Shown here piece by piece: positions 1 through 64,000 of a stretch of 64,000 nt of DNA; positions within the stretch are counted from its first letter, which is position 1, and each line of letters starts with the position of its first letter. The notes under the pieces are model-generated. The model was given only the letters and a program-made list of their open reading frames with translations. It did no database searches and was not told the DNA's origin. The stretch comes from Clostridia bacterium (lineage in GTDB: Bacteria > Bacillota > Clostridia > Oscillospirales > SIG627): the NCBI GenBank assembly GCA_017517325.1, contig JAFWZW010000018.1, positions 8,061 to 72,060 of the forward strand, written 5' to 3'. The position numbers and the translations under genes were made by a program.

Positions 1-680
1 TTGTTAGCAACGAAAGCCTTAGCAGGCTCGTTGTCAATGATCACACACTGAACGTCACCACCCAGAAGGGCGTTAACGGCTTCGTTACCGGTGGTGAAGG
101 AGGTAACCAGATCATCGCCAAAATCATCGGTAGCGTAGATGTCGCCGGTGGTACCCAGCTGAACGCCTACCTTGTAAGCTGCGCCATCCGCATAGAGATC
201 ATCAACGCTCTTGATGGGGGAGTTTTCGGGAACGATGATGGACTGAACGCCGCTTGCGTAGCTGATGGAGAAGTCAACGTCCTCCAAACGCTTTTCGGTA
301 ACGGTCATACCTGCCAGACCAAAGTCAGCAGCGCCTTCGTCAACAGCGGTGATAATGGAATCAAACGCCATATCGGAGATCTCCAGTTCCAAACCGAGCT
401 TTTCTGCGATCTTAGCGGCAATCTCAGCATCGATACCGATGATCTTTTCGCCTTCGTAGTACTCGTAGGGCTGGAAGTAAGCGTTGGTGGCCATGATCAG
501 CTTGCCTTCCTTCACGGTAACAAGCTTGCCTTCGGCAGTTTCTTCAACGGTTTCTTCTACGGTTTCGGTGGCGGTGTTAACGCCGCCCTTTGCTTCTTCG
601 GTCTCGCCGCAGGATACCAGCGCAAAGAGAGAGCCGGCAACCATCAGCATAGCAAGAAGCAGTGCAACGATTTTCTTCAT
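1..680 (-). CDS. amino-acid ABC transporter substrate-binding lipoprotein (3' end cut by window edge)
   Basis: Reverse-strand ORF with ATG at 678-680 behind AAGGAG. The N-terminus MKKIVALLLAMLMVAGSLFALVSCGE is a signal peptide plus lipobox. The body (ATNAYFQPYEYYEGEKIIGIDAEIA, AGMTVTEKR) looks like a polar amino-acid binding protein. It is absent from the ORF track because it runs off the edge. Confidence 0.8.
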   Translation of the reverse strand, partial: MKKIVALLLAMLMVAGSLFALVSCGETEEAKGGVNTATETVEETVEETAEGKLVTVKEGKLIMATNAYFQPYEYYEGEKIIGIDAEIAAKIAEKLGLELEISDMAFDSIITAVDEGAADFGLAGMTVTEKRLEDVDFSISYASGVQSIIVPENSPIKSVDDLYADGAAYKVGVQLGTTGDIYATDDFGDDLVTSFTTGNEAVNALLGGDVQCVIIDNEPAKAFVAN

Positions 681-855
681 TTTATTTCTCCTTAATATAA
701 ATTTGGTAGTACATACCTTCTCTATATTATATACTTTTTTGTGTTTTCGTCAAGCAATCTGCTAATTTATTTACATTTCTCCTATCTTTTTTCAAAAAAA
801 TCAGTTCTAATCCCTTCTGTTTTCTCATAATTTTGTGATAAAAGGAGGCTTGACT

Positions 856-2025
856 ATGAAAAAAATTGCTCTGCGCTGCACCGCGCTGTTCCTTTCTCTA
901 CTGTTTCTGATCCTACCCGTCTCTGCTCTTTCTTCTCAAGAGGCTGTTCCTGCCGCAGTAGAATTGACCTTGCCATGCAAAAGTGCCGTTCTCATTGAGC
1001 AGACCACAGGCGAAATCCTCTACGAAAAGAATCCCGACGAGCGACTCCCCATTGCCAGCGTTACCAAAATTATGACCCTGCTTCTCACAATGGAAGCGTT
1101 AAAAACAGGCACTGTATCCATAGACGAAAACGTACCCATCAGTGAGGTGGCGGCTTCTATGGGGGGCAGTCAGGCTTATTTAGAGCACGGAGAAGTTATC
1201 TCCATGCGTGACGTTTTGAAGGCTGTTTTCGTTTCCAGTGCCAACGACGGAGCCGTTGCTCTGGCAGAAATGATCTCCGGAAACGTGGACAGCTTCGTAG
1301 CGGCAATGAACGAAAAGGCGGCGGCACTGGGAATGCACGATACGATCTTCTATAATCCAACCGGGCTTGACGATGGGGAAACCAATCTTTCCACCGCCCG
1401 CGACGTTGCCGTTATGTCAAAGGCGCTATTAGCTTTTGACGATATTTATGAATATACCAAGATCTGGATCGATTCGATCCGCGGCGGTGCCTTTGGGCTA
1501 TCCAATACCAACAAGCTCATTCGCTTCTATCCGGGGGCGACGGGGCTCAAGACCGGCTCTACGGCCAAAGCAAAATACTGTGTATCCGCTTCTGCCGAGC
1601 GAAACGGTCTGAAGCTATGTGCAGTGGTGCTGGCGGGCGAAAGCAGTGCAGACCGTTTTCAGGCGGCCAAGACTCTTTTAGACCACGGGTTTGCAAGCTA
1701 CGCCTTTTGTCAACCTGAAGTGCCCCAACTTGGAGAAATCCGTATTTGGGGAGGAACGCAGGATCGAATCATTCCTAAAGCCCAAAACAGCGGTTTCCTT
1801 CTTCCTAAAAGCGAAGCAAACGGGCTGGAGGTAAAGATTGAATTGCCCTCAGAATTACAGGCACCCGTTGAGGCAGGACAGGCTCTTGGCAAAATTCTCT
1901 ACCAAAAGGAAGGTGGAGTACTTCGAGAAGAGGTCATTACGGCAGAGACCTCCATCCCCGCCTTGGTATTTGGTGACATATTACGACGAATGTTTGCCCT
2001 CTTCTTCACGGGTCAATACGGTTAA
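856..2025 (+). CDS. D-alanyl-D-alanine carboxypeptidase (peptidase S11, low-MW PBP)
   Basis: AAAGGAGG sits 7 nt before the ATG at 856; the ORF track starts earlier, at a GTG at 835. Signal peptide present. SxxK motif (ASVTKIMT), SAND (SxN) and KTGST (KTG) motifs. Confidence 0.85.
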   Translation: MKKIALRCTALFLSLLFLILPVSALSSQEAVPAAVELTLPCKSAVLIEQTTGEILYEKNPDERLPIASVTKIMTLLLTMEALKTGTVSIDENVPISEVAASMGGSQAYLEHGEVISMRDVLKAVFVSSANDGAVALAEMISGNVDSFVAAMNEKAAALGMHDTIFYNPTGLDDGETNLSTARDVAVMSKALLAFDDIYEYTKIWIDSIRGGAFGLSNTNKLIRFYPGATGLKTGSTAKAKYCVSASAERNGLKLCAVVLAGESSADRFQAAKTLLDHGFASYAFCQPEVPQLGEIRIWGGTQDRIIPKAQNSGFLLPKSEANGLEVKIELPSELQAPVEAGQALGKILYQKEGGVLREEVITAETSIPALVFGDILRRMFALFFTGQYG

Positions 2026-2057
2026 AGATCTTCATTTTTTAATGAAGATCTTTTTTC
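2025..2057 (+). terminator. rho-independent terminator after the carboxypeptidase gene
   Basis: Perfect 12-bp stem aagatcttcatt / aatgaagatctt with a tttt loop, followed by a T-run. Confidence 0.8.
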
Positions 2058-2086
2058 TTGACAAACAGCACTCCTTTGAATATAAT
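2058..2086 (+). promoter_or_regulatory. sigma-70-type consensus promoter of the arsR-ATPase operon
   Basis: TTGACA (2058-2063), 17-nt spacer, TATAAT (2081-2086). Confidence 0.7.
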
Positions 2087-2088
2087 AT

Positions 2089-2110
2089 CAATTGAGCAAT
2101 TGTTCAATTG
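2089..2110. promoter_or_regulatory. 22-bp near-perfect palindrome, candidate ArsR/SmtB operator
   Basis: CAATTGAGCAATTGTTCAATTG differs from its reverse complement at 2 of 22 positions. It sits directly after the -10 box and before the repressor gene. Confidence 0.6.
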
Positions 2111-2133
2111 AAAGGAGGACGTATGAATAAACA

Positions 2134-2490
2134 ATGGAAGATTCATCCTTGATCACACCGTTTTTATTGCTATCGGAAGATGAGGCGGCAAAAAAGCAAG
2201 AGACAATGCCGCAAAAAAAGGAGCTTACTTCCCTTTCTTCATTTTTCAAAATGTTTGGCGATCAGACGCGCCTTCGCATTTTGTTCTATTTGGGGCAAGG
2301 AGAGCTTTGCGTTGGGGATCTGGCTGCTTTGATGGATATGTCCCCTTCTGCCGTTTCCCACCAATTAAAGCTCTTAAAGGCAACGGAGCTGGTAGCCTTT
2401 CGTCGTGAGGGAAAGACCCTCTTTTATTCCCTTGCGGATCACCACGTTATGGATATTACAAAAATCGGATTGGAGCATATCAGAGAATGA
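2134..2490 (+). CDS. ArsR/SmtB-family metal-sensing transcriptional repressor (CadC-like)
   Basis: The winged-HTH signature FKMFGDQTRLRILFYL...ELCVGDLAALMDMSPSAVSHQLKLLK is typical of ArsR/SmtB. The stop overlaps the ATPase start (ATGA). The exact start is uncertain. Confidence 0.85.
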   Translation: MEDSSLITPFLLLSEDEAAKKQETMPQKKELTSLSSFFKMFGDQTRLRILFYLGQGELCVGDLAALMDMSPSAVSHQLKLLKATELVAFRREGKTLFYSLADHHVMDITKIGLEHIRE

Positions 2491-4598
2491 GAAAGCAATA
2501 TCAAATTGAAAATCTTGACTGCGCCCATTGCGCTATGAAAATGGAAGAAGCCGCAGGAAAAGTTGAAGGCGTTGAATTTGTCAACGTAAACTTTTTATCG
2601 ATGAAGTTGACCTTGGAAGCAGAGGACAAGTCCTTCCAAAAGGTATTTCATCAGGTTGAAAGGGCTTGCCGAAGCGTAGAGCCCGACGTTATATTCCACG
2701 AAAACCGTTACCGCCTTTCAGGTGACCAAAAAAAGGAGATCATACAGATTGCAGTTGCCACGTTCTTTTTTCTGTTTGCCAAGGTACTGGAAGTGGTTGG
2801 GATCACCGAAGAAGGAACTCTCCTTTCCCTTCTCACCTTTTTACCCGCCTATCTGACGGCCGGGTTTCATGCCCTGCGCAAGGCAATATGGGGTCTGTTT
2901 CACGGAAAGTTCTTCGATGAAAACTTCTTGATGGCCATTGCCACCGCAGGTGCCTTTGCCATCGGCGAAGCCGGCGAAGGCGTTATGGTAATGCTTCTTT
3001 ACAGCATCGGTGAATTTTTTCAAGAGCTGGCAGTATCCAAAAGCCGCCGCAACGTTGCGGAGCTGATGAATATCCGCCCGGACGGTGCCAATCTCTTAGA
3101 AAACGGTAATTTGAGACGCGTTCAGCCTGAAGAGGTACCGGCGGGAAGCCTTATCGTTATCAAACCCGGTGAAAAAATTCCCCTCGACGGAGTCGTAACG
3201 GATGGTACCGGCTTTCTGGATACCGGTGCACTCACTGGTGAAAGTGTTCCGAAAGAAGTAAATCCCGGCGATACGGTTACCAGCGGATGCATTAATATGA
3301 ACGGCGTTCTCACCGTAAAAACTCAAAAAGAATTTGGAGAAAGCACCGTATCAAAAATTTTGGCTCTCATTGAGGATTCCGGGAACGGAAGATCCAATGC
3401 CGAGCGCTTCATTACCCGCTTTGCTCGTTTCTATACCCCAACAGTGGTGATCCTTGCCTTGCTACTTGCCGTCGTTCCCCCTTTGTTTGGCGGAAATATC
3501 AGCACCTGGGTACACAAGGCAGTCACTTGTCTTGTTATATCCTGCCCGTGTGCACTTGTTATTTCGGTACCTCTCAGCTTTTTCGGCGGAATTGGTTGTG
3601 CAGGAAGCTACGGCATCCTGATCAAAGGTGCCGACTGCTTAGAGAAACTTGCCAAGGTTCACACTTGTGCGTTTGACAAAACAGGCACCCTCACAAAAGG
3701 TAACTTTCAGGTCACTGCGATCCACCCTGAAATCATAAGCGAAGAGGCACTCCTTGAACTCGCTACCGCTTGCGAGCACTATTCCGATCACCCCATTTCC
3801 CTTTCGTTGAAAGCGGCTTTTAACGGAAAAATCGACCCCGTTCGCATTGGGAAAATTCAGGAGCGAGCCGGCTTTGGTGTGGAAGCAGAGCTTGACGGAA
3901 AAACTTACTTTGTAGGAAACGAAGCTCTTTTAGAGGAAGCGGGCATTGCCATTCTCCCGTGCTCTCACGGTCATCACAGCGGAACGGTGGTCCACATTGC
4001 CGGAGCCAAGGAATATTTAGGTCATATCGTCATTTCTGACGAGCTCAGAGATGATTCCAACGAAGCGATTCAGAGATTAAAAGCCCACGGCGTAAAACGC
4101 ATCTGCCTGCTTTCAGGTGATAAAGAGAACATAGCGCGAGACATTGCACAGCAAGTAGGCATTACAGAAGTTATGGCTGAATTACTACCGGAAGACAAAC
4201 TGAATATTGTGGAAGCTTATCGCAAGGACTGCCCTGAAGGAACCGTAGTTTTCGTAGGTGACGGCATTAACGATACCCCCGTACTTGCCAGAGCGGATCT
4301 TGGCGTTGCCATGGGTAGTATCGGTGCAGACGCTGCCATCGAAGCCGCAGACGTTGTATTAACGGGAGATAAGCCTTCCAAGCTTGCTCACGGCATTACC
4401 ATCGCAAAGAAAACACTTAGAATCGTTTGGCAAAACGTAATTCTATCCATCGGCATCAAGCTTTTTGTTCTGATTCCCAACATCTTTTTGGGCGAGGAAA
4501 GCATTCCCCTCTTCCTTGCGATCTTTGCTGACGTCGGTGTTTGCCTCATTGCCATTCTCAATGCTACCCGCACTCTACGCACAAAAGAAAGAAAATAA
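2487..4598 (+). CDS. heavy-metal translocating P1B-type ATPase (Cd/Zn/Co-type)
   Basis: N-terminal HMA domain with CAHCAMKME. Transmembrane CPC motif (SCPCALVISVP), DKTGTLT phosphorylation site and GDGINDTP hinge. Confidence 0.9.
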   Translation: MRKQYQIENLDCAHCAMKMEEAAGKVEGVEFVNVNFLSMKLTLEAEDKSFQKVFHQVERACRSVEPDVIFHENRYRLSGDQKKEIIQIAVATFFFLFAKVLEVVGITEEGTLLSLLTFLPAYLTAGFHALRKAIWGLFHGKFFDENFLMAIATAGAFAIGEAGEGVMVMLLYSIGEFFQELAVSKSRRNVAELMNIRPDGANLLENGNLRRVQPEEVPAGSLIVIKPGEKIPLDGVVTDGTGFLDTGALTGESVPKEVNPGDTVTSGCINMNGVLTVKTQKEFGESTVSKILALIEDSGNGRSNAERFITRFARFYTPTVVILALLLAVVPPLFGGNISTWVHKAVTCLVISCPCALVISVPLSFFGGIGCAGSYGILIKGADCLEKLAKVHTCAFDKTGTLTKGNFQVTAIHPEIISEEALLELATACEHYSDHPISLSLKAAFNGKIDPVRIGKIQERAGFGVEAELDGKTYFVGNEALLEEAGIAILPCSHGHHSGTVVHIAGAKEYLGHIVISDELRDDSNEAIQRLKAHGVKRICLLSGDKENIARDIAQQVGITEVMAELLPEDKLNIVEAYRKDCPEGTVVFVGDGINDTPVLARADLGVAMGSIGADAAIEAADVVLTGDKPSKLAHGITIAKKTLRIVWQNVILSIGIKLFVLIPNIFLGEESIPLFLAIFADVGVCLIAILNATRTLRTKERK

Positions 4599-4615
4599 CA
4601 AACAGATTCGTTCTG

Positions 4616-4649
4616 CAAAAAAAGAAAGCCCGAAGGCTTTCTTTTTTTG
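4616..4649. terminator. bidirectional terminator between convergent genes
   Basis: Stem gaaagcc / ggctttc flanked by an A-run and a T-run. Confidence 0.75.
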
Positions 4650-4654
4650 TTTGA

Positions 4655-7357
4655 TTATTTCTGGATGATGTAACGGTTGCTCTCTGCAGCGGTGATCACC
4701 TTCCAGAGGTTCTCGTACATATCTTCGTACTGTTTCACCAAAAGCTTGGTATTTGCATCAAAGGTTTCGTATTCATCTACACGGAGAGGCGTATTGTTGT
4801 TACGACGGCCTACGGTACGAACCGCATACCAACGGAACACTTCAGCGCGGCGTGCAGGGAGATAAATGGAATACTCTCGGGCACCTGCATAGGGAGAATA
4901 GGTCGTGCTGGTGGTTTCAGCAGGCATATAAATGGGATTACCGGCTCTATCGGTCACAACGTTACCTTCGGCATCCTTGTAGGTGGCAAGCGCCATCATA
5001 TCCATATTATAGTTCTTTTCTACGGATGTAGAACCAATTACGGTAACGTTATAGTCGGAAAGCATAGGCTGGATCAGCTGACAAGCAATGTAGTAGATGC
5101 TCTTGTATTCGTGCTCGCCGTAGGTTACGGTACCGTCTTTATACTTGATGTAAGGACGGATGGTATAGAAGGTGTTAAAGTCATCGAAATCGTTGTAGAT
5201 TCCGTTGCCGTTGGCACCGCCGTAGACCACGGTATAGGTCTTGTTGCCGTCGCTATCGGTATCGTAGGGATTCTCCAGATCGGCTACGGGCAAGGTGTGC
5301 ACGGTGTAAACGCCGCTGGGCTTTCCACCGTATTCTTCATAGGAAATGAAGGAATCAGAATCGTTGGGAGTTGCAGAAGTTGCGAAATACTTTTCAGCAT
5401 TGGTGGAGAGGTTCACCCACTTGCCGTCTACAATGCCGTAAAGAACGGGGTTATCGTAAGCATAGTAAGCCACGGAGGAAATCCCGAGTTTCAGCTGCAT
5501 AGAGCGAACCACTTCGGTGGGAGCCACGATGGCACCAACCTCGGCAATTTCTTTTTCCGTTGCAGGAACGTTGATCTTAATTCTGATCTTTTGTGCTTCT
5601 GCGTTATCCACACGGATGCTAGCACCTGCATAGCTGGGCTGAACGTAGCCTTCTGCGGGCTCCTTGCCTGCGGTAAAGAACACGGGGTTCAGAGCGGAAG
5701 GCGTTGCGACCTTGCGGTTGGAAACGGAAGAATAATCGGTGGTGAAGGGCTCAACGTCCCAAACGGTGGCACCGGAAATACTCTTCCAGTAGAAATTGTA
5801 GGTACCGTACTTATCGCCCTCGGTCAAACCGGTTCTGTCAGGATAACGGAACAGGTAATTCACCTCGGTGAAGGAGCCGGGCATATTGTAAACGTAACGG
5901 GGAAGGGTAAGAGAAAGAGTATGGGTATCTCTGCCCACGTTGTTATCCAACTGAATGGACTGGCTAACGGTAAACATTTCAGGAACAGCGGTGGTGCAGG
6001 TATCGGGGTTGTACTTGCCGTTGATCACCACCCAAGGCAGACGGTATTCATAAACCGTGGTGCCGTAGGTGCCGGAGCGGAGAGATTCCTTGATGCCGGT
6101 GCGGGTGATGGGATCGCTGGTTTCTTCGCCTGCGCCCATATCGCCGCCGAAGCCGTCATCCAGCATTGCATCGTCATCGGTGTTTTCTTCCGCAGGGGGT
6201 GTGGTCTTAACGGGTGCGGGGGTGTGAACAATGCTGTAGTCAACACCGGAAACCTGAACCTGGTTGTAGGTTGCTTCGGGGTTGCCGAACTTTGCCAAAA
6301 TGGGAGCTGTAGAGGCAACGTTGGTGGATGCGTTTACGTAGGTACGAATAGAGCCGAGAATATTGGACTGAGCCTTATCGGCTGTCAACTGTCTGCGGTA
6401 GTAGCTGGCATAATCGTAACTGTAGGAGAAGACGTAGGGGCTGTTGGACATTGTCGTACCCCAGTAGTTGGAGTTATTGTAGTACACGTACTTATGAGCG
6501 GGTTCATATACCTCAATAGCATAGTAGAGATACTGATCGTCATAGCGTGCGTAGAGGTTGACTTCTTCGGGAACGGGAACGTGGTCTCTCTTAAGATAGG
6601 CAACACGGGCAACGGAGGTGTTGGTGCTGGAACGGGTGAAAAGACGGTCGGTGACGATGCGGGTGCCGTGATAATAGGTCTTTGCCTTAAATTCGGGTGC
6701 CTTGCCGTCCACAGCCTCAACGGGCTTATAGTTGCTACCGACCTTGGTGTAGTAATCCATATAATTGGTTTCCCAATTTACAGGCTCGCCGCCGTCGAGA
6801 CGCTGAACACCGGCAAGAACGTAGTTGCCGGAATTATCCATAGCGGTGTACTGATCGAAGTTATCCTCGGTTACCTTGTAAGCTCTTACAAAGTTCTTAG
6901 TTTCTTCATTGTGGAAGTAATAGTTGGTAGAAGCAGCAAAGGAGGATGCTTCCAGATAATAGGTATAAAGATAGCCAAAGGGATTGTTAGTCTCAATATT
7001 GGCGATGGACTTCCAGATCTCTTCGGGCGTATCGGAGGTGGGGTAAACGTAATAGTCACCGTTATCCTTCAGTTTATACTCACCGTTGTCAAAATCATCG
7101 CGATAGTTGGTGGCAGTGGTGGTGTACCGATAGGCGTAGGTGGCAATGGGCTCACCGTAACCGTCGCTCTCCGTTACGAGACCGTCGATCTTGGGAACCG
7201 CTCTCCCCGCCTTGACCTCATAAATATAGTTGTGTTCCTGGCTAAAATCCTTCCAAGCGTTGGCAGAAGGAGAGTAGGGCACGGCAGCAGCAAAAATAGA
7301 AAATGCCGGAACTACCACAGCCAGAGCAAGCACCAAAGCAAGAATCCTCTTTTTCAT
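4655..7357 (-). CDS. large secreted protein of unknown function (900 aa, Tyr/Asn/Thr-rich)
   Basis: Clear signal peptide MKKRILALVLALAVVVPAFSIFAAA. No motif I can assign. Acidic low-complexity insert (EENTDDDAMLDDGFGGDMGAGEE). No sortase motif or anchor seen. Confidence 0.6.
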   Translation of the reverse strand: MKKRILALVLALAVVVPAFSIFAAAVPYSPSANAWKDFSQEHNYIYEVKAGRAVPKIDGLVTESDGYGEPIATYAYRYTTTATNYRDDFDNGEYKLKDNGDYYVYPTSDTPEEIWKSIANIETNNPFGYLYTYYLEASSFAASTNYYFHNEETKNFVRAYKVTEDNFDQYTAMDNSGNYVLAGVQRLDGGEPVNWETNYMDYYTKVGSNYKPVEAVDGKAPEFKAKTYYHGTRIVTDRLFTRSSTNTSVARVAYLKRDHVPVPEEVNLYARYDDQYLYYAIEVYEPAHKYVYYNNSNYWGTTMSNSPYVFSYSYDYASYYRRQLTADKAQSNILGSIRTYVNASTNVASTAPILAKFGNPEATYNQVQVSGVDYSIVHTPAPVKTTPPAEENTDDDAMLDDGFGGDMGAGEETSDPITRTGIKESLRSGTYGTTVYEYRLPWVVINGKYNPDTCTTAVPEMFTVSQSIQLDNNVGRDTHTLSLTLPRYVYNMPGSFTEVNYLFRYPDRTGLTEGDKYGTYNFYWKSISGATVWDVEPFTTDYSSVSNRKVATPSALNPVFFTAGKEPAEGYVQPSYAGASIRVDNAEAQKIRIKINVPATEKEIAEVGAIVAPTEVVRSMQLKLGISSVAYYAYDNPVLYGIVDGKWVNLSTNAEKYFATSATPNDSDSFISYEEYGGKPSGVYTVHTLPVADLENPYDTDSDGNKTYTVVYGGANGNGIYNDFDDFNTFYTIRPYIKYKDGTVTYGEHEYKSIYYIACQLIQPMLSDYNVTVIGSTSVEKNYNMDMMALATYKDAEGNVVTDRAGNPIYMPAETTSTTYSPYAGAREYSIYLPARRAEVFRWYAVRTVGRRNNNTPLRVDEYETFDANTKLLVKQYEDMYENLWKVITAAESNRYIIQK

Positions 7358-7530
7358 AACTCTTAACCTTTCTCAGTTCAAATATGTACTTTGAACCTAT
7401 TTTGTCTTATGTATATCCTATTCTATCATAGACGAATATAAAAATCAAGTAATTTTATGACTATTTTGTGCTCGATTTCTTGTGTATTTTCAATAAAAAG
7501 GAGTGCAGAAATTTTCTGCACTCTCAAAAA

Positions 7531-9528
<1,998 letters not shown>

Positions 9529-11812
9529 TTATTTTTCCTCTACATTCAAATGCGTGATCCAAGGCAGCCTCAACACTCAGTGCCTCGGAAACGATACGGA
9601 TTCCGTAAAAGCCCGGTCGGATCCTCACGCTGGCGCCCCGTTCAGCAGTTTCTCTGGGAACGAGCCCCAAAAGCTTCGCCTTATTTTCTTCTTTCGGGCT
9701 ATAGCGCAGCTGTGTCACGTAGATCTCCGGTGTGGCACGGAATTCTTTTCTGCAAGTTTCCTCGCTTTTTTCTTTGATGACCCCTAAAAGGCGGGCAGTC
9801 ATCAAATGATGATCGTAAAGCCAGCGTTCCTTTTCTCCCTCTGCACGAAGGGGGATCTGCTCCTGCGGGGTATGATCCAAGGAAAAGAAGGTGACCTTAC
9901 CGCCGCGGCTCTCGATATGGGCACCCAAAAGCCTCGGCAGGGTATCGGGCAGAAGAAACTCCCGTTTGCCCGATTCCAGTTGTTTTTCAATGAGATACAG
10001 CCTGATCTTCTCTGTATCCGCAATTTTTTCTCCGTCAACAAAAAGCTTCACCCCTCGGTCGAAAACCTCAAGGCAAACACCTTTTTCTCTGGTACCATTG
10101 TATGCGGCCCATCCGCTTTTTATGGCAGCCTCCGAAAGATAGCGTGCGGCGGCTCCGCCGAAGCCAAGGCTTCTGCCTCCGCCGTGACCCATTTCACGGG
10201 CAAGCAGATCCACGTACTGCTCCAAAAGCCCCCCTTGAAAACGGAGTTGCCCCACAGCGTGCTTCCCTTCTTCACCGTGGAAGCGTGCAATGCGCCCCGC
10301 ATCTCCGGGTAGCAAAGAAAAGCCATCCTCACGAAAGGCGAAAGCCAGTCCCCTTGCATCGGCAGTGCTTAAAAACACCACAGGCAAACGGTAGCGTGAG
10401 GCTGCAAAGGAGGCCATCTCCATCGTACCGTCCCCAAAAAGGCGGGCTTCACCGCCGCCCTTGATCACACCGGCGGCGAAGCGGGTAGCAAAATAGGCGC
10501 TCCCCGCTTCCCTTTCATCCCAAAGCACCCCAACTGCACCGGAAAAGGCGTGAGAAAAGGCGAGACCCAGCTTTTGTGCATCCTCCGAGGTCAGCCCCGG
10601 AAGGGTTCCCGCAGAGGCGCCCAGTTCCGTAAAGACCAAGGAATCCTCGCGAAAGGAAGGGAGACGGGAGATCACCGAAAAGGGAGGATATTTCTTTCCT
10701 CTTTTGCTTACGGCACCGGGCATCATTACGCTTCCTGCCCCCAAAATACTGCCGGGCAGAGCCATAGCTCCTTCACGCACGGTGACGTTTTCGCAAAGAA
10801 GGGCATCGCGTGCCAAGGCACCTTGCTCCAATTTCGCCCGTTCCATAATCAGAGCGCCGGATGCCCTGGCACCTGCGTCAACGGTGGCACCGGGAGAAAT
10901 AACGGTGCCTGATTCAATTACGGCGTCTTTTGAGACCTTAGCGCCGTCAGAGATGAAGTAATGCCCCTTACCGTCAGCACCGGGAACGGTGTTGCCTTGG
11001 ATAGGCAGATAGGTTTTCACCCTACCGTCAAGAAGATCCTGATTACATCGGTAGAGTGCGGGGATCTTTCCGATATCGCACCAATATCCCTCGTCCTTAT
11101 AGCCGTAGAGTGCGCAGCCCTCACGCAAAAGAAGGGGAAAAAGATCCCGTGCGAAATCAAAGGTCTTTCCTTCCGGGATCCGATCCAGGATCTTGGGAGA
11201 TAGTATATAGACACCCGTATTAACAAGATCGGAAAAGGTTTCGGACCAATCCGGCTTTTCCGCAAAAGCAAAAATGCGTTCAAAGGTATCCGCAAGCACC
11301 ACACCATATTCCAAAGGCGTTTTTACGCTGGATAAAACGATGGTCACGTCTGCCTTTTTTTCTTTGTGAAAACGGGTTGCCTCCGTCAGATCAAAATCAC
11401 AGAGGGCATCACCGCTCATAACGAAGAAAAGTTCCTCATCCAAAAGCTTAGATTCCAGAAGCTTGACCGCCCCTGCAGTTCCCATAGGCGCATCCTCGCG
11501 GGAATAGGACAGGTCCATACCAAAGGCGCTTTTTCCGTAACGGTGACGGATCTGATCCGCCAGATAATGGGTAGTCACAAAGGCCTCGGTCACACCGTGA
11601 TGAGCCAAAAGGGACAGGCAATAATCCATTACGGGTCTGGCCAGAACCGGAACCAGTGGTTTGGGTCTTGTATCGGTAATGGGACGAAGCCGCTCGCCAC
11701 GCCCACCTGCTAAAATAACTGCTTTCATACGTGCCTCCGAGAAAATAGATTTATTCCTATTTTCTCCCGCGGGCACCGCGGCTATTCTCGCCGATCCAAA
11801 GAATCCTTATTT

Positions 11813-12721
11813 TTACGCTTCCCCATCAGGGGGGAAATTTTTGATCTTCACCAGTTTTTTTGCGCCCTCTTCCTCGCGGATCTCACCCAAGGCAAAGAAG
11901 GCGCCGCCCTGATACAAGCGGTATCGGCTTCCCGTGATAGCGGAATCAAGCCCTAATTTTTCCACGTTCACCGCACAACCGTTGGCAATCAGCCGATCAA
12001 AAAAGGGCGGAAGCTCAAAGACGGGATGGGAGCGAAACAGCCATTGAGTAGGAAGAAGGCATGCTTCCCGTTCTTCCCGATCCATTTCTTCAAGACGGGA
12101 AAGGGGAACGGCCGTATCCAGTCCAAGCCCTGCGCTTTCCTCACGCTCCAGCGCACTCATTGCCCCCAGCACCCCTACCTTGGCGCAAAGATCCACCAGA
12201 AGGGTGCGGATATACGTTCCCCTTGAGACCTTGGCACGAAACACCGCCTCTTCCTTGGAAAAAGACAAAAGTTCAAAGGAATGAACGGTAACCGGACGCG
12301 GCTTTCTTTCAATGGTAATGCCTGCACGGGCATATTCATACAGTTTTTTTCCGTCCACCTTAACGGCGGAAACCATAGGAGGGATCTGTCGGTACTCCCC
12401 CAAAAACTCCTTCATTGCCGCTTCCAGCACAGGCCGTTGCGGTCTGGCGGCATCCTCCTGCAAAACCTTCCCCCATACGTCTTCCGTATCGGTGGAGATT
12501 CCGAATCGAAGGGCGGCGCGATAGGTTTTGGTATCCTCAGGGATCAGGTCACAGGCCTTGGCGGCGTTCCCCACTAAAATGGGAAGCACACCGGTGGCAT
12601 CCGGATCCAGCGTGCCTGCGTGACCCACCTTTCGGGTACCCAAAAGGAAACGGACCTTTGCTACCACGTCGTGGGAGGTGAAGCCCTTTTCCTTATATAC
12701 GTTTAAAATGCCGCTTTTCAA
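11813..12721 (-). CDS. truB: tRNA pseudouridine(55) synthase
   Basis: GHAGTLDPDATGVLPILVG catalytic Asp motif. TTG start overlaps the nrnA stop (TTGA). Confidence 0.9.
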   Translation of the reverse strand: MKSGILNVYKEKGFTSHDVVAKVRFLLGTRKVGHAGTLDPDATGVLPILVGNAAKACDLIPEDTKTYRAALRFGISTDTEDVWGKVLQEDAARPQRPVLEAAMKEFLGEYRQIPPMVSAVKVDGKKLYEYARAGITIERKPRPVTVHSFELLSFSKEEAVFRAKVSRGTYIRTLLVDLCAKVGVLGAMSALEREESAGLGLDTAVPLSRLEEMDREEREACLLPTQWLFRSHPVFELPPFFDRLIANGCAVNVEKLGLDSAITGSRYRLYQGGAFFALGEIREEEGAKKLVKIKNFPPDGEA

Positions 12722-13680
12722 GAAAGTCTCCTTTCCCCTTCTTCAACCAAAGCGGAAAGGACTTCCTCACCGGTGCCGTTCAGGGTACAGCCTGCCGCGG
12801 CAACGTGCCCGCCGCCACCGAAGGCGGCACAAAAGGCGGAAGCGTCAAAGGGTGCCTCGGAACGAACGGAGACCTTGAATACCCCTGGCTCCCGTTCCTT
12901 TGCCACCATCGCAACCTGAACTCCCTCGATCTGGCGAATCACGTTGATCATCGTATCCAATTCCCGATAATCGGCGTTCAGCTCCTTCTGGCGCTCCAGC
13001 GTAACGGCAAGATAGGCGATCCTACCGTGGGAAGCAAAGGAAACGTTCTCGGCCGCCTCTGCCTCCAAAAGCAGGCGAACGCGGGATTTTGTTTCAAACA
13101 TTGCTTTGTTAATCTTGTAAAAATCATTTTTTTCGGCAAAGCGGGAAAGGTACGCCGCCGCCAAAAAAGTCTTCTCCGTGGTGTTGGAATAACGGAAGCA
13201 CCCGGTATCCGTTGCCACGGCCGTATAAAGGGCACGGGCAAGGTAGGCATCCGGCTCTATTCCAAGGGCACGGATCACCTCTAAAATGATCTCTCCGCAG
13301 CTGGCGGCGGTTGGATCCACAAAGCGGTACCGCGCCTGAACCCTGCTGTTTTTGTGGTGATCCAGGCAAATATCAATGCGGTCTGCAAAAGCCGCGCCGC
13401 AGAGCATATCGGGCTCTGCCACGTCAACCGTTACGAAGTGGGTCGGCTCAAAGGGAGGGATCCCCTCCTCTTCTCCCGTAAGATAAGAAAATTCCTTTCC
13501 GAAGGGATCGGGGCAAAAGACCCTTGCTTTTCTGCCCATTTTCCGCAAGGCGTAAGCCAAGGCGTGGGCAGAGCCCGCGGCGTCTCCGTCGGGAGAACGG
13601 TGACATGCTACAAGGACCCGGTCAAAGATCGGGTCCTGTAAGGCTTTGATGAGATCGTTCCAATCAGTTCTCATTTCCAT
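12718..13680 (-). CDS. nrnA: DHH-family phosphoesterase (NrnA-type oligoribonuclease / pAp phosphatase)
   Basis: DHH motifs HRSPDGDAAGS, DVAE and CLDHHKN, plus a DHHA1 GGGH motif (FGGGGHVAAAG). Conserved position after rbfA. Confidence 0.85.
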   Translation of the reverse strand: MEMRTDWNDLIKALQDPIFDRVLVACHRSPDGDAAGSAHALAYALRKMGRKARVFCPDPFGKEFSYLTGEEEGIPPFEPTHFVTVDVAEPDMLCGAAFADRIDICLDHHKNSRVQARYRFVDPTAASCGEIILEVIRALGIEPDAYLARALYTAVATDTGCFRYSNTTEKTFLAAAYLSRFAEKNDFYKINKAMFETKSRVRLLLEAEAAENVSFASHGRIAYLAVTLERQKELNADYRELDTMINVIRQIEGVQVAMVAKEREPGVFKVSVRSEAPFDASAFCAAFGGGGHVAAAGCTLNGTGEEVLSALVEEGERRLS

Positions 13681-14014
13681 TGACGTTCAATTCCTTCAAC
13701 ACTTGAGCGATATAGGCGCCGTGCTCTGCAGATTTATCGTGCACGAAGGTAAGCTCCGGCGTTTGTCTCAGGTTGAGACGGGCGGCAAGAGACGAGCGCA
13801 AAAAGCCCGCGGCACATTCCAGCCCCTTCTGCACCTCGGCAGGGTCGCCGGTAATGGTGCCGAAATAGATCTTGGCAAATTTCAGATCCGGCGTTACTCT
13901 GGCGGCATTCACCGTAACAAAGGCGCCTGACACGCGAGGGTCTTTTACGTTGCGAATGATCTCACCCAGAGTCTGTGCTACCGAATCATTGATCCGTTCC
14001 TGTCTGTGATTCAT
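13664..14014 (-). CDS. rbfA: ribosome-binding factor A
   Basis: 116 aa. RINDSVAQTLGEIIRNVKDPRV...VTVNAARVTPDLKFAKIYF is the typical RbfA pattern. Position after infB. Confidence 0.9.
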   Translation of the reverse strand: MNHRQERINDSVAQTLGEIIRNVKDPRVSGAFVTVNAARVTPDLKFAKIYFGTITGDPAEVQKGLECAAGFLRSSLAARLNLRQTPELTFVHDKSAEHGAYIAQVLKELNVNGNEN

Positions 14015-14032
14015 AGATTCCTTTCAAAACGG

Positions 14033-16579
14033 TCAGTTCTTGACCTCTTCCATCACGTAGGCTTCCAGAACGTCACCCACGTGGATATCGTTGAATTTTT
14101 CAAGGCCGATACCGCACTCGTAGCCCTGAGCCACTTCCTTGGCGTCATCCTTAAATCTCTTGAGGGAGGAGATCTTATCCTCAAAAATTACTACGGAATC
14201 GCGAAGAACGCGGATCATAGCGTTACGGGTGATCTTACCGTCAAGCACGTAAGAGCCTGCGATCACGCCTACACCGGGTACGCGAATGGTCTGACGAACC
14301 TCTGCCTGACCCAGCACGTTCTCCTTGAAGGTGGGAGCCAGCATACCCTTCATAGCCTTTTCGATCTCTTCCAGGCACTCGTAGATGATGCGGTAAGTAC
14401 GGATATCCACCTGATTCTGAGCCGCGCTCTCCGTTGCACCGCGATCGGGGCGCACATTGAAGCCGACGATAATGGCTTCAGAAGCGGCGGCAAGCATAAC
14501 GTCGTTCTCGGTGATACCGCCTACGGCGTTGTGAATTACCTTAACCTTTACTTCTTCGCAGGAAAGCTTTTCCAGAGAAGCCTTCACAGCCTCTGCACTA
14601 CCCTGCACGTCAGCCTTCACGATGATATTCAGGCTCTTGACGCCCTCCTTCATCTGGTTGAAAAAGTCCTCAAGGCTGACCTTGGCGTTGGCGCGAAATT
14701 CTTCTTCCTTCTGCTGATCTTTTCTCTGATCGGCAAGCTCTCTTGCCATCTTTTCATCTTTAACGGCGTTGAAAATGTCACCGGCACCGGGCACCTGATC
14801 CAAACCCAAGATCTCTACGGGAACGCTGGGACCTGCGGTTTTTACGTTTCTGCCCTTATCGTCGGTCATAGCACGGACTCTGCCCACGGCACCGCCCGCA
14901 ATGATCACATCACCCACGTGGAGGGTACCGTTCTGCACCAGAACGGTGGCAACGGGGCCTCTGCCCTTATCCAGTTTGGCTTCGATAACGGCGCCCTTTG
15001 CCTCTCTGTCGGGGTTGGCCTTAAGATCTGCCATTTCGGCAACCAGAAGAATGTTCTCCAAAAGATCCGGAATGCCTTTTTTGGTAAGAGCCGAAACGGG
15101 AACGCAGATCACGTCACCGCCCCACTCTTCAGGCACCAGATCGTACTTGGTCAATTCCTGCTTGATAGAATCGGGGTTGGCACCGGGCTTATCCATCTTG
15201 TTGATGGCAACGATGATGGAAACTCCGGCTGCCTTGGCGTGGTTGATGGCTTCCACCGTCTGAGGCATAATACCGTCGTCAGCGGCAACCACCAGAACAG
15301 CAATATCGGTGAGCTGGGCGCCGCGGGCGCGCATAGCGGTAAAGGCGGCGTGACCGGGGGTATCCAGGAAGGTGATGGGCTTGCCCTCCACCTCAATGCG
15401 ATATGCACCGATATGCTGAGTAATACCACCTGCTTCTCCTGCAGCAATGTTGGCGTGACGGATGGCATCCAAAATAGAGGTCTTACCGTGGTCAACGTGA
15501 CCCATAACTACCACTACGGGACTTCTTTCTTCCAGATCTTCCGCCTCGTCCACGTGCTCGTCAATGAGTTTTTCTTCAATGGTGACCACCTTCAAGGGGC
15601 GTGCCTCGGAGCCAAATTCATCGGCAACCAAGGCGGCGGTATCAAAATCAATGCTCTGGTTGGCAGTTGCCATTGCACCCATCAGCATCAGTTTCTTCAT
15701 AACGTCAGCAGTGGTAACGCGCAGTTCCTTTGCCAGATCCGATACCACGATGGTCTCGGGGATCTCGATATATTCGGGAATGGTGGCTCTTACCACAGGC
15801 TCGTTGCCGCGCTTTTTCTTATCGGGTCTGCGGGGGCGGCGGGGGGTCATACGACGGCGGTTCTGATCGTTACCGAATTCATAGTTCTTTTCGTCGTACT
15901 TGGAAAGATCGATATCCACGATCTTGGTATCAATGATGCGGGTTTCCTTCTTCTTGGCAACAAATTCCGTTTTGGGGCCGTTGAAGACAGGGGTATTGTT
16001 CGTGGAGGGAACACGCTTTTCACCCTTTTCTTCACGCTTTTTATCCTTTTTGTTGTCAACCTTGCCGGGACGGGCGGCAGCGAAGCGATCCGTCATCTGC
16101 TGCTTCTTTTTTTCAGCCTCAGCCTTGGCGGCGGCAGCCTTTTCGGCGGCGGCCTTCTCAGCAGCAGCCTTTTCAGCGGCGGCCTTTTCGGCAGCAGCTC
16201 TCTCTGCAGCCTCCTTTGCGGCTTTTTCGGCGGCGGCCTTCTCAGCAGCGGCCTTTTCGGCAGCAGCCTTCTCAGCGGCGGCTTTTTCGGCAGCAGCCTT
16301 CTCTGCGGCGGCCTTTTCGGCGGCAGCTCTTTCGGCTGCTTCCTTTTCGGCGATTTCCTGCGCCGTTGCCTTCACCTTATATTTTCCGTCGATATAATCG
16401 TTAATATTCTCCACGGGAAAACGATCCATCAAGCTCTGCAAAGCAAAGCTTACCTCGTCATTCTCCAGCGTACCGCCGGTCTGCTTGGTCATACCGAGCT
16501 CGCCGAAGATGGCAACCAGATCCTTTGATTTGATCTCAAGATCCTTTGCAAGTTGACTGATTTTCACTGTATTTGCCAT
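14033..16579 (-). CDS. infB: translation initiation factor IF-2
   Basis: GTPase motifs [18 protein letters not shown] and NKMD. Conserved C-terminal domains. GGAGGG RBS. Confidence 0.95.
16100..16348 (-). repeat. 15-bp in-frame tandem repeat inside infB, encoding (AAAEK)n
   Basis: The protein reads AAAEK x7, then AAKEAAER, then AAAEK x4. This produces the AAFS-repeat shadow ORF on the + strand. Confidence 0.85.
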
Positions 16580-16598
16580 AAAATCCCTCCAAACGGCT

Positions 16599-16901
16599 TC
16601 AAAGCGAAGCCAAAACTAAATTCACAAACTCTTTGGGAACCGCCACGCAAACGGCTTCTCCCTGCTTTCCGATACAGCGGGCAAGCTCATTCTTGTTCAA
16701 GGGGATGCGCCGCACGGGAACATTTCCCGCTTCTGCCAGAGCGCAAAGTTTTTTCTCCGCGTCCTTTCCCGCATCCTCCGCCAAAAGCACAAGCTTTGCC
16801 TTGCCGGAATGCACTTCTTCCTTCACCAGATAAAGCCCGCTGGTAATTCTGCCCGCCCTGCGGCAAAGCCCAAGGGCACCGGCGATCCTTTCACCCGTCA
16901 T
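16599..16901 (-). CDS. ylxQ: L7Ae-family RNA-binding protein (YlxQ-like)
   Basis: [22 protein letters not shown] resembles the YlxQ N-terminus. The ATG overlaps the ylxR stop (ATGA). Canonical position between ylxR and infB. Confidence 0.8.
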
Positions 16902-17161
16902 CCTTCGATCTTCTCCTCCAGAGCATTCCAGATCTCCTCCGGAATGGCGGTATCCAAATTTCGCTCCAGCCTTTTTGCTTTTCTGGCCTTTTGCAAGCAA
17001 GACTTCTTGGGGCAGAGGTAAACGCCCCTTCCGTTTGCCTTACCGGTATCATCCAGAACGATCTCCCCTTCGGGGGTTCTTACCACACGGACAAATTCCT
17101 TTTTACTCTTTTGCTCACTGCAACCGGCACAGCGGCGCAGGGGCACTTTTTTTACCGTCAT
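16898..17161 (-). CDS. ylxR: YlxR/RnpM family (DUF448) RNA-binding protein
   Basis: PLRRCAGC...GRGVYLC signature. Located directly after nusA. Confidence 0.85.
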   Translation of the reverse strand: MTVKKVPLRRCAGCSEQKSKKEFVRVVRTPEGEIVLDDTGKANGRGVYLCPKKSCLQKARKAKRLERNLDTAIPEEIWNALEEKIEG

Positions 17162-17163
17162 TT

Positions 17164-18186
17164 TTATGCCTTAATGTCGATCTTATAGCCCGTAAGCTTT
17201 GCAGCCAGACGCACGTTCTGACCTTCCTTACCGATGGCAAGGGAAAGCTGATCGGCGGCAACTGCCACCTGACTGGTCTTATCATCCATCACGTCAACGG
17301 AAAGAACTGTCGCAGGGGAAAGGCTGGCGGCGATGAACTCTGCGGGATCTTCGCTGTATTTTACCAGATCGATCTTTTCACCGGGAACCTGACGCAGAAT
17401 GTTGGACTTTCTCAAGCCCTTCAGACCGATACAGCTACCGATGGGATCCACATTTTCATCTCTGGAATAGACGGCCACCTTGGTGCGGCTGCCCGCTTCT
17501 CTCGCGATGCTATGGATGATCACGGTGCCATCCTGAATTTCGGGAACCTCGCTCTCAAACAGACGCTTGATGAAGTTAGGGTGAGTACGGGAGAGCACGA
17601 TAATGGGGTTGCGGGTCTCCTTCTTCACTTCGCAAACATACACCTTCACGCTGTCACCTACCTTGAAGCGGTCGGTGGGAAGCTGTTCTGCACGAACCAG
17701 AGTTGCCTGGGTATTTTCAAATTCCAGGATCACGTTACCGGTGAGGCGCTCGATGATCACAACGGTACCGGTGATGATCCCTTCGGTCTTTTTTTCATAT
17801 TCTTCGATGAGCCTGCCTCTTTCAGCCTCGCGGATGCCCTGCACGATCACCTGCTTTGCGTTCTGGGCGGGAATGCGGCCGAAATTCTTGGGCTTGAACT
17901 CGTATTCCTGAACGTCGCCGATCTTGGCGCGCTTGGATTTCTTTCTCGCGGTTTCCAGATCCAGCTCACACTTGGGGTTCTGCACCTCTTCCACAACGGT
18001 CATCAGGCGGTACATCTTCACGTTGCGCTTCACGGGATCGATGACCACACGCACGTTGGATTCATTGTCGTTTTCTTTTTTATAGCCGGCAAGAAGAGCG
18101 GCTTCCACCCTCTCCAGCATAAATTCCTTGGGAATTCCTTTTTCTCTTTCCAGTGCCTCCAGGGCGTCAAAAAAATCGTTGTTCAT
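17164..18186 (-). CDS. nusA: transcription termination/antitermination factor NusA
   Basis: N-terminal domain, S1 and two KH regions (GIDPIGSCIGLKG, AIGKEGQNVRLAAKLTG). Confidence 0.95.
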   Translation of the reverse strand: MNNDFFDALEALEREKGIPKEFMLERVEAALLAGYKKENDNESNVRVVIDPVKRNVKMYRLMTVVEEVQNPKCELDLETARKKSKRAKIGDVQEYEFKPKNFGRIPAQNAKQVIVQGIREAERGRLIEEYEKKTEGIITGTVVIIERLTGNVILEFENTQATLVRAEQLPTDRFKVGDSVKVYVCEVKKETRNPIIVLSRTHPNFIKRLFESEVPEIQDGTVIIHSIAREAGSRTKVAVYSRDENVDPIGSCIGLKGLRKSNILRQVPGEKIDLVKYSEDPAEFIAASLSPATVLSVDVMDDKTSQVAVAADQLSLAIGKEGQNVRLAAKLTGYKIDIKA

Positions 18187-18213
18187 TTCGTGATCCTTTC
18201 AAGCTTTGTAACT

Positions 18214-18702
18214 TTAGAAATTTTCATAAACCGTTGCGGCTCTTGCCACCTGCTCGCCGGGGAATCTCCGTTCCTTGCCGTCGTCGGTCAGAAGGCAAAA
18301 GACACCGTCTTCATAAGACAAAAGAGTGCCGATAAAACTTTTTTCTCCGTCTACGGGTGCATACAGGCGCAAGGAGATCCTCTCGCCCAGATAGTAGAGA
18401 ACGTGCTCTTCCCGATTCAGGACTCTCTCCAGCCCCGCAGAGGAAACCTCAAGGTAGTAGTTATCCTCAATGGGGTCGTGCTCGTCAAGAAGGGGGCTTA
18501 ACATACGGGAGACCTTTTCGCAGTCATCCAGATCGATCTGGCGGGTGCGGTCGGGCTGTTCGATGGTTACAAGAAGGTTGAAATCTGTCCCTTCTTTATA
18601 ATAATCAACGTCCCAAAGAAGATAACCTGCTTTTTCCACAGGCTCGCGGACGATCGATTCTACCAATGCGGCGATTTTGCCGCGTCCTTTTTTCTCTGCC
18701 AA
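18214..18702 (-). CDS. rimP: ribosome maturation factor RimP
   Basis: LEVSSAGLERVL is the RimP-type motif (EVSSPG-like). Start taken at TTG 18700-18702, behind GAGAGGAA, rather than the longer track ORF. Confidence 0.85.
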   Translation of the reverse strand: MAEKKGRGKIAALVESIVREPVEKAGYLLWDVDYYKEGTDFNLLVTIEQPDRTRQIDLDDCEKVSRMLSPLLDEHDPIEDNYYLEVSSAGLERVLNREEHVLYYLGERISLRLYAPVDGEKSFIGTLLSYEDGVFCLLTDDGKERRFPGEQVARAATVYENF

Positions 18703-18912
18703 ATCCGTTCCTCTCAAAAAAAGTCTTACAACAAGCAAAGTGAGTAGAGCGGCTTCCCACTCTACTCCCATACCATCATCTTATTGCTATGGAAGTATTT
18801 TACCACAGCTTTTTAAAAAAATCAAGACATTTTTTATTTTTTTCATTTTTTCCTACTTTATATTGTAAGAAACGGAAAAATGTGGTAAACTAAACTAAAG
18901 GAGTTTTTACTT

Positions 18913-20061
18913 ATGATAGACAGTTTTCAGATCAAAGATATCAGCCAATTTGGAAGAAACGGCTTTTTTGAAAAAAGTTTTACGCTTACGTTGCATTCCC
19001 CCTGCAGCGACTGTATGATCATCACCGCTTTTTCACGTTACGAAGGGGAGGTTGCCCCGTGGATCGAATTTTCCCTGATCAGCGACCTGTTCCCCGAACG
19101 GGCGGTTTACCGTTCCCATTTCTATAGAGTGGGAAGAGTTGGGGAATGGACCCGTCAGCAGTGGCGTGTTCCCCCTGCGTTTCATCCCTCTATCCACACG
19201 GAGATCACCGTTACCATTCCCGAAGGTACCCGTTTGGAGCTGACGGATTTTCACAGCAGCTATTCCTTCGGCTCAAGGCCCTGGCCCGAAAGCGGACCCC
19301 GCCACAACGCCCACCTTGGCTTTTGGGGGATCGCCCCCTCCAATTCCCGCCGCGCCGTGGAGCTGGCCGCTCAATGCGGATTTTCCTCCTGCATCGTAAA
19401 TATCAAAGAAACCCTTGACGGGCACGTGGTTTGCTATCACGATCCCACCATCAACAAGCTCGCTACCGACAAAGACGGAAACCGCATTAAGGATAACCCC
19501 GAGGTTCCGCCCCTGCCCATTTCGGAAATGACCCTAAAGGAGCTCCGGGAATGGGATCTTGGCAGCTACAGACACCCTCTTTTTTCCGATTTCCGTATTT
19601 TGACTATGGAGGAGGCCTTCCGCATTATGGCAAAAACGGGGATCCATCCTATGTTCAGCACCCACCCTGCCCCTTCCGACGCGGCCTGGGAAAAGGTAAA
19701 GGATATGCTTCTGCGCTACGGGCTGACGAAAAAATTCCACGTCAAATCCTTTAAATTGCCAATCCTGGAGCGTGCCTACTCTATCTTCGGCGATACCATT
19801 GACGGCTACACCTGGGATAAGGGCAACGTGGAGGATTTCAAGAAATCCAAGCTCTACGGTGCAAATTGCCGCCTTGGAATTGAATTGGTCAAAAAGGATA
19901 TGACGCGTGAGCTTGCCAGAGAAATCATCAACGCGGGCTTCTTTGCCGCCGTATTCGGTTTAAAGGAGCAGGTGCATTACGAGGAATTTGAAGAGCTGAT
20001 GGAATGGGGCGTAACGGAATTTACGGAAGACCATCACTGCTCTATGGGTCTTAATTGGTAA
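18913..20061 (+). CDS. glycerophosphodiester phosphodiesterase (GDPD)-like protein, catalytic residues partly substituted
   Basis: The C-terminal half follows the GDPD pattern (AHLGFWGIAPSNSRRAVELAAQCGF...DGHVVCYHDPTINKL...MTLKELREWDLG...LTMEEAF). However HRG becomes HLG, ENT becomes SNS, and E-x-D becomes N-x-K. Confidence 0.5.
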   Translation: MIDSFQIKDISQFGRNGFFEKSFTLTLHSPCSDCMIITAFSRYEGEVAPWIEFSLISDLFPERAVYRSHFYRVGRVGEWTRQQWRVPPAFHPSIHTEITVTIPEGTRLELTDFHSSYSFGSRPWPESGPRHNAHLGFWGIAPSNSRRAVELAAQCGFSSCIVNIKETLDGHVVCYHDPTINKLATDKDGNRIKDNPEVPPLPISEMTLKELREWDLGSYRHPLFSDFRILTMEEAFRIMAKTGIHPMFSTHPAPSDAAWEKVKDMLLRYGLTKKFHVKSFKLPILERAYSIFGDTIDGYTWDKGNVEDFKKSKLYGANCRLGIELVKKDMTRELAREIINAGFFAAVFGLKEQVHYEEFEELMEWGVTEFTEDHHCSMGLNW

Positions 20062-20094
20062 AAATTACGAATTTAATCAAAAGGAGAATCATTT

Positions 20095-20700
20095 ATGAAC
20101 AGCAAACGGATGCGTCGCAGACTTGCATTGCTTCTTTCCCTTTCCCTTGCCCTTTCTCTTTTTTCCTGCGGTGAGACTGCCGCTCCTACCGTAGAGGGTG
20201 ATGGGTTTTCCACCTTTGTGGATGGAGCCGAAAACACCGCAGAGACCGATCCCCCCATTGATACCGAAGCTTTAGCCGAGCGGGAAGAAAAGATAGACGA
20301 GGCGGAAATGATCGACGTGGTCCGCTCCTGGGTCGGTTTTTCCGATCGCGGTGTGCTGGACACCCCCGATTCCTTTCAGGCAGTACCCATCAAAACCAAA
20401 TCCGACCTCGACCCCTACCGCTCTTTCCTGACGGAATTGACAGAGGAAGAGGAAACAGCCTTCCTTGCCGATAAAAACGGTTACTGCGTGCTTCTTGAGA
20501 TCACAGCCAAAAGCGACCGTCACTACTGCGATATTTCATCCATTTACAATACCGGCAACACCATTGAGATCTGCGTTTCAGAGTTTGAGGAAGAGGATCC
20601 TCTGGCAGATCCACAGCCCCTTCACAGCTTCTATCTATTTTACTTCCCAGGTGAAGTATACCACAACGAAACGGTTAAAACGCTGTTCAGTATTTTCTAA
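20095..20700 (+). CDS. lipoprotein of unknown function
   Basis: Signal peptide and lipobox LSLFSCGE. AAAGGAG RBS. Confidence 0.6.
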   Translation: MNSKRMRRRLALLLSLSLALSLFSCGETAAPTVEGDGFSTFVDGAENTAETDPPIDTEALAEREEKIDEAEMIDVVRSWVGFSDRGVLDTPDSFQAVPIKTKSDLDPYRSFLTELTEEEETAFLADKNGYCVLLEITAKSDRHYCDISSIYNTGNTIEICVSEFEEEDPLADPQPLHSFYLFYFPGEVYHNETVKTLFSIF

Positions 20701-20706
20701 GGCAAA

Positions 20707-21786
20707 ATGATCCATTATCTTTCAAGCTCCGGCCAAGCCGTAAGCGGTGCTCTCACCGAAATCGGAAAAAAGCAGGCAACGCTTTTAGGATCACGTTTAA
20801 AAGCGATCCCCTTTGAGGGAACGATCCTCTTTGCGCCTGATTCCCCTTGCGAAAAGACCGCCGATATCCTTTCGGAAATCCTCTCCGTTCCAAAAAAAGA
20901 AGCCGCCTTCCTCGTAGGCGAAAAGGAGAACGAAGCCCTTAAAGAGCGGGTGGGAGAGGGCTATCAAAACGCCCTTGGCTTTCACGGTGAAGAAGATCTT
21001 CTGTTTTTGGCGCCGAGGGAGGTTTGCGAAGCACTTGCTTCCCTTTTTGAACTGAAGATCCCGAAGGGCGTTCATTCATTTGACTGCGCTCTTACCGTGT
21101 TTAACCCCGTTTCTTGGCGCTTCATTCCCACCGTGTTCGATACCGCTCACCTCCCCTATGATGCTATCACCTTGGGAGAAAAGAGCGCGAGAGATTTAGA
21201 CGCGGAGCTGTTCGCATCCCAATATCAAGGCGTCATCCCCCTGCCGGATCTTTCCGATTTTACCGGAGAGCGGATCCTTCACATCGGAGATACGGATTCC
21301 GCCACTTACCCCTATTTCAGAAAGCTCATTGAAATGGTAAAGCCGCAGATCATTCTTCACACCGGAGATCTGGCAGACGAAGTAAAATTGGAGCGCTTTC
21401 CCGAGCGGGCGGAGGAATACCGCTTCAAAGCCGCTCACCTGATCGACATTATGCGCCAAAGCGGTGCGAACATGATCCTTGTTGTGGGAAACCACGATTC
21501 CTATGATATCTTAAAGGAATTGGCACCTGATGCTGAGATCCTGATGCCCGGAAGCGAGGCGATCCTCTCCGGCGTTCCTTGCCGCTTGGGGCATAAGGTC
21601 AAGGAGATGATCTTCGACCGAAAATACTGCCTGTACGGCCACGGAATGGCAGGCGAGACCTGGCGCTACGGCTTCAACCACCCCGGGAAGCCATGCCGCT
21701 TCAACGTTGCCTTCGGCTCTTTTATTTACGATCTGGCAAACGATCGCTTCGAGAGAGTGCCGCGGGTCACAGCGGCAAGCCTTTGA
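20707..21786 (+). CDS. calcineurin-like metallophosphoesterase with an N-terminal degenerate histidine-phosphatase-like region
   Basis: C-terminal half carries ILHIGDTDS, ILHTGDLADE, VVGNHD and GHG. The N-terminal region resembles a PGM-family fold (LTEIGKKQATLLGSRL) without the RHG motif. Confidence 0.6.
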   Translation: MIHYLSSSGQAVSGALTEIGKKQATLLGSRLKAIPFEGTILFAPDSPCEKTADILSEILSVPKKEAAFLVGEKENEALKERVGEGYQNALGFHGEEDLLFLAPREVCEALASLFELKIPKGVHSFDCALTVFNPVSWRFIPTVFDTAHLPYDAITLGEKSARDLDAELFASQYQGVIPLPDLSDFTGERILHIGDTDSATYPYFRKLIEMVKPQIILHTGDLADEVKLERFPERAEEYRFKAAHLIDIMRQSGANMILVVGNHDSYDILKELAPDAEILMPGSEAILSGVPCRLGHKVKEMIFDRKYCLYGHGMAGETWRYGFNHPGKPCRFNVAFGSFIYDLANDRFERVPRVTAASL

Positions 21787-21791
21787 GCAAG

Positions 21792-21822
21792 AAAAAAGAC
21801 TTCGAATTGAAGTCTTTTTTTC
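21792..21822. terminator. bidirectional terminator between convergent genes
   Basis: Stem agacttc / gaagtct with a flanking A-run and T-run. Confidence 0.7.
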
Positions 21823-21830
21823 TTTTATGA

Positions 21831-22886
21831 TCAAACACCCGGAACCGTCCAGGTGTTTTCCAGCGAGTAATTGGCGCTTTCCTTAATGGTGTGCTTCAAA
21901 TCCTCGGTGAGGATCAGATCGCCCTGGGACTGATAGCGGCTCTGTCTCTTCTTGGCGGGAACCTTATCCAGTTTTACTTCTTCAATGGGTTTACCCGTAA
22001 GCTGCGCGTAGAAAGAGTACGCGGCGATGACTCTGCCCAGATCGCTCAGGTGGGTATAATCCCGATAGAGCGCCTTCTGACTCAAACCCAGAACGCGGTT
22101 GGCATACAGGATAGCAGAGCCGGTACTGAAGACGTAAGTGTAGCGGGGATCGGGCGTGATATTCTTTTCGGTGAGACGGATATAGTGGTTGAACTGACGA
22201 ACGGGATCCAAGCCATATCGGTCGATCATTTTTTGCTGATGACCGGCAGGAGGCTTGACAGGCCAATTATTAGACCAGATATCGGGATCGTTGGGGTTGG
22301 GCCAGGAAGCGTGCCAACCAAACACGTGCTCCGTGGGGAGGTACTGATCCACCAGCTCCATCAGCCGATCCCGATGCTTTTGTGCCAGCGTTTCATCCTG
22401 AAAATCGGTGTGGCCACACTGGAAGAAGACGATATCCCATTCGTGGTCCTTCAGGGCGTCCTGCATAGTGGACTGCTCGGTACGGACGTAATTCACTTCA
22501 CTGCTTTCGTAATAGTCGTAAACCGCCTGATTGTTTTCACAAAAATGCACGTGCTGATACTGGCTGCAGCCGCTGTAGTAGAGGAAGCCCAAGGTATAAC
22601 GCGTATCAAAGCCCTGAGCGTTAAAAACCCGTGCAAGCTGGAAAAACAAGTCGTTAGAATGGCTGTTTCCGATGATCAGAATTCTGGTTACGTTTCGTTC
22701 CAGCTGACTTTGGGGCAGATATCCTTCCTGCTTGATTTCGGTCTCTTCTTCCGCAGTGGTTTCCGCCACAACCGTTTCGGTTTCTGCCTTCATCTCATCC
22801 ACGGCAAGCTCGGAGACGCCGCAGGCAAACAGAAGAGGAAGCACCATGACAAGAGTCAAAAGCAAAGCTAAAATTCGTTTCATCAT
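21831..22886 (-). CDS. lipoprotein, SGNH/DUF4886-like hydrolase fold
   Basis: Start at ATGATG 22881-22886 behind AAAGGAGA. Lipobox LLFACG. ILIIGNSHSNDL resembles the GDSL/SGNH block I of DUF4886 proteins. Confidence 0.55.
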   Translation of the reverse strand: MMKRILALLLTLVMVLPLLFACGVSELAVDEMKAETETVVAETTAEEETEIKQEGYLPQSQLERNVTRILIIGNSHSNDLFFQLARVFNAQGFDTRYTLGFLYYSGCSQYQHVHFCENNQAVYDYYESSEVNYVRTEQSTMQDALKDHEWDIVFFQCGHTDFQDETLAQKHRDRLMELVDQYLPTEHVFGWHASWPNPNDPDIWSNNWPVKPPAGHQQKMIDRYGLDPVRQFNHYIRLTEKNITPDPRYTYVFSTGSAILYANRVLGLSQKALYRDYTHLSDLGRVIAAYSFYAQLTGKPIEEVKLDKVPAKKRQSRYQSQGDLILTEDLKHTIKESANYSLENTWTVPGV

Positions 22887-22897
22887 ACTGTCTCCTT

Positions 22898-24148
22898 TTA
22901 ATTTGTTAAAATCATTTTTTCTTTTTTTCCAAGCGTCACCACCATTGGAAACGCCGCAAGACAAAGGATCATTCCCAGAAGCATACCAAGACGCATGCCC
23001 AGCTGCTCAGGCTTTAAAGCAAGCTTCTCGGAAAGGGCGATCATAACGGGAGTCACCATAGAAAGATCCGTGATCACCCCCACCGCTTGGGGCGCAAGAG
23101 ACGCACCCAGATCACCGCCTGCCGCCATCATTGCGTAAAGGAATACGCCTCCTGCGGGAAAACGGTCGGAGGCTATGGTCAAAGAGCCGGGCCAAAGCAT
23201 AGAAACGCAAAGCCCCGTTGCGGCGGCGGCCAAAAGCCCAAGCCAAGGATACGGAGTCACAGCCGCAAGCAGATAACAAAGGGCCGCTCCCAAAAAGCCA
23301 AAACGAACGGCGTTATAAACGCTTCTTCCCTTTTGGGCGTAAAAGCTTCGGCCTAAGCCCATCATCGCCCCGAAGAAGGCAACACCCAGTACGTCACCCC
23401 AGACCTTTTGGATCCCAAGGGTGCTTTCCAGATAGCCCGACGCCCATTGCTCCATAATCAGCTCCGCGCCGCCGCCCAAGAAGATCACGGCTACGCAAAG
23501 CCAAAAGCCACCGTTTTTCAAATATTTCAAAACCCCCGTGGCCTTTCCCGGTGTTTTCATAGGGGGGATCTCAGCGCCCGCAAACAGGATCAGGGCTGTC
23601 AGGGGAATAAGGGCGGCAAAGAGCATCAAAAGGGGCCAGGCGCTACTACCGAAGATCAGAAGATAAAGGGTCGAGAGGATCACCACCGGAATGGTGCCCC
23701 AAGCAAAGAAGGAGTGAAGGCGGCTCATTTCCCGATCCGGGTCCTTTGCGGGAATGGCGGCGATCACGGGGCTTAAAAGCACCTCTCCCAAACCCGAAGA
23801 GGCAGAGAAGATCACCGTACCCGTCACAAGCCCCAAAAAGGCGTATCGGGGGAAAAGCCAAGGCAAAAGCGCATACAGAAGAAAGCCCAGTACCGTAAGA
23901 TACGGCATTGTCTTTACCGTTTTTTTCAGATCAAGGCGGTGAGAAAAGAAGGATAAGATCAGGTCAACACCAAGCTGTGTAAAGAAATTCAGAGAAACCA
24001 AAAGCCCCAGCTGTGCAAAACCGATCCCGTAGAGAGAACGGAAGGTAAGGAACAGAATGGGGGGAAGGTTTGCCACCACCGCCATGGAAAAGGAGCCCGC
24101 ATAGCAGGCAAGCTTTACCCGCTTATACTGCTTTTGCAAGTCCGTCAT
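22898..24148 (-). CDS. MFS transporter
   Basis: About 12 hydrophobic helices over 416 aa. The start overlaps the upstream stop (ATGA). Confidence 0.75.
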   Translation of the reverse strand: MTDLQKQYKRVKLACYAGSFSMAVVANLPPILFLTFRSLYGIGFAQLGLLVSLNFFTQLGVDLILSFFSHRLDLKKTVKTMPYLTVLGFLLYALLPWLFPRYAFLGLVTGTVIFSASSGLGEVLLSPVIAAIPAKDPDREMSRLHSFFAWGTIPVVILSTLYLLIFGSSAWPLLMLFAALIPLTALILFAGAEIPPMKTPGKATGVLKYLKNGGFWLCVAVIFLGGGAELIMEQWASGYLESTLGIQKVWGDVLGVAFFGAMMGLGRSFYAQKGRSVYNAVRFGFLGAALCYLLAAVTPYPWLGLLAAAATGLCVSMLWPGSLTIASDRFPAGGVFLYAMMAAGGDLGASLAPQAVGVITDLSMVTPVMIALSEKLALKPEQLGMRLGMLLGMILCLAAFPMVVTLGKKEKMILTN

Positions 24149-24963
24149 TTTTTGGGATCCTCATAGATAAAACGGAAGGTAGAAAGGGCGTTCCACTCAT
24201 CCCCTTTTTCTACCGGCTGATTGTTGGCGTAATAGAAATAAAACTTATTGTATGCGGATGTATTCTGAATGGAGAACTCCTTACCGTAAGAGGCTGTCAC
24301 CGTAGCGCGAATGCCGCTTTGCTTTCCGATAATGGTCATTTCGTCGATGGATTCCTTGCAGCCGGGGGAAAGGGGTGTTTTGTGCCCTTCCTTGCTGACA
24401 TCGTATTCCTTCCCCTGATAAAGGGCGGTATCGGTAATGAGAAAATCCCCTTCGTTCCGACGAATGGGAAGCATCGTAAGAAAGGCGCGGTTGATATGAA
24501 CGCTTTTTTCCCACTTCAAATTCTGCTTCAGAGTCAGCATTCCATCTTTGAATACATACTCCTTGCTATGAAAGGCAACAGGCTCGTCACGGGTGCCTTG
24601 AAGAACGATGCGGCTTTCCTGACGGATGAAAAGAGCCTCGGCCTCGGGCTGAACGTCAAAGGCGGTCAGGTGCTCGTAGCCGTGGAAGCCCCCGTGAAAG
24701 TCGGGCGTGCCCTCGATCTTAAAGGCACACTCCCATTCTCCGGCGGTGGTAAGGGGAAAATCGTAAATATCCTGAAATCCCTCTCCTTCTTTGCGGCAAA
24801 GGCGAAGCTTATGCAAGCGCCACAGATTTTGATTCTGGTGAGTGCCGCCGTCGGTAAAGGGCTTTTCAATGTGGCGAAGGGCAAAGCGGAAGTATCCGTC
24901 TCCTCCGGGTATATAGATCCCCAATTCGTTTTCCAATTGCTCTAAATAATAGGCTTTTTCCAT
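24145..24963 (-). CDS. hypothetical protein (272 aa)
   Basis: Good RBS (AAGGAGAG), translationally coupled to the MFS gene. No motif recognised. Confidence 0.5.
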   Translation of the reverse strand: MEKAYYLEQLENELGIYIPGGDGYFRFALRHIEKPFTDGGTHQNQNLWRLHKLRLCRKEGEGFQDIYDFPLTTAGEWECAFKIEGTPDFHGGFHGYEHLTAFDVQPEAEALFIRQESRIVLQGTRDEPVAFHSKEYVFKDGMLTLKQNLKWEKSVHINRAFLTMLPIRRNEGDFLITDTALYQGKEYDVSKEGHKTPLSPGCKESIDEMTIIGKQSGIRATVTASYGKEFSIQNTSAYNKFYFYYANNQPVEKGDEWNALSTFRFIYEDPKK

Positions 24964-24980
24964 TTCAGAATCTCTCCTTA

Positions 24981-25769
24981 TTATATCACGGTGATCTTCA
25001 CGATTCCCTTATCGTCCGCATAGCGGCGGTAGGGGGGCTGATCGAAGGAAGCGGAGGCCTCTATCATCTCCTCGGGGGTCTGTTCCCCAAGAAGCACAGG
25101 ATTCTCTTCTTTCAAATATTCGCTCAAGCCGTCACTGGCAAGAAGGATCACGTCGCCTTTTTTTAGTTGGATCTGTCCTTCATCCAAGGTTTCGCAAACG
25201 GCTTCATCTCCGTTGAATATACCGTAGCAATACTCGCTTTCGGGGTGGTTGCAATGGTGCGCGTAGCGTTCTTCTTTGGTCAGACCCAGTTTTTCCACTG
25301 CGCTGACTCCGGTCTGCGTTCCGAAAAACTCAACTTTTCCATCCCGCAGTAACACGCCCACGCAATCCCCTAAATAAACGTAATAAAAGCAGTCGTTGCG
25401 CACCAAGCCCACGATTCCCAAGGTACCGGGGTAAAAGCCCCACTCTTCAAGGGAACGGGAACCGCGAAAAGCACGGATCTTATCATTGGCTGATAAAACG
25501 GCACGGCGCAAGAGAGCAATGGGGTCTTCCCCCTCCCCGTGCTCCGAAAGGAAACGGAACACCGCTTCGGAAACGATCTCGTTCACCTTGCAGGCGGCAC
25601 TCTCAAAGGGCGCTTTCTCATATTCCTCATGGATGCGGGTGATTCCGTCCAGCACCATATAAAATCCGTTTGCGGGATCTGCCAACACGCAGTCCTCAAG
25701 GGGCTTGGGCAGATCTCTCGTATGGGGCTTCGTTGCGGTAAAAGCCCGATACTGATAGCGATTCATCAT
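24981..25769 (-). CDS. PP2C/SpoIIE-like serine/threonine phosphatase family protein
   Basis: Start at ATGATG 25764-25769, with its RBS inside the end of the upstream gene. Metal-binding-type blocks: MVLDGITR, YVYLGDCVGVLLRDG, VILLASDGLSEYL, YADDKGIVKITV. Confidence 0.65.
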   Translation of the reverse strand: MMNRYQYRAFTATKPHTRDLPKPLEDCVLADPANGFYMVLDGITRIHEEYEKAPFESAACKVNEIVSEAVFRFLSEHGEGEDPIALLRRAVLSANDKIRAFRGSRSLEEWGFYPGTLGIVGLVRNDCFYYVYLGDCVGVLLRDGKVEFFGTQTGVSAVEKLGLTKEERYAHHCNHPESEYCYGIFNGDEAVCETLDEGQIQLKKGDVILLASDGLSEYLKEENPVLLGEQTPEEMIEASASFDQPPYRRYADDKGIVKITVI

Positions 25770-25776
25770 ATTTTTT

Positions 25777-27291
25777 CTATTCTCCAACGGTAAGTTCTTC
25801 AAAGCGGGTGGTGATATCAAAGATATATTTATCCAGATGGCGGGTATCGTCACACGCACCGAATTTTGAAGTATACACAACGTTATCCTCAAAGGCATCT
25901 AAAATAATGCGCATCTGTTTGCCACTGATGGGATGGGGGCGCTTCCCCGGTTTGCAATTCTTTAAAATAATATCAATGAGGATTTCGGAGGGGGGCATTT
26001 TCCCCTCTAAATTCACGCAGAAATACGGCTTTCCCATCCCCGTCACCAATTCGATCTCCTCACAGAAGGAGGGAGAGTTGAGCATATTTTTACTAAGATA
26101 AAACACGGCTCCCACACAACGCTTATCCGTAATACGTTCCTTTACGTATTCCTGCCAGCGATTTCCGGAGGCTATATTCTGATCGTAAAGAAAGGGCACC
26201 TTGTGTCTGTAAAGCTCCAGAAGATCACAGTAAACGGAATGAAAATCCAACGTGGAATAGCAAACGAAAAAGTAACGGTCCTCTTCCCTGTGTTCGGGAA
26301 CCGGCGGAAGCAAGTGACACTGATTCTGGACGGGTGCTTCCAATACCGCCTTTTTGATCTCATCCAGCCTCTCGGCAGGAACGGTGAAGCGGGGGTGCTT
26401 CCGTTTATCCTGAATATCCCACACCTTTCGGCAAAATTCCTGATATTCCTTTCGTTCTGCCCCGCGGTACACCTTTTTTTCCACCAAATAAGACTCCGCT
26501 CTCTGCAGATCTGAAAGCACGCGTTTGCAAAGGGCATCAAACTCCTTTCCCTTAAGGGAAAGGCCGGACAAAAAATCAAGCTTTGCTTTGATGTAATAAT
26601 ACTTGGGATATCGGGGATTGCGAGCGATAGCTTCTTTGATGTACTTCATTGCACGGGGGAGCTCATCATCCGACAGCATATCCGCATCATATTCCAGCAC
26701 CATACAAACCGTAGAGGCAAAGGAGCAATAAACGCCGGGGTTGCAGATTTTCTCCTCCATGAGGCGGAAAATGGCATTCCCATCGTGATTCAACGCCTTC
26801 CGATAATCGTAAGGGGAACGGCTCCGTTTATAATAGCGGGAAAAAACCTCGTTATAAAGGGGATAATCGAAAAAGGCATCTTCGAAGATCTCCTCCGCCA
26901 GCCCGCGAAGCCCTTCCAGATCATCGGTCTTTTTATAAATAAGAGACAGGGCGTAATAAGCGGCAAAATCCGATTTCTTCGGAACGATCTTTTTTTTGCA
27001 AGAGAGAAGGGCGCGCTCCAGGATCGTTTCCAAGATTTCGGCAATGCTCCGAAAGGTCTTTTCCACAAAATACTCAAGCGCAAGATTAAACGCATATTCC
27101 CCTGTACCGAACCGTTCGGTGATCTTCTGCAATGCACGGACGGTTTCCTCCGTCAACGCTTCATTTCCTGCACTCTCTGCTTCATCCAAAGCGGGCAGGA
27201 GTGCATTGACCACTTCTTTTACTTCTTTTAATGTTTTTTCATACGTTTCCGCATTTTTTGCGGAAACCGTTGTTTTTTCTTTTGAATCCAT
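25777..27291 (-). CDS. helical-repeat protein with a C-terminal TIR-like domain
   Basis: The C-terminal ~130 aa reads YFFVCYSTLDFHSVYCDLLELYRHKVPFLYDQNIASGNRWQEYVKERITDKRCVGAVFYLSKNMLNSPSFCEEIELV. This follows the TIR pattern: hydrophobic strand plus xSY/S, ...G..w...i, then S.x[WF]C..E. The N-terminal ~330 aa are alpha-helical and TPR-like. Confidence 0.6.
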   Translation of the reverse strand: MDSKEKTTVSAKNAETYEKTLKEVKEVVNALLPALDEAESAGNEALTEETVRALQKITERFGTGEYAFNLALEYFVEKTFRSIAEILETILERALLSCKKKIVPKKSDFAAYYALSLIYKKTDDLEGLRGLAEEIFEDAFFDYPLYNEVFSRYYKRSRSPYDYRKALNHDGNAIFRLMEEKICNPGVYCSFASTVCMVLEYDADMLSDDELPRAMKYIKEAIARNPRYPKYYYIKAKLDFLSGLSLKGKEFDALCKRVLSDLQRAESYLVEKKVYRGAERKEYQEFCRKVWDIQDKRKHPRFTVPAERLDEIKKAVLEAPVQNQCHLLPPVPEHREEDRYFFVCYSTLDFHSVYCDLLELYRHKVPFLYDQNIASGNRWQEYVKERITDKRCVGAVFYLSKNMLNSPSFCEEIELVTGMGKPYFCVNLEGKMPPSEILIDIILKNCKPGKRPHPISGKQMRIILDAFEDNVVYTSKFGACDDTRHLDKYIFDITTRFEELTVGE

Positions 27292-27399
27292 TTTTCCACC
27301 CCCTTCGCATAGAAAAAATTATACCATTTGCCCTACCGTTTGTCAACCGATCCCCTGCGGGGGTCCCGCAGCTCCCTTGCCCCTTTTCTCTCTTTTCCC

Positions 27400-27427
27400 T
27401 TGACAATCCACAAAAAAATGTTATAAT
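27400..27427 (+). promoter_or_regulatory. near-consensus extended -10 promoter driving the tandem units and tRNA-Pro
   Basis: TTGACA (27400-27405), 16-nt spacer ending in TGt, TATAAT (27422-27427). Confidence 0.7.
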
Positions 27428-27504
27428 GGTTTGGCTATGGATTCGGCACAGTCGAAAACGCAAGATCCAACGCACTTCCCCACCCCAAAGCCCACTGCAC
27501 CATG

Positions 27505-27896
27505 ATCGAGGCGTGGCTCATTTTTGGGACGTTTGCGAGCGCCGCCGGGGGCGGATCAAGCGAGCAATAAGGAGTGGCAGCAACACGCCGATTGGCAAGC
27601 AAACACCTTTGCGCAGACAGAGGCGATGTTGCAACAGGAAGAGCGCCGCATAGCGGCAGAGCATAGTTTTTTCAGGCACTATTACTAAAATTTGTTTTTT
27701 ATCGAGGCGTGGCTCAGTTTGGGGACGTTTGCGAGCGCCGCCGGAGGCGGATCAAGCGAGCAATAAGGAGTGGCAGCAACACGCCGATTGGCAAGCAAAC
27801 GCCTTTGCGCAGACAGAGACGATGTTGCAACAGGAAGAGCGCCGCGTAGCGGCAGAGCATAGTTTTTTCAGGCACTATTACTAAAATTTGTTTTTT
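27505..27896 (+). repeat. two 196-bp tandem units (97% identical), each beginning with the first ~20 nt of the downstream tRNA-Pro
   Basis: Unit 1 is 27505-27700 and unit 2 is 27701-27896, with 6 substitutions between them. The first 22 nt of unit 2 are identical to 27897-27918, which is the 5' end of the tRNA plus 2 nt. A second 12-nt tRNA match (agagcgccgcgt) lies at 27836-27847. Confidence 0.9.
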
Positions 27897-27898
27897 AT

Positions 27899-27975
27899 CG
27901 AGGCGTGGCTCAGTTTGGTAGAGCGCCGCGTTCGGGACGCGGAGGCCGCAAGTTCAAGTCTTGTCGCCTCGACCA
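27899..27975 (+). tRNA. tRNA-Pro (anticodon CGG), CCA encoded
   Basis: Hand-folded cloverleaf. Acceptor CGAGGCG/CGCCTCG with C1:G72 and A73. D-stem GCTC/GAGC. Anticodon stem CCGCG/CGCGG with loop TTCGGGA (CGG, G37). T-arm GCAAG-TTCAAGT-CTTGT. Confidence 0.9.
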
Positions 27976-28018
27976 AAAATCGACAAGTTTCGACAGAGAC
28001 TTGTCGATTTTACTTTTT
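27976..28018 (+). terminator. rho-independent terminator after tRNA-Pro
   Basis: Stem aaatcgacaagt / acttgtcgattt followed by T-rich sequence. Confidence 0.8.
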
Positions 28019-28203
28019 CACTATTAACTCTTCACTTTTCACTCTTCTCTTTCGAAACTTGTCGATTAGGTAATAAGTAATAGTGAATAGTGAAGAAGTG
28101 CTGATGAAGCTTTTCTCCCTTTAGTCGAAAAGCATTATATTTTACTAGAGTTCGAATTCATACGCAAAGCTTCCGAAAATATCTTTTTCATAGCCCATAG
28201 ACA

Positions 28204-28245
28204 CAAAAAGAGGACACCAATTCGGTGTCCTATTTTTATTTTTGA
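28204..28245. terminator. hairpin terminator downstream of the FliB-like gene
   Basis: Stem ggacacc / ggtgtcc with T-runs on both strands. Confidence 0.6.
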
Positions 28246-28311
28246 TGATAAGCCTTTGGAGTTGCAGCCTTCGCGTTCCGCTATGCGGCGCGTTTTTGAT
28301 TCAAGCTTGCA

Positions 28312-29487
28312 TCAAAGCGAGATCAGGTGGCACAGTCGGAGGGGAGACGTACAGTCAAGCCGCTGCATCAGGTGGGCGGCGAGGCGGTCAAATTCGGTAT
28401 GATCGATCAGGCGGAACGCAGCAGCCATTCCGTCGATCAAACCGCTTTTATTGGGGTGCTCTGCCGTGATTCCCAAGCCGAGAAAACGCAGGATCGCATA
28501 AACCGCACAAAGGGCAACGTACTCGCTATGCATACTTTTGGGGCGATCCTGAAAGGGAAACACCGAGAAAAACATATGGTTGACCAGCATATGCTCGTAA
28601 AAAGTCTCCCAATTCGGTGCCAAAGCTTCAAAGCGAGACCTTGCGGTGTGATAGCGTCGGAGCGCACCGTCACCACTTCCGAAATATGCAAGTGCCGCTT
28701 CTCCGTACCCGCGGATGCTTTCACTTCGCTCATCCAGAATGGCGATCATCTGTTCCACCATATCAAGCCCGAACGCCAAGTGCTCCTCACGTATTTCATC
28801 GATATGAGCAAGGGTGAGCCAATCGCGATGGCGACGGGCCAGGATGTGATCCAACATTGCCTTATCCTTTCTTTCAAAGGCAACGTCCATATCGTCAAGC
28901 ACCTGACCAAGGCACATGATTCTTTGGGACAAGGGCATCCCCCGATCCTGAATGATCGAGATCAGATAGAGCCTTACGTTCTGCTCAACGCCCAAGGTCT
29001 CAAAAAAGGATCGTCTTTCGGGCAAGGGCGGCATTTCCACCGTCAGCTCACGGCGAACAAATGCAATGGGCTCTTCTTTTTCCAACATCAGCTCCAAAAC
29101 CGCCTCACAGCTGTTGGCGCAGGAGCATTCGTACAACCCGTCCTCCCAGCGGATTCCCCTTGGATACAGACGGCAAACGTCTGGCAGGATCTCTTCTCCC
29201 AGCTCGGCGTGGATGGCGCAACGCCCGTCCTGCATTCGCAGGGGGCAGTTGCCGTCGTAGCGGGGCTCAAACCGTGCATATTTCTCCTCGGTGGGACGGT
29301 CGACTACACGAACGCCGCAATCCAGGCGGCGCCGAAGATCCTCGTTACAATCAAGCCCCAACAGGCGAAAGTAATTTTTCATAGAGATGGAGATGGGCCA
29401 ACCGACGCAGCAAGCCGAGCGGCACGCACCCATTTTACAGGAAAAATTCATGTAATAATCCGGCATCAAAAAAGTATGTGTTTCCAC
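28312..29487 (-). CDS. FliB-like (flagellin lysine-N-methylase family) Cys-rich protein
   Basis: MPDYYMNFSCKMGACRSACCVGWPISI is the N-terminal CxxxxCxxxCC signature of the FliB/YkgJ-type family as I remember it. Likely start is GTG 29485-29487, 6 nt after GGAGG; ATG 29466 is the alternative. Confidence 0.55.
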   Translation of the reverse strand: METHTFLMPDYYMNFSCKMGACRSACCVGWPISISMKNYFRLLGLDCNEDLRRRLDCGVRVVDRPTEEKYARFEPRYDGNCPLRMQDGRCAIHAELGEEILPDVCRLYPRGIRWEDGLYECSCANSCEAVLELMLEKEEPIAFVRRELTVEMPPLPERRSFFETLGVEQNVRLYLISIIQDRGMPLSQRIMCLGQVLDDMDVAFERKDKAMLDHILARRHRDWLTLAHIDEIREEHLAFGLDMVEQMIAILDERSESIRGYGEAALAYFGSGDGALRRYHTARSRFEALAPNWETFYEHMLVNHMFFSVFPFQDRPKSMHSEYVALCAVYAILRFLGLGITAEHPNKSGLIDGMAAAFRLIDHTEFDRLAAHLMQRLDCTSPLRLCHLISL

Positions 29488-29629
29488 AAAAAACCTCCAA
29501 AAATAAAAAGACAAAGGTCAACCTCATATTGTCAGTTCACCTTTTTCGCAAAAATTATACTACTTTTTTTCTGCATTTTTCAAGATTTTTTTGAAATTTT
29601 TCCTGAAAAATTTTTAAGCTTTTTTGCCA

Positions 29630-29665
29630 GAAAAAACAGAGGTATTGCAATGCAATACCTCTGTT
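29630..29665 (-). terminator. terminator of the nine-gene operon
   Basis: Palindrome cagaggtattgca / tgcaatacctctg. It is followed by a T-run on the minus strand, immediately after the PBP stop. Confidence 0.75.
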
Positions 29666-29669
29666 TTGA

Positions 29670-30995
29670 TTATTTTGCTCTTGGAACGAGCTTTGCCAAT
29701 TCGTTGGCGATGGTGAAGGTGCTGACGCCGCTGCCGCGGGAATCCTCCACGATGATATAGAAGGCAGTCTTTGCTTCTTCGATCACCCCCACCAAAAGGC
29801 TGTTTTCCGCGGTCTCACCAACCTCGGAGGTGCCCGTTTTGGCATAGGTAACGGTTTCATCCAAACCAAGATTGTAATAGGTATAATCGTATTCGCGGGT
29901 ACCGGAATACCAATTCTTTTTCACCGTGGAAGCGGTGGAAGAGGAAAGGAGCTTTTCGGCATCCCCTTCTGCCTCGTAGGTGACCTTATTCTTGTTGGGG
30001 TTGGTGACGGATTCGACAAGATAGGGTCTGGCAACCTTTCCTCCGTTTGCCACGGCGCCGGCGATCATTGCCATTGAAACGGGGCTGACCTGACTTTGCC
30101 CCTGACCGATCAGAGCCCAAACGTCGTCAAAACGCTTGGTATTGGCAAAAACGGTGGAGGAGTTGGGGCGGGTCAAGCCATCCATTTCGTTTTTTTCGTG
30201 TTCGGTTTCATTCACCTCAAAGCCAAGCTCTTCCAGCGTTTCAATGGCTTTTTCCACGTCAAACTGGGTAATGAGATAAGCAAAGAAACCGTTGCAGCTT
30301 TTTCCCAGAGCTTCATCAAAGACCAGCTTTCCGTGAGACCCGGGGCAATTGATCTTGGAGCCATCCGGAAGCTGAAAAGAGCCGTTGCAGGTGTAGGACA
30401 GATCCTTCAATTTGATTTTTTGATCCGCCGCTACGATAGTAGCAACCAGCTTCATGGTAGAGCCGGGAGTATAGAGGGAATCCACACAGCGGTTGATAAA
30501 GGCCGCGTTTTCGTAATCAGGGGCGTAATGAGGAAGGGTGATCATCGTATAGATCTCGCCGGTTTCGTAGTTATAGGCAAAGCAACAGCCCTTCCGATCC
30601 CCAAACTGGGAGATCAAATGCAGCTGATCCTCCTGAGAGAGAAGGGTTGTTTTCATTTGGCGCGGCTCCCCTTCCACGGTGCGATAGCCGGTAAGAGAAT
30701 TGACGGAGCCGGGAACCAGCTTGGCGGCGTGGCGATACAAGACCGTATTGTGCATTAAATTGCCGTGGCCGATGGTGTTGCCATAGGCCTTGAAATCGCT
30801 TACCTGCCCGTTGTAGATGATCTGACCCGTTCGGTCGGTAATGACGCCGTGGATATCAGCAAAGCGGAATACGTCGTCATAGGTCAAATCATCCGTAGCA
30901 CCGCCGATGCGAAAAAGCGCGATGACCATAGAGATGGCCAAAACCCAGGAGAGGATGCTGAATACGACACCCATCCTCTTTTCTTTTCTTCTCAC
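29670..30995 (-). CDS. class-B penicillin-binding transpeptidase (small PbpA-like bPBP)
   Basis: N-terminal TM helix. Motifs STMK (SxxK), SCN (SxN) and KTGTS (KTG). GTG start overlaps the SEDS stop (GTGA). Confidence 0.85.
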   Translation of the reverse strand: MRRKEKRMGVVFSILSWVLAISMVIALFRIGGATDDLTYDDVFRFADIHGVITDRTGQIIYNGQVSDFKAYGNTIGHGNLMHNTVLYRHAAKLVPGSVNSLTGYRTVEGEPRQMKTTLLSQEDQLHLISQFGDRKGCCFAYNYETGEIYTMITLPHYAPDYENAAFINRCVDSLYTPGSTMKLVATIVAADQKIKLKDLSYTCNGSFQLPDGSKINCPGSHGKLVFDEALGKSCNGFFAYLITQFDVEKAIETLEELGFEVNETEHEKNEMDGLTRPNSSTVFANTKRFDDVWALIGQGQSQVSPVSMAMIAGAVANGGKVARPYLVESVTNPNKNKVTYEAEGDAEKLLSSSTASTVKKNWYSGTREYDYTYYNLGLDETVTYAKTGTSEVGETAENSLLVGVIEEAKTAFYIIVEDSRGSGVSTFTIANELAKLVPRAK

Positions 30996-32335
30996 TTTTT
31001 CTCCACCTCCTTAAACTTCACGGAAGGATTTAGGGAAGCAAAAACCATTCCCATCAGAATACCGAAGGTCAAAAGCGAGGTGCCGCCCTTGGAAAGGAAC
31101 GGAGCAACGATGCCCGTAAAGGGAAGCACGTCCAGAGAACCGAGAAAGTTTAAAAGCACGTGGGCGCAAAGCACCACGGAAACCTGCGTCGTCACAAAGT
31201 AGCACCAAGGGAAAATGGCGTAATTCTTACGGGGAATCAGAACCAAAATGCAATAAGAAAGCATCACCGAAAGGAGCATCCCGACCCCAAAGACAGAATA
31301 AATGCCCGCTATGACCATATCGTTTTCGATGGCGTAAATATTAATAATATGGGAGGAATTTTCAATACCGAGCCCACCAAGCCCGCCAAAAATACAAGCC
31401 TTGAGCATTTGCGCCTGCTGGCCGTTCTCCTCCATCGCTTTTCCTACGTTTTCAACACGTTCGTGGGCGTAGGGAACGAAGGTAACGGCGGCAAAGAAGA
31501 CCATTACCGTGATCAGAAGCAGGATCACGAAAAGTTTTTCATTATCAAGGAGAAGCACCGTCATTCCCAAAACCAAAGCAAAGATAATGGCTGCTGAGCC
31601 AAGATCGCGCAGGAGGAACAGGGCTGCAAAGGAAATGGCACCCATCACAAAAGTCAAAGTAACGCGCCACTTTTTGCCGTAGGAAAAGGCGCACATGGCA
31701 ATAAGAAACACCTTTAGTAGTTCTCCGGGCTGAAAGGAAAAAGAGCCGATGCGGATCCAAAGGCGGGCCCCGTTGACCGTTGAGCCGAAGATGAGGTTGA
31801 CGAGGATCAGAAGTGCAATGCAGACTGCCAAGGCAATGAACACGCCGTCCTTCACGTCTTTTACGTTGCGCATCACAAAATAGACGGCAATCATCGCCGC
31901 CATTGCCAATCCGAGGAACAAAACGTCGGAAAGAGAGATGGCCACCACAGCACGGAAGGACATACCGATGGCAAGCAAAATCGAGAGTGCCACCACGACC
32001 GCTGAAAATTTAGCGCGGGTCTTCTGCTGATACACAAGGGCAAGGATCAAAAAAAGGAGGATCATTCCCATTGATACCATATACAACACAGCGCGGTTTT
32101 TCAGCATCGAAATGCGACCCGTGTATTCTTCGATCTTCGTTTCAATGCTTTTGCTTTCATCCGCCGAAGCAGAGGAAAGCTTTTCTTCCAGAGCGGCAAC
32201 CCGCTCTTCACAATCCGCAATACGGATCTCGGTAACGGGGGCAAGCTCCTCAATGGTAAATGCAGTCAGACCCATCGCAAAAAGTATTGCAAGGATCATC
32301 AAGATAAAGCCGCGACCTCCGGTTGTTTTAAGCAT
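30992..32335 (-). CDS. SEDS-family peptidoglycan polymerase (FtsW/RodA/SpoVE) with an N-terminal coiled-coil insert
   Basis: SEDS blocks: GARLWIRIGSFSFQPGELLKV, LRDLGSA, FGGLGGLGIENS, ENDMVIAGIYSVFG and PFTGIVAPFLSKGGTS. A ~50-aa charged helix (EERVAALEEKLSS...) sits between TM1 and TM2. Confidence 0.85.
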   Translation of the reverse strand: MLKTTGGRGFILMILAILFAMGLTAFTIEELAPVTEIRIADCEERVAALEEKLSSASADESKSIETKIEEYTGRISMLKNRAVLYMVSMGMILLFLILALVYQQKTRAKFSAVVVALSILLAIGMSFRAVVAISLSDVLFLGLAMAAMIAVYFVMRNVKDVKDGVFIALAVCIALLILVNLIFGSTVNGARLWIRIGSFSFQPGELLKVFLIAMCAFSYGKKWRVTLTFVMGAISFAALFLLRDLGSAAIIFALVLGMTVLLLDNEKLFVILLLITVMVFFAAVTFVPYAHERVENVGKAMEENGQQAQMLKACIFGGLGGLGIENSSHIINIYAIENDMVIAGIYSVFGVGMLLSVMLSYCILVLIPRKNYAIFPWCYFVTTQVSVVLCAHVLLNFLGSLDVLPFTGIVAPFLSKGGTSLLTFGILMGMVFASLNPSVKFKEVEKK

Positions 32336-32870
32336 AATTCACCTCAACGTACTCCAAATGCGTATTTCCAATGAGCAGATGATCCCCCACTTCCAGGCGG
32401 ATATCCTGATCGTACTCCCGATAGGAAGAGGAATAGCCGGGAATGCGGAACAATTCCGGGATTTCTTCCGACTCCAGAGCGCCTCCGTCCTTCAAGACGG
32501 TAATATCCGTTGCATCAGCGTTGCAGACCCATATTTTTTTACAGGTGCGGTGAACGCAAAATTCACCGTAGTCGTTGTAGTAAAAGGTAGCGGCGTAATG
32601 AGAGAGGGTCTTATCCTCCACGGGGCCGGGAATATCCACCCTAAGGGGAGAAATGCGGGGCTTTCTACCGAAGGACAGACGGGCGGAAACCACGGGGTAG
32701 CGATTGATAATTTCACGCCCATCCTCCCCTACCTTACCCGTGTGCACCAGGATCGCGTGATTGCCGAGTTTTTTATGGTAGCGCCTTCTGCGGTTCGTAC
32801 ATTCGATATCCAAAAGATGAAAGGAAAAAGCAACACACAAAAGACCCACGAGAATAATGAGAAAATACAA
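32328..32870 (-). CDS. membrane-anchored FHA-domain protein (FhaB/FipA-like)
   Basis: N-terminal TM helix. FHA-like pattern: SFGRKP...DI...KTLSHYAATFYYNDYGEFCV...LEVGDHLLIGNTHLEY. TTG start 7 nt after AGGAGG. Confidence 0.65.
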   Translation of the reverse strand: MYFLIILVGLLCVAFSFHLLDIECTNRRRRYHKKLGNHAILVHTGKVGEDGREIINRYPVVSARLSFGRKPRISPLRVDIPGPVEDKTLSHYAATFYYNDYGEFCVHRTCKKIWVCNADATDITVLKDGGALESEEIPELFRIPGYSSSYREYDQDIRLEVGDHLLIGNTHLEYVEVNYA

Positions 32871-32882
32871 GGCTTTTCCTCC

Positions 32883-34427
32883 TTATTTTTCAGAGAGTTT
32901 ATCCAGTATACTGAGCAAAAGGAAGCCCAAAGGCACCGTTGCCACGATGATGACGGCAATGAGCAGTGCAAACAAGATCGCGGCAATTTTTCCTGAAAGG
33001 CGGGCGATAAACCCGATCCCCAGCCAATAGGCCACGAGCCCTAAATTTAAAAGCAAAAGCAGGATCTGTACCGCAAAGGTCAACATTAGGAAAAGCCTGA
33101 AGCCCTTCGTCAACTTTACCTTGGGCGTTTTTGTTTTTTCGTTGAAAGAGGCATCAGCCTTATCAGAAGTAGGCGCCGCCGTTTCGGAGAGCGCGGGATC
33201 GGGCGCCTGTTTCGCTTTCTTTTCAAAAACAGGAAGCTTTTTCTTTTTATCCCTTTTTTCCTTCTTTTCTTTTTTGTTCCGAGTATCTTTTTCCTGCTGT
33301 ACTTCTTCACTCTTGCGGGTATGAGTAACCAGAACGTCCTCTTGTTCTTTTTCTTTGGGACTCTCCTCCTTCTTCGGAACTTCCCTCTCTCGGAACAATT
33401 CGGAAAGTTTTTCCATCACGCAAGGGAGATGCGGAAAATCTTCCCGCCGACGGTATACCTTTTCCAAATGCTCCACGGAAAAAATCCTTCGGCGGATACA
33501 ATCTAGCACGATCTCCTCCGGCAGGACGGAAAACAGCTTCGTCGCCGAAAACAGATCGTTATAATTCTCCGTGTTCACCAGATCCCAAAAAAGCGCCGCA
33601 TCATCGTTATTATAGAGCAGGTTCAGAAGTTTCTCTTTCTTTTGGTCGGGGATCAAGGCATAACGCTCCGCCGCTTCAGGAACGGCTACGCCGCCGCTGA
33701 AAGCATCACCCGAAAGGATCATACGATCCACCATCGGTGCACCGTAGAAGTCGTCCTTTCGATTCATGGGTCTTAAAATATCGTCAAGCATCAAAACCAG
33801 CACCGCATCCTTGGTTTCCGCCGCAGAAGACGCGCCTGCGTGGAAGCTGACAAGGCGACGCATTTTGGGAGGCAAGCAGTCGTAAAGCCGACAGAGATGG
33901 TTTAAAATATCCTCCTCACAATTGCAACCCACGTAAGTCTGTACCTTTATTCTCTCATTTTCAGTGCGAAGGGTACTGTAGTAAGCTGCCGAAAAAAGGG
34001 CACTCTGCGCATTGAAGGTTGGCATAAAAGCCCCTTTCAAAGCCACTTTTTTCAACGGGATCTCGTAGCCACGCTCTATGACGATAGAATCTGATTCAGC
34101 AATCAAATCTACCATACGCCCGCGGAAGCCAGCCGCAAAGAAATCGTCTGCCTCGAAGGGATCAAAAAGCCAGTTGACGGTAGCAGCATTTCCCCGTGCA
34201 TCACCGTTTCCGCCATAACCCTTGTAGATCACGGAAAAAAGGAAACGGTCACCAAGAGGAGCGAAACGAAGGCAACGATAGTCCCTCTCCCGATCCAACG
34301 GTTCTTGCACGATTCTGCCGTTGGCATAAAGATTTTCGATCTTGGCGGAATATTCCTTTGGAAAATCGGAAGATCCGTCGTACAGCTGGTATCCGCTGCT
34401 GCCACCGGCATAGATGATATATTTCAT
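32883..34427 (-). CDS. tail-anchored protein of unknown function (514 aa)
   Basis: Globular N-terminal ~330 aa (MKYIIYAGGSSGYQLYDGSSDF...). A ~110-aa Lys/Glu-rich linker follows. Two C-terminal TM helices. AAGGAG RBS. Confidence 0.6.
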   Translation of the reverse strand: MKYIIYAGGSSGYQLYDGSSDFPKEYSAKIENLYANGRIVQEPLDRERDYRCLRFAPLGDRFLFSVIYKGYGGNGDARGNAATVNWLFDPFEADDFFAAGFRGRMVDLIAESDSIVIERGYEIPLKKVALKGAFMPTFNAQSALFSAAYYSTLRTENERIKVQTYVGCNCEEDILNHLCRLYDCLPPKMRRLVSFHAGASSAAETKDAVLVLMLDDILRPMNRKDDFYGAPMVDRMILSGDAFSGGVAVPEAAERYALIPDQKKEKLLNLLYNNDDAALFWDLVNTENYNDLFSATKLFSVLPEEIVLDCIRRRIFSVEHLEKVYRRREDFPHLPCVMEKLSELFREREVPKKEESPKEKEQEDVLVTHTRKSEEVQQEKDTRNKKEKKEKRDKKKKLPVFEKKAKQAPDPALSETAAPTSDKADASFNEKTKTPKVKLTKGFRLFLMLTFAVQILLLLLNLGLVAYWLGIGFIARLSGKIAAILFALLIAVIIVATVPLGFLLLSILDKLSEK

Positions 34428-34436
34428 ATAGACTCC

Positions 34437-35639
34437 TTATCGGGTTGTTTTTAAATTGGGCTCATCAATGGGGAAAATATCAAGCTCGTTGAGGATCCAG
34501 ATCAAAGGATCCATTACGTTGATGGATTCTTTAAAATTCAGCATCTGTCCTTCTTCTTCAGGCTGGGTGGATTTTACGAAAAAGCCTGCGGACTGGGGAT
34601 TTTCCTGATAGATCAAAGGAGCAATGGCAGAGTAACGCCCTGACAAGGCTGTCTGCAATTTGATCCTGCGAAGCAATTTATCTTTGGCATATTGCTCTTT
34701 GGAGGTCTTGCGGAAGGAATCCTTGCTAAACAAGGGAACCTGATACTCCGGCATATTGGACAATTCCTGCTGAGGCGGATTTGCAAAAAGACGGTCTGCC
34801 TGATTCAAAACGTAGGCCACGGGGCGTCCCGTCAGCAAACCGTATTCTTTTGCACGGTTGAAGGCATCCACAAATCGCGGATCATTTACATTGGAAGAAC
34901 CGGGCGCATCCATCACCACAATGGCATCCAACCCACTATAGCCTTCAGTACCGCTCAACAGCGCATACCCGGAAGAATCCTCAAACGCGCTCTCCTTGTC
35001 TTCCTCAAAAATTTCACCGGCAAAATCCAGTACCACCACCGCAGCGATCGGAATCCCCCCCTTACGAGAGGGCTTATTGATGGTGATGATCTTGGTTTTT
35101 CCCTTATCGTTGATCAAAGTGGCGGCAATTCGTGGGGCTGAAGAATCCTCCACCGTTTCGGAGCTGAGGTAATAAGGAAAACGATTGACGGCATTCTGAT
35201 TCTCGGCACAGCCAAGGGCGTGGATCCAGCAGGATTTTCCCACCTGCCGAACACCCGTTACACCGATAACGTAGGTGGGGAGGTCGCCCGTTCCCTTGAG
35301 GATCTCAGTCAGCCCGCTCTCGGCGCAAAAGGGGCAACATCTTTTAAAGGGAACCGTTTCCTTTTTGCCACCGTTAATGGCCAGATCCACCTTAATAGTG
35401 TGCTGAAAATTATCCTGACCGCCGTGCGAGTCCTTTTTGGCAGCACGGTTCAGTGCGGAATATTTGCACTCCACGTTCTTGGAATCGGAGGAATATTCGG
35501 GAACAAAATGCTCCACGTAAAGCCCTCCCAAAGGCTTGCGCTTCAGCTGCACCCAAACGTTATACGTGCTGTGATAATAATACGCATCGGAAGTAACTCT
35601 TCCGCACTTGTGACAAAGTACGATTCCGGCGTTTAGCAT
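34437..35639 (-). CDS. zinc-ribbon plus P-loop GTPase-like protein
   Basis: CxxC pairs (CHKCG; CCPFCAE). Walker A GVTGVRQVGKS (aa 126-136), G3/Walker B VVVLDFAGE, and the NKxD-like LNQAD. The start overlaps the upstream gene by 7 bp. Confidence 0.7.
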   Translation of the reverse strand: MLNAGIVLCHKCGRVTSDAYYYHSTYNVWVQLKRKPLGGLYVEHFVPEYSSDSKNVECKYSALNRAAKKDSHGGQDNFQHTIKVDLAINGGKKETVPFKRCCPFCAESGLTEILKGTGDLPTYVIGVTGVRQVGKSCWIHALGCAENQNAVNRFPYYLSSETVEDSSAPRIAATLINDKGKTKIITINKPSRKGGIPIAAVVVLDFAGEIFEEDKESAFEDSSGYALLSGTEGYSGLDAIVVMDAPGSSNVNDPRFVDAFNRAKEYGLLTGRPVAYVLNQADRLFANPPQQELSNMPEYQVPLFSKDSFRKTSKEQYAKDKLLRRIKLQTALSGRYSAIAPLIYQENPQSAGFFVKSTQPEEEGQMLNFKESINVMDPLIWILNELDIFPIDEPNLKTTR

Positions 35640-36553
35640 AATCTATCATCTCCAATCCATGTAATAACAAAGAGAAGGATCCTCTCTCCCTCTGCCTTGG
35701 AACCACCAAAAATACCCACGGGAACGTTCATTTCAAGAGGAATCTGCTGTTCTGCAAAACGGTTTACAAGTTCCTCAGAGGTAGAGGGAACGTACGCGTA
35801 AGCACCAACGGCATCCTTCGCAAAACAGAGACGCTTGCTCGTCCCGCCTGCCGTAATGATAATTCCCTTCTTTTTTTTCAATTCCTTAAAGGTGTAAAGC
35901 ACATCATCAGGCTCCATGCCATCGTGAGCGGCGATCCACTGAATACGGATGTAGGTTTCATCCTTCTTATTAAAGCAAAATTCGCTTATCTCTTTCAATT
36001 CGCGCAAATTTTCCTTGGCGCGCCGCCTTTGACGAAGTGACAAAAGTTTGGCATAACCCCAAACAGGCACTGCTTTTTTTGCTGTCTTAAGACGACGAAC
36101 TTTTTTCTTTTTCGGGGGCTTTTGAACAGGCTCTTTTTTTCGATCGAGACCAGCAGCCTTTATGGCTCTTCTCTCCATCAGTTTTTCTTCTAAGAGCTCT
36201 AATTTTTTTCGAAGGAAGGTAAGCACAGGTACGATAAGGACCGATACCACCCAAAAAAACGGAACCAATATCACCGCACATTCAAAGAGGCCGGAGATCA
36301 AAGGAAACAAGAACGAGAGCTTGTCAAGAATCAGCCTTACGATGGTCAGATCCCCCACCCAGCAAAGGGCAATATGGATAGTGTTGAACGCGGTCCCTAC
36401 AAAAGGAATATCCGCCACCAGTTCGGGAGATGCGCAAAACAAAATCAAAAACAGAACGATCGAATATTTCCAGAACGATCTTCTAATGGCGCTGAAAAGC
36501 TTCCACAGCGCCGTAAAAAACGAAACGGGTTTTGAAAGTGATTTGATAATCAT
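35633..36553 (-). CDS. 4-TM membrane protein with a basic linker and cytoplasmic C-terminal domain, unknown function
   Basis: Hydrophobic N-terminal ~115 aa, a KKEPVQKPPKKKKVRRLK linker and a ~130-aa C-terminal globular region. Confidence 0.55.
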   Translation of the reverse strand: MIIKSLSKPVSFFTALWKLFSAIRRSFWKYSIVLFLILFCASPELVADIPFVGTAFNTIHIALCWVGDLTIVRLILDKLSFLFPLISGLFECAVILVPFFWVVSVLIVPVLTFLRKKLELLEEKLMERRAIKAAGLDRKKEPVQKPPKKKKVRRLKTAKKAVPVWGYAKLLSLRQRRRAKENLRELKEISEFCFNKKDETYIRIQWIAAHDGMEPDDVLYTFKELKKKKGIIITAGGTSKRLCFAKDAVGAYAYVPSTSEELVNRFAEQQIPLEMNVPVGIFGGSKAEGERILLFVITWIGDDRLC

Positions 36554-36583
36554 ACCATGAACCTCTGTCTATTTATTTTTAGT

Positions 36584-38368
36584 TTAAAAGAATATTTCGA
36601 AATCGGAATCGGCACCGTCACCCGTTTCTTCCGCAGCTTCAGGCATTTCCAAAGCGGAATCCACCTGAGTAGGAACGGTAGCCGCTGCAGAATCGGGGAA
36701 ATAAACCGGAATAAACCAATTTTCAGGCTTTTCATCCGACTTAAAGGTATGAACGTAAACGGTTACAGGGCCTTTACCCACCTTTTGGCAGATCTCAGCG
36801 GTAGAGGGTCTTTCAACAGAATGAGTCCCGTCGGGGCAATCACAAATCACCTCCAACGCGCAAAGCCTGTTCTCCAAGGGAAGATGGGGAGTAAACACGT
36901 GAATGTTATAAGAAAACGCCTTTTCGTAAGCTTCGTGCTCTAAAAGGCCGATCATCTCATACAAGCAACCTTTCAATTGGCTGAGTTCATAGGCTCTTGC
37001 GGGGTGGGAAGGAAAGAAATCTATTTGAGAAAGAACGTTCTCCATAGTGGTAACTTCTGCGTTATCCACCTTCAGGTAGTAGTCGCTTGGGCAAATGGGA
37101 TAAAAACGGCTGGAGGATCCGTAAAGGAACAACCAGGCAAGATTTCCAGAATTTTTCATCACCCTTTCCGCTTCAGCCTTATAGATTTTGCGGCAAATTT
37201 CAAATTCGGTGGTATCAAAAAGGAAAAAGTCAAATTTTTCAACGGCACAGCCGTTTTTCTCTTCTTCCGGCAAGCCCTTTAATATGGATCTCAGTTCTTT
37301 TTCGAAGTTCGCGAGGGTGATGCGGTTGGCAGGGTCGAACATCGTTGCCTTCCGAAACAGAGAACGGATCTCGGGACACTTCGTTTCAACCTCCGACCAG
37401 TTGGCATTGATCTCATGTCCTTGAATCACCTGCTCCAGCCAGTTTGGGGAAAGATGAACAGGGTCATCCTCATACTGCTTATGAATCTCCCGCAAACGAC
37501 CCGCAAGTTCCGAGGCATTGGTAATGCCCACGTCCAGAACGTCAAAAAACATAGAAAGCGGATTCTTCGTTTCCTTATAAGACCAGATACCAAAGATCTC
37601 CACCAGCATCAGCCCCAAAGCAAACACATCGATCTTGGAGGTGCGCGTCATTCCACGTACCACATCCTCAGGGGCTGTGTTGTTACGCGAAAACGCCGTC
37701 TCCACCGTTGCATCCGGATCCTCTTCTTCATCCGAATATTTTAGTTTGATAGATGGAAAATCAATAAGGCGCATTGTTTTTTTGCCCTTTTCATCTTCTT
37801 CCACCATTACGTTTTTGAATTTCAGATCCCGATGGGCGATCACGTTGGTATCGGCAATGGGTCCCTGGGCCATCAATTCCTTCAGACCGTTGATGATCTG
37901 AAGCATACAGTCGATTTTTTCTGCCGCCGTAGAAAAATTAAAATCCGAAATCGATTTATAAAAAGGCTCGATCACCATACAATTAAAATCCTTATACTCC
38001 GGCGTTTCAAACACATCCAGCGCCCCGGAACGGATCTCTTCTTCCATTCTTTTTGCATCGTCGTTTTGAGCCAGCACCTGACGGAGATTTTTCCCTTTGA
38101 AATTGAAAAAATCCCAAAAATGGCGGCTTTGGGGAAGACGCTCTTCCTCAAAGGGAAATTGGATCCTCACCTTTTTCAGGCAATACTTACGGTCAAGTTC
38201 GCAGCCGACGGGTGCCGATTTGTTAGAAAATTGCCCGTTTCCACAAAAAGTACCTGCGTAGATCTGCTTACACCGCTCATCGGGGGTAAGTCTTTTTTCT
38301 ACGGTAAACGTATATTTTTGATTGTTTTGTTGAAAGCAGATGGTTTGCTTTACCTCAATTGTACCCAA
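36584..38368 (-). CDS. Hanks-type serine/threonine protein kinase with an unassigned C-terminal alpha/beta domain
   Basis: Catalytic loop AHRDLKFKNVMV, DFP in place of DFG (LIDFPSIK), APE (TAPEDV) and the subdomain IX-like DVFALGLML. TTG start 7 nt after GGAGG. The C-terminal ~210 aa are not recognisable and end in an acidic tail. Confidence 0.8.
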   Translation of the reverse strand: MGTIEVKQTICFQQNNQKYTFTVEKRLTPDERCKQIYAGTFCGNGQFSNKSAPVGCELDRKYCLKKVRIQFPFEEERLPQSRHFWDFFNFKGKNLRQVLAQNDDAKRMEEEIRSGALDVFETPEYKDFNCMVIEPFYKSISDFNFSTAAEKIDCMLQIINGLKELMAQGPIADTNVIAHRDLKFKNVMVEEDEKGKKTMRLIDFPSIKLKYSDEEEDPDATVETAFSRNNTAPEDVVRGMTRTSKIDVFALGLMLVEIFGIWSYKETKNPLSMFFDVLDVGITNASELAGRLREIHKQYEDDPVHLSPNWLEQVIQGHEINANWSEVETKCPEIRSLFRKATMFDPANRITLANFEKELRSILKGLPEEEKNGCAVEKFDFFLFDTTEFEICRKIYKAEAERVMKNSGNLAWLFLYGSSSRFYPICPSDYYLKVDNAEVTTMENVLSQIDFFPSHPARAYELSQLKGCLYEMIGLLEHEAYEKAFSYNIHVFTPHLPLENRLCALEVICDCPDGTHSVERPSTAEICQKVGKGPVTVYVHTFKSDEKPENWFIPVYFPDSAAATVPTQVDSALEMPEAAEETGDGADSDFEIFF

Positions 38369-38394
38369 TGGAAGTCCTCCTTGCTGATCCTACG

Positions 38395-39195
38395 TTAAAC
38401 GCCTTTTTTAATGCGAACCGCGATCATGGACGTATCGTCCTTGCCACCCGCGTTCACAACGCTCTCGTACACCTTGACGCAGAGCTGCTTCATATCTTCA
38501 CGGTTTGAGAAAACGATTTCATCAAGCACCCCTTCATCCAACGTAGAAAGGGCGCCGTCACTCCCCAAAAGCAAAACGGAATCCTGAAAAAGGGGGTGCC
38601 TTTGTACAAAAACGTCAGCAGGATCCAGAAGAGAACGAGCCCCACCTACCACGCGGTGCAAAACGTTTTTCCGTTTGTAATGCTTTGCTTCCGCCTCGTT
38701 CAGCTTGCCGTTTCTTGCAAGGATCGCACCTTCGCTGTGGCTGGTGTATATATCCTTGATCGAGCCGCACATCAGATCCGTAAGGCGAACAGGGGAATCC
38801 CCCACGTTGGCAACGTACACCGCATCCTCAAACACGATGGCCATACTCACAGAGCAGGCGCAATTTTCGTTAGGATACTCAAACAGCAATTGATCGGCAG
38901 AAAGAATGGCGTTTTGCATCAAAGAAAAAAAATACTTGGTACGCCCTTCTTCGTCGGTAGCGGCAAGAGAATCCGCATCCACCATAAGGGGAGCTACGGC
39001 GCTCCTGATCTTTTTTTGTGCCAGAGCGGAAGAAAGGGCGGGGTTTGCGGTACTGACTCCGTCGATCACGCAGAAAACACCGAACCGGGTCAAGGACGCC
39101 GGAGCCGTATTAAAAAGCAGGTAAAACGTCTTGTCGCCGTTTTCCTCATGGGCAAGTTTACGGGAAAAATGAAAAACGTCTTCAATATAAAGCAT
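38395..39195 (-). CDS. PP2C-family serine/threonine phosphatase
   Basis: VFCVIDGVSTA, YVANVGDSPVRL, LLLGSDGALSTL and GGKDDTSMIAVRI blocks. Confidence 0.8.
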   Translation of the reverse strand: MLYIEDVFHFSRKLAHEENGDKTFYLLFNTAPASLTRFGVFCVIDGVSTANPALSSALAQKKIRSAVAPLMVDADSLAATDEEGRTKYFFSLMQNAILSADQLLFEYPNENCACSVSMAIVFEDAVYVANVGDSPVRLTDLMCGSIKDIYTSHSEGAILARNGKLNEAEAKHYKRKNVLHRVVGGARSLLDPADVFVQRHPLFQDSVLLLGSDGALSTLDEGVLDEIVFSNREDMKQLCVKVYESVVNAGGKDDTSMIAVRIKKGV

Positions 39196-39201
39196 CGCTC
39201 T

Positions 39202-48284: not shown

Positions 48285-49604
48285 ATGAAAATCGTTGCTT
48301 TAAACGGACTTTTGGGATACGGCTACAGCGAAGAAGCGCTGGAGGTTGCCTTTTCCGAAAAAGTCGACTATTTAGGCGTAGACGCCGGCTCCACCGACCC
48401 CGGCCCCTATTATTTGGGAAGCGGAAGATCCTTTACGGATCGCGCGGCAGTCAAGCGTGATCTGGCGCTGGCCCTTCCCAAGGCACTGGCTCAAAGGGCG
48501 CCCTTTATCATTGGAACGGCAGGCGGTGCGGGAAGTGCCCGTCACGTAGCCTGGCTGAAGGAGATCATTCTGGAAATTGCCGCAGAAAAGGGGCTTCATT
48601 TCCGTATGGGCATCGTGCACAGCGACGTAACGGGCGATTATGTTCTGGAAAAGCTGGAAAACGGAAAGATCCTCAATATGAGCGATGATTTTCCCTTAAC
48701 CAAGGAAAACGTAAAAGAAAGCACCGCCATCGTCAGCCAGATCGGCATTGCACCCATCATAAAGCTTTTGGAAGAAAAGGTTGACGTGATCCTTTGCGGC
48801 AGAGCCTGCGATACCGCCATTTACGCGGCCCCCTGCATTTTCGAGGGCTTTGACCCCGGCCTTGCTTTTCATATGGCAAAAATTATGGAATGCGGTGGGA
48901 TGTGCTCCGAGCCCGTTGCCGCCGCAGACGTAATGCAGGCGTATATGCATAAGGACTATTTCGAGCTTCGACCCGGAAGCCCTCATCGCCGCTGTACCGT
49001 TGACCGCGTGGCGGCCCATACCCTCTACGAGCAAACAAACCCCTACCTGATCTTCGAGCCTGATGGGGTGTGTGACCTGACCCATTCCCAATTCCGACAG
49101 GTGGATAATCGCACCGTGCGCGTTTCCGGCTCCGTTTTCCGCGAGGCCGATGAGAAAACCCTGAAGTTGGAGGGCGTAAAGTGCTCCGGCTACCGCACCA
49201 TTTGCCCCGCAACGGTCTACGATCCCGAAACATGCCGTCATATGGATCAGATCATTCAAACCGTTACGGATTTTGTAAAGGAAAACACAAAAAACACCCT
49301 TCCTCCCGAAAACTATTCCATCCGATTCAAAACCAACGGCGGCGAAGAAAGCTCCTTAGGTATCATAATGGACGTGGTGGGAAAGACCCAGGAGATCGCA
49401 GATACGGTCTGCGCTTTGGCAAGAAGCAGAATGCTTCACTGCGACTACGAGGGAAGAAAATCCTCTGCAGGAAATCTGGCGTTTCCCTTCTCCCCCTCCG
49501 ACATTCACGTGGGTGCCGTATATGAGTTTTCCGTTTTCCATCTGGCAAAGGTAGACTCCCTTCTTGAAACGTCAAAGATCACCATTGAGGAGGTAGCAGG
49601 ATGA
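48285..49604 (+). CDS. AtuA-family (DUF1446) protein
   Basis: MKIVALNGLLGYGYSEEAL...YLGVDAGSTDPGPYYLG is the family N-terminus as I recall it. It is paired with a DUF4387-like gene, the usual partner. Start taken at ATG 48285. Confidence 0.6.
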   Translation: MKIVALNGLLGYGYSEEALEVAFSEKVDYLGVDAGSTDPGPYYLGSGRSFTDRAAVKRDLALALPKALAQRAPFIIGTAGGAGSARHVAWLKEIILEIAAEKGLHFRMGIVHSDVTGDYVLEKLENGKILNMSDDFPLTKENVKESTAIVSQIGIAPIIKLLEEKVDVILCGRACDTAIYAAPCIFEGFDPGLAFHMAKIMECGGMCSEPVAAADVMQAYMHKDYFELRPGSPHRRCTVDRVAAHTLYEQTNPYLIFEPDGVCDLTHSQFRQVDNRTVRVSGSVFREADEKTLKLEGVKCSGYRTICPATVYDPETCRHMDQIIQTVTDFVKENTKNTLPPENYSIRFKTNGGEESSLGIIMDVVGKTQEIADTVCALARSRMLHCDYEGRKSSAGNLAFPFSPSDIHVGAVYEFSVFHLAKVDSLLETSKITIEEVAG

Positions 49605-49900
49605 AAAAGCTCATTGATTATACCAAGATCCTTCGTTCAAAAAACGCAGGTCCCCTTTTCATTACGTTTGATCTGATCTTTCACAACTTAGAGGATATGC
49701 AGTACGTTTCGGCACACCTGACGAAAAAACATATCGCCGAAGCATACGAAACGGCTGAGGAAAAGATCGACATCATCGCATACGACGTGGTCAATTCCAT
49801 CAAAATCACCTTTCCCAGAAAGAATGTCAGCGGAAGCATCGCCGACGATGATATTTACGGTTGCCAGCAGCACGTTCCTCTGGCAAATATTATTTTATAA
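49601..49900 (+). CDS. DUF4387-like small protein (AtuA partner)
   Basis: 99 aa. ATGA overlap with the upstream gene. ILRSKNAGPLFITFDLIF motif. Confidence 0.55.
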   Translation: MKKLIDYTKILRSKNAGPLFITFDLIFHNLEDMQYVSAHLTKKHIAEAYETAEEKIDIIAYDVVNSIKITFPRKNVSGSIADDDIYGCQQHVPLANIIL

Positions 49901-49920
49901 AGCACCGTTTGGAGGTAAAA

Positions 49921-51111
49921 ATGTACGCTGATCAAGAATATATTGTAAGCCTTCGGCGGGAGATCCATCAATATCCCGAAATCGGCTTTGAGCTTCCCAA
50001 AACCATTTCCGTTGTAAAACGCGAGCTTAAAAAAATGGGGATCGAATACACTGAGAATTACGGAAGATCCTCCGTTGTAGCCACGCTCTGTCCCGATAAA
50101 AAGCAGTTCACCATTGGCATCCGCGCCGATATGGACGCCCTTCTCATTGAGGAAAAGACTGATCTGCCCTTCCGCTCCAAGATCCCCGGGCAGATGCACG
50201 CCTGCGGGCACGACGCTCACACGGCTATGCTTTTGGGCACCGCCAAAGCCCTGAAGCAAATGGAGGAGAAGCTCTCCTGCAGAGTGATGCTGATCTTCCA
50301 GCCCAGCGAAGAGGGCATACAAAGCGGTGCGGCAGAGCTGGTGCGCGGGGGCCTGATGGACGAGATCGATATCATCATCGGTCTGCATATCGAAAACTGG
50401 CTGGAAAGCGGAACCGTTGGCGTATGTGCAGGCAGTTCCATGGCATCAAGCCGAAGCTTCCGCCTTGATTTCAACGGAAAAACCGCCCACGCCACCATGC
50501 CCCAAACGGGTGCAGACGCACTGGCTGCCGCCGTGCGCACGTACAACAATATTCAGTATATGCTGGCAAGAGAGATCAATCCCTTCAGCAAGCACGTATG
50601 CTCCATCGGAAAACTTTGCGGGGGCACCGGTCAAAACATCGTTGCGGATCACGCCTTTATGCTGGGCACCATTCGCACCTACGATATGGACTTAGATGAA
50701 TTTTTGATAAACAGGATCGAGCAGATCGCAAAAAATACCGCCTCGGAAACGGGGGTGGAGGCAGTACTTGAGACTTCACTGAAGGCCTACGTGGTCTATA
50801 ACAATCCGTACCTTTCAAAGCTTGTTCTTGAAAGTGCGGAAAAGGTTGCAAAGAACATTCAGAAAATGCCTGAAAAATTAAGCTCGGAGGATTTTTCCCA
50901 GTATTTAACCAAAAAGCCGGGGGTATTCATCCGACTGGGCACCCGAAACGAAGAAAAGGGCTGCACCACGCTTCCCCACAACAACGATTTTATGCTGGAC
51001 GAGGACGCCCTTTCCGTCGGCAGTGATGCCTGCGTGCAATTCGTCCTTGACAATATGAACGGTGTTGATATGGACAAGGTTGCCGCTTCCGACGAACGCA
51101 GAAAAGAGTAA
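49921..51111 (+). CDS. M20-family amidohydrolase (N-acyl-amino-acid / hippurate hydrolase type)
   Basis: LRREIHQYPEIGFE, MHACGHDAHTAMLLG and FQPSEEG motifs. Confidence 0.85.
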   Translation: MYADQEYIVSLRREIHQYPEIGFELPKTISVVKRELKKMGIEYTENYGRSSVVATLCPDKKQFTIGIRADMDALLIEEKTDLPFRSKIPGQMHACGHDAHTAMLLGTAKALKQMEEKLSCRVMLIFQPSEEGIQSGAAELVRGGLMDEIDIIIGLHIENWLESGTVGVCAGSSMASSRSFRLDFNGKTAHATMPQTGADALAAAVRTYNNIQYMLAREINPFSKHVCSIGKLCGGTGQNIVADHAFMLGTIRTYDMDLDEFLINRIEQIAKNTASETGVEAVLETSLKAYVVYNNPYLSKLVLESAEKVAKNIQKMPEKLSSEDFSQYLTKKPGVFIRLGTRNEEKGCTTLPHNNDFMLDEDALSVGSDACVQFVLDNMNGVDMDKVAASDERRKE

Positions 51112-51128
51112 AACAGAGGTAAAACAAA

Positions 51129-52046
51129 ATGATTAAAACAGAGCTTTACGAACAGGTACTTTTGGAAACCGTCAAACGGGGCGCCACGGAGCTCTCCGCA
51201 GACGTAAAGGAAGCCTTCGTTACCGCCATTGAAAAAGAGACGAATACGGATGCCAAAAAGGGGCTGAAGGCAACCCTTGAGAGTATGGAGCTTTCGGCAA
51301 AGAGAGAAAATCCCCTTTGCGTGGATACGGGCTGGCCCATCTTTTATTTTAAGGTTGGTAATCGGTGTGTTCTGGAGGGTGGCTTTGTAGAATTGGAAAA
51401 TGCCGCAAGGCGTGCCGTTGCCAAAGCCACGGAGCTGGGCTATCTGCGCGCAACCATGAAGCATCCTCTTACGGGCTTCGACCCGGGCAATAACATCGGT
51501 ATGAACATTCCCGATTTCACCTATCAGTTCGTTGACGGAGATTCCATTGAGATCTCCTACGCCGCCAAGGGCGGCGGAAGCGAATGCTTCGGCGGTACCC
51601 GCCATCGGATCGTAGCCTTTGCCGACGGCATTGCGGGGATCGAAAAATTCGTCATTGACAGCTTCGTTGCTTCCGCCCGCGCCGGTGCGGTCTGCCCTCC
51701 CTCCGTTTTGGGGATCGGCATCGGCGGCACGGCAAACGTTGCCGCAAACCTTGCAAAGGAAGCCGCCTGCCTTCGTACCGTAGGCTCCAAGCACCCCGAC
51801 CCTATGTTTGCCAAGATCGAAGAGGACCTATACCGCGCACTAAACAGCCTCGGAATCGGCATTTTAGGTGCAGGTGGTGATACCTCGGTGCTGTCAGTAA
51901 ACGTTGAATACGCCTACACGCACATTGCCGGCATTGCCGTTGCCACCAGCACCAACTGTATGGTAGCCCGTCGCGCCTCCACCCGAATCGAAGAGGGTGG
52001 CAGGGTGACCGTTATGAAGAGCCCTATGTGGTTCGGCGACCGATAA
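51129..52046 (+). CDS. Fe-S hydro-lyase alpha subunit (class I fumarate hydratase / L-tartrate dehydratase type)
   Basis: PLCVDTGWPIFYFKVG (CxDTG block) and AKGGGSE block. It is followed by the matching beta subunit. Confidence 0.75.
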   Translation: MIKTELYEQVLLETVKRGATELSADVKEAFVTAIEKETNTDAKKGLKATLESMELSAKRENPLCVDTGWPIFYFKVGNRCVLEGGFVELENAARRAVAKATELGYLRATMKHPLTGFDPGNNIGMNIPDFTYQFVDGDSIEISYAAKGGGSECFGGTRHRIVAFADGIAGIEKFVIDSFVASARAGAVCPPSVLGIGIGGTANVAANLAKEAACLRTVGSKHPDPMFAKIEEDLYRALNSLGIGILGAGGDTSVLSVNVEYAYTHIAGIAVATSTNCMVARRASTRIEEGGRVTVMKSPMWFGDR

Positions 52047-52061
52047 GAAAGGAGTTACAAA

Positions 52062-52685
52062 ATGGCTGAATATCATTTGAACGGTCCTCTTACCGATGCC
52101 GACGTGGAACAGTTGAACGTGGGCGATATCGTTTATATCAGCGGAGAAGTCTTCACCTGCCGTTCCCGTCTGCAAAAATACGTCTTTGACGAAAAGAATA
52201 CTCTTCCATTTTCCACCGAGGGCAGAAACATTTTGATCCACAACGGCCCCATCATCATTAAGGAAAACGGCAAGTGGAAGCTGGTCTCTTTTATGCCCAC
52301 CTCCAGCATCCGTTTTGAAAAATGGGGTGCAAAAAGCGTGGATCAATGGACTCTGAAAATGATCGTGGGAAAAACCACCATGGGTACCGAAACCGCTGAA
52401 ATGATGAAGGCGAAAAAATGCGTTCACGTTTCTCCCCGCTCCGTCAGCCCCAACCTTTGGATCGATTCCATTGAGGTGCAGGACGTGCACCTTTACGATG
52501 AATTGGGCAGGATCGAGGCCGCTTGGTTCTTCCGCGTCAAGGATTTAGGCCCTTTTATCGTAGATATTGATACGAAAGGCCAAAATCTCTTTGACCGTAT
52601 GGATGAGACCATTGCAAAAAAGAAGGAGCAGGCCCTGCGGGATTTAGGCATCGACCCCGATTATCAGTTCACAAAGCTGTACTGA
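52062..52685 (+). CDS. Fe-S hydro-lyase beta subunit
   Basis: LNVGDIVYISGEVFTCRSRL and MIVGKTTMG are typical of the beta-type swivel domain. AAAGGAG RBS. Confidence 0.7.
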   Translation: MAEYHLNGPLTDADVEQLNVGDIVYISGEVFTCRSRLQKYVFDEKNTLPFSTEGRNILIHNGPIIIKENGKWKLVSFMPTSSIRFEKWGAKSVDQWTLKMIVGKTTMGTETAEMMKAKKCVHVSPRSVSPNLWIDSIEVQDVHLYDELGRIEAAWFFRVKDLGPFIVDIDTKGQNLFDRMDETIAKKKEQALRDLGIDPDYQFTKLY

Positions 52686-52759
52686 AAAAAGCAGTTGATT
52701 CCGCAAACGATTTGTGTTACAATGGCTTTATTAAAAAGCATTCTACAGGAGATACCATT

Positions 52760-53389
52760 ATGACAAACGATCTTCTCACCATTGAAAACGGCGTTTTGAC
52801 GGAGCATTCCTATCCTTCCGAAGCAGACGGGCATCGCATCGTTCTTCCCCGCAAGGTGATAACCATTGGGGAAAACGTATTCCGCGGCGACCGAAACGTT
52901 ATATCCGTTGTCATTCCCGAAAGCGTCAGAGCCATTCAAAGCTGTGCATTTCAAAGCTGCACGGGGCTTGAAGCCATCGTGATTCCCGGCAGTGTAGATA
53001 CCATCGGCGGTCTTGCCTTTGAATACTGTGAGAGCCTGCAAACCGCCATTCTTTCAGAGGGCATCCGAAACGTGGAATACAGCGCTTTCTCCTATTGCAA
53101 AAAACTGAAGAATCTTTCCCTTCCCACGTCTCTGAGCTTCATTGGTGAAGGAGCCTTTTTCTCCTGCGAATCTCTGGAGGCCGTGGTGATCCCCGAAAAC
53201 GTCAGAGCCATTCCCGAAAGCACATTCGGTTATTGCGAAAACCTTGCCCTTGTTTTTCTTCCGGAAAGCGTAAAATCCATTGACGAAAGCGCCTTTGAGG
53301 GATGCGAAAAGCTGATGATCTACGCACCGGCGGGAAGCTACGCCGTTGAATTTGCAAAAGCACACAATATCCCCTTTGCGGAGCTATAA
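52760..53389 (+). CDS. BspA-type leucine-rich repeat protein
   Basis: About 23-aa repeats of the form IPESVxxIxxxAFxxCxxL, in at least six copies. No signal peptide from ATG 52760. Confidence 0.75.
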   Translation: MTNDLLTIENGVLTEHSYPSEADGHRIVLPRKVITIGENVFRGDRNVISVVIPESVRAIQSCAFQSCTGLEAIVIPGSVDTIGGLAFEYCESLQTAILSEGIRNVEYSAFSYCKKLKNLSLPTSLSFIGEGAFFSCESLEAVVIPENVRAIPESTFGYCENLALVFLPESVKSIDESAFEGCEKLMIYAPAGSYAVEFAKAHNIPFAEL

Positions 53390-53399
53390 AAAGCGAAAA

Positions 53400-53440
53400 G
53401 AAAAGACCTTGAAAACCTGTGGTTTTCAAGGTCTTTCTTC
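53400..53440. terminator. bidirectional terminator
   Basis: 16-bp stem aaagaccttgaaaacc / ggttttcaaggtcttt with a tgt loop. Confidence 0.75.
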
Positions 53441-54568
53441 TTATTTTTTCTTGGCCGTGGGACACACGTATTCGTTTTCGCGTATGCCCGGATAATGCTC
53501 GTCAAGATATTTTTCTCGGTAAGGGTTAACGCCTGCAGGCTTTGCGGCAGGCTGAAGGGGCAGCGCCCAGGATTTCTTTTTGTAGTAGGGGTTATGGAAG
53601 CTCTGCTCCTCCCTTTTAGCCTTTTCCATCATATCGTTGCAGGCACGGATACAGCCCTTGGCACCGCAAATGGAAAAATAGCCCGTGTGGTCAATGATCT
53701 GATTGTAATAATCAATAACGGCGTGGCTGCCGGGCTTACGGCCCCACTTGGCACCTGCCACGGAATAACTGAGGATATAGGCCTCCTCCTCTGTCATTTG
53801 AGAATTGCGAACGTCAAATGCCATATTGGGAAATTCCTTTTTCAGGAAGGGGGAGCATTCGGCATTCATACCGTGGTGAGAAAGGGTGCACCTGCCCATT
53901 TGTACGTCACCGAACCAGATCTTCTTTTCGCCGAAATCCACTGTGATACGGGCATTCTCATCCTTGGGATCGGGAATGGCGCCGCCGGGGCAGCTTTTGG
54001 TGCAAGCGCCGCAATGGAGGCAAAGGGTGCCCGTATCCAAAATGGGATCCGGTTCCAATTCACAATCCGTAAAGATAAGCCCCAAACGAACGCGGGGACC
54101 GTATTTTTTTGTCAGGAATACCTTGGACCAGCCGATCTCGCCCAGACCGCAGCCTGCGGCAATGACGCGGATGCTGCAAACCACGTCCGGGGGAACCTTT
54201 CCCTCGGCCACGGGCCTTCTGGTCGTGCCGTTACCTTCGGGAACGGCGGGATAATGGGCTACGGCCTCATAGCCGCAATCTTCGATGAAGCAGCTGAGCT
54301 GATAGGTCTTCATCGGCCGGAAAAAGGCGTTGAGCTTGTTATAGGTATAGAAGGTATAATTGTGCCAATGGGTCCCCTCTTCAATACCGCGGTTGGCACC
54401 GCGGGGAATGGGCATCGCAATGGCGATCACGGATCTTGCGCCCGGGAAATAGGTGATGGGGCTCATCAGAGTGGGGGCGTTGCGGAAACGCTCAATATTG
54501 CCGATGGCAATACAGTTGATCCCAAGCTCCTTTGCCTTCGCTTTTAAGATCTCCGAAGTCAGCTTCAT
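53441..54568 (-). CDS. 4Fe-4S protein of the epoxyqueuosine-reductase / reductive-dehalogenase-like family
   Basis: CLHCGACTKSCPGGAI ferredoxin motif plus a second Cys cluster (ICGAKGCIRAC). The N-terminus resembles that of its upstream paralogue. Confidence 0.5.
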   Translation of the reverse strand: MKLTSEILKAKAKELGINCIAIGNIERFRNAPTLMSPITYFPGARSVIAIAMPIPRGANRGIEEGTHWHNYTFYTYNKLNAFFRPMKTYQLSCFIEDCGYEAVAHYPAVPEGNGTTRRPVAEGKVPPDVVCSIRVIAAGCGLGEIGWSKVFLTKKYGPRVRLGLIFTDCELEPDPILDTGTLCLHCGACTKSCPGGAIPDPKDENARITVDFGEKKIWFGDVQMGRCTLSHHGMNAECSPFLKKEFPNMAFDVRNSQMTEEEAYILSYSVAGAKWGRKPGSHAVIDYYNQIIDHTGYFSICGAKGCIRACNDMMEKAKREEQSFHNPYYKKKSWALPLQPAAKPAGVNPYREKYLDEHYPGIRENEYVCPTAKKK

Positions 54569-54570
54569 CT

Positions 54571-55485
54571 TCAGTGACCCCGCTTTCCGCTTTTTGAGAA
54601 AACACCGCCCAGCACGTTTGCCTGCTCATCAGAGCGATCCACGGTGCCGTTTCCGCCAATGCTCCAGGCTTCGCTGTTGCGGAAGGAATTTCGGAAGGTA
54701 TTGGTCAGCGCGCCGCGTTCCTCAAGGCCGCACATACAGCTGCGGTTGCAAAGAGCGGCAATGCGGTCAGGGGCGCAGCGGGGTGAGAAGCGGTTAACGA
54801 TGGCACCGTTCTGACAGCGGTTGCAGATTTCATAATCAATTTTTCCCACGGTAAAGCTCTTCCCTGCGATTTTGATCTCTTCCGTTTCCTCCTTGCTGAT
54901 AGCGCCCAAAGGACAAGCCTCGGCGCAGGCACCGCAGGCGTTACAAACGTTTTCTTCCATCAAGGGGGTGACATCCAGCTCCGCATCGGTCAGGATCATA
55001 TGGAATCTCTGGCGGGAGCCGAATTCCCTCGAAAACAAAATGCGATTGTAAGAGAGGGTGCAAAGTCCGCAGGCAACGGCGGCATAATCAAAATCAGGGT
55101 ATACGTTGGGGGCGGCTCTTCCCTCCGCAACCGATACGCCGGAGGGAGGCAGATCGCTGGGGTTTGGAAAAATGGGCACGGCTTCATACCCGTTTTCTTC
55201 AATGAAGTTCGTAAGGTTATAGGCGGAAAGGGCGAGAAATTCATCCTCCAGCCAGTTTTTGCCAAAGAGGGCGTAATCCCCGAAGTTTGTTCCTTCCTCC
55301 ACACCGCGCAAAGAACCTCTGCAAATGCGCTTTCCTACCATAATAACGGTTTTAGCCTCGGGAAAAACGGTAAAAGGATTACACCGCTCCGAGACCCCTT
55401 CAAAACGGGATTGATCTGCAAAGCCGATCAGGTCGATCCCCTCTTGCTTTGCGAAAGCTTCGATCTTCTTTTTCAGTTCATTCAT
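54571..55485 (-). CDS. 4Fe-4S protein, paralogue of the downstream gene (QueG/RdhA-like)
   Basis: CNACGACAEACPLGAI motif. N-terminal blocks are shared with 53441-54568 (GxDLIGF/ CIAIG, FPEAKTVI/ FPGARSVI). 2-bp intergenic gap. Confidence 0.5.
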   Translation of the reverse strand: MNELKKKIEAFAKQEGIDLIGFADQSRFEGVSERCNPFTVFPEAKTVIMVGKRICRGSLRGVEEGTNFGDYALFGKNWLEDEFLALSAYNLTNFIEENGYEAVPIFPNPSDLPPSGVSVAEGRAAPNVYPDFDYAAVACGLCTLSYNRILFSREFGSRQRFHMILTDAELDVTPLMEENVCNACGACAEACPLGAISKEETEEIKIAGKSFTVGKIDYEICNRCQNGAIVNRFSPRCAPDRIAALCNRSCMCGLEERGALTNTFRNSFRNSEAWSIGGNGTVDRSDEQANVLGGVFSKSGKRGH

Positions 55486-55621
55486 AGGTCTGCTCCTTTG
55501 GCTTTTTTTCCATTATATTCAATCCGCCCCTTTATGAAAACCCATATTTTAACAAAAAGGTGGATTTTTCAACACTTGAAAAGAACGAAATAATATGATA
55601 GAATACCAAAGAGGTGAAATT

Positions 55622-56368
55622 ATGCTTTATCATTTGGATAACCCCATCACGAAGATCATCGAGGTGGAGCATCTTTCTTTCCCCGCAGGGGTCTTTTCCG
55701 TAGCACCGCGCACCTACGCCTCCCTTTCTTTTCGGATACGTGGTACGGCCACCATCGAAAGCGGCAATCAAAGGATCTTCGCCGATACCGGAGACATTCT
55801 GTATCTGCCCCAGAATATGGAGTATCAGGCAGAATATACCGACACGGAAATGCTCGTCATTCATTTTCAGACCCTCACCCCTCACAGGGAAATGGAGGTT
55901 TACTCCTGCGAAAACGGTGAGGAGCTTTATAAGCATTTTCTGCAAGCGCACACTCTTTTTAAGGACAAGGCCATCTCCTCCGCACCCTTTGTCATCGCTC
56001 GGCTCTATACCATTTTGGGAACACTGCTTGAGAAAGACACCAAGGCCAATTTACCGAAGCATTTTACCAGAGCCGTTTCCTTTTTGAACGCCCATTTCAA
56101 GGAGGACATCAATATGGAAGCCGTCTGCCGCCAATCGGAGATATGCGGCACCGTGTTCCGCGCCCTTTTTAAAAAATACTATCAAAAGACCCCCGTTGAA
56201 TACGTTACCACCCTGAGGCTCGAAAATGCACGAAACCTGATTTCAGGGGGGATTTCCATTGAAAGTGCAGCCTATGAAAGCGGCTTCAACGACCCCAAAT
56301 ATTTTGCAAGGGTGGTCAAAAAGCATTTCGGCTGTACCCCAAGAGAATTAAAGCTATACGGAAAATAA
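55622..56368 (+). CDS. AraC-family transcriptional regulator
   Basis: C-terminal HTH (ESGFNDPKYFARVVKKHFGCTPRE). Start at ATG 55622 behind AGAGGTG is preferred over 55595. Confidence 0.8.
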   Translation: MLYHLDNPITKIIEVEHLSFPAGVFSVAPRTYASLSFRIRGTATIESGNQRIFADTGDILYLPQNMEYQAEYTDTEMLVIHFQTLTPHREMEVYSCENGEELYKHFLQAHTLFKDKAISSAPFVIARLYTILGTLLEKDTKANLPKHFTRAVSFLNAHFKEDINMEAVCRQSEICGTVFRALFKKYYQKTPVEYVTTLRLENARNLISGGISIESAAYESGFNDPKYFARVVKKHFGCTPRELKLYGK

Positions 56369-56425
56369 AAATAACACCGGCTAGCGAGACTTCCTTATGA
56401 GAAATCTCGCTAGCCGGTGTTATTT
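56369..56425. terminator. long 20-bp-stem bidirectional terminator
   Basis: Stem aataacaccggctagcgaga / tctcgctagccggtgttatt. Confidence 0.8.
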
Positions 56426-57508
56426 TTATTTACATACGAAGATCTGATTTTTTCCTTGCTTTTTAGCTTGATATAAGGCCTGATCCGTCAATTCGAAAAA
56501 GTCTTCGTCCGTAAGCCCTTCATCATACTCCGAAATACCAGCGGAAAAGGTTATGGGAGTATCCGTAAAGCTGAAGCGATGCCTGCTGAAATGCTCCAAC
56601 AGATCGCTGATAATATCGAAAGCTTCATCAACGCCCTTATTTTCAAAAATGATGGCAAATTCCTCCCCGCCGTATCGGGAAGGGGTATCCCCCTTTTGAC
56701 AGCGTTCACCAATGGCGTTGGCCAGAAACAGTAAAACCTCATCTCCGCAATCATGTCCGTAGGTATCATTGATCTGCTTGAAATTATCAATGTCCAGCAT
56801 GACAAGGCAAAGAGGCTTGGCGGAAGCGGCGGCACGCTTCACCGTTCGATCCAAACGGCTGATAAAGGTGTTGTGGTTAAAAAGACCCGTCATCGGATCC
56901 CGCAGAAGGTCCGCCCGAAGCTTATTATACTTTTCCGTGTGTTTTTGAATGGCGGCAACGCTGTAACCGGAATACCGAATGATCACGGTGCCGCTCCCGT
57001 AAGAAACAACGGCAAAACCCACCAGGCACAAATAATTATACCACGTAGAAAGGAGTTCTTCCCCCGTTGCGGCAAAGACGAAATAGGTGCCCGTCAGAAT
57101 CAAAAGCGAAGCGATCAGGCTTACGTTCAACAATTTCCGATCATTAAACAAAGCGGAGAGCATAATGGGAAAAATGAAAGTGCAACCGGCAAGAGCCTGC
57201 TCCTTGTGCACCACCGTCACAAGGAAGGCCATTGCAAGAGCCGCCCCAATGGCGGTAGCGTTTTTGATTCTTTTCGTAATCCTTTGCTTTTTCAAAACAA
57301 AGCGCATAACGCAATGAATGGCTACATTTAAAGTCACGGGCAATACCACGGAGCACCATAGATAACGACTTTGCAAGGAAGCTTCTTCCCTACCGTCAAA
57401 AACCAATAAAAAGTATCCGATGATCTCAAGGAATGAAGCCGCAATCAAAGCCAATGCGTGCATATTGATAAGCTGTTTGCGAAAATGCGCCTGGAGTCTG
57501 TTATCCAT
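56426..57508 (-). CDS. membrane-bound diguanylate cyclase (GGDEF)
   Basis: Six or so TM helices followed by a GGDEF domain (RYGGEEFAIIF, DIDNFKQINDTYGH). Start taken at ATG 57508, which overlaps the upstream gene by 8 nt (ATGGATAA). Confidence 0.8.
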   Translation of the reverse strand: MDNRLQAHFRKQLINMHALALIAASFLEIIGYFLLVFDGREEASLQSRYLWCSVVLPVTLNVAIHCVMRFVLKKQRITKRIKNATAIGAALAMAFLVTVVHKEQALAGCTFIFPIMLSALFNDRKLLNVSLIASLLILTGTYFVFAATGEELLSTWYNYLCLVGFAVVSYGSGTVIIRYSGYSVAAIQKHTEKYNKLRADLLRDPMTGLFNHNTFISRLDRTVKRAAASAKPLCLVMLDIDNFKQINDTYGHDCGDEVLLFLANAIGERCQKGDTPSRYGGEEFAIIFENKGVDEAFDIISDLLEHFSRHRFSFTDTPITFSAGISEYDEGLTDEDFFELTDQALYQAKKQGKNQIFVCK

Positions 57509-58868
57509 TGTTGTCCTCTGTTTCTGCGGTGTGAACGGTGATGCTTCCCACCTGATAGAAAGCGCCCTTGCGGGGAGCATCGGTAGCAAAATAGACCACG
57601 TCTGCGTGGGGGCTCGTAAGAGCGATTTCAAGGGTGTATTCCCCTGAGGCCAAATGTTTCGGAAGCTTTGCCATAAGATTTTCGGTGTGGGTGCCGGGCA
57701 GCCATCTGCGAATATCAATGCTCTGCTCAAATTCATAGTTTTGTCCGCCGCCCGCAAGTCTCAGCACCAAAGGCAGGGACTTGTAGCAGGGAGCAACGCC
57801 TACATTGTTGACCGCAAGGGTCAAGCAGATCTCATCCTCGGCAGAAGCCTCTTGAGGAAAGGCAACGCTTTCGATGGAAAAGTGGTAGCCCATTCTGCTG
57901 ATCCAATATTCGCACTTCTCCTTCCATTCGGTAGGAATGGGCATGGATTTGGGGTTGAAGGAGCTGATATGCCACTCTAAGGTCTTTTCGATGATGGGAT
58001 CGATTTCCCACCCCTGACGCTTCCATTCACAAAGCCACCAATAGGCCTCGAAGGAGACGGGGGCTAACCGCCACTGCTCCGGCATTTTTTCAATGCGTGC
58101 GGGATAATGCTCTTCCGTGTGACTGGGCTCACCCAAGCCGTCACCGCGCCAGCCCAGCTCGGTATACTTTTTCGCATATTCCACAAGGTGCGGGCGGGTA
58201 AGCTGGGTAAGAAGCTGGGTGGTGGGAAACGCCGCAGCATAGGTATCGATAATGGTTTTAAAAAGATCCTCGGGGTAAAGCTTCAAGCGGTTTCCCTCTC
58301 CCCAGGCACCGGGCAGAGAAATATCCACCGCGTCCAGCCATGGGTTAGAATCAAAGCGGTTTCCCAAAGCCGTAACGGCCTTTAAAAAAAGCTCCATAAA
58401 AAGTGGATCCGTAGGCGAGGCCTTCACCCGCTCCATAGGGGGCCTCTCGGGGCAATCCACCAGGCTCTTCAGCCACTCAGGCACGTCGTCCTCCGCACGG
58501 GTACTGTGTGCCATCAAGCGGAAGGTCACGGTTTGCTGATGGCGCTTTGCTTCGTTTAAAATCTCTTCGATAAAATCGTAGTTATAAACGCCCTGTTCAG
58601 GCTCAAATTCCTTCCACAAAATGCGGATATAGACTACGCTGCTATCAGGATACCAGCCTTCGTTTCTGCCGTTTTCTTCCGCATCGGCAGAAATCGGGTA
58701 GCATTCCACCCGCTCCGTCTCCGTCATTTTGTTTTCAGGCTTTACAACGATATCGGAATACATTTTTTCACCGCGAAAATGTTGAAACGACATAAAGCCG
58801 ATATACGGATTCTGCCCTTCCTCAACGCGATATTCAAACCGATTGGTTTTCGTAGGATTTCTCAGCAT
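57501..58868 (-). CDS. glycoside-hydrolase-like TIM-barrel protein (DUF4874/DUF4832-like)
   Basis: NPYIGFMSF near the N-terminus and ILWKEFEPEQGVYNYDFIEEIL resemble GH42/DUF4832-type proteins. Start at ATG 58868 behind AAAGGAG. No signal peptide. Confidence 0.4.
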   Translation of the reverse strand: MLRNPTKTNRFEYRVEEGQNPYIGFMSFQHFRGEKMYSDIVVKPENKMTETERVECYPISADAEENGRNEGWYPDSSVVYIRILWKEFEPEQGVYNYDFIEEILNEAKRHQQTVTFRLMAHSTRAEDDVPEWLKSLVDCPERPPMERVKASPTDPLFMELFLKAVTALGNRFDSNPWLDAVDISLPGAWGEGNRLKLYPEDLFKTIIDTYAAAFPTTQLLTQLTRPHLVEYAKKYTELGWRGDGLGEPSHTEEHYPARIEKMPEQWRLAPVSFEAYWWLCEWKRQGWEIDPIIEKTLEWHISSFNPKSMPIPTEWKEKCEYWISRMGYHFSIESVAFPQEASAEDEICLTLAVNNVGVAPCYKSLPLVLRLAGGGQNYEFEQSIDIRRWLPGTHTENLMAKLPKHLASGEYTLEIALTSPHADVVYFATDAPRKGAFYQVGSITVHTAETEDNNG

Positions 58869-59009
58869 CGTTTTCACTCCTTTATTCGGTTGCGTCATTT
58901 TATCACACCCTAACGAAAAAATCAACTACTTTGATACTCACGAAAAAACGCTTTTCTTCAAGAAATTTTCAATCTTTCGTGGTATAATGAAATAAGGGGA
59001 GGTGGGCCT

Positions 59010-59693
59010 ATGAGAATATTACTGGTAGAAGACGAAAAAAGAATGGCGCAGGCCCTTTGCCAGATCCTGCGTCTTGAAAAATACGAGGTCGACCATTTCG
59101 AAACCGGTACCGAGGGGCTGATGGCGCTGGAAAGCGGCTTTTACGACGTCGCCATTCTTGACGTTATGCTCCCCGGAATGAGCGGATACGAGATCACGAA
59201 AAATGCACGGAAAAAGGGCATTGGAACGCCCATTCTGATGCTGACGGCACTGGCAGAGGTTGACCATAAGGTCACGGGGCTTGACAGCGGTGCCGACGAT
59301 TATCTGACGAAGCCCTTTATGACCAAAGAATTTCTTGCCCGCATCCGCGCCCTTGGAAGAAGGGGGAACGGCACCGCCGACGGGTATCTTTCCTTTGGGG
59401 ATATCACCCTGCATCAAAGCACCCTCACCCTGACCTGCACGAAAAGCGGACAAAGCGTAAGGCTGAGTGAAAAAGAATACCGCATTTTGGAATACCTCAT
59501 TGCAAACGGCGGCAGGATCCTCACCCGTGAACAGCTGGCGGTGAAGATATGGGGCTTTGAAAACGAGGCTGAATACAACAACGTGGAAGTATATATGTCC
59601 TTTACCCGCAAAAAGCTCTCCTTTGTGGAGGCACGTACCGAGATCAAGGCTGTGCGCGGGATCGGATACGAGCTGAGGTATGAGGATGTTTAA
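59010..59693 (+). CDS. OmpR-family response regulator
   Basis: Receiver domain (ILLVEDE, DVAILDVMLPGMSG, LTA, KPF) plus a winged-helix domain (VRGIGYEL). Confidence 0.9.
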   Translation: MRILLVEDEKRMAQALCQILRLEKYEVDHFETGTEGLMALESGFYDVAILDVMLPGMSGYEITKNARKKGIGTPILMLTALAEVDHKVTGLDSGADDYLTKPFMTKEFLARIRALGRRGNGTADGYLSFGDITLHQSTLTLTCTKSGQSVRLSEKEYRILEYLIANGGRILTREQLAVKIWGFENEAEYNNVEVYMSFTRKKLSFVEARTEIKAVRGIGYELRYEDV

Positions 59694-60942
59694 GAAATCA
59701 AGACGAAAGATCGTTGCTGCCATTATGTCGATCCTGGTGCTTTTGTGGATCGGCACCTTGGGCACCATCTATGCATCCAGTTATTTTGAAATGAAAAATC
59801 AAAATCAAAGGATGCTTCAAGCCCACGCTCAAATGTATTCCCTACCCGGTACCTTTGGAGAAGCACTTCCTCCTACCGGGCCCAAGCCGGGGGGTGAACA
59901 CAAATTTGCACCGGGCTTTGATCCCCAATCGCCTATGTTCCGCCTCTCCACCTTCTACACGGTTGCCGTATCTGAAAGCGGCGAGATCCTCGATATCAAA
60001 AACGATCCGCCCACGGTGCATACCAACGAGGACCTTGCGCTTCTGGCAAAAGCCATTCTTAAGGAGAACGATACCAACGGCACCAAAAAAAGCCTATCCT
60101 TTCATAAGACCGACAAGGGCGATTACACCCTGATCGCTTTTATGGATAACACCGTTTTTAACGAAAGCGCCACCACCCTGTTTCGCTACACCCTTCTTTT
60201 CGGCGGCGGTGCGCTTCTCCTATTCTTTTTTCTTTCGGTATACCTTGCAAGAAAGATCGTGGATCCTTTGGAAGAAAGCTATGAAAAGCAAAAGCAGTTC
60301 ATTTCCGATGCGGGGCACGAATTAAAAACACCCGTTTCGGTGGTCAGCGCCAACGCGGAGCTGCTGGAACGGGAGATCGGCGAAAATCTTTGGCTCCAAA
60401 ACATTCAATACGAAAACGAACGCATGGGAATGCTGGTAGCAAAGCTCCTGGAGCTGGCACGCACGGAAAACGTGACTCCGCAGATGGAGCAAATTGATCT
60501 CAGTCACCTGGTAGCAGGAGAAGCCCTGCCCTTTGAAAGCGTTGCCTTCGAAAAGGGGCTGGAGCTGAAATGTTGGATCGCAAAGGAGATCGGAGTGGAG
60601 GGAAATGCGGCAGAGTTAAAGCAGATCGTCTCCATTCTCCTTGATAATGCCATCGGTCACAGCAAGGGACAGGGTGAAGTATTCTTATCCCTTAAAAAGG
60701 AGAGGGGTTTTGCCGTCCTTTCCGTCATCAACAAAGGAGATGAAATTCCACCCGAGCAGCGCGCGCAGCTCTTTCAGCGCTTTTATCGCGCCGATCCCGC
60801 CAGAAGCGGCGAGGATCCCCATTACGGGCTGGGGCTTGCCATTGCCAAGGCCATCGTCACCTCTCACAAGGGCAGTATCGAAGTGCGTTGCTTTAACGGA
60901 CTGGTGGAATTTAAGGTGCAGATCCCCATTCGGAAACAATAA
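59680..60942 (+). CDS. sensor histidine kinase
   Basis: Two TM helices. H-box FISDAGHELKTP. N-box LLDNAIGHS. G-boxes (GLGLAIAK). Confidence 0.9.
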   Translation: MRMFKKSRRKIVAAIMSILVLLWIGTLGTIYASSYFEMKNQNQRMLQAHAQMYSLPGTFGEALPPTGPKPGGEHKFAPGFDPQSPMFRLSTFYTVAVSESGEILDIKNDPPTVHTNEDLALLAKAILKENDTNGTKKSLSFHKTDKGDYTLIAFMDNTVFNESATTLFRYTLLFGGGALLLFFFLSVYLARKIVDPLEESYEKQKQFISDAGHELKTPVSVVSANAELLEREIGENLWLQNIQYENERMGMLVAKLLELARTENVTPQMEQIDLSHLVAGEALPFESVAFEKGLELKCWIAKEIGVEGNAAELKQIVSILLDNAIGHSKGQGEVFLSLKKERGFAVLSVINKGDEIPPEQRAQLFQRFYRADPARSGEDPHYGLGLAIAKAIVTSHKGSIEVRCFNGLVEFKVQIPIRKQ

Positions 60943-61008
60943 GCTTTTTCAATCAAACTTCAATCTTCCTCCTGTACAATGATGCAACCAGAGTGCAGGA
61001 GGTTTTTT

Positions 61009-61752
61009 ATGGCGTTTCAAACCGTATTCAAGCGATATGAATTGAAATATCTGTTGACCCGTCAGCAAAAAGAAAAGGTGCTGGCAGAGGTGGAGCCGTA
61101 CATAAAGCCCGACCGTTACGGAGAGACCACCATCCGAAACCTTTACTTCGATACGGACAGCCACCTTCTGATCCGCCGCTCCATTGAAAAGCCCGTCTAT
61201 AAAGAAAAATTGCGGGTAAGAAGCTACGGCACGGCGGCCCCCGACAGCACAGTCTTCGTGGAGCTGAAAAAGAAATACAAAAAGGTCGTATATAAACGGA
61301 GGCTCTCTCTGCCTGAGGAAGAAGCGGTAAAATGGCTTTCGGGGGAAAAGCACACAAAGCAGAATACGCAGATCTCCCGAGAGATCGATTATTTTTTGAA
61401 GCTGTACGGAACCCTTCACCCCGCGGTATTCCTTTCTTACGATCGCTCGGCCTTCTATGCAAACGATGATTCCGATTTCCGCGTGACCTTTGATGACAAC
61501 ATCCTCTGCAGGCAGGAGGCGCTTTCCCTGCAATCCGAGCCTTACGGTACCCCTCTTCTTCCCCAAGGCATGGTTTTGATGGAAATCAAATGTGCAGGAG
61601 GCATTCCTCTTTGGATGACGGAGATCCTTTCGAGGGAGAGGATATACAAAACCTCTTTCTCCAAATACGGAACCGCATACCAAACTCTGATCTTCCCACA
61701 AAATCACAAAGTAAATTCCTATAACAGGCTGGAGGTAACAAAGCATGCTTGA
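61009..61752 (+). CDS. VTC-domain (polyphosphate-polymerase-like, CYTH fold) protein
   Basis: FKRYELKYLL...IRNLYFDT...LRVRSY...VELKKK pattern. Start at ATG 61009 behind CAGGAGG. Confidence 0.7.
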   Translation: MAFQTVFKRYELKYLLTRQQKEKVLAEVEPYIKPDRYGETTIRNLYFDTDSHLLIRRSIEKPVYKEKLRVRSYGTAAPDSTVFVELKKKYKKVVYKRRLSLPEEEAVKWLSGEKHTKQNTQISREIDYFLKLYGTLHPAVFLSYDRSAFYANDDSDFRVTFDDNILCRQEALSLQSEPYGTPLLPQGMVLMEIKCAGGIPLWMTEILSRERIYKTSFSKYGTAYQTLIFPQNHKVNSYNRLEVTKHA

Positions 61753-62437
61753 AATGGTTTTCAAAGGATTATTTGATACGGAGCTGACGGACGTGATCAG
61801 CGTAACCGACTTTTTGATCTGCCTCGGGGCATCCCTTCTCATCGGTGTTTTAATGGCACTTGCCTATATGATCCGCACCCGTTACACCAAAAGCTTTGTA
61901 GTAACGCTGGCACTGCTCCCTGCGGTGGTGTGCGTTGTGATCATGATGGTCAACGGCAACGTGGGAACGGGCGTGGCCGTGGCGGGGGCGTTCAGTCTGG
62001 TGCGGTTTCGCTCCGTGCCCGGAACGGCAAAGGAGATCTGCACCTTATTTCTGGCAATGGGTGCGGGGCTCATTGCGGGTATGGGGTATTTGGGCTTTTC
62101 CCTTCTTTTTACACTGGTTATGTGCGCCGCATTCATTCTTTACAATCTGCTGGATTTCGGCACCAAAAGGAACGCCGCCACCTTCAAGACCTTGACCGTC
62201 ACCATTCCAGAGGATCTGAATTACTCCGATCTTTTTGATGATATTTTTGCGGAATTTACCCGCTCACACGATCTTGTTCGGGTGAAAAGCACCAATATGG
62301 GCAGTATGTTCAAGCTCACCTACAACCTATCCCTCCGTGACGTTGCCCGAGAAAAAGAAATGATTGATCAGATCCGTCAGCGAAACGGAAATCTTGAGAT
62401 CTCCGTGTCTAAACAAGACCTCGGCACAGAATTATAA
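61745..62437 (+). CDS. DUF4956-like membrane protein
   Basis: Four TM helices with FSLVRFRS, plus a C-terminal soluble part. It overlaps the VTC gene by 8 nt, its usual partner. Confidence 0.6.
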   Translation: MLEMVFKGLFDTELTDVISVTDFLICLGASLLIGVLMALAYMIRTRYTKSFVVTLALLPAVVCVVIMMVNGNVGTGVAVAGAFSLVRFRSVPGTAKEICTLFLAMGAGLIAGMGYLGFSLLFTLVMCAAFILYNLLDFGTKRNAATFKTLTVTIPEDLNYSDLFDDIFAEFTRSHDLVRVKSTNMGSMFKLTYNLSLRDVAREKEMIDQIRQRNGNLEISVSKQDLGTEL

Positions 62438-62455
62438 GACAAAATTATAAGGGTA

Positions 62456-64000
62456 ATGAATATGAAAAAAGCTTTCGCATTTTTATGTACCGTTACGCTG
62501 GTATTCTCCCTTCTGGCAGGCTGTGGAATCCCTGCCAAAAGCACCCTCACCGCTGAAAAGGGTGAGGCCTCCCCTCCCCCTGCGGAGGTGGATTTTTCCA
62601 AAAACGAAGAGGATATGTTCACGGGGCGAGATGAGAAAACCGACTATGACGAAAGCGGTGCCGTGACCGTTACGCTTACGGGCACCTCCGCAAAGGCAAG
62701 CGCCGACTGCGTGAGGATCTCGGGCTCCAGAGTGACCCTCACCGAAGAAGCCACTTACGTGATATCAGGGAAGTTGACGGATGGAATGCTCATTGTAGAT
62801 GCTCCCGATACGGCAAAGCTTCAGCTTGTTTTCAACGGAGTGGATATTACCAGCAAGACCTCTGCGGCGCTATACGTTTTGGAGGCCGACAAGGTTTTCG
62901 TGACCCTGGGGAACAACACCGAAAACTCCCTTGCAAACGGTGGAAGCTTTGAAGCCATCGACGATAACAACATTGACGGCGCTCTTTTTTCAAAGCAGGA
63001 TCTGACCCTGAACGGAAGCGGGTCTCTCACCGTTACTTCTCCCGCGGGCCACGGCATCGTATGCAAGGACGATCTGGTTTTCACCGGCGGCACCTATACG
63101 GTCAATTCCGCCTCTCACGGGCTGGATGCCAACGACAGCATCCGCATTAAAAACGCATCCCTCACCGTAGATGCAGGCAAAGATGCCCTCCACGCAGAAA
63201 ACACTGACGACGCTTCCTTGGGCTTTATCTACGTTTCAAGCGGAACCGTAAAAGGGGAAGCTGAGGGTGACGGTATTTCCGCAGGCTCTTACCTGCAGAT
63301 CGGTGGCGGCACCGTTGATCTTTTGGCAGGGGGCGGTGCTGAAAACGGAGCCAAGGCCTCCTCCGATCATTTCGGCGGCTTTATGGGCGGCGGCAGACCC
63401 GGGGGGATGATGAAGCCCGAGCGCATGGATTTCAGCACGGATCTGACCGACGAAGCAAGCACCAGTATGAAAGGGCTCAAAGCAGGAAACGGTCTTCTGA
63501 TCTCAGGCGGCACCTTTACCATTGATTCTGCCGACGATGCCGTGCATTCAGATGCTTCCGTGACCGTAAACGGAGGTCCCTTTACCATTGCAACGGGTGA
63601 TGATGCCCTCCACGCAGAGGATACCCTGACCGTAACCGCAGGAAAGATCGATATTTCGCAGTGCTACGAGGGGCTGGAAGCAATGCACGTGGACGTGCAA
63701 GGGGGCGATATAGCCCTGAGGGCAACAGACGACGGGCTCAACGCCGCAGGGGGCACCGATCAAAGCGGCACCACCGGCGGGCGCGACGGTATGTTCGGCG
63801 GCGGCTTCGGCGGTCTGGGTGGCATGGGCGGAAGACCCGGCGGAATGGGCGGGGGCGGTATGTCCTCAGATTCCAACGGAAGCATCGCCATTTCAGGGGG
63901 CACCCTTTTGATCAATTCCTCCGGCGACGGCATTGACGCCAACGGCACCCTTTTGATCAGCGGCGGCTACACGGTGGTAGTGGGCCCCACCCAAGGCGAC
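62456..64000 (+). CDS. secreted lipoprotein, carbohydrate-binding / beta-helix-like family with Gly/Met-rich inserts (3' end cut by window edge)
   Basis: Open frame from ATG 62456/62462 to the window end. Lipobox LLAGCG. Repeated blocks of the type DDLVFTGGTYTV, SIRIKNASLTVDAGKDALHAEN and TVNGGPFTIATGDDALHAED. Not in the ORF track because it has no stop. Confidence 0.7.
   Translation, partial: MNMKKAFAFLCTVTLVFSLLAGCGIPAKSTLTAEKGEASPPPAEVDFSKNEEDMFTGRDEKTDYDESGAVTVTLTGTSAKASADCVRISGSRVTLTEEATYVISGKLTDGMLIVDAPDTAKLQLVFNGVDITSKTSAALYVLEADKVFVTLGNNTENSLANGGSFEAIDDNNIDGALFSKQDLTLNGSGSLTVTSPAGHGIVCKDDLVFTGGTYTVNSASHGLDANDSIRIKNASLTVDAGKDALHAENTDDASLGFIYVSSGTVKGEAEGDGISAGSYLQIGGGTVDLLAGGGAENGAKASSDHFGGFMGGGRPGGMMKPERMDFSTDLTDEASTSMKGLKAGNGLLISGGTFTIDSADDAVHSDASVTVNGGPFTIATGDDALHAEDTLTVTAGKIDISQCYEGLEAMHVDVQGGDIALRATDDGLNAAGGTDQSGTTGGRDGMFGGGFGGLGGMGGRPGGMGGGGMSSDSNGSIAISGGTLLINSSGDGIDANGTLLISGGYTVVVGPTQGD

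What the first reader, a model, noticed from the sequence alone, without database searches (positions are those of the whole stretch)
27400..28018. Consensus promoter, two 196-bp tRNA-headed tandem units, a genuine tRNA-Pro and a terminator: a possible structured RNA array
A near-perfect extended -10 promoter (27400-27427) points into two 97%-identical 196-bp units, and then directly into tRNA-Pro(CGG) and its terminator. So the units should be co-transcribed with the tRNA. Each unit starts with tRNA nt 1-19. It then diverges for ~113 nt, resumes a 12-nt match to tRNA nt 21-32 (agagcgccgcgt, 27836-27847), and ends in a T-rich tail. In effect it is a tRNA 5' third with a large insertion in the D-loop and no T-arm or acceptor 3' strand. 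The insert contains several hairpins: GCAACA...TGTTGC, CCGCC-GGR-GGCGG, GCAAA-CRCC-TTTGC and GCCGC-RTA-GCGGC. Three of the six inter-unit substitutions fall exactly in those three small loops. That fits either a conserved RNA structure or chance. Such 5'-end duplications are not what integrase att sites, which use tRNA 3' ends, normally leave behind.
Basis: seen in the sequence. Interest (0 to 1): 0.7.

Follow-up and report, generated by a model that had tools for sequence, protein, structure and literature searches.

The report
New tRNA-embedded structured RNA family
Two tandem copies of a ~115-nt folded RNA module sit inside cut-down copies of a proline tRNA, just upstream of the real tRNA gene. 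The module belongs to a widespread RNA family of gut and rumen Clostridia that is absent from Rfam and is repeatedly found fused to tRNA genes.

Summary
A perfect extended -10 promoter leads into two 196-bp units that are 97% identical, then tRNA-Pro(CGG), then a terminator. The "113-nt insert" is not strain-specific. All hosts are gut or rumen Clostridia, with several copies per genome. Rfam 15 has no match, even at E<=10. A consensus fold is strongly supported by covariation: 92% of cells pair against 35-53% in slid controls, 21 of 26 pairs show compensatory changes, and 0 of 500 shuffles reach the score. The fold has a helix P1, a GA-rich internal loop, a GC hairpin and a two-part helix P2. 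The tRNA head is a recurring architecture. Of 140 copies, 46 lie within 500 nt of a same-strand tRNA and only 1 near an opposite-strand tRNA. They are embedded in truncated copies of the neighbouring tRNA at D-, anticodon-, variable- or T-loop positions. Removing the element never restores a tRNA, so it is not an intron. The two-unit array itself is a recent, polymorphic duplication. The most likely reading is a small structured RNA gene that rides tRNA transcription units. Its function is unknown, and a mobile-RNA reading is not excluded.

The parts
27400..27427 (+). Sigma-70 promoter with an extended -10 (TTGACA, 16 nt, TG-TATAAT) that drives the array and tRNA-Pro
   Evidence: 12 of 12 consensus matches with TG. 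Strong promoters sit in the same place in related loci.
27428..27506 (+). About 70-nt transcribed leader between the promoter and unit 1; it is not repeated
   Evidence: Identical in contigs L001-L005.
27507..27526 (+). Unit 1 head: a copy of tRNA-Pro bases 1-20 (acceptor 5' strand, D-stem 5' strand, D-loop through GG) with 2 substitutions
   Evidence: Alignment A1; local alignment.
27524..27638 (+). Structured RNA element, copy 1: P1, GA-rich internal loop, core hairpin CCGCC-GGG-GGCGG, and P2a/P2b with a tip hairpin
   Evidence: Covariance model R1, 85.0 bits, E 8.6e-18, full length 1-116.
27640..27657 (+). Unit 1 remnant of the tRNA D-stem 3' strand plus an anticodon arm shrunk to the hairpin GCCGC-AUA-GCGGC
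   Evidence: compared with the fuller remnants in L040 and L075.
27658..27702 (+). U-rich spacer, identical to the 5' flank of the real tRNA
27703..27722 (+). Unit 2 head: an exact copy of tRNA-Pro bases 1-20
27720..27834 (+). Structured RNA element, copy 2. P1 pairs 27729-27732 with 27760-27763. Core hairpin pairs 27738-27742 with 27746-27750. P2a pairs 27776-27780 with 27824-27828. P2b pairs 27782-27785 with 27818-27821, with a C.A mismatch at 27784/27819. Tip hairpin spans 27795-27808.
   Evidence: R1, 83.6 bits, E 1.8e-17; helix coordinates read.
27836..27853 (+). Unit 2 tRNA remnant: agagcgccgcgt matches tRNA bases 22-33, then the hairpin GCCGC-GUA-GCGGC
27854..27898 (+). U-rich spacer that forms the 5' leader of tRNA-Pro. 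No promoter-like site was found here.
27899..27975 (+). Functional tRNA-Pro(CGG)
   Evidence: ARAGORN; Rfam RF00005, 65.3 bits.
27976..28021 (+). Intrinsic terminator: a 16-pair hairpin followed by a T-run

Best explanation
Each 196-bp unit is a chimeric gene. A truncated copy of tRNA-Pro(CGG) carries, in its D-loop, a ~115-nt member of a large family of structured RNAs that is absent from Rfam. The family occurs in gut and rumen Clostridia (Oscillospiraceae, Acutalibacteraceae, Ruminococcaceae) and in contigs classed as viral. What is shown: the element is conserved across more than 100 species-level genomes; its fold is maintained by compensatory changes on the tRNA-sense strand; it lies in the same orientation as tRNA genes and next to them far more often than chance allows; and in loci built like this one a strong promoter sits upstream of the chimeric copy while none is apparent before the intact tRNA. 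What is inferred: the consensus promoter at 27400 makes one precursor containing leader, unit 1, unit 2 and tRNA-Pro. RNase P cleavage at the 5' end of the real tRNA releases the upstream RNA. Nucleases trim the U-rich spacers, and the compact element survives as a stable small RNA of roughly 110-190 nt. In this locus the tRNA D-stem (GCUC...GAGC) closes the element. The near-invariant GA-rich internal loop and GC hairpin probably form a protein-binding or tertiary-contact platform, so the RNA acts in trans as an RNA or a ribonucleoprotein. The tRNA provides transcription and processing. The two-unit array arose recently by unequal recombination between repeats, and its copy number varies within the species.
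For: Hosts are listed. Model R1 finds 119 hits in 100 loci, including copies whose core differs from the search pattern.

Not in Rfam: no family matches at gathering score or at E<=10.

Structure: the first four P1 pairs are Watson-Crick in 84%, 94%, 78% and 72% of 110 non-redundant copies, against 19-48% when the register is slid. All four pair types occur. On alignment A4, 91.7% of cells pair against 35-52% when slid, with 177 double-change cells against 23-60, and 0 of 500 shuffles reach the score. On A5 (85 sequences), 92% pair, 21 of 26 pairs show compensatory changes, and the covariation score is 0.517 against at most 0.116.

Strand: G.U pairs outnumber A.C pairs 38 to 7 in P1, and one U.G pair is conserved in 53 of 85 copies.

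tRNA linkage: 46 of 140 copies lie within 500 nt of a same-strand tRNA and 1 near an opposite-strand tRNA, p = 7e-13, across 17 isoacceptors.

Same architecture elsewhere: L129 (two units, period 167), L098, L113, L100, L016, L040, L075 and L080.

Transcription: consensus promoters lie directly upstream of the chimeric copy, and none is visible before the intact tRNA.

Free-standing unit: no protein family recurs next to the element, and the downstream gene is convergent in 21 cases against 8 co-directional.

Long-term constraint at this tRNA: the tRNA-Pro(CGG) loci in the window, L040 and L080 carry P2a as GCAAC/GUUGC, GUGAC/GUCAC and GUAAC/GUUAC, although their flanking genes are unrelated.

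Recent duplication: L001 has one unit and L002 has two.
Against: No expression data were available, so the transcript, its processing and its stability are all inferred. The whole-unit MFE is no better than shuffles (z = 0.15). The invariance of the core is partly imposed by the exact-match search pattern. Alignment A5 was fitted to the model, and the sequences are phylogenetically related, so the shuffle statistics overstate independence. A closing helix formed from the flanks is not general (cis against trans p = 0.27). The strand bias does not separate RNA from single-stranded DNA. No partner protein or target was identified. This explanation does not account for why truncated tRNA copies, and in some loci antisense tRNA pieces, accompany the element.
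Confidence: 0.55

Rival explanations
1. The element is a selfish mobile element that moves through RNA. The RNA inserts into exposed single-stranded loops of folded tRNAs or pre-tRNAs, for example by a reaction like reverse splicing or by template switching. The chimera then returns to the genome through cDNA and tRNA-homology recombination, leaving a truncated chimeric tRNA next to the intact gene. Spacer-free arrays would be concatemers.
For: Insertion points fall in all four cloverleaf loops: D-loop after G18G19 in about 20 loci, anticodon loop (L114, L028, L135, L041), variable loop (L082) and T-loop (L068). DNA-level targeting has no obvious reason to prefer these positions. Orientation is always sense. 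In most single-unit loci the left edge of the duplicated tRNA piece lies within -7 to +3 of the mature 5' end. Several genomes carry multiple near-identical copies, for example four in MAG JAZNIH01. The element occurs in viral contigs. Head-to-tail arrays without spacers occur in L013 (3 x 101 nt) and L087 (3 x 108 nt). Inverted sense/antisense tRNA pieces 5' of the element resemble snap-back priming products.
Against: No reverse transcriptase or other enzyme is linked to the element, and none was found among the window genes examined. No clean interrupted tRNA or empty-site pair was recovered. Removing the element never restores a tRNA. No ribozyme family matches. Selection could also explain the loop positions, because only insertions that leave an intact tRNA copy survive.
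Confidence: 0.18
2. The element is a non-autonomous DNA transposon, of MITE or PATE type. A transposase encoded elsewhere recognises its hairpins as single-stranded DNA, and it targets G-rich sites such as TTGG(G) that happen to occur in tRNA loops.
For: The 5' junction almost always follows GG(G). The element is multicopy, patchily distributed and occurs in tandem arrays. Strand-specific hairpins are also typical of IS200/IS605 ends and of attC sites. A replication-linked insertion bias could produce co-orientation with tRNA genes.
Against: There are no terminal inverted repeats or target-site duplications common to the family, and flank complementarity is not general. The two ends do not carry similar hairpins. 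An internal multi-helix fold with conserved asymmetric loops and a conserved U.G pair is more than a transposase binding site needs. No transposase is linked. This model does not explain why the adjoining tRNA piece is duplicated.
Confidence: 0.1
3. The element is a cis-acting leader that regulates tRNA-Pro. It would sense a ligand, a protein or a tRNA and control read-through or maturation of the downstream tRNA through the hairpin and U-run that follow it.
For: The element lies in the 5' leader of single-copy, often minor-codon tRNAs that have their own strong promoters. In the window it is followed by GCCGC-RUA-GCGGC and, 9 nt later, by U6.
Against: Many copies lie downstream of tRNAs or nowhere near one. 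The hairpin and U-run do not meet the terminator criteria, and the sequence after the element is not conserved across loci. The Rfam T-box family does not match. Two identical sensors in tandem would be unusual.
Confidence: 0.07
4. The array is a plain recent tandem duplication of non-functional DNA, such as an integrase att remnant or decayed tRNA debris, with chance hairpins.
For: The units are 97% identical, copy number differs between contigs of the same strain type, and the MFE z-score is 0.15.
Against: The insert is conserved with compensatory changes in more than 100 genomes. No integrase lies nearby. The retained fragments are tRNA 5' ends, and the element is the same in 17 different tRNA contexts. 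This explanation fits only the doubling step, not the unit.
Confidence: 0.03

Closest known systems
Small RNAs made from tRNA precursors, such as E. coli 3'ETS-leuZ (own knowledge)
   Same: A non-tRNA RNA is co-transcribed with a tRNA from the tRNA promoter and is released when RNase P or RNase E matures the tRNA.
   Different: Those RNAs are short spacer fragments that act by base-pairing, are specific to one locus and have no conserved fold. Here a ~115-nt multi-helix module is conserved across families of bacteria and across 17 tRNA contexts, and it is embedded in a pseudo-tRNA.
tRNA-derived SINEs with highly conserved central domains, such as the CORE and HCD SINEs of eukaryotes (see PMC11481361, listed)
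   Same: Both have a modular layout: a tRNA-derived head that varies between subfamilies, then a conserved central domain, then a variable tail. Both are multicopy.
   Different: SINEs are dispersed by LINE reverse transcriptases and do not sit next to the parent tRNA gene. Here the head always matches the adjacent tRNA, no reverse transcriptase is linked, and the host is a bacterium.
Orphan structured bacterial and phage ncRNAs often found near tRNAs: ROOL, GOLLD and raiA (PMC5737381, PMC12286853)
   Same: These are widespread structured RNAs of unknown function, found by comparative genomics in Firmicutes and prophages and often close to tRNA genes.
   Different: ROOL and GOLLD are 500-800 nt and are Rfam families. 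None matches here. None is described as inserted within tRNA-derived sequence.
tRNA introns: bacterial group I introns in anticodon loops, and archaeal bulge-helix-bulge introns including the box C/D-containing pre-tRNA-Trp intron (own knowledge)
   Same: A structured RNA lies inside tRNA loop positions in the sense orientation. The GA-rich core looks superficially like a box C motif.
   Different: Removing the element never regenerates a tRNA, because the interrupted copies are truncated. Bacteria lack the archaeal splicing endonuclease. At ~115 nt the element is far below group I intron size, and no Rfam intron family matches.
Bacterial Y-RNA-like YrlA and engineered tRNA scaffolds (own knowledge)
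   Same: An RNA module is fused to tRNA-like parts that can supply folding, processing and stability.
   Different: YrlA is an Rfam family linked to rsr, and it does not match. The heads here lack a T-arm and an acceptor 3' strand, so full tRNA mimicry is absent in this locus.
MITEs, PATEs and REP elements of bacteria (PMC11602168, listed)
   Same: These are short, multicopy, intergenic elements that form hairpins. They are present in hosts and phages and sometimes occur in arrays.
   Different: The element has no family-wide terminal inverted repeats or target-site duplications. Its internal fold has conserved asymmetric loops and wobble pairs. Its sense linkage to tRNA genes is strict.

Membership tests
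tRNA (Rfam RF00005 / ARAGORN) | A cloverleaf with acceptor, D, anticodon and T arms that the tRNA models can detect | tested here: not met
   Only 27899-27975 is called as a tRNA. The units give no tRNA hit even at E<=10.
tRNA intron (group I or other excisable intron) | Removing the insert restores an intact tRNA | tested here: not met
   316,600 splice-junction combinations around the fetched copies that had enough flanking sequence were run through ARAGORN. Only trivial hits to the downstream intact tRNA appeared.
tRNA intron (group I) | A match to the group I intron covariance model, with a size of at least ~200 nt | tested here: not met
   No Rfam hit. The element is 108-118 nt.
T-box leader | Stem I with a specifier, the T-box sequence with an antiterminator, and a downstream aminoacyl-tRNA-related gene | tested here: not met
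   RF00230 does not match at E<=10. The downstream feature is a tRNA followed by a terminator.
Integrase att-site remnant at a tRNA gene | A duplicated tRNA 3' segment flanking an island that carries an integrase | tested here: not met
   The duplicated pieces are 5' ends. The inserted unit is only 196 bp. No integrase domain was found in the 29 window ORFs scanned with Pfam between 835 and 47221. ORFs beyond 47221 were not scanned.
Type III toxin-antitoxin RNA array | Tandem RNA repeats followed, after a terminator, by a co-directional toxin gene | tested here: not met
   The array is followed by a tRNA, a terminator and a convergent gene. There is no PADLOC hit.
MITE / PATE (IS200-IS605-derived) | Terminal inverted repeats or similar subterminal hairpins at both ends, with precise ends next to a fixed target | tested here: inconclusive
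   Flank complementarity is not general (p = 0.27). The 5' junction follows GG(G). No empty sites were examined.
Known Rfam RNA family (any of 4227) | A covariance-model score at or above the gathering threshold | tested here: not met
   Searches used the gathering threshold; searches used E<=10. Nothing overlaps the element.
   Window 27524-27638 scores 85.0 bits and 27720-27834 scores 83.6 bits, both covering model positions 1-116. Copy 1 was one of the seed sequences; copy 2 was not.
Kink-turn / box C/D-like RNA | A canonical stem, a 3-nt bulge, then tandem sheared G.A pairs in the standard geometry | tested here: inconclusive
   By eye, the core can form C-G, G.A, A.G, G-C, C-G and G.A pairs plus an AUGA bulge. 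It does not fit the standard K-turn register. There are only weak partial hits to the archaeal C/D families sR23 and sR36 (11 bits). Three-dimensional structure cannot be tested here.
Small protein-coding gene (51-aa ORF at 27729-27884) | A reading frame conserved among homologues | tested here: not met
   Homologues differ by indels that are not multiples of three, and the frame is broken in Vescimonas. The substitutions are compensatory pairs.

The most novel reading that the evidence does not exclude
The element is a bacterial mobile RNA. It would be a compact (~105-115 nt) structured RNA that inserts, at RNA level, into exposed loops of tRNAs and is copied back into the genome beside the parent tRNA gene. 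That would make it a prokaryotic counterpart of tRNA-derived SINEs or of reverse-splicing introns, possibly with a catalytic core and possibly descended from a tRNA-Pro anticodon arm, since the core begins GAGCGCCGC like tRNA bases 23-31.
Probability: 0.15. Interest if true: 0.95.

Novelty: categorically new. Interest (0 to 1): 0.8.

Why it matters
If this holds, gut and rumen Clostridia and their phages carry a common, highly constrained RNA class that no catalogue lists. The hosts include cultured, health-relevant genera such as Faecalibacterium, Dysosmobacter and Vescimonas. The way the RNA is built into truncated tRNA copies beside the intact gene has no described bacterial precedent that I could find. 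It offers a defined and testable system on several fronts. One is how new RNA genes borrow tRNA promoters and tRNA processing. Another is whether bacteria have tRNA-targeted mobile RNAs. A third is what protein or ligand recognises the invariant GA-rich loop and GC hairpin. It also matters for annotation, because these loci look like tRNA pseudogenes or assembly-breaking repeats: three short-read contigs end inside the unit.

Tried and rejected
- **Rfam:** scanned at gathering score and at E<=10 on the window and on related loci. Nothing matched.
- **Phage database (blastn):** no match.
- **Plasmid database (blastn):** only a 46-nt hit in Vescimonas, which became the lead to the family.
- **Thermodynamic stability of one unit:** not significant (z = 0.15), so it was dropped as evidence.
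- **tRNA-intron hypothesis:** rejected by the in-silico splicing test.
- **Linked protein:** none found. The best ORF cluster covers 9 of about 125 loci at variable positions, and most clusters are spurious ORFs running across the element.
- **Defence-system link through the neighbouring TIR-domain gene:** no PADLOC hit, and the gene does not recur in other loci.
- **Synteny of tRNA-Pro(CGG) loci:** none at protein level.
- **General closing helix from the flanks:** a 46/90-nt window test was marginal (p = 0.026). An exact-boundary test was not significant (p = 0.27). It was rejected as a family feature and kept only for the Vescimonas-like subgroup and the D-stem of the Pro loci.
- **Riboswitch-like placement:** rejected. 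The downstream gene is convergent in 21 cases against 8 co-directional, and the upstream gene is co-directional in 15 against 16 divergent.
- **Protein-coding reading of the unit ORFs:** rejected because the frames are not conserved.
- **Literature:** searches by sequence and by keyword found no description.
- **Not used:** the metagenome scan, protein homology searches and structure prediction, because none would bear on an RNA element.
Full report
**1. The observation.** Tandem Repeats Finder reports one array at 27505-27918, with period 196, 2.1 copies, 97% matches and no indels. ARAGORN and Rfam agree on a single tRNA in the 64-kb window, tRNA-Pro(CGG) at 27899-27975. The promoter scan finds TTGACA, 16 nt, TG-TATAAT at 27400-27427 with 12 of 12 matches. 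It also finds a 16-pair terminator hairpin at 27976-28011 followed by a T-run. Each unit opens with the first 20 bases of the tRNA, through the conserved D-loop GG. It then carries about 113 unrelated bases, resumes with agagcgccgcgt (tRNA bases 22-33), and ends in a U-rich stretch identical to the 5' flank of the real tRNA. The sixth, at 27623/27819, converts a C-G pair into C.A in unit 2.

**2. The single sequence alone is uninformative.** No Rfam family other than tRNA matches the window at gathering score. None overlaps the units even at E<=10. The unit folds no better than dinucleotide shuffles, at -57.5 against -58.1 kcal/mol (z = 0.15). Read alone, it could be a chance duplication.

**3. 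Same-species contigs.** Eighteen metagenome contigs encode the identical neighbouring 504-aa protein. In the five contigs shown (L001-L005), the intergenic DNA is otherwise identical. L001 has one unit, L002 has two (with the variant positions reshuffled), and three short contigs end inside the unit. So the doubling is recent and polymorphic, or collapsed by short-read assembly. The repeat is an assembly hazard.

**4. Homologues.** A blastn search of plasmid records gave one weak hit, an intergenic region of the Vescimonas fastidiosa 861-kb replicon. Read by eye, it shared blocks with the unit (CGAGCGCCGCCGGnGGCGGATnAAGCGAG, GAGTGGC, GCGCAGA, GCAACAGG). It also showed a helix with both strands changed, GCAAC/GUUGC here against GCGGU/ACCGC there. 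A 24-base pattern from the first block matched 11 IMG/VR contigs. Every host is a gut or rumen Clostridia lineage: Oscillospiraceae, Acutalibacteraceae, Ruminococcaceae including Faecalibacterium prausnitzii, Faecousia, Dysosmobacter, Neopoerus and Christensenella. Several genomes contribute more than one contig. None of these loci has an Rfam match at the element. Full-text searches with the core sequence and with keywords found no description.

**5. Structure.** The core is anchored, so helix P1 could be tested without any alignment. In 110 non-redundant copies, the four positions flanking the core are Watson-Crick in 84%, 94%, 78% and 72% of copies, with all four pair types present. Sliding the register by one or two gives 19-48%. 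RNAalifold on MAFFT alignments recovers five features:
- P1.
- Two G-C pairs inside a GA-rich internal loop.
- The CCGCC-GGN-GGCGG hairpin.
- A two-pair helix outside P2.
- P2a and P2b, separated by a 3-nt GGN bulge.

On 40 sequences, 91.7% of cells pair against 35-52% in slid controls. There are 177 double-change cells against 23-60, and 0 of 500 shuffles reach the score. A covariance model built from this alignment (R1) scores the two window copies at 85.0 and 83.6 bits and finds nothing else in the window. It finds 119 hits in 100 loci. Some of these have a core hairpin that differs from my search pattern in a compensatory way: CUCAC/GUGAG in L074 and CUGCC/GGCAG in L068. On the 85-sequence model alignment, 92% of cells pair and 21 of 26 pairs show compensatory changes. 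The covariation score is 0.517 against at most 0.116 when slid. That alignment is fitted to the model and the sequences are related, so these figures are upper bounds. G.U pairs outnumber A.C pairs 38 to 7 in P1, and one U.G pair is kept in 53 of 85 copies. The fold therefore belongs to the tRNA-sense strand.

By eye, the core can form C-G, G.A, A.G, an optional bulged A, G-C, C-G and G.A, followed by an AUGA bulge. This explains the CGAAGCG and CGAGCG variants. It is not a standard kink-turn. The second domain varies between subtypes, and the subtype in the window has GAGUGGCA-P2-AACAGG.

**6. The tRNA head is a rule, not an oddity.** Of 140 pattern matches outside the window's own species, 46 have a same-strand tRNA within 500 nt and 1 has an opposite-strand tRNA (p = 7e-13). 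Seventeen isoacceptors are involved. Two arrangements recur:

- **Arrangement (i), as in the window.** The order is promoter, tRNA 5' fragment, element, short tRNA remnant, spacer, then the intact copy of the same tRNA. It is seen for Pro-CGG (L040, L075, L080), Pro-TGG, Ser-CGA, Leu-TAG, Met and Arg-ACG. L129 has two tandem units of 167 bp before tRNA-Pro(TGG), an exact analogue of the window.
- **Arrangement (ii).** The order is intact tRNA with terminator, spacer, rearranged tRNA-derived sequence, element, then the tRNA 3' part (T-arm, acceptor strand, CCA and the same terminator). It is seen for Thr, Val, Trp, Met and Ser-GCT.

The element sits at loop positions of the tRNA copy. These are the D-loop after G18G19 (about 20 loci), the anticodon loop (L114, L028, L135, L041), the variable loop (L082) and the T-loop (L068). 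The 5' junction nearly always follows GG(G), which is also how free-standing copies begin (UGGGGA...). In most single-unit loci the duplicated tRNA piece starts within -7 to +3 of the mature 5' end. A consensus promoter lies just upstream of it, and none is visible before the intact tRNA. In the window, the GCCGC-RUA-GCGGC hairpin is the anticodon arm with its loop shortened. L040 still keeps UUCGGGA, with the CGG anticodon, at that place.

**7. What it is not.**
- **Not an intron.** Removing the element in 316,600 junction combinations never yields a tRNA.
- **Not tied to a protein gene.** No family recurs next to it. The window's neighbours (a weak TIR-domain protein, unknowns, FliB_C-like, PBP, FtsW) have no homologues in the other loci and no PADLOC match.
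- **No mobility enzyme seen nearby.** The part of the window examined is ordinary chromosome (infB, truB, RNase J and others). No integrase, transposase or reverse transcriptase domain was found in the 29 ORFs scanned between 835 and 47221.
- **Not placed like a riboswitch.** The next gene is convergent in 21 cases against 8 co-directional.
- **No general closing helix.** A helix made from the flanks is not a family feature (p = 0.27). It is clear and covarying in the Vescimonas-like subgroup, and in the Pro loci the tRNA D-stem plays that part.
- **Not protein-coding.** The ORFs across the unit are not conserved.

**8. Unexplained observations.** In 12 of 16 loci of arrangement (ii), the 5' flank of the element is significantly antisense to part of the neighbouring tRNA (none of 200 shuffles reached the score). 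Examples are TGGCGGAGAAAGAG in L121, which is the reverse complement of the tRNA-Ser 3' end including CCA, and UUAUGAG in the tRNA-Met loci, which is complementary to the anticodon loop. Spacer-free arrays occur, 3 x 101 nt in L013 and 3 x 108 nt in L087, so the module is complete in about 105 nt. The core begins GAGCGCCGC, the same nine bases as tRNA-Pro bases 23-31. This hints at an origin from, or recombination with, a tRNA-Pro anticodon arm.

**9. Interpretation.** Three things are shown: a conserved, sense-strand, multi-helix element; strict linkage to tRNA genes in the sense orientation; and promoter placement. The rest is inferred. One precursor runs from about 27434 through both units and tRNA-Pro to the terminator. 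RNase P cleavage at 27898/27899 frees the upstream RNA, and the compact element survives as a small RNA that acts in trans, probably with a protein bound to the invariant GA-loop and hairpin. The tRNA supplies strong transcription and processing, and unequal recombination between units changes copy number. I put this at about 0.55.

The main rival is a selfish element that moves through RNA and enters tRNA loops (0.18). It explains the loop positions, the mature-5'-end boundary, the antisense pieces and the concatemers better. It lacks any enzyme, any catalytic signature or any clean insertion event. A DNA-level MITE-like element (0.10) and a cis-regulatory tRNA leader (0.07) are weaker. A plain junk duplication is excluded for the unit and holds only for the doubling step.

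**10. Verdict.** The locus is a member of a widespread structured RNA family that is not in Rfam 15 and that I could not find described. Its tRNA-chimeric architecture has no bacterial precedent that I could find. The function remains to be determined experimentally.

Noticed in passing
window 27318-27346 (- strand) and 27400-27427 (+ strand): Two perfect 12-of-12 extended -10 promoters stand back to back, with 53 bp between them. The minus-strand one drives the 504-aa gene at 25777-27291, which has a sub-threshold TIR_2 match (25.2 bits against a cutoff of 28) and no PADLOC hit.
   Followed up: partly
window 27976-28099: Interleaved inverted repeats lie just after tRNA-Pro. Arms 27978-27999 and 28046-28067 are 95% complementary, and arms 28012-28032 and 28079-28099 are 86% complementary. 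Both overlap the terminator hairpin at 27976-28011, so alternative structures are possible. A separate bidirectional terminator lies at 28205-28237.
   Followed up: partly
window 40555-46452 (+): A 1965-aa ORF combines DUF4011, AAA_11/AAA_12 helicase domains and a REase_MTES_1575 nuclease domain. It looks like a defence-type helicase-nuclease. It is unrelated to the finding.
   Followed up: no
L013 5374-5720; L087 5495-5865; L012 (4.8-kb IMG/VR contig): Head-to-tail arrays of the element without spacers occur, 3 x 101 nt after a phage baseplate-like gene in L013 and 3 x 108 nt in L087. L012 is a short viral contig with at least four copies. The last AGG of one unit serves as the first GG of the next.
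   Followed up: partly
L121, L077, L107, L122, L046, L070, L041, L137, L014, L028 (5' flank of the element): The sequence just upstream of the element is significantly antisense to part of the neighbouring tRNA. The targets include the 3' end with CCA, the T-arm, and the anticodon loop of tRNA-Met. Sometimes a short sense piece follows and forms a perfect hairpin. The origin and role are unexplained.
   Followed up: partly
window 27533-27541 / 27729-27737 compared with tRNA 27921-27929: The element core begins GAGCGCCGC, identical to tRNA-Pro bases 23-31 (D-stem 3' strand plus the start of the anticodon stem). The core hairpin looks like an anticodon arm with a 3-nt loop, as does the anticodon-arm remnant at 27841-27853. 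This may indicate a tRNA origin for the core or a microhomology used in recombination.
   Followed up: no
L006 2700-3140 (Vescimonas fastidiosa NZ_AP023416.1): The same intergenic region holds other short repeats: two copies of gacggattgccRcaRccRgtgtgcgcac...gcaatgaca and two of cccctacggaRggttacaagg. This points to further uncharacterised intergenic repeat families in these genomes.
   Followed up: no
L002 and L003 compared with window 27505-27896: The six positions that distinguish unit 1 from unit 2 are recombined into mosaics in other contigs of the same strain type. This reflects either gene conversion between units or short-read assembly chimeras.
   Followed up: no
L014 10116-10562; L028 7620-8000: In some loci one tRNA-Pro(TGG) gene is flanked by the element on both sides. 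The upstream copy lies in a 5' pseudo-tRNA, and the downstream copy follows the terminator.
   Followed up: partly

What the first reader, a model, noticed from the sequence alone, without database searches (positions are those of the whole stretch)
32883..36553. Zinc-ribbon P-loop GTPase flanked by two membrane proteins with Lys-rich linkers
The 400-aa protein has two CxxC pairs ahead of a GTPase-like core: GVTGVRQVGKS, VVLDFAGE, and NQAD in place of NKxD. Its start overlaps the stop of a 4-TM protein. The next gene, 9 bp after its stop, encodes a tail-anchored 514-aa protein. Both partners share one design: a globular cytoplasmic domain, a long Lys/Glu-rich linker, and TM helices. The N-terminus of the 514-aa protein (IIYAGGSSGYQLYDGSSDF) loosely recalls the N-terminal domains of the GTPase-associated (GAP1-type) proteins proposed for NTP-dependent conflict systems. 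I cannot verify this from memory alone. A GTPase embedded between kinase/phosphatase genes and a peptidoglycan synthase is unusual.
Basis: inference. Interest (0 to 1): 0.7.

Follow-up and report, generated by a model that had tools for sequence, protein, structure and literature searches.

The report
GTPase switch operon with peptidoglycan synthase
The zinc-ribbon GTPase and its two membrane partners are real and sit at the centre of a strictly conserved nine-gene operon of uncultured gut Clostridia, which joins a little-known "double-GTPase" switch to a kinase/phosphatase/FHA signalling set and a dedicated cell-wall synthase pair, a combination not described before.

Summary
The 400-aa protein has two Cys knuckles (CHKC 9-12, CPFC 102-105). 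It also has G1 (GKS, K135), G3/Walker B (DFAGE 205-209) and G4 (NQAD 279-282). Its start overlaps the stop of a 4-TM protein by 7 nt. The 514-aa C-terminally anchored protein starts 9 nt after its stop.

K135, D205, G208, E209 and D282 are invariant in 107 of 107 family representatives. A confident AF2 model (pLDDT 82) matches only TRAFAC GTPases. The nearest outgroup is Pfam DO-GTPase2/1, the "double GTPases" of Kaur et al. 2020.

The 514-aa protein occupies the GAP1 position. It gives only sub-threshold, collinear hits: GAP1-M in the window protein and GAP1-N2 in an orthologue. GAP1 membership is therefore likely but unproven.

The trio is the core of a nine-gene operon (window 40393 to 29633, minus strand). 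Its order is kinase-like protein, PP2C, Ser/Thr kinase, TM protein, GTPase, GAP1-like protein, membrane FHA, SEDS, PbpA-type PBP. This order is kept in all 19 other loci examined, with PP2C missing in one subclade.

My best reading is a membrane-tethered GTPase plus phospho-switch that controls a dedicated peptidoglycan synthase. A conflict system is the main rival. It is a new variant of a known, computationally defined kind.

The parts
40366..40393 (-). Promoter-like site for the operon (TTGACT, 16 nt, TG-TATAAT; 11 of 12 matches)
   Evidence: It lies 52 nt upstream of the first gene's ATG (40314). This is a consensus match only.
39202..40314 (-). Gene 1, 370 aa: conserved soluble protein with kinase C-lobe-like motifs (YRPL, LLPLP, GMPRE, RRPSLE) and a charged tail. 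Possible pseudokinase, unproven.
   Evidence: Present first in every complete locus. No Pfam hit. The only two PDB profile hits below E=1 are Ser/Thr kinase C-lobes, at E 0.5-0.7. hhalign against the operon kinase gives E 0.1, which is not significant.
38395..39195 (-). Gene 2, 266 aa: PP2C-type Ser/Thr phosphatase
   Evidence: NCBIfam Stp1_PP2C 1.7e-20, plus weak Pfam PP2C/SpoIIE hits. Present in window, L008, L011, L014/L017, L018, L027 and L028. Absent in one subclade.
36584..38368 (-). Gene 3, 594 aa: Ser/Thr protein kinase with an intact catalytic loop (HRDLKxxN, DFP, TAPE) and a roughly 190-aa C-terminal domain that looks vWA-like (FLVDTT... IHIFAP)
   Evidence: Pfam Pkinase 2.5e-13. H179, R180, D181, K183, N186, D203 and A232-E234 are invariant in 10 orthologues. 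For the C-terminal domain, VWA_3 scores E 0.018 and VWA_2 scores E 0.2, each in one orthologue. This is suggestive only.
35633..36553 (-). Gene 4, 306 aa: membrane protein with four hydrophobic segments (29-116), a basic linker, and a roughly 125-aa cytoplasmic C-terminal domain ending in ITWIG. No known family.
   Evidence: An orthologue sits directly upstream of the GTPase in all loci, although sequence conservation is low. Its stop overlaps the GTPase start by 7 nt.
34437..35639 (-). Gene 5, 400 aa: DO-type (double-GTPase 2-like) TRAFAC GTPase with an N-terminal beta-rich zinc-ribbon domain (C9, C12, C102, C105). It carries G1 K135, G3/Walker B D205-G208-E209, G4 N279-D282 and a conserved C-terminal motif NVxDPLxWxLN.
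32883..34427 (-). Gene 6, 514 aa: GAP1-like protein with a roughly 345-aa cytoplasmic globular region, a charged low-complexity linker (346-440) and a C-terminal TM hairpin (441-512)
   Evidence: Always immediately downstream of the GTPase. GAP1-M scores E 0.073 at residues 163-225. GAP1-N2 scores E 0.04 at residues 11-114 of orthologue L014. No PDB relative was found. The AF2 model is unusable, with pLDDT 42.
32328..32870 (-). Gene 7, 180 aa: N-terminal TM anchor plus a derived cytoplasmic FHA domain (G68-R69 and S90 kept, His lost)
   Evidence: Divergent orthologues are canonical FHA domains: Pfam 9.5e-10 and 5.9e-11, both above the cut-off. The family is collinear with them. The pThr-binding Ser co-varies with presence of the PP2C gene in 17 of 17 loci.
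30992..32335 (-). Gene 8, 447 aa: SEDS-family peptidoglycan glycosyltransferase (FtsW/RodA-like) with an extra N-terminal TM and a roughly 50-aa insert
   Evidence: Pfam FTSW_RODA_SPOVE 8.2e-32. PDB RodA and FtsW hits. N-terminal insert seen.
29670..30995 (-). Gene 9, 441 aa: short class B penicillin-binding protein (PbpA type) with STMK, SCN and KTG motifs intact
   Evidence: Pfam Transpeptidase 2.6e-31. The best PDB relative is the 457-aa chain 4mnr_A, and M. tuberculosis PbpA 3un7/3lo7 is also hit. The catalytic motifs were read directly in the translation.
29633..29667 (.). Perfect 16-bp palindromic hairpin followed by a T-rich tail, 3 nt after the last gene. Probable bidirectional terminator that closes the operon.

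Best explanation
The three genes are the core of a nine-gene operon.

Parts. A single-copy DO-type GTPase has a zinc-ribbon domain, a TRAFAC G domain and a Walker-B glutamate. It is translationally coupled to an upstream polytopic membrane protein. A GAP1-like protein follows it and is held in the membrane by a C-terminal hairpin. All three globular parts face the cytoplasm, and flexible linkers hold them at the membrane.

Context. They are co-transcribed with a Ser/Thr phospho-signalling set: an active kinase with a vWA-like C-terminal domain, a PP2C phosphatase, a membrane-anchored FHA reader and a kinase-like accessory protein. They are also co-transcribed with a dedicated SEDS glycosyltransferase and a PbpA-type class B transpeptidase.

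Proposed mechanism. The GTPase is a nucleotide-dependent switch, probably dimerising or cycling with the GAP1-like partner. Together with phosphorylation read by the FHA protein, it controls where or when this extra SEDS-bPBP pair makes peptidoglycan.

Shown: gene order and its conservation, GTPase fold and motifs, DO-GTPase relationship, FHA/PP2C/kinase/SEDS/PBP identities, and membrane topology by hydropathy and the positive-inside rule.

Inferred: physical interaction of the parts, GTP hydrolysis, and peptidoglycan synthesis as the regulated output.
For: Operon structure:
- One strong promoter-like site lies upstream and one strong hairpin downstream. The nine genes are separated by -8 to +30 nt.

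Synteny:
- The same order (kinase-like, [PP2C], kinase, TM, GTPase, GAP1-like, FHA, SEDS, PBP) occurs in all 19 other distinct loci, wherever the contig extends far enough.
- This holds down to 24-32% GTPase identity.
- No variable gene is inserted between the conserved genes in any locus.

GTPase:
- 18 of 23 members hit MMR_HSR1 and 9 of 23 hit DO-GTPase2.
- 29 of the 40 nearest outgroup proteins hit DO-GTPase2, and 14 of 40 hit DO-GTPase1.
- K135, D205, G208, E209 and D282 are each 107 of 107. The zinc-ribbon Cys are 103-107 of 107.
- The AF2 model has pLDDT 82 and pTM 0.84. Its listed PDB matches are nearly all TRAFAC GTPases: Rho/Rac/Rab, atlastin, HflX and EF-Tu (the list also holds YcjX).

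GAP1-like partner:
- It has the right position, the right size for N+M+C (about 345 aa), and C-terminal TMs as described for GAP1-N2 systems (PMC7159879 section 29).
- It gives collinear sub-threshold hits to GAP1-N2 and GAP1-M.

Phospho-signalling is integral to the system:
- The FHA pThr-binding Ser is kept in 8 of 8 loci with PP2C and lost in 9 of 9 loci without it.

Wall synthase:
- The PBP catalytic motifs are intact, and the PBP is of the short PbpA type.
- The FHA, PP2C, SEDS, PbpA and kinase set parallels the actinobacterial cell-wall/division locus (PMC6554272).
Against: - There is no experimental datum for any DO-GTPase or GAP1 in the held literature.
- The family was originally interpreted as part of conflict systems.
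- GAP1 homology is below Pfam thresholds. It was seen in only 2 of 15 proteins scanned and was absent from the family consensus.
- The structure of the GAP1-like protein could not be modelled.
- The G4 Lys is poorly conserved: K in 43 of 107, H in 35, F in 12, and Q in the window protein. Nucleotide specificity is therefore not certain.
- The operon often lies beside defence-like genes.
- I could not check whether these genomes also carry the canonical RodA/PBP2 and FtsW/FtsI pairs. 'Dedicated extra synthase' is therefore an assumption.
Confidence: 0.55

Rival explanations
1. It is a GAP1-N2-type GTPase-centric conflict (immunity) system as proposed by Kaur et al. 2020. The GTPase/GAP1 pair senses an invader. 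The kinase and phosphatase set a threshold. The SEDS-PBP pair is the effector, for example by walling off or reinforcing an infected cell, or it is a guarded target.
For: - The GTPase belongs to the DO-GTPase assemblage.
- The paper describes a GAP1-N2 theme with an active kinase, PP2C and vWA, GAP1 with C-terminal TMs, and a role close to the membrane and cell wall.
- Defence-like neighbours are common. A PDC-S37/Hhe-type helicase lies next to the operon in the window and at least 7 other loci. A TIR protein lies upstream in L013. Fic/MazE genes lie upstream in L001.
- The operon proteins evolve faster (22-46% identity) than the neighbouring helicase (56-63%).
Against: - The defining pattern of those systems is a constant core plus components that vary even between close relatives. 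That pattern is absent here. All nine genes are constant across 19 loci.
- No FNIII-repeat sensor or known effector domain is present.
- No PADLOC model hits the trio.
- The family appears confined to one group of gut Clostridia, with co-diverging components. This fits vertical inheritance.
- The paper never mentions FtsW, RodA, penicillin or transpeptidase.
Confidence: 0.2
2. It is a stage-specific morphogenetic module, for example for sporulation cortex or septum synthesis or another differentiation step of these Oscillospirales-type Clostridia. The GTPase and kinase act as checkpoint signals for a specialised SEDS-bPBP pair. This is a special case of the best explanation, with a developmental trigger.
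For: - The SEDS and PBP are far below the NCBIfam cut-offs for FtsW, RodA, SpoVE, MrdA and SpoVD. They are a distinct pair rather than a housekeeping one.
- The PDB hits include Stage V sporulation protein D (7rcz).
- Kaur et al. associate GAP1-N2 systems with organisms that have differentiated cell types.
Against: Neither the operon nor the genes around it hit any sporulation model above its curated cut-off (the SEDS and PBP hit the spoVE and spoVD models only far below cut-off); the rest of the window was not annotated. A sigma-70-like promoter rather than a recognisable sporulation promoter precedes it, although this is only a consensus scan. No expression data are available.
Confidence: 0.15
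3. The GTPase trio and the phospho-signalling and cell-wall genes are functionally unrelated neighbours that merely share a transcript.
For: No direct evidence supports this. It is the null hypothesis.
Against: The order is identical in 19 further loci down to 24-32% GTPase identity. The trio is inserted between the kinase and the FHA/SEDS/PBP genes, and there is translational coupling at both ends (overlaps of 7, 8 and 4 nt).
Confidence: 0.03

Closest known systems
DO-GTPase / GAP1-N2 'GTPase-centric systems', kinase-PP2C-vWA theme (Kaur, Burroughs, Iyer, Aravind, eLife 2020; PMC7159879; Pfam DO-GTPase2 PF19993, GAP1-N2 PF20013, GAP1-M PF20014)
   Same: - TRAFAC GTPase with an invariant Walker-B Glu and an N-terminal zinc ribbon.
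- A partner gene immediately downstream, with a polar extension and C-terminal TMs.
- Further TM components.
- An active kinase plus PP2C, with a probable vWA-like domain in the same neighbourhood.
- A predicted site of action at the membrane and cell wall.
   Different: - That theme was reported only from Actinobacteria, whereas this operon is in Clostridia.
- The vWA-like domain is fused to the kinase rather than standalone.
- No FNIII-repeat protein and no variable effector are present.
- There is one GTPase, not two.
- FHA, SEDS and class B PBP genes are constant members, an association the paper does not mention.
- The GAP1 match is only sub-threshold.
Actinobacterial cell-wall/division locus fhaA-fhaB-pstP-rodA-pbpA-pknA-pknB (e.g. 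M. tuberculosis Rv0014c-Rv0020c; PMC6554272)
   Same: It also combines an FHA protein, a PP2C phosphatase, a SEDS protein, a short PbpA-type class B PBP and Ser/Thr kinase(s) in one conserved locus. The PBP here matches PDB PbpA-type chains.
   Different: - The actinobacterial locus has no GTPase, no GAP1-like protein and no 306-aa TM protein.
- The kinase here has no TM or PASTA domains and carries a different C-terminal domain.
- The gene order differs.
- The FHA here is derived and anchored by an N-terminal TM helix.
Small Ras-like/TRAFAC GTPase switches with dedicated partners (e.g. MglA/MglB; Rho/Rac; atlastin-type dimerising G domains)
   Same: It shares the G-domain fold, with Foldseek probability 1.00 to Rho/Rac/Rab and atlastin. 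It also shares the logic of a nucleotide switch encoded next to a cognate regulator.
   Different: - Sequence identity is only 10-18%.
- The G3 motif is DxxGE rather than DxxGQ.
- An N-terminal roughly 110-aa zinc-ribbon domain and a C-terminal NVxDPLxW motif are specific to the DO family.
- There is no evidence that the partner is a GAP or GEF.

Membership tests
DO-GTPase (double-GTPase) family, type 2 | TRAFAC-class GTPase fold with Walker A GxxxxGK[ST] | tested here: met
   The AF2 model (pLDDT 82) matches almost only TRAFAC GTPases, with 108 PDB hits at E<=1e-3. K135 is 107 of 107.
DO-GTPase (double-GTPase) family, type 2 | Conserved glutamate in the Walker B motif (DxxGE), as stated in PMC7159879 | tested here: met
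   D205, G208 and E209 are each 107 of 107. The same D..GE is invariant in the 40 outgroup DO-GTPases.
DO-GTPase (double-GTPase) family, type 2 | Significant match to the Pfam DO-GTPase2 model | tested here: inconclusive
   The window protein itself gives no hit. 9 of 23 close family members hit it, with best E 9.4e-6. Among the nearest outgroup found with the family profile, 29 of 40 hit it, with best E 2.1e-15. This is membership by transitive profile evidence, at the edge of the model.
DO-GTPase (double-GTPase) family, type 2 | N-terminal zinc ribbon(s) | tested here: met
   C9, C12, C102 and C105 are conserved in 103-107 of 107. The CPxC knuckle is also nearly invariant in the outgroup. 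There are two knuckles about 90 residues apart. Whether that makes one or two ribbons was not resolved.
DO-GTPase (double-GTPase) family, type 2 | Two paralogous GTPase genes per system (seen in 38% of systems, so not obligatory) | tested here: not met
   There is one GTPase gene per operon in all loci. The 306-aa TM protein shows no similarity to the GTPase (hhalign E 0.15).
GAP1 (GTPase-associated protein 1), N2 type | Encoded directly downstream of the DO-GTPase | tested here: met
   The gap is 9 nt in the window. The arrangement is the same in all loci.
GAP1 (GTPase-associated protein 1), N2 type | GAP1-N2, GAP1-M and GAP1-C domains detectable in that order | tested here: inconclusive
   - GAP1-M scores E 0.073 (13.7 bits, cut-off 24) at residues 163-225 of the window protein.
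- GAP1-N2 scores E 0.04 (14.4 bits, cut-off 24) at residues 11-114 of orthologue L014, covering model positions 18-127 of 139.
- Treated as a targeted test (4 models x about 16 sequences), both remain unlikely by chance: per-model p of about 2-3e-6, or about 1-2e-4 after correction. That estimate is my inference.
- However, GAP1-C was never seen, 13 other orthologues gave nothing, and the family consensus gave nothing.
GAP1 (GTPase-associated protein 1), N2 type | [quoted passage not shown] | tested here: met
   A charged linker spans 346-440 and two hydrophobic segments span 441-512. Both are conserved in orthologues.
GAP1-N2-type GTPase-centric conflict system (whole system) | Linked protein with rapidly evolving FNIII repeats | tested here: not met
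   No FNIII or other repeat domain was found in any operon protein or its orthologues by Pfam.
GAP1-N2-type GTPase-centric conflict system (whole system) | Constant core coupled to effector components that vary between close relatives | tested here: not met
   The gene content is identical in 19 loci apart from loss of PP2C in one subclade.
GAP1-N2-type GTPase-centric conflict system (whole system) | Kinase + PP2C + vWA theme | tested here: inconclusive
   The kinase and PP2C are clear. vWA is only hinted at for the kinase C-terminal domain, with VWA_3 at E 0.018 and VWA_2 at E 0.2, each in one orthologue, plus a DTT/DTS motif at the MIDAS position.
FHA domain (gene 7) | Pfam FHA match; GR, SxxH and N signature | tested here: inconclusive
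   The window protein has no hit. Orthologues L014 and L018 hit FHA at 9.5e-10 and 5.9e-11, above the cut-off, and align collinearly. The window protein keeps G68-R69 and S90 but has lost the His. It is a homologue with a derived binding site.
Actinobacterial FHA-PstP-RodA-PbpA-PknB type locus | Co-located FHA, PP2C, SEDS, short class B PBP and Ser/Thr kinase | tested here: met
Actinobacterial FHA-PstP-RodA-PbpA-PknB type locus | Transmembrane PASTA-type kinase and membrane-anchored PstP | tested here: not met
   The kinase and PP2C here have no convincing TM segment and no PASTA domain. NCBIfam PknB_PASTA_kin scores only E 0.0014, over the catalytic core.

The most novel reading that the evidence does not exclude
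A Ras-superfamily-like GTPase, with its own GAP1-type partner and a second membrane tether, directly gates a SEDS-class B PBP peptidoglycan synthase together with Ser/Thr phosphorylation. This would be a previously unrecognised mode of bacterial cell-wall control. It would also mean that at least part of the computationally defined 'GAP1-N2 conflict systems' are envelope-morphogenesis regulators rather than immune systems.
Probability: 0.35. Interest if true: 0.75.

Novelty: new variant of a known kind. Interest (0 to 1): 0.6.

Why it matters
DO-GTPases and GAP1 proteins are known only from one comparative-genomics study. In the held literature they have no experimental function. This operon ties a member of that family, in a fixed stoichiometric gene set, to enzymes whose activity is well understood and easy to assay: SEDS polymerase, class B transpeptidase, Ser/Thr kinase, PP2C and FHA.

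That gives a concrete, testable output for the GTPase switch. It also gives a way to decide between the 'immunity' and 'morphogenesis' readings of the whole family.

It further extends the FHA/PP2C/kinase/SEDS/PBP regulatory logic, best known from Actinobacteria, to gut Clostridia, with an added nucleotide switch. The carriers are uncultured gut and rumen Clostridia, which limits immediate experimental access.

Tried and rejected
**GAP1-like (514-aa) protein**
- A word-index search with the full protein was swamped by Lys-rich low-complexity candidates (2 hits). Repeating it with an 11-sequence profile of the globular part returned only 3 proteins.
- The AF2 model from that 3-sequence alignment had pLDDT 42 and was not used for fold search.
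- Scanning family consensus sequences against Pfam gave no GAP1, vWA or kinase hit, and only E 0.18 for FHA. The trick is less sensitive than scanning divergent members.

**Attempts to obtain bona fide GAP1 sequences for a profile-profile test**
- The paper's supplement holds only a multicellularity table.
- tblastn of outgroup DO-GTPases against plasmids gave nothing for P0129 and P0150.
- For P0144 it gave one Rhodococcus megaplasmid locus (L025). None of my family HMMs hit its neighbours.
- Alignments of outgroup or mid-range GTPases were too divergent for the search for related loci.

**Other operon proteins**
- Pseudokinase reading of gene 1: hhalign against the operon kinase gave E 0.1. 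I kept it only as a possibility.
- The idea that the 306-aa protein is a degenerate second GTPase was rejected (hhalign E 0.15).
- PDB profile searches for the 514-aa, 306-aa and kinase C-terminal domains found nothing meaningful.

**Defence-system check**
- PADLOC gave no hit for the trio. The kinase matched only generic kinase models.

Full report
**1. What is in the sequence**

On the minus strand, nine ORFs run from 40314 to 29670 with spacings of -8 to +30 nt. A strong sigma-70-like site (TTGACT, 16 nt, TG-TATAAT) lies at 40393-40366. A perfect 16-bp hairpin with a T-rich tail lies at 29633-29667. I read this as one operon.

The finding's three genes are numbers 4 to 6.
- The GTPase is at 34437-35639 and has 400 aa. 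It carries CHKC (9-12), CPFC (102-105), GVTGVRQVGKS (126-136), VVLDFAGE (202-209) and NQAD (279-282).
- The upstream gene is at 35633-36553 and has 306 aa. It has four hydrophobic segments (29-116), a basic linker and a roughly 125-aa C-terminal domain. Its stop overlaps the GTPase ATG by 7 nt.
- The downstream gene is at 32883-34427 and has 514 aa. It starts 9 nt after the GTPase stop. It has a roughly 345-aa globular part, a 95-aa charged linker (28 K/R, 21 D/E) and two C-terminal hydrophobic segments.

The one exception is that 'tail-anchored' is better described as a C-terminal TM hairpin.

**2. The GTPase**

A word-index search found 23 clusters, all from Clostridia MAGs. An exhaustive profile search of 1.84 billion representatives found 164 proteins at E<=1e-3. 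Seventy-nine of these were at E<=1e-30, and almost all were 350-450 aa and matched end to end.

In 107 full-length representatives, K135, D205, G208, E209 and D282 are invariant. The four zinc-ribbon cysteines are present in 103-107.

G4 is [T/N/S]-[K/H/F/R/Q]-x-D. Only the Asp is fixed, and the window's NQAD is one of several variants.

Pfam hits are as follows.
- 18 of 23 close members hit MMR_HSR1, and 9 of 23 hit DO-GTPase2 (best E 9.4e-6).
- Of the 40 most distant profile hits, 29 hit DO-GTPase2 (best E 2.1e-15) and 14 hit DO-GTPase1.
- Those distant hits share the DxxGE Walker B, the CPxC knuckle and the C-terminal NV..P..W motif with the window family.

An AF2 model built from the 23-sequence alignment is confident (pLDDT 82, pTM 0.84). 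It shows a beta-rich N-terminal domain followed by a G domain. Foldseek against the PDB returns almost only TRAFAC GTPases: Rho/Rac/Rab, atlastin, HflX, EF-Tu (plus YcjX). There are 108 hits at E<=1e-3.

The protein is therefore a zinc-ribbon member of the 'double GTPase' assemblage defined by Kaur et al. 2020 (PMC7159879). It lies on the type-2 side, at the edge of the Pfam model.

**3. The partners**

Kaur et al. describe GAP1 as the protein typically encoded just downstream of a DO-GTPase. It is built of N, M and C domains. In N2-type systems it is often fused to C-terminal TMs or a highly polar extension, and further TM components are present.

The 514-aa protein fits by position, by size of its globular part and by architecture. 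The sequence evidence is weak but not random.
- The window protein hits GAP1-M at E 0.073, at residues 163-225. This is the most conserved block of the family.
- A divergent orthologue (L014) hits GAP1-N2 at E 0.04 over residues 11-114. This covers positions 18-127 of the 139-position model.
- The two hits are collinear with the GAP1 domain order. They point to the N2 type, which is the type expected to pair with DO-GTPase2.

The structure could not be modelled. I could not obtain true GAP1 sequences for a profile-profile test. I rate GAP1 homology at about two in three.

The 306-aa protein has no detectable relative outside the operon family. It is not a degenerate GTPase. Its orthologues keep the same plan, TMs then a disordered linker then a C-terminal domain ending in ITW[IL]GG, at low identity.

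**4. The rest of the operon**

- Gene 2 is a PP2C phosphatase (NCBIfam Stp1-type, 1.7e-20).
- Gene 3 is a Ser/Thr kinase with an invariant HRDLKxxN, DFP and TAPE. Its C-terminal domain has a motif pattern (FLVDTT ... IHIFAP) and two weak hits (VWA_3 0.018, VWA_2 0.2) that suggest a vWA-like fold.
- Gene 7 is an N-terminally anchored FHA protein. The window copy gives no Pfam hit. Orthologues in L014 and L018 are canonical FHA domains (9.5e-10 and 5.9e-11), and the whole family aligns collinearly with them.
- Gene 8 is a SEDS protein.
- Gene 9 is a short class B PBP with intact STMK, SCN and KTG motifs. Its best PDB relative is the short 457-aa chain 4mnr_A, and M. tuberculosis PbpA (3un7/3lo7) is also hit.
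- Gene 1 is a conserved protein with kinase C-lobe-like motifs. The only support is two weak PDB hits to kinases and a non-significant hhalign result.

**5. Conservation**

I examined 19 further distinct loci. They came from species-representative genomes (Acutalibacteraceae, Oscillospiraceae and other Clostridia MAGs), from metagenome contigs and from contigs carrying listed homologues.

The order kinase-like, [PP2C], kinase, TM, GTPase, GAP1-like, FHA, SEDS, PBP is identical wherever the contig reaches. This includes loci whose GTPase is only 24-32% identical to the query used. Nothing variable is inserted.

PP2C is missing in one subclade. Those loci, 9 of 9, have replaced the FHA pThr-binding Ser by Lys or Ala. 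All 8 loci with PP2C keep it. This is probably a single evolutionary event. It still shows that the FHA, phosphatase and kinase genes function together, and that the window copy (R69, S90) probably still reads phosphothreonine.

**6. Interpretation**

By hydropathy and the positive-inside rule, all soluble domains except the transpeptidase face the cytoplasm. Three of them (the 306-aa protein, the 514-aa protein and the FHA protein) are tethered to the membrane.

The simplest reading is a membrane-proximal regulatory complex with two inputs. One is a GTPase switch with its cognate partner(s). The other is a kinase/phosphatase/FHA module. They converge on a dedicated SEDS-bPBP synthase. This parallels the actinobacterial FHA-PstP-RodA-PbpA-PknB locus (PMC6554272), with an added nucleotide switch.

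The alternative is a conflict system in the sense of Kaur et al.
- For it: the family assignment, and frequent defence-like neighbours. These are a PDC-S37/Hhe-type helicase in the window and at least 7 other loci, a TIR protein in L013, and Fic/MazE in L001.
- Against it: the defining constant-core-plus-variable-effector pattern and the FNIII sensor are absent. PADLOC does not recognise the trio.

I give 0.55 to the wall-synthesis regulator, 0.20 to the conflict reading, 0.15 to a development-specific version and 0.03 to chance juxtaposition.

**7. Novelty**

The GTPase and (probably) GAP1 families are known, but only computationally. Kaur et al. report a kinase-PP2C-vWA theme only in Actinobacteria. 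They never mention FtsW/RodA or penicillin-binding/transpeptidase proteins, nor an FHA protein in the GTPase-centric systems.

A constant nine-gene Clostridial operon that couples such a GTPase to FHA, SEDS and bPBP is therefore a new variant of a known kind. It offers a tractable biochemical output for an uncharacterised switch family.

Noticed in passing
window 40555-46452 (+); also L003, L005, L006, L008, L011, L012, L026: A 1965-aa SF1 helicase (DUF4011, AAA_11/12, MTES_1575, DUF3320) lies divergently next to the operon. It matches the PADLOC candidate defence model PDC-S37 end to end (1164 bits) and Hhe (2.6e-170). The same helicase lies beside the operon in at least 7 other loci at 56-63% identity, so it is better conserved than the operon proteins. 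Whether the linkage is functional or just conserved genome order is open.
   Followed up: partly
window 32328-32870 and 38395-39195; loci L001-L028: Presence of the PP2C gene and retention of the FHA pThr-binding serine (S90) co-vary perfectly. All 8 loci with PP2C keep the Ser, and all 9 loci without it have K or A. Three of the PP2C-less loci also change GR to GK. The kinase catalytic residues stay intact in both groups.
   Followed up: yes
L007:11237-13084: The GAP1-like orthologue in L007 is 615 aa. It carries three tandem copies of the C-terminal helical subdomain (motif ...GEAxFxxALExDCFSxxELxxIYDEQExL...).
   Followed up: no
L012:11269-11476: In L012 the GAP1-like ORF starts about 60 residues late, after a roughly 200-nt gap behind the GTPase. 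This may be a frameshift, an assembly error or a pseudogene.
   Followed up: no
window 30992-32335 (residues 1-105 of the SEDS protein): The SEDS protein of the window's clade has an extra N-terminal TM helix. This is followed by a conserved, acidic, coiled-coil-like insert of about 50 aa (VTxxRIxDCxxR...YxxRxxML). The insert is absent from the divergent loci L014, L015 and L018. It might be a docking or phosphorylation site.
   Followed up: partly
window 28312-29514 (-): A FliB-type flagellin lysine-N-methylase (NCBIfam 4.5e-50) lies directly downstream of the operon, behind its own promoter-like site (29583-29554). It does not appear linked to the operon in other loci.
   Followed up: partly
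GAP1-like orthologues in alignment A2: Two orthologues gave Pfam DENND11 hits (best E 5.5e-5) and three gave Sec62 hits (2.6e-4). I could not localise them. They may come from the Lys/Glu-rich linker plus TM region, but a longin/DENN-like N-terminal fold is not excluded.
   Followed up: no
GTPase family, position 280 of the window protein: The second G4 position is Lys in only 43 of 107 representatives. It is His in 35, Phe in 12, Arg in 6 and Gln in 3, the window among them. The Asp is invariant. This is an unusual degree of freedom for an NKxD motif.
   Followed up: partly
L025 (Rhodococcus opacus plasmid pRho-G13, 552736-577695): An outgroup DO-GTPase (P0144) matches a Rhodococcus megaplasmid locus. 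The locus has two adjacent ORFs of 451 and 385 aa (only the 385-aa one matched P0144) behind two ORFs of 860 and 925 aa. The record is unannotated, and none of my operon-family HMMs hit it.
   Followed up: partly
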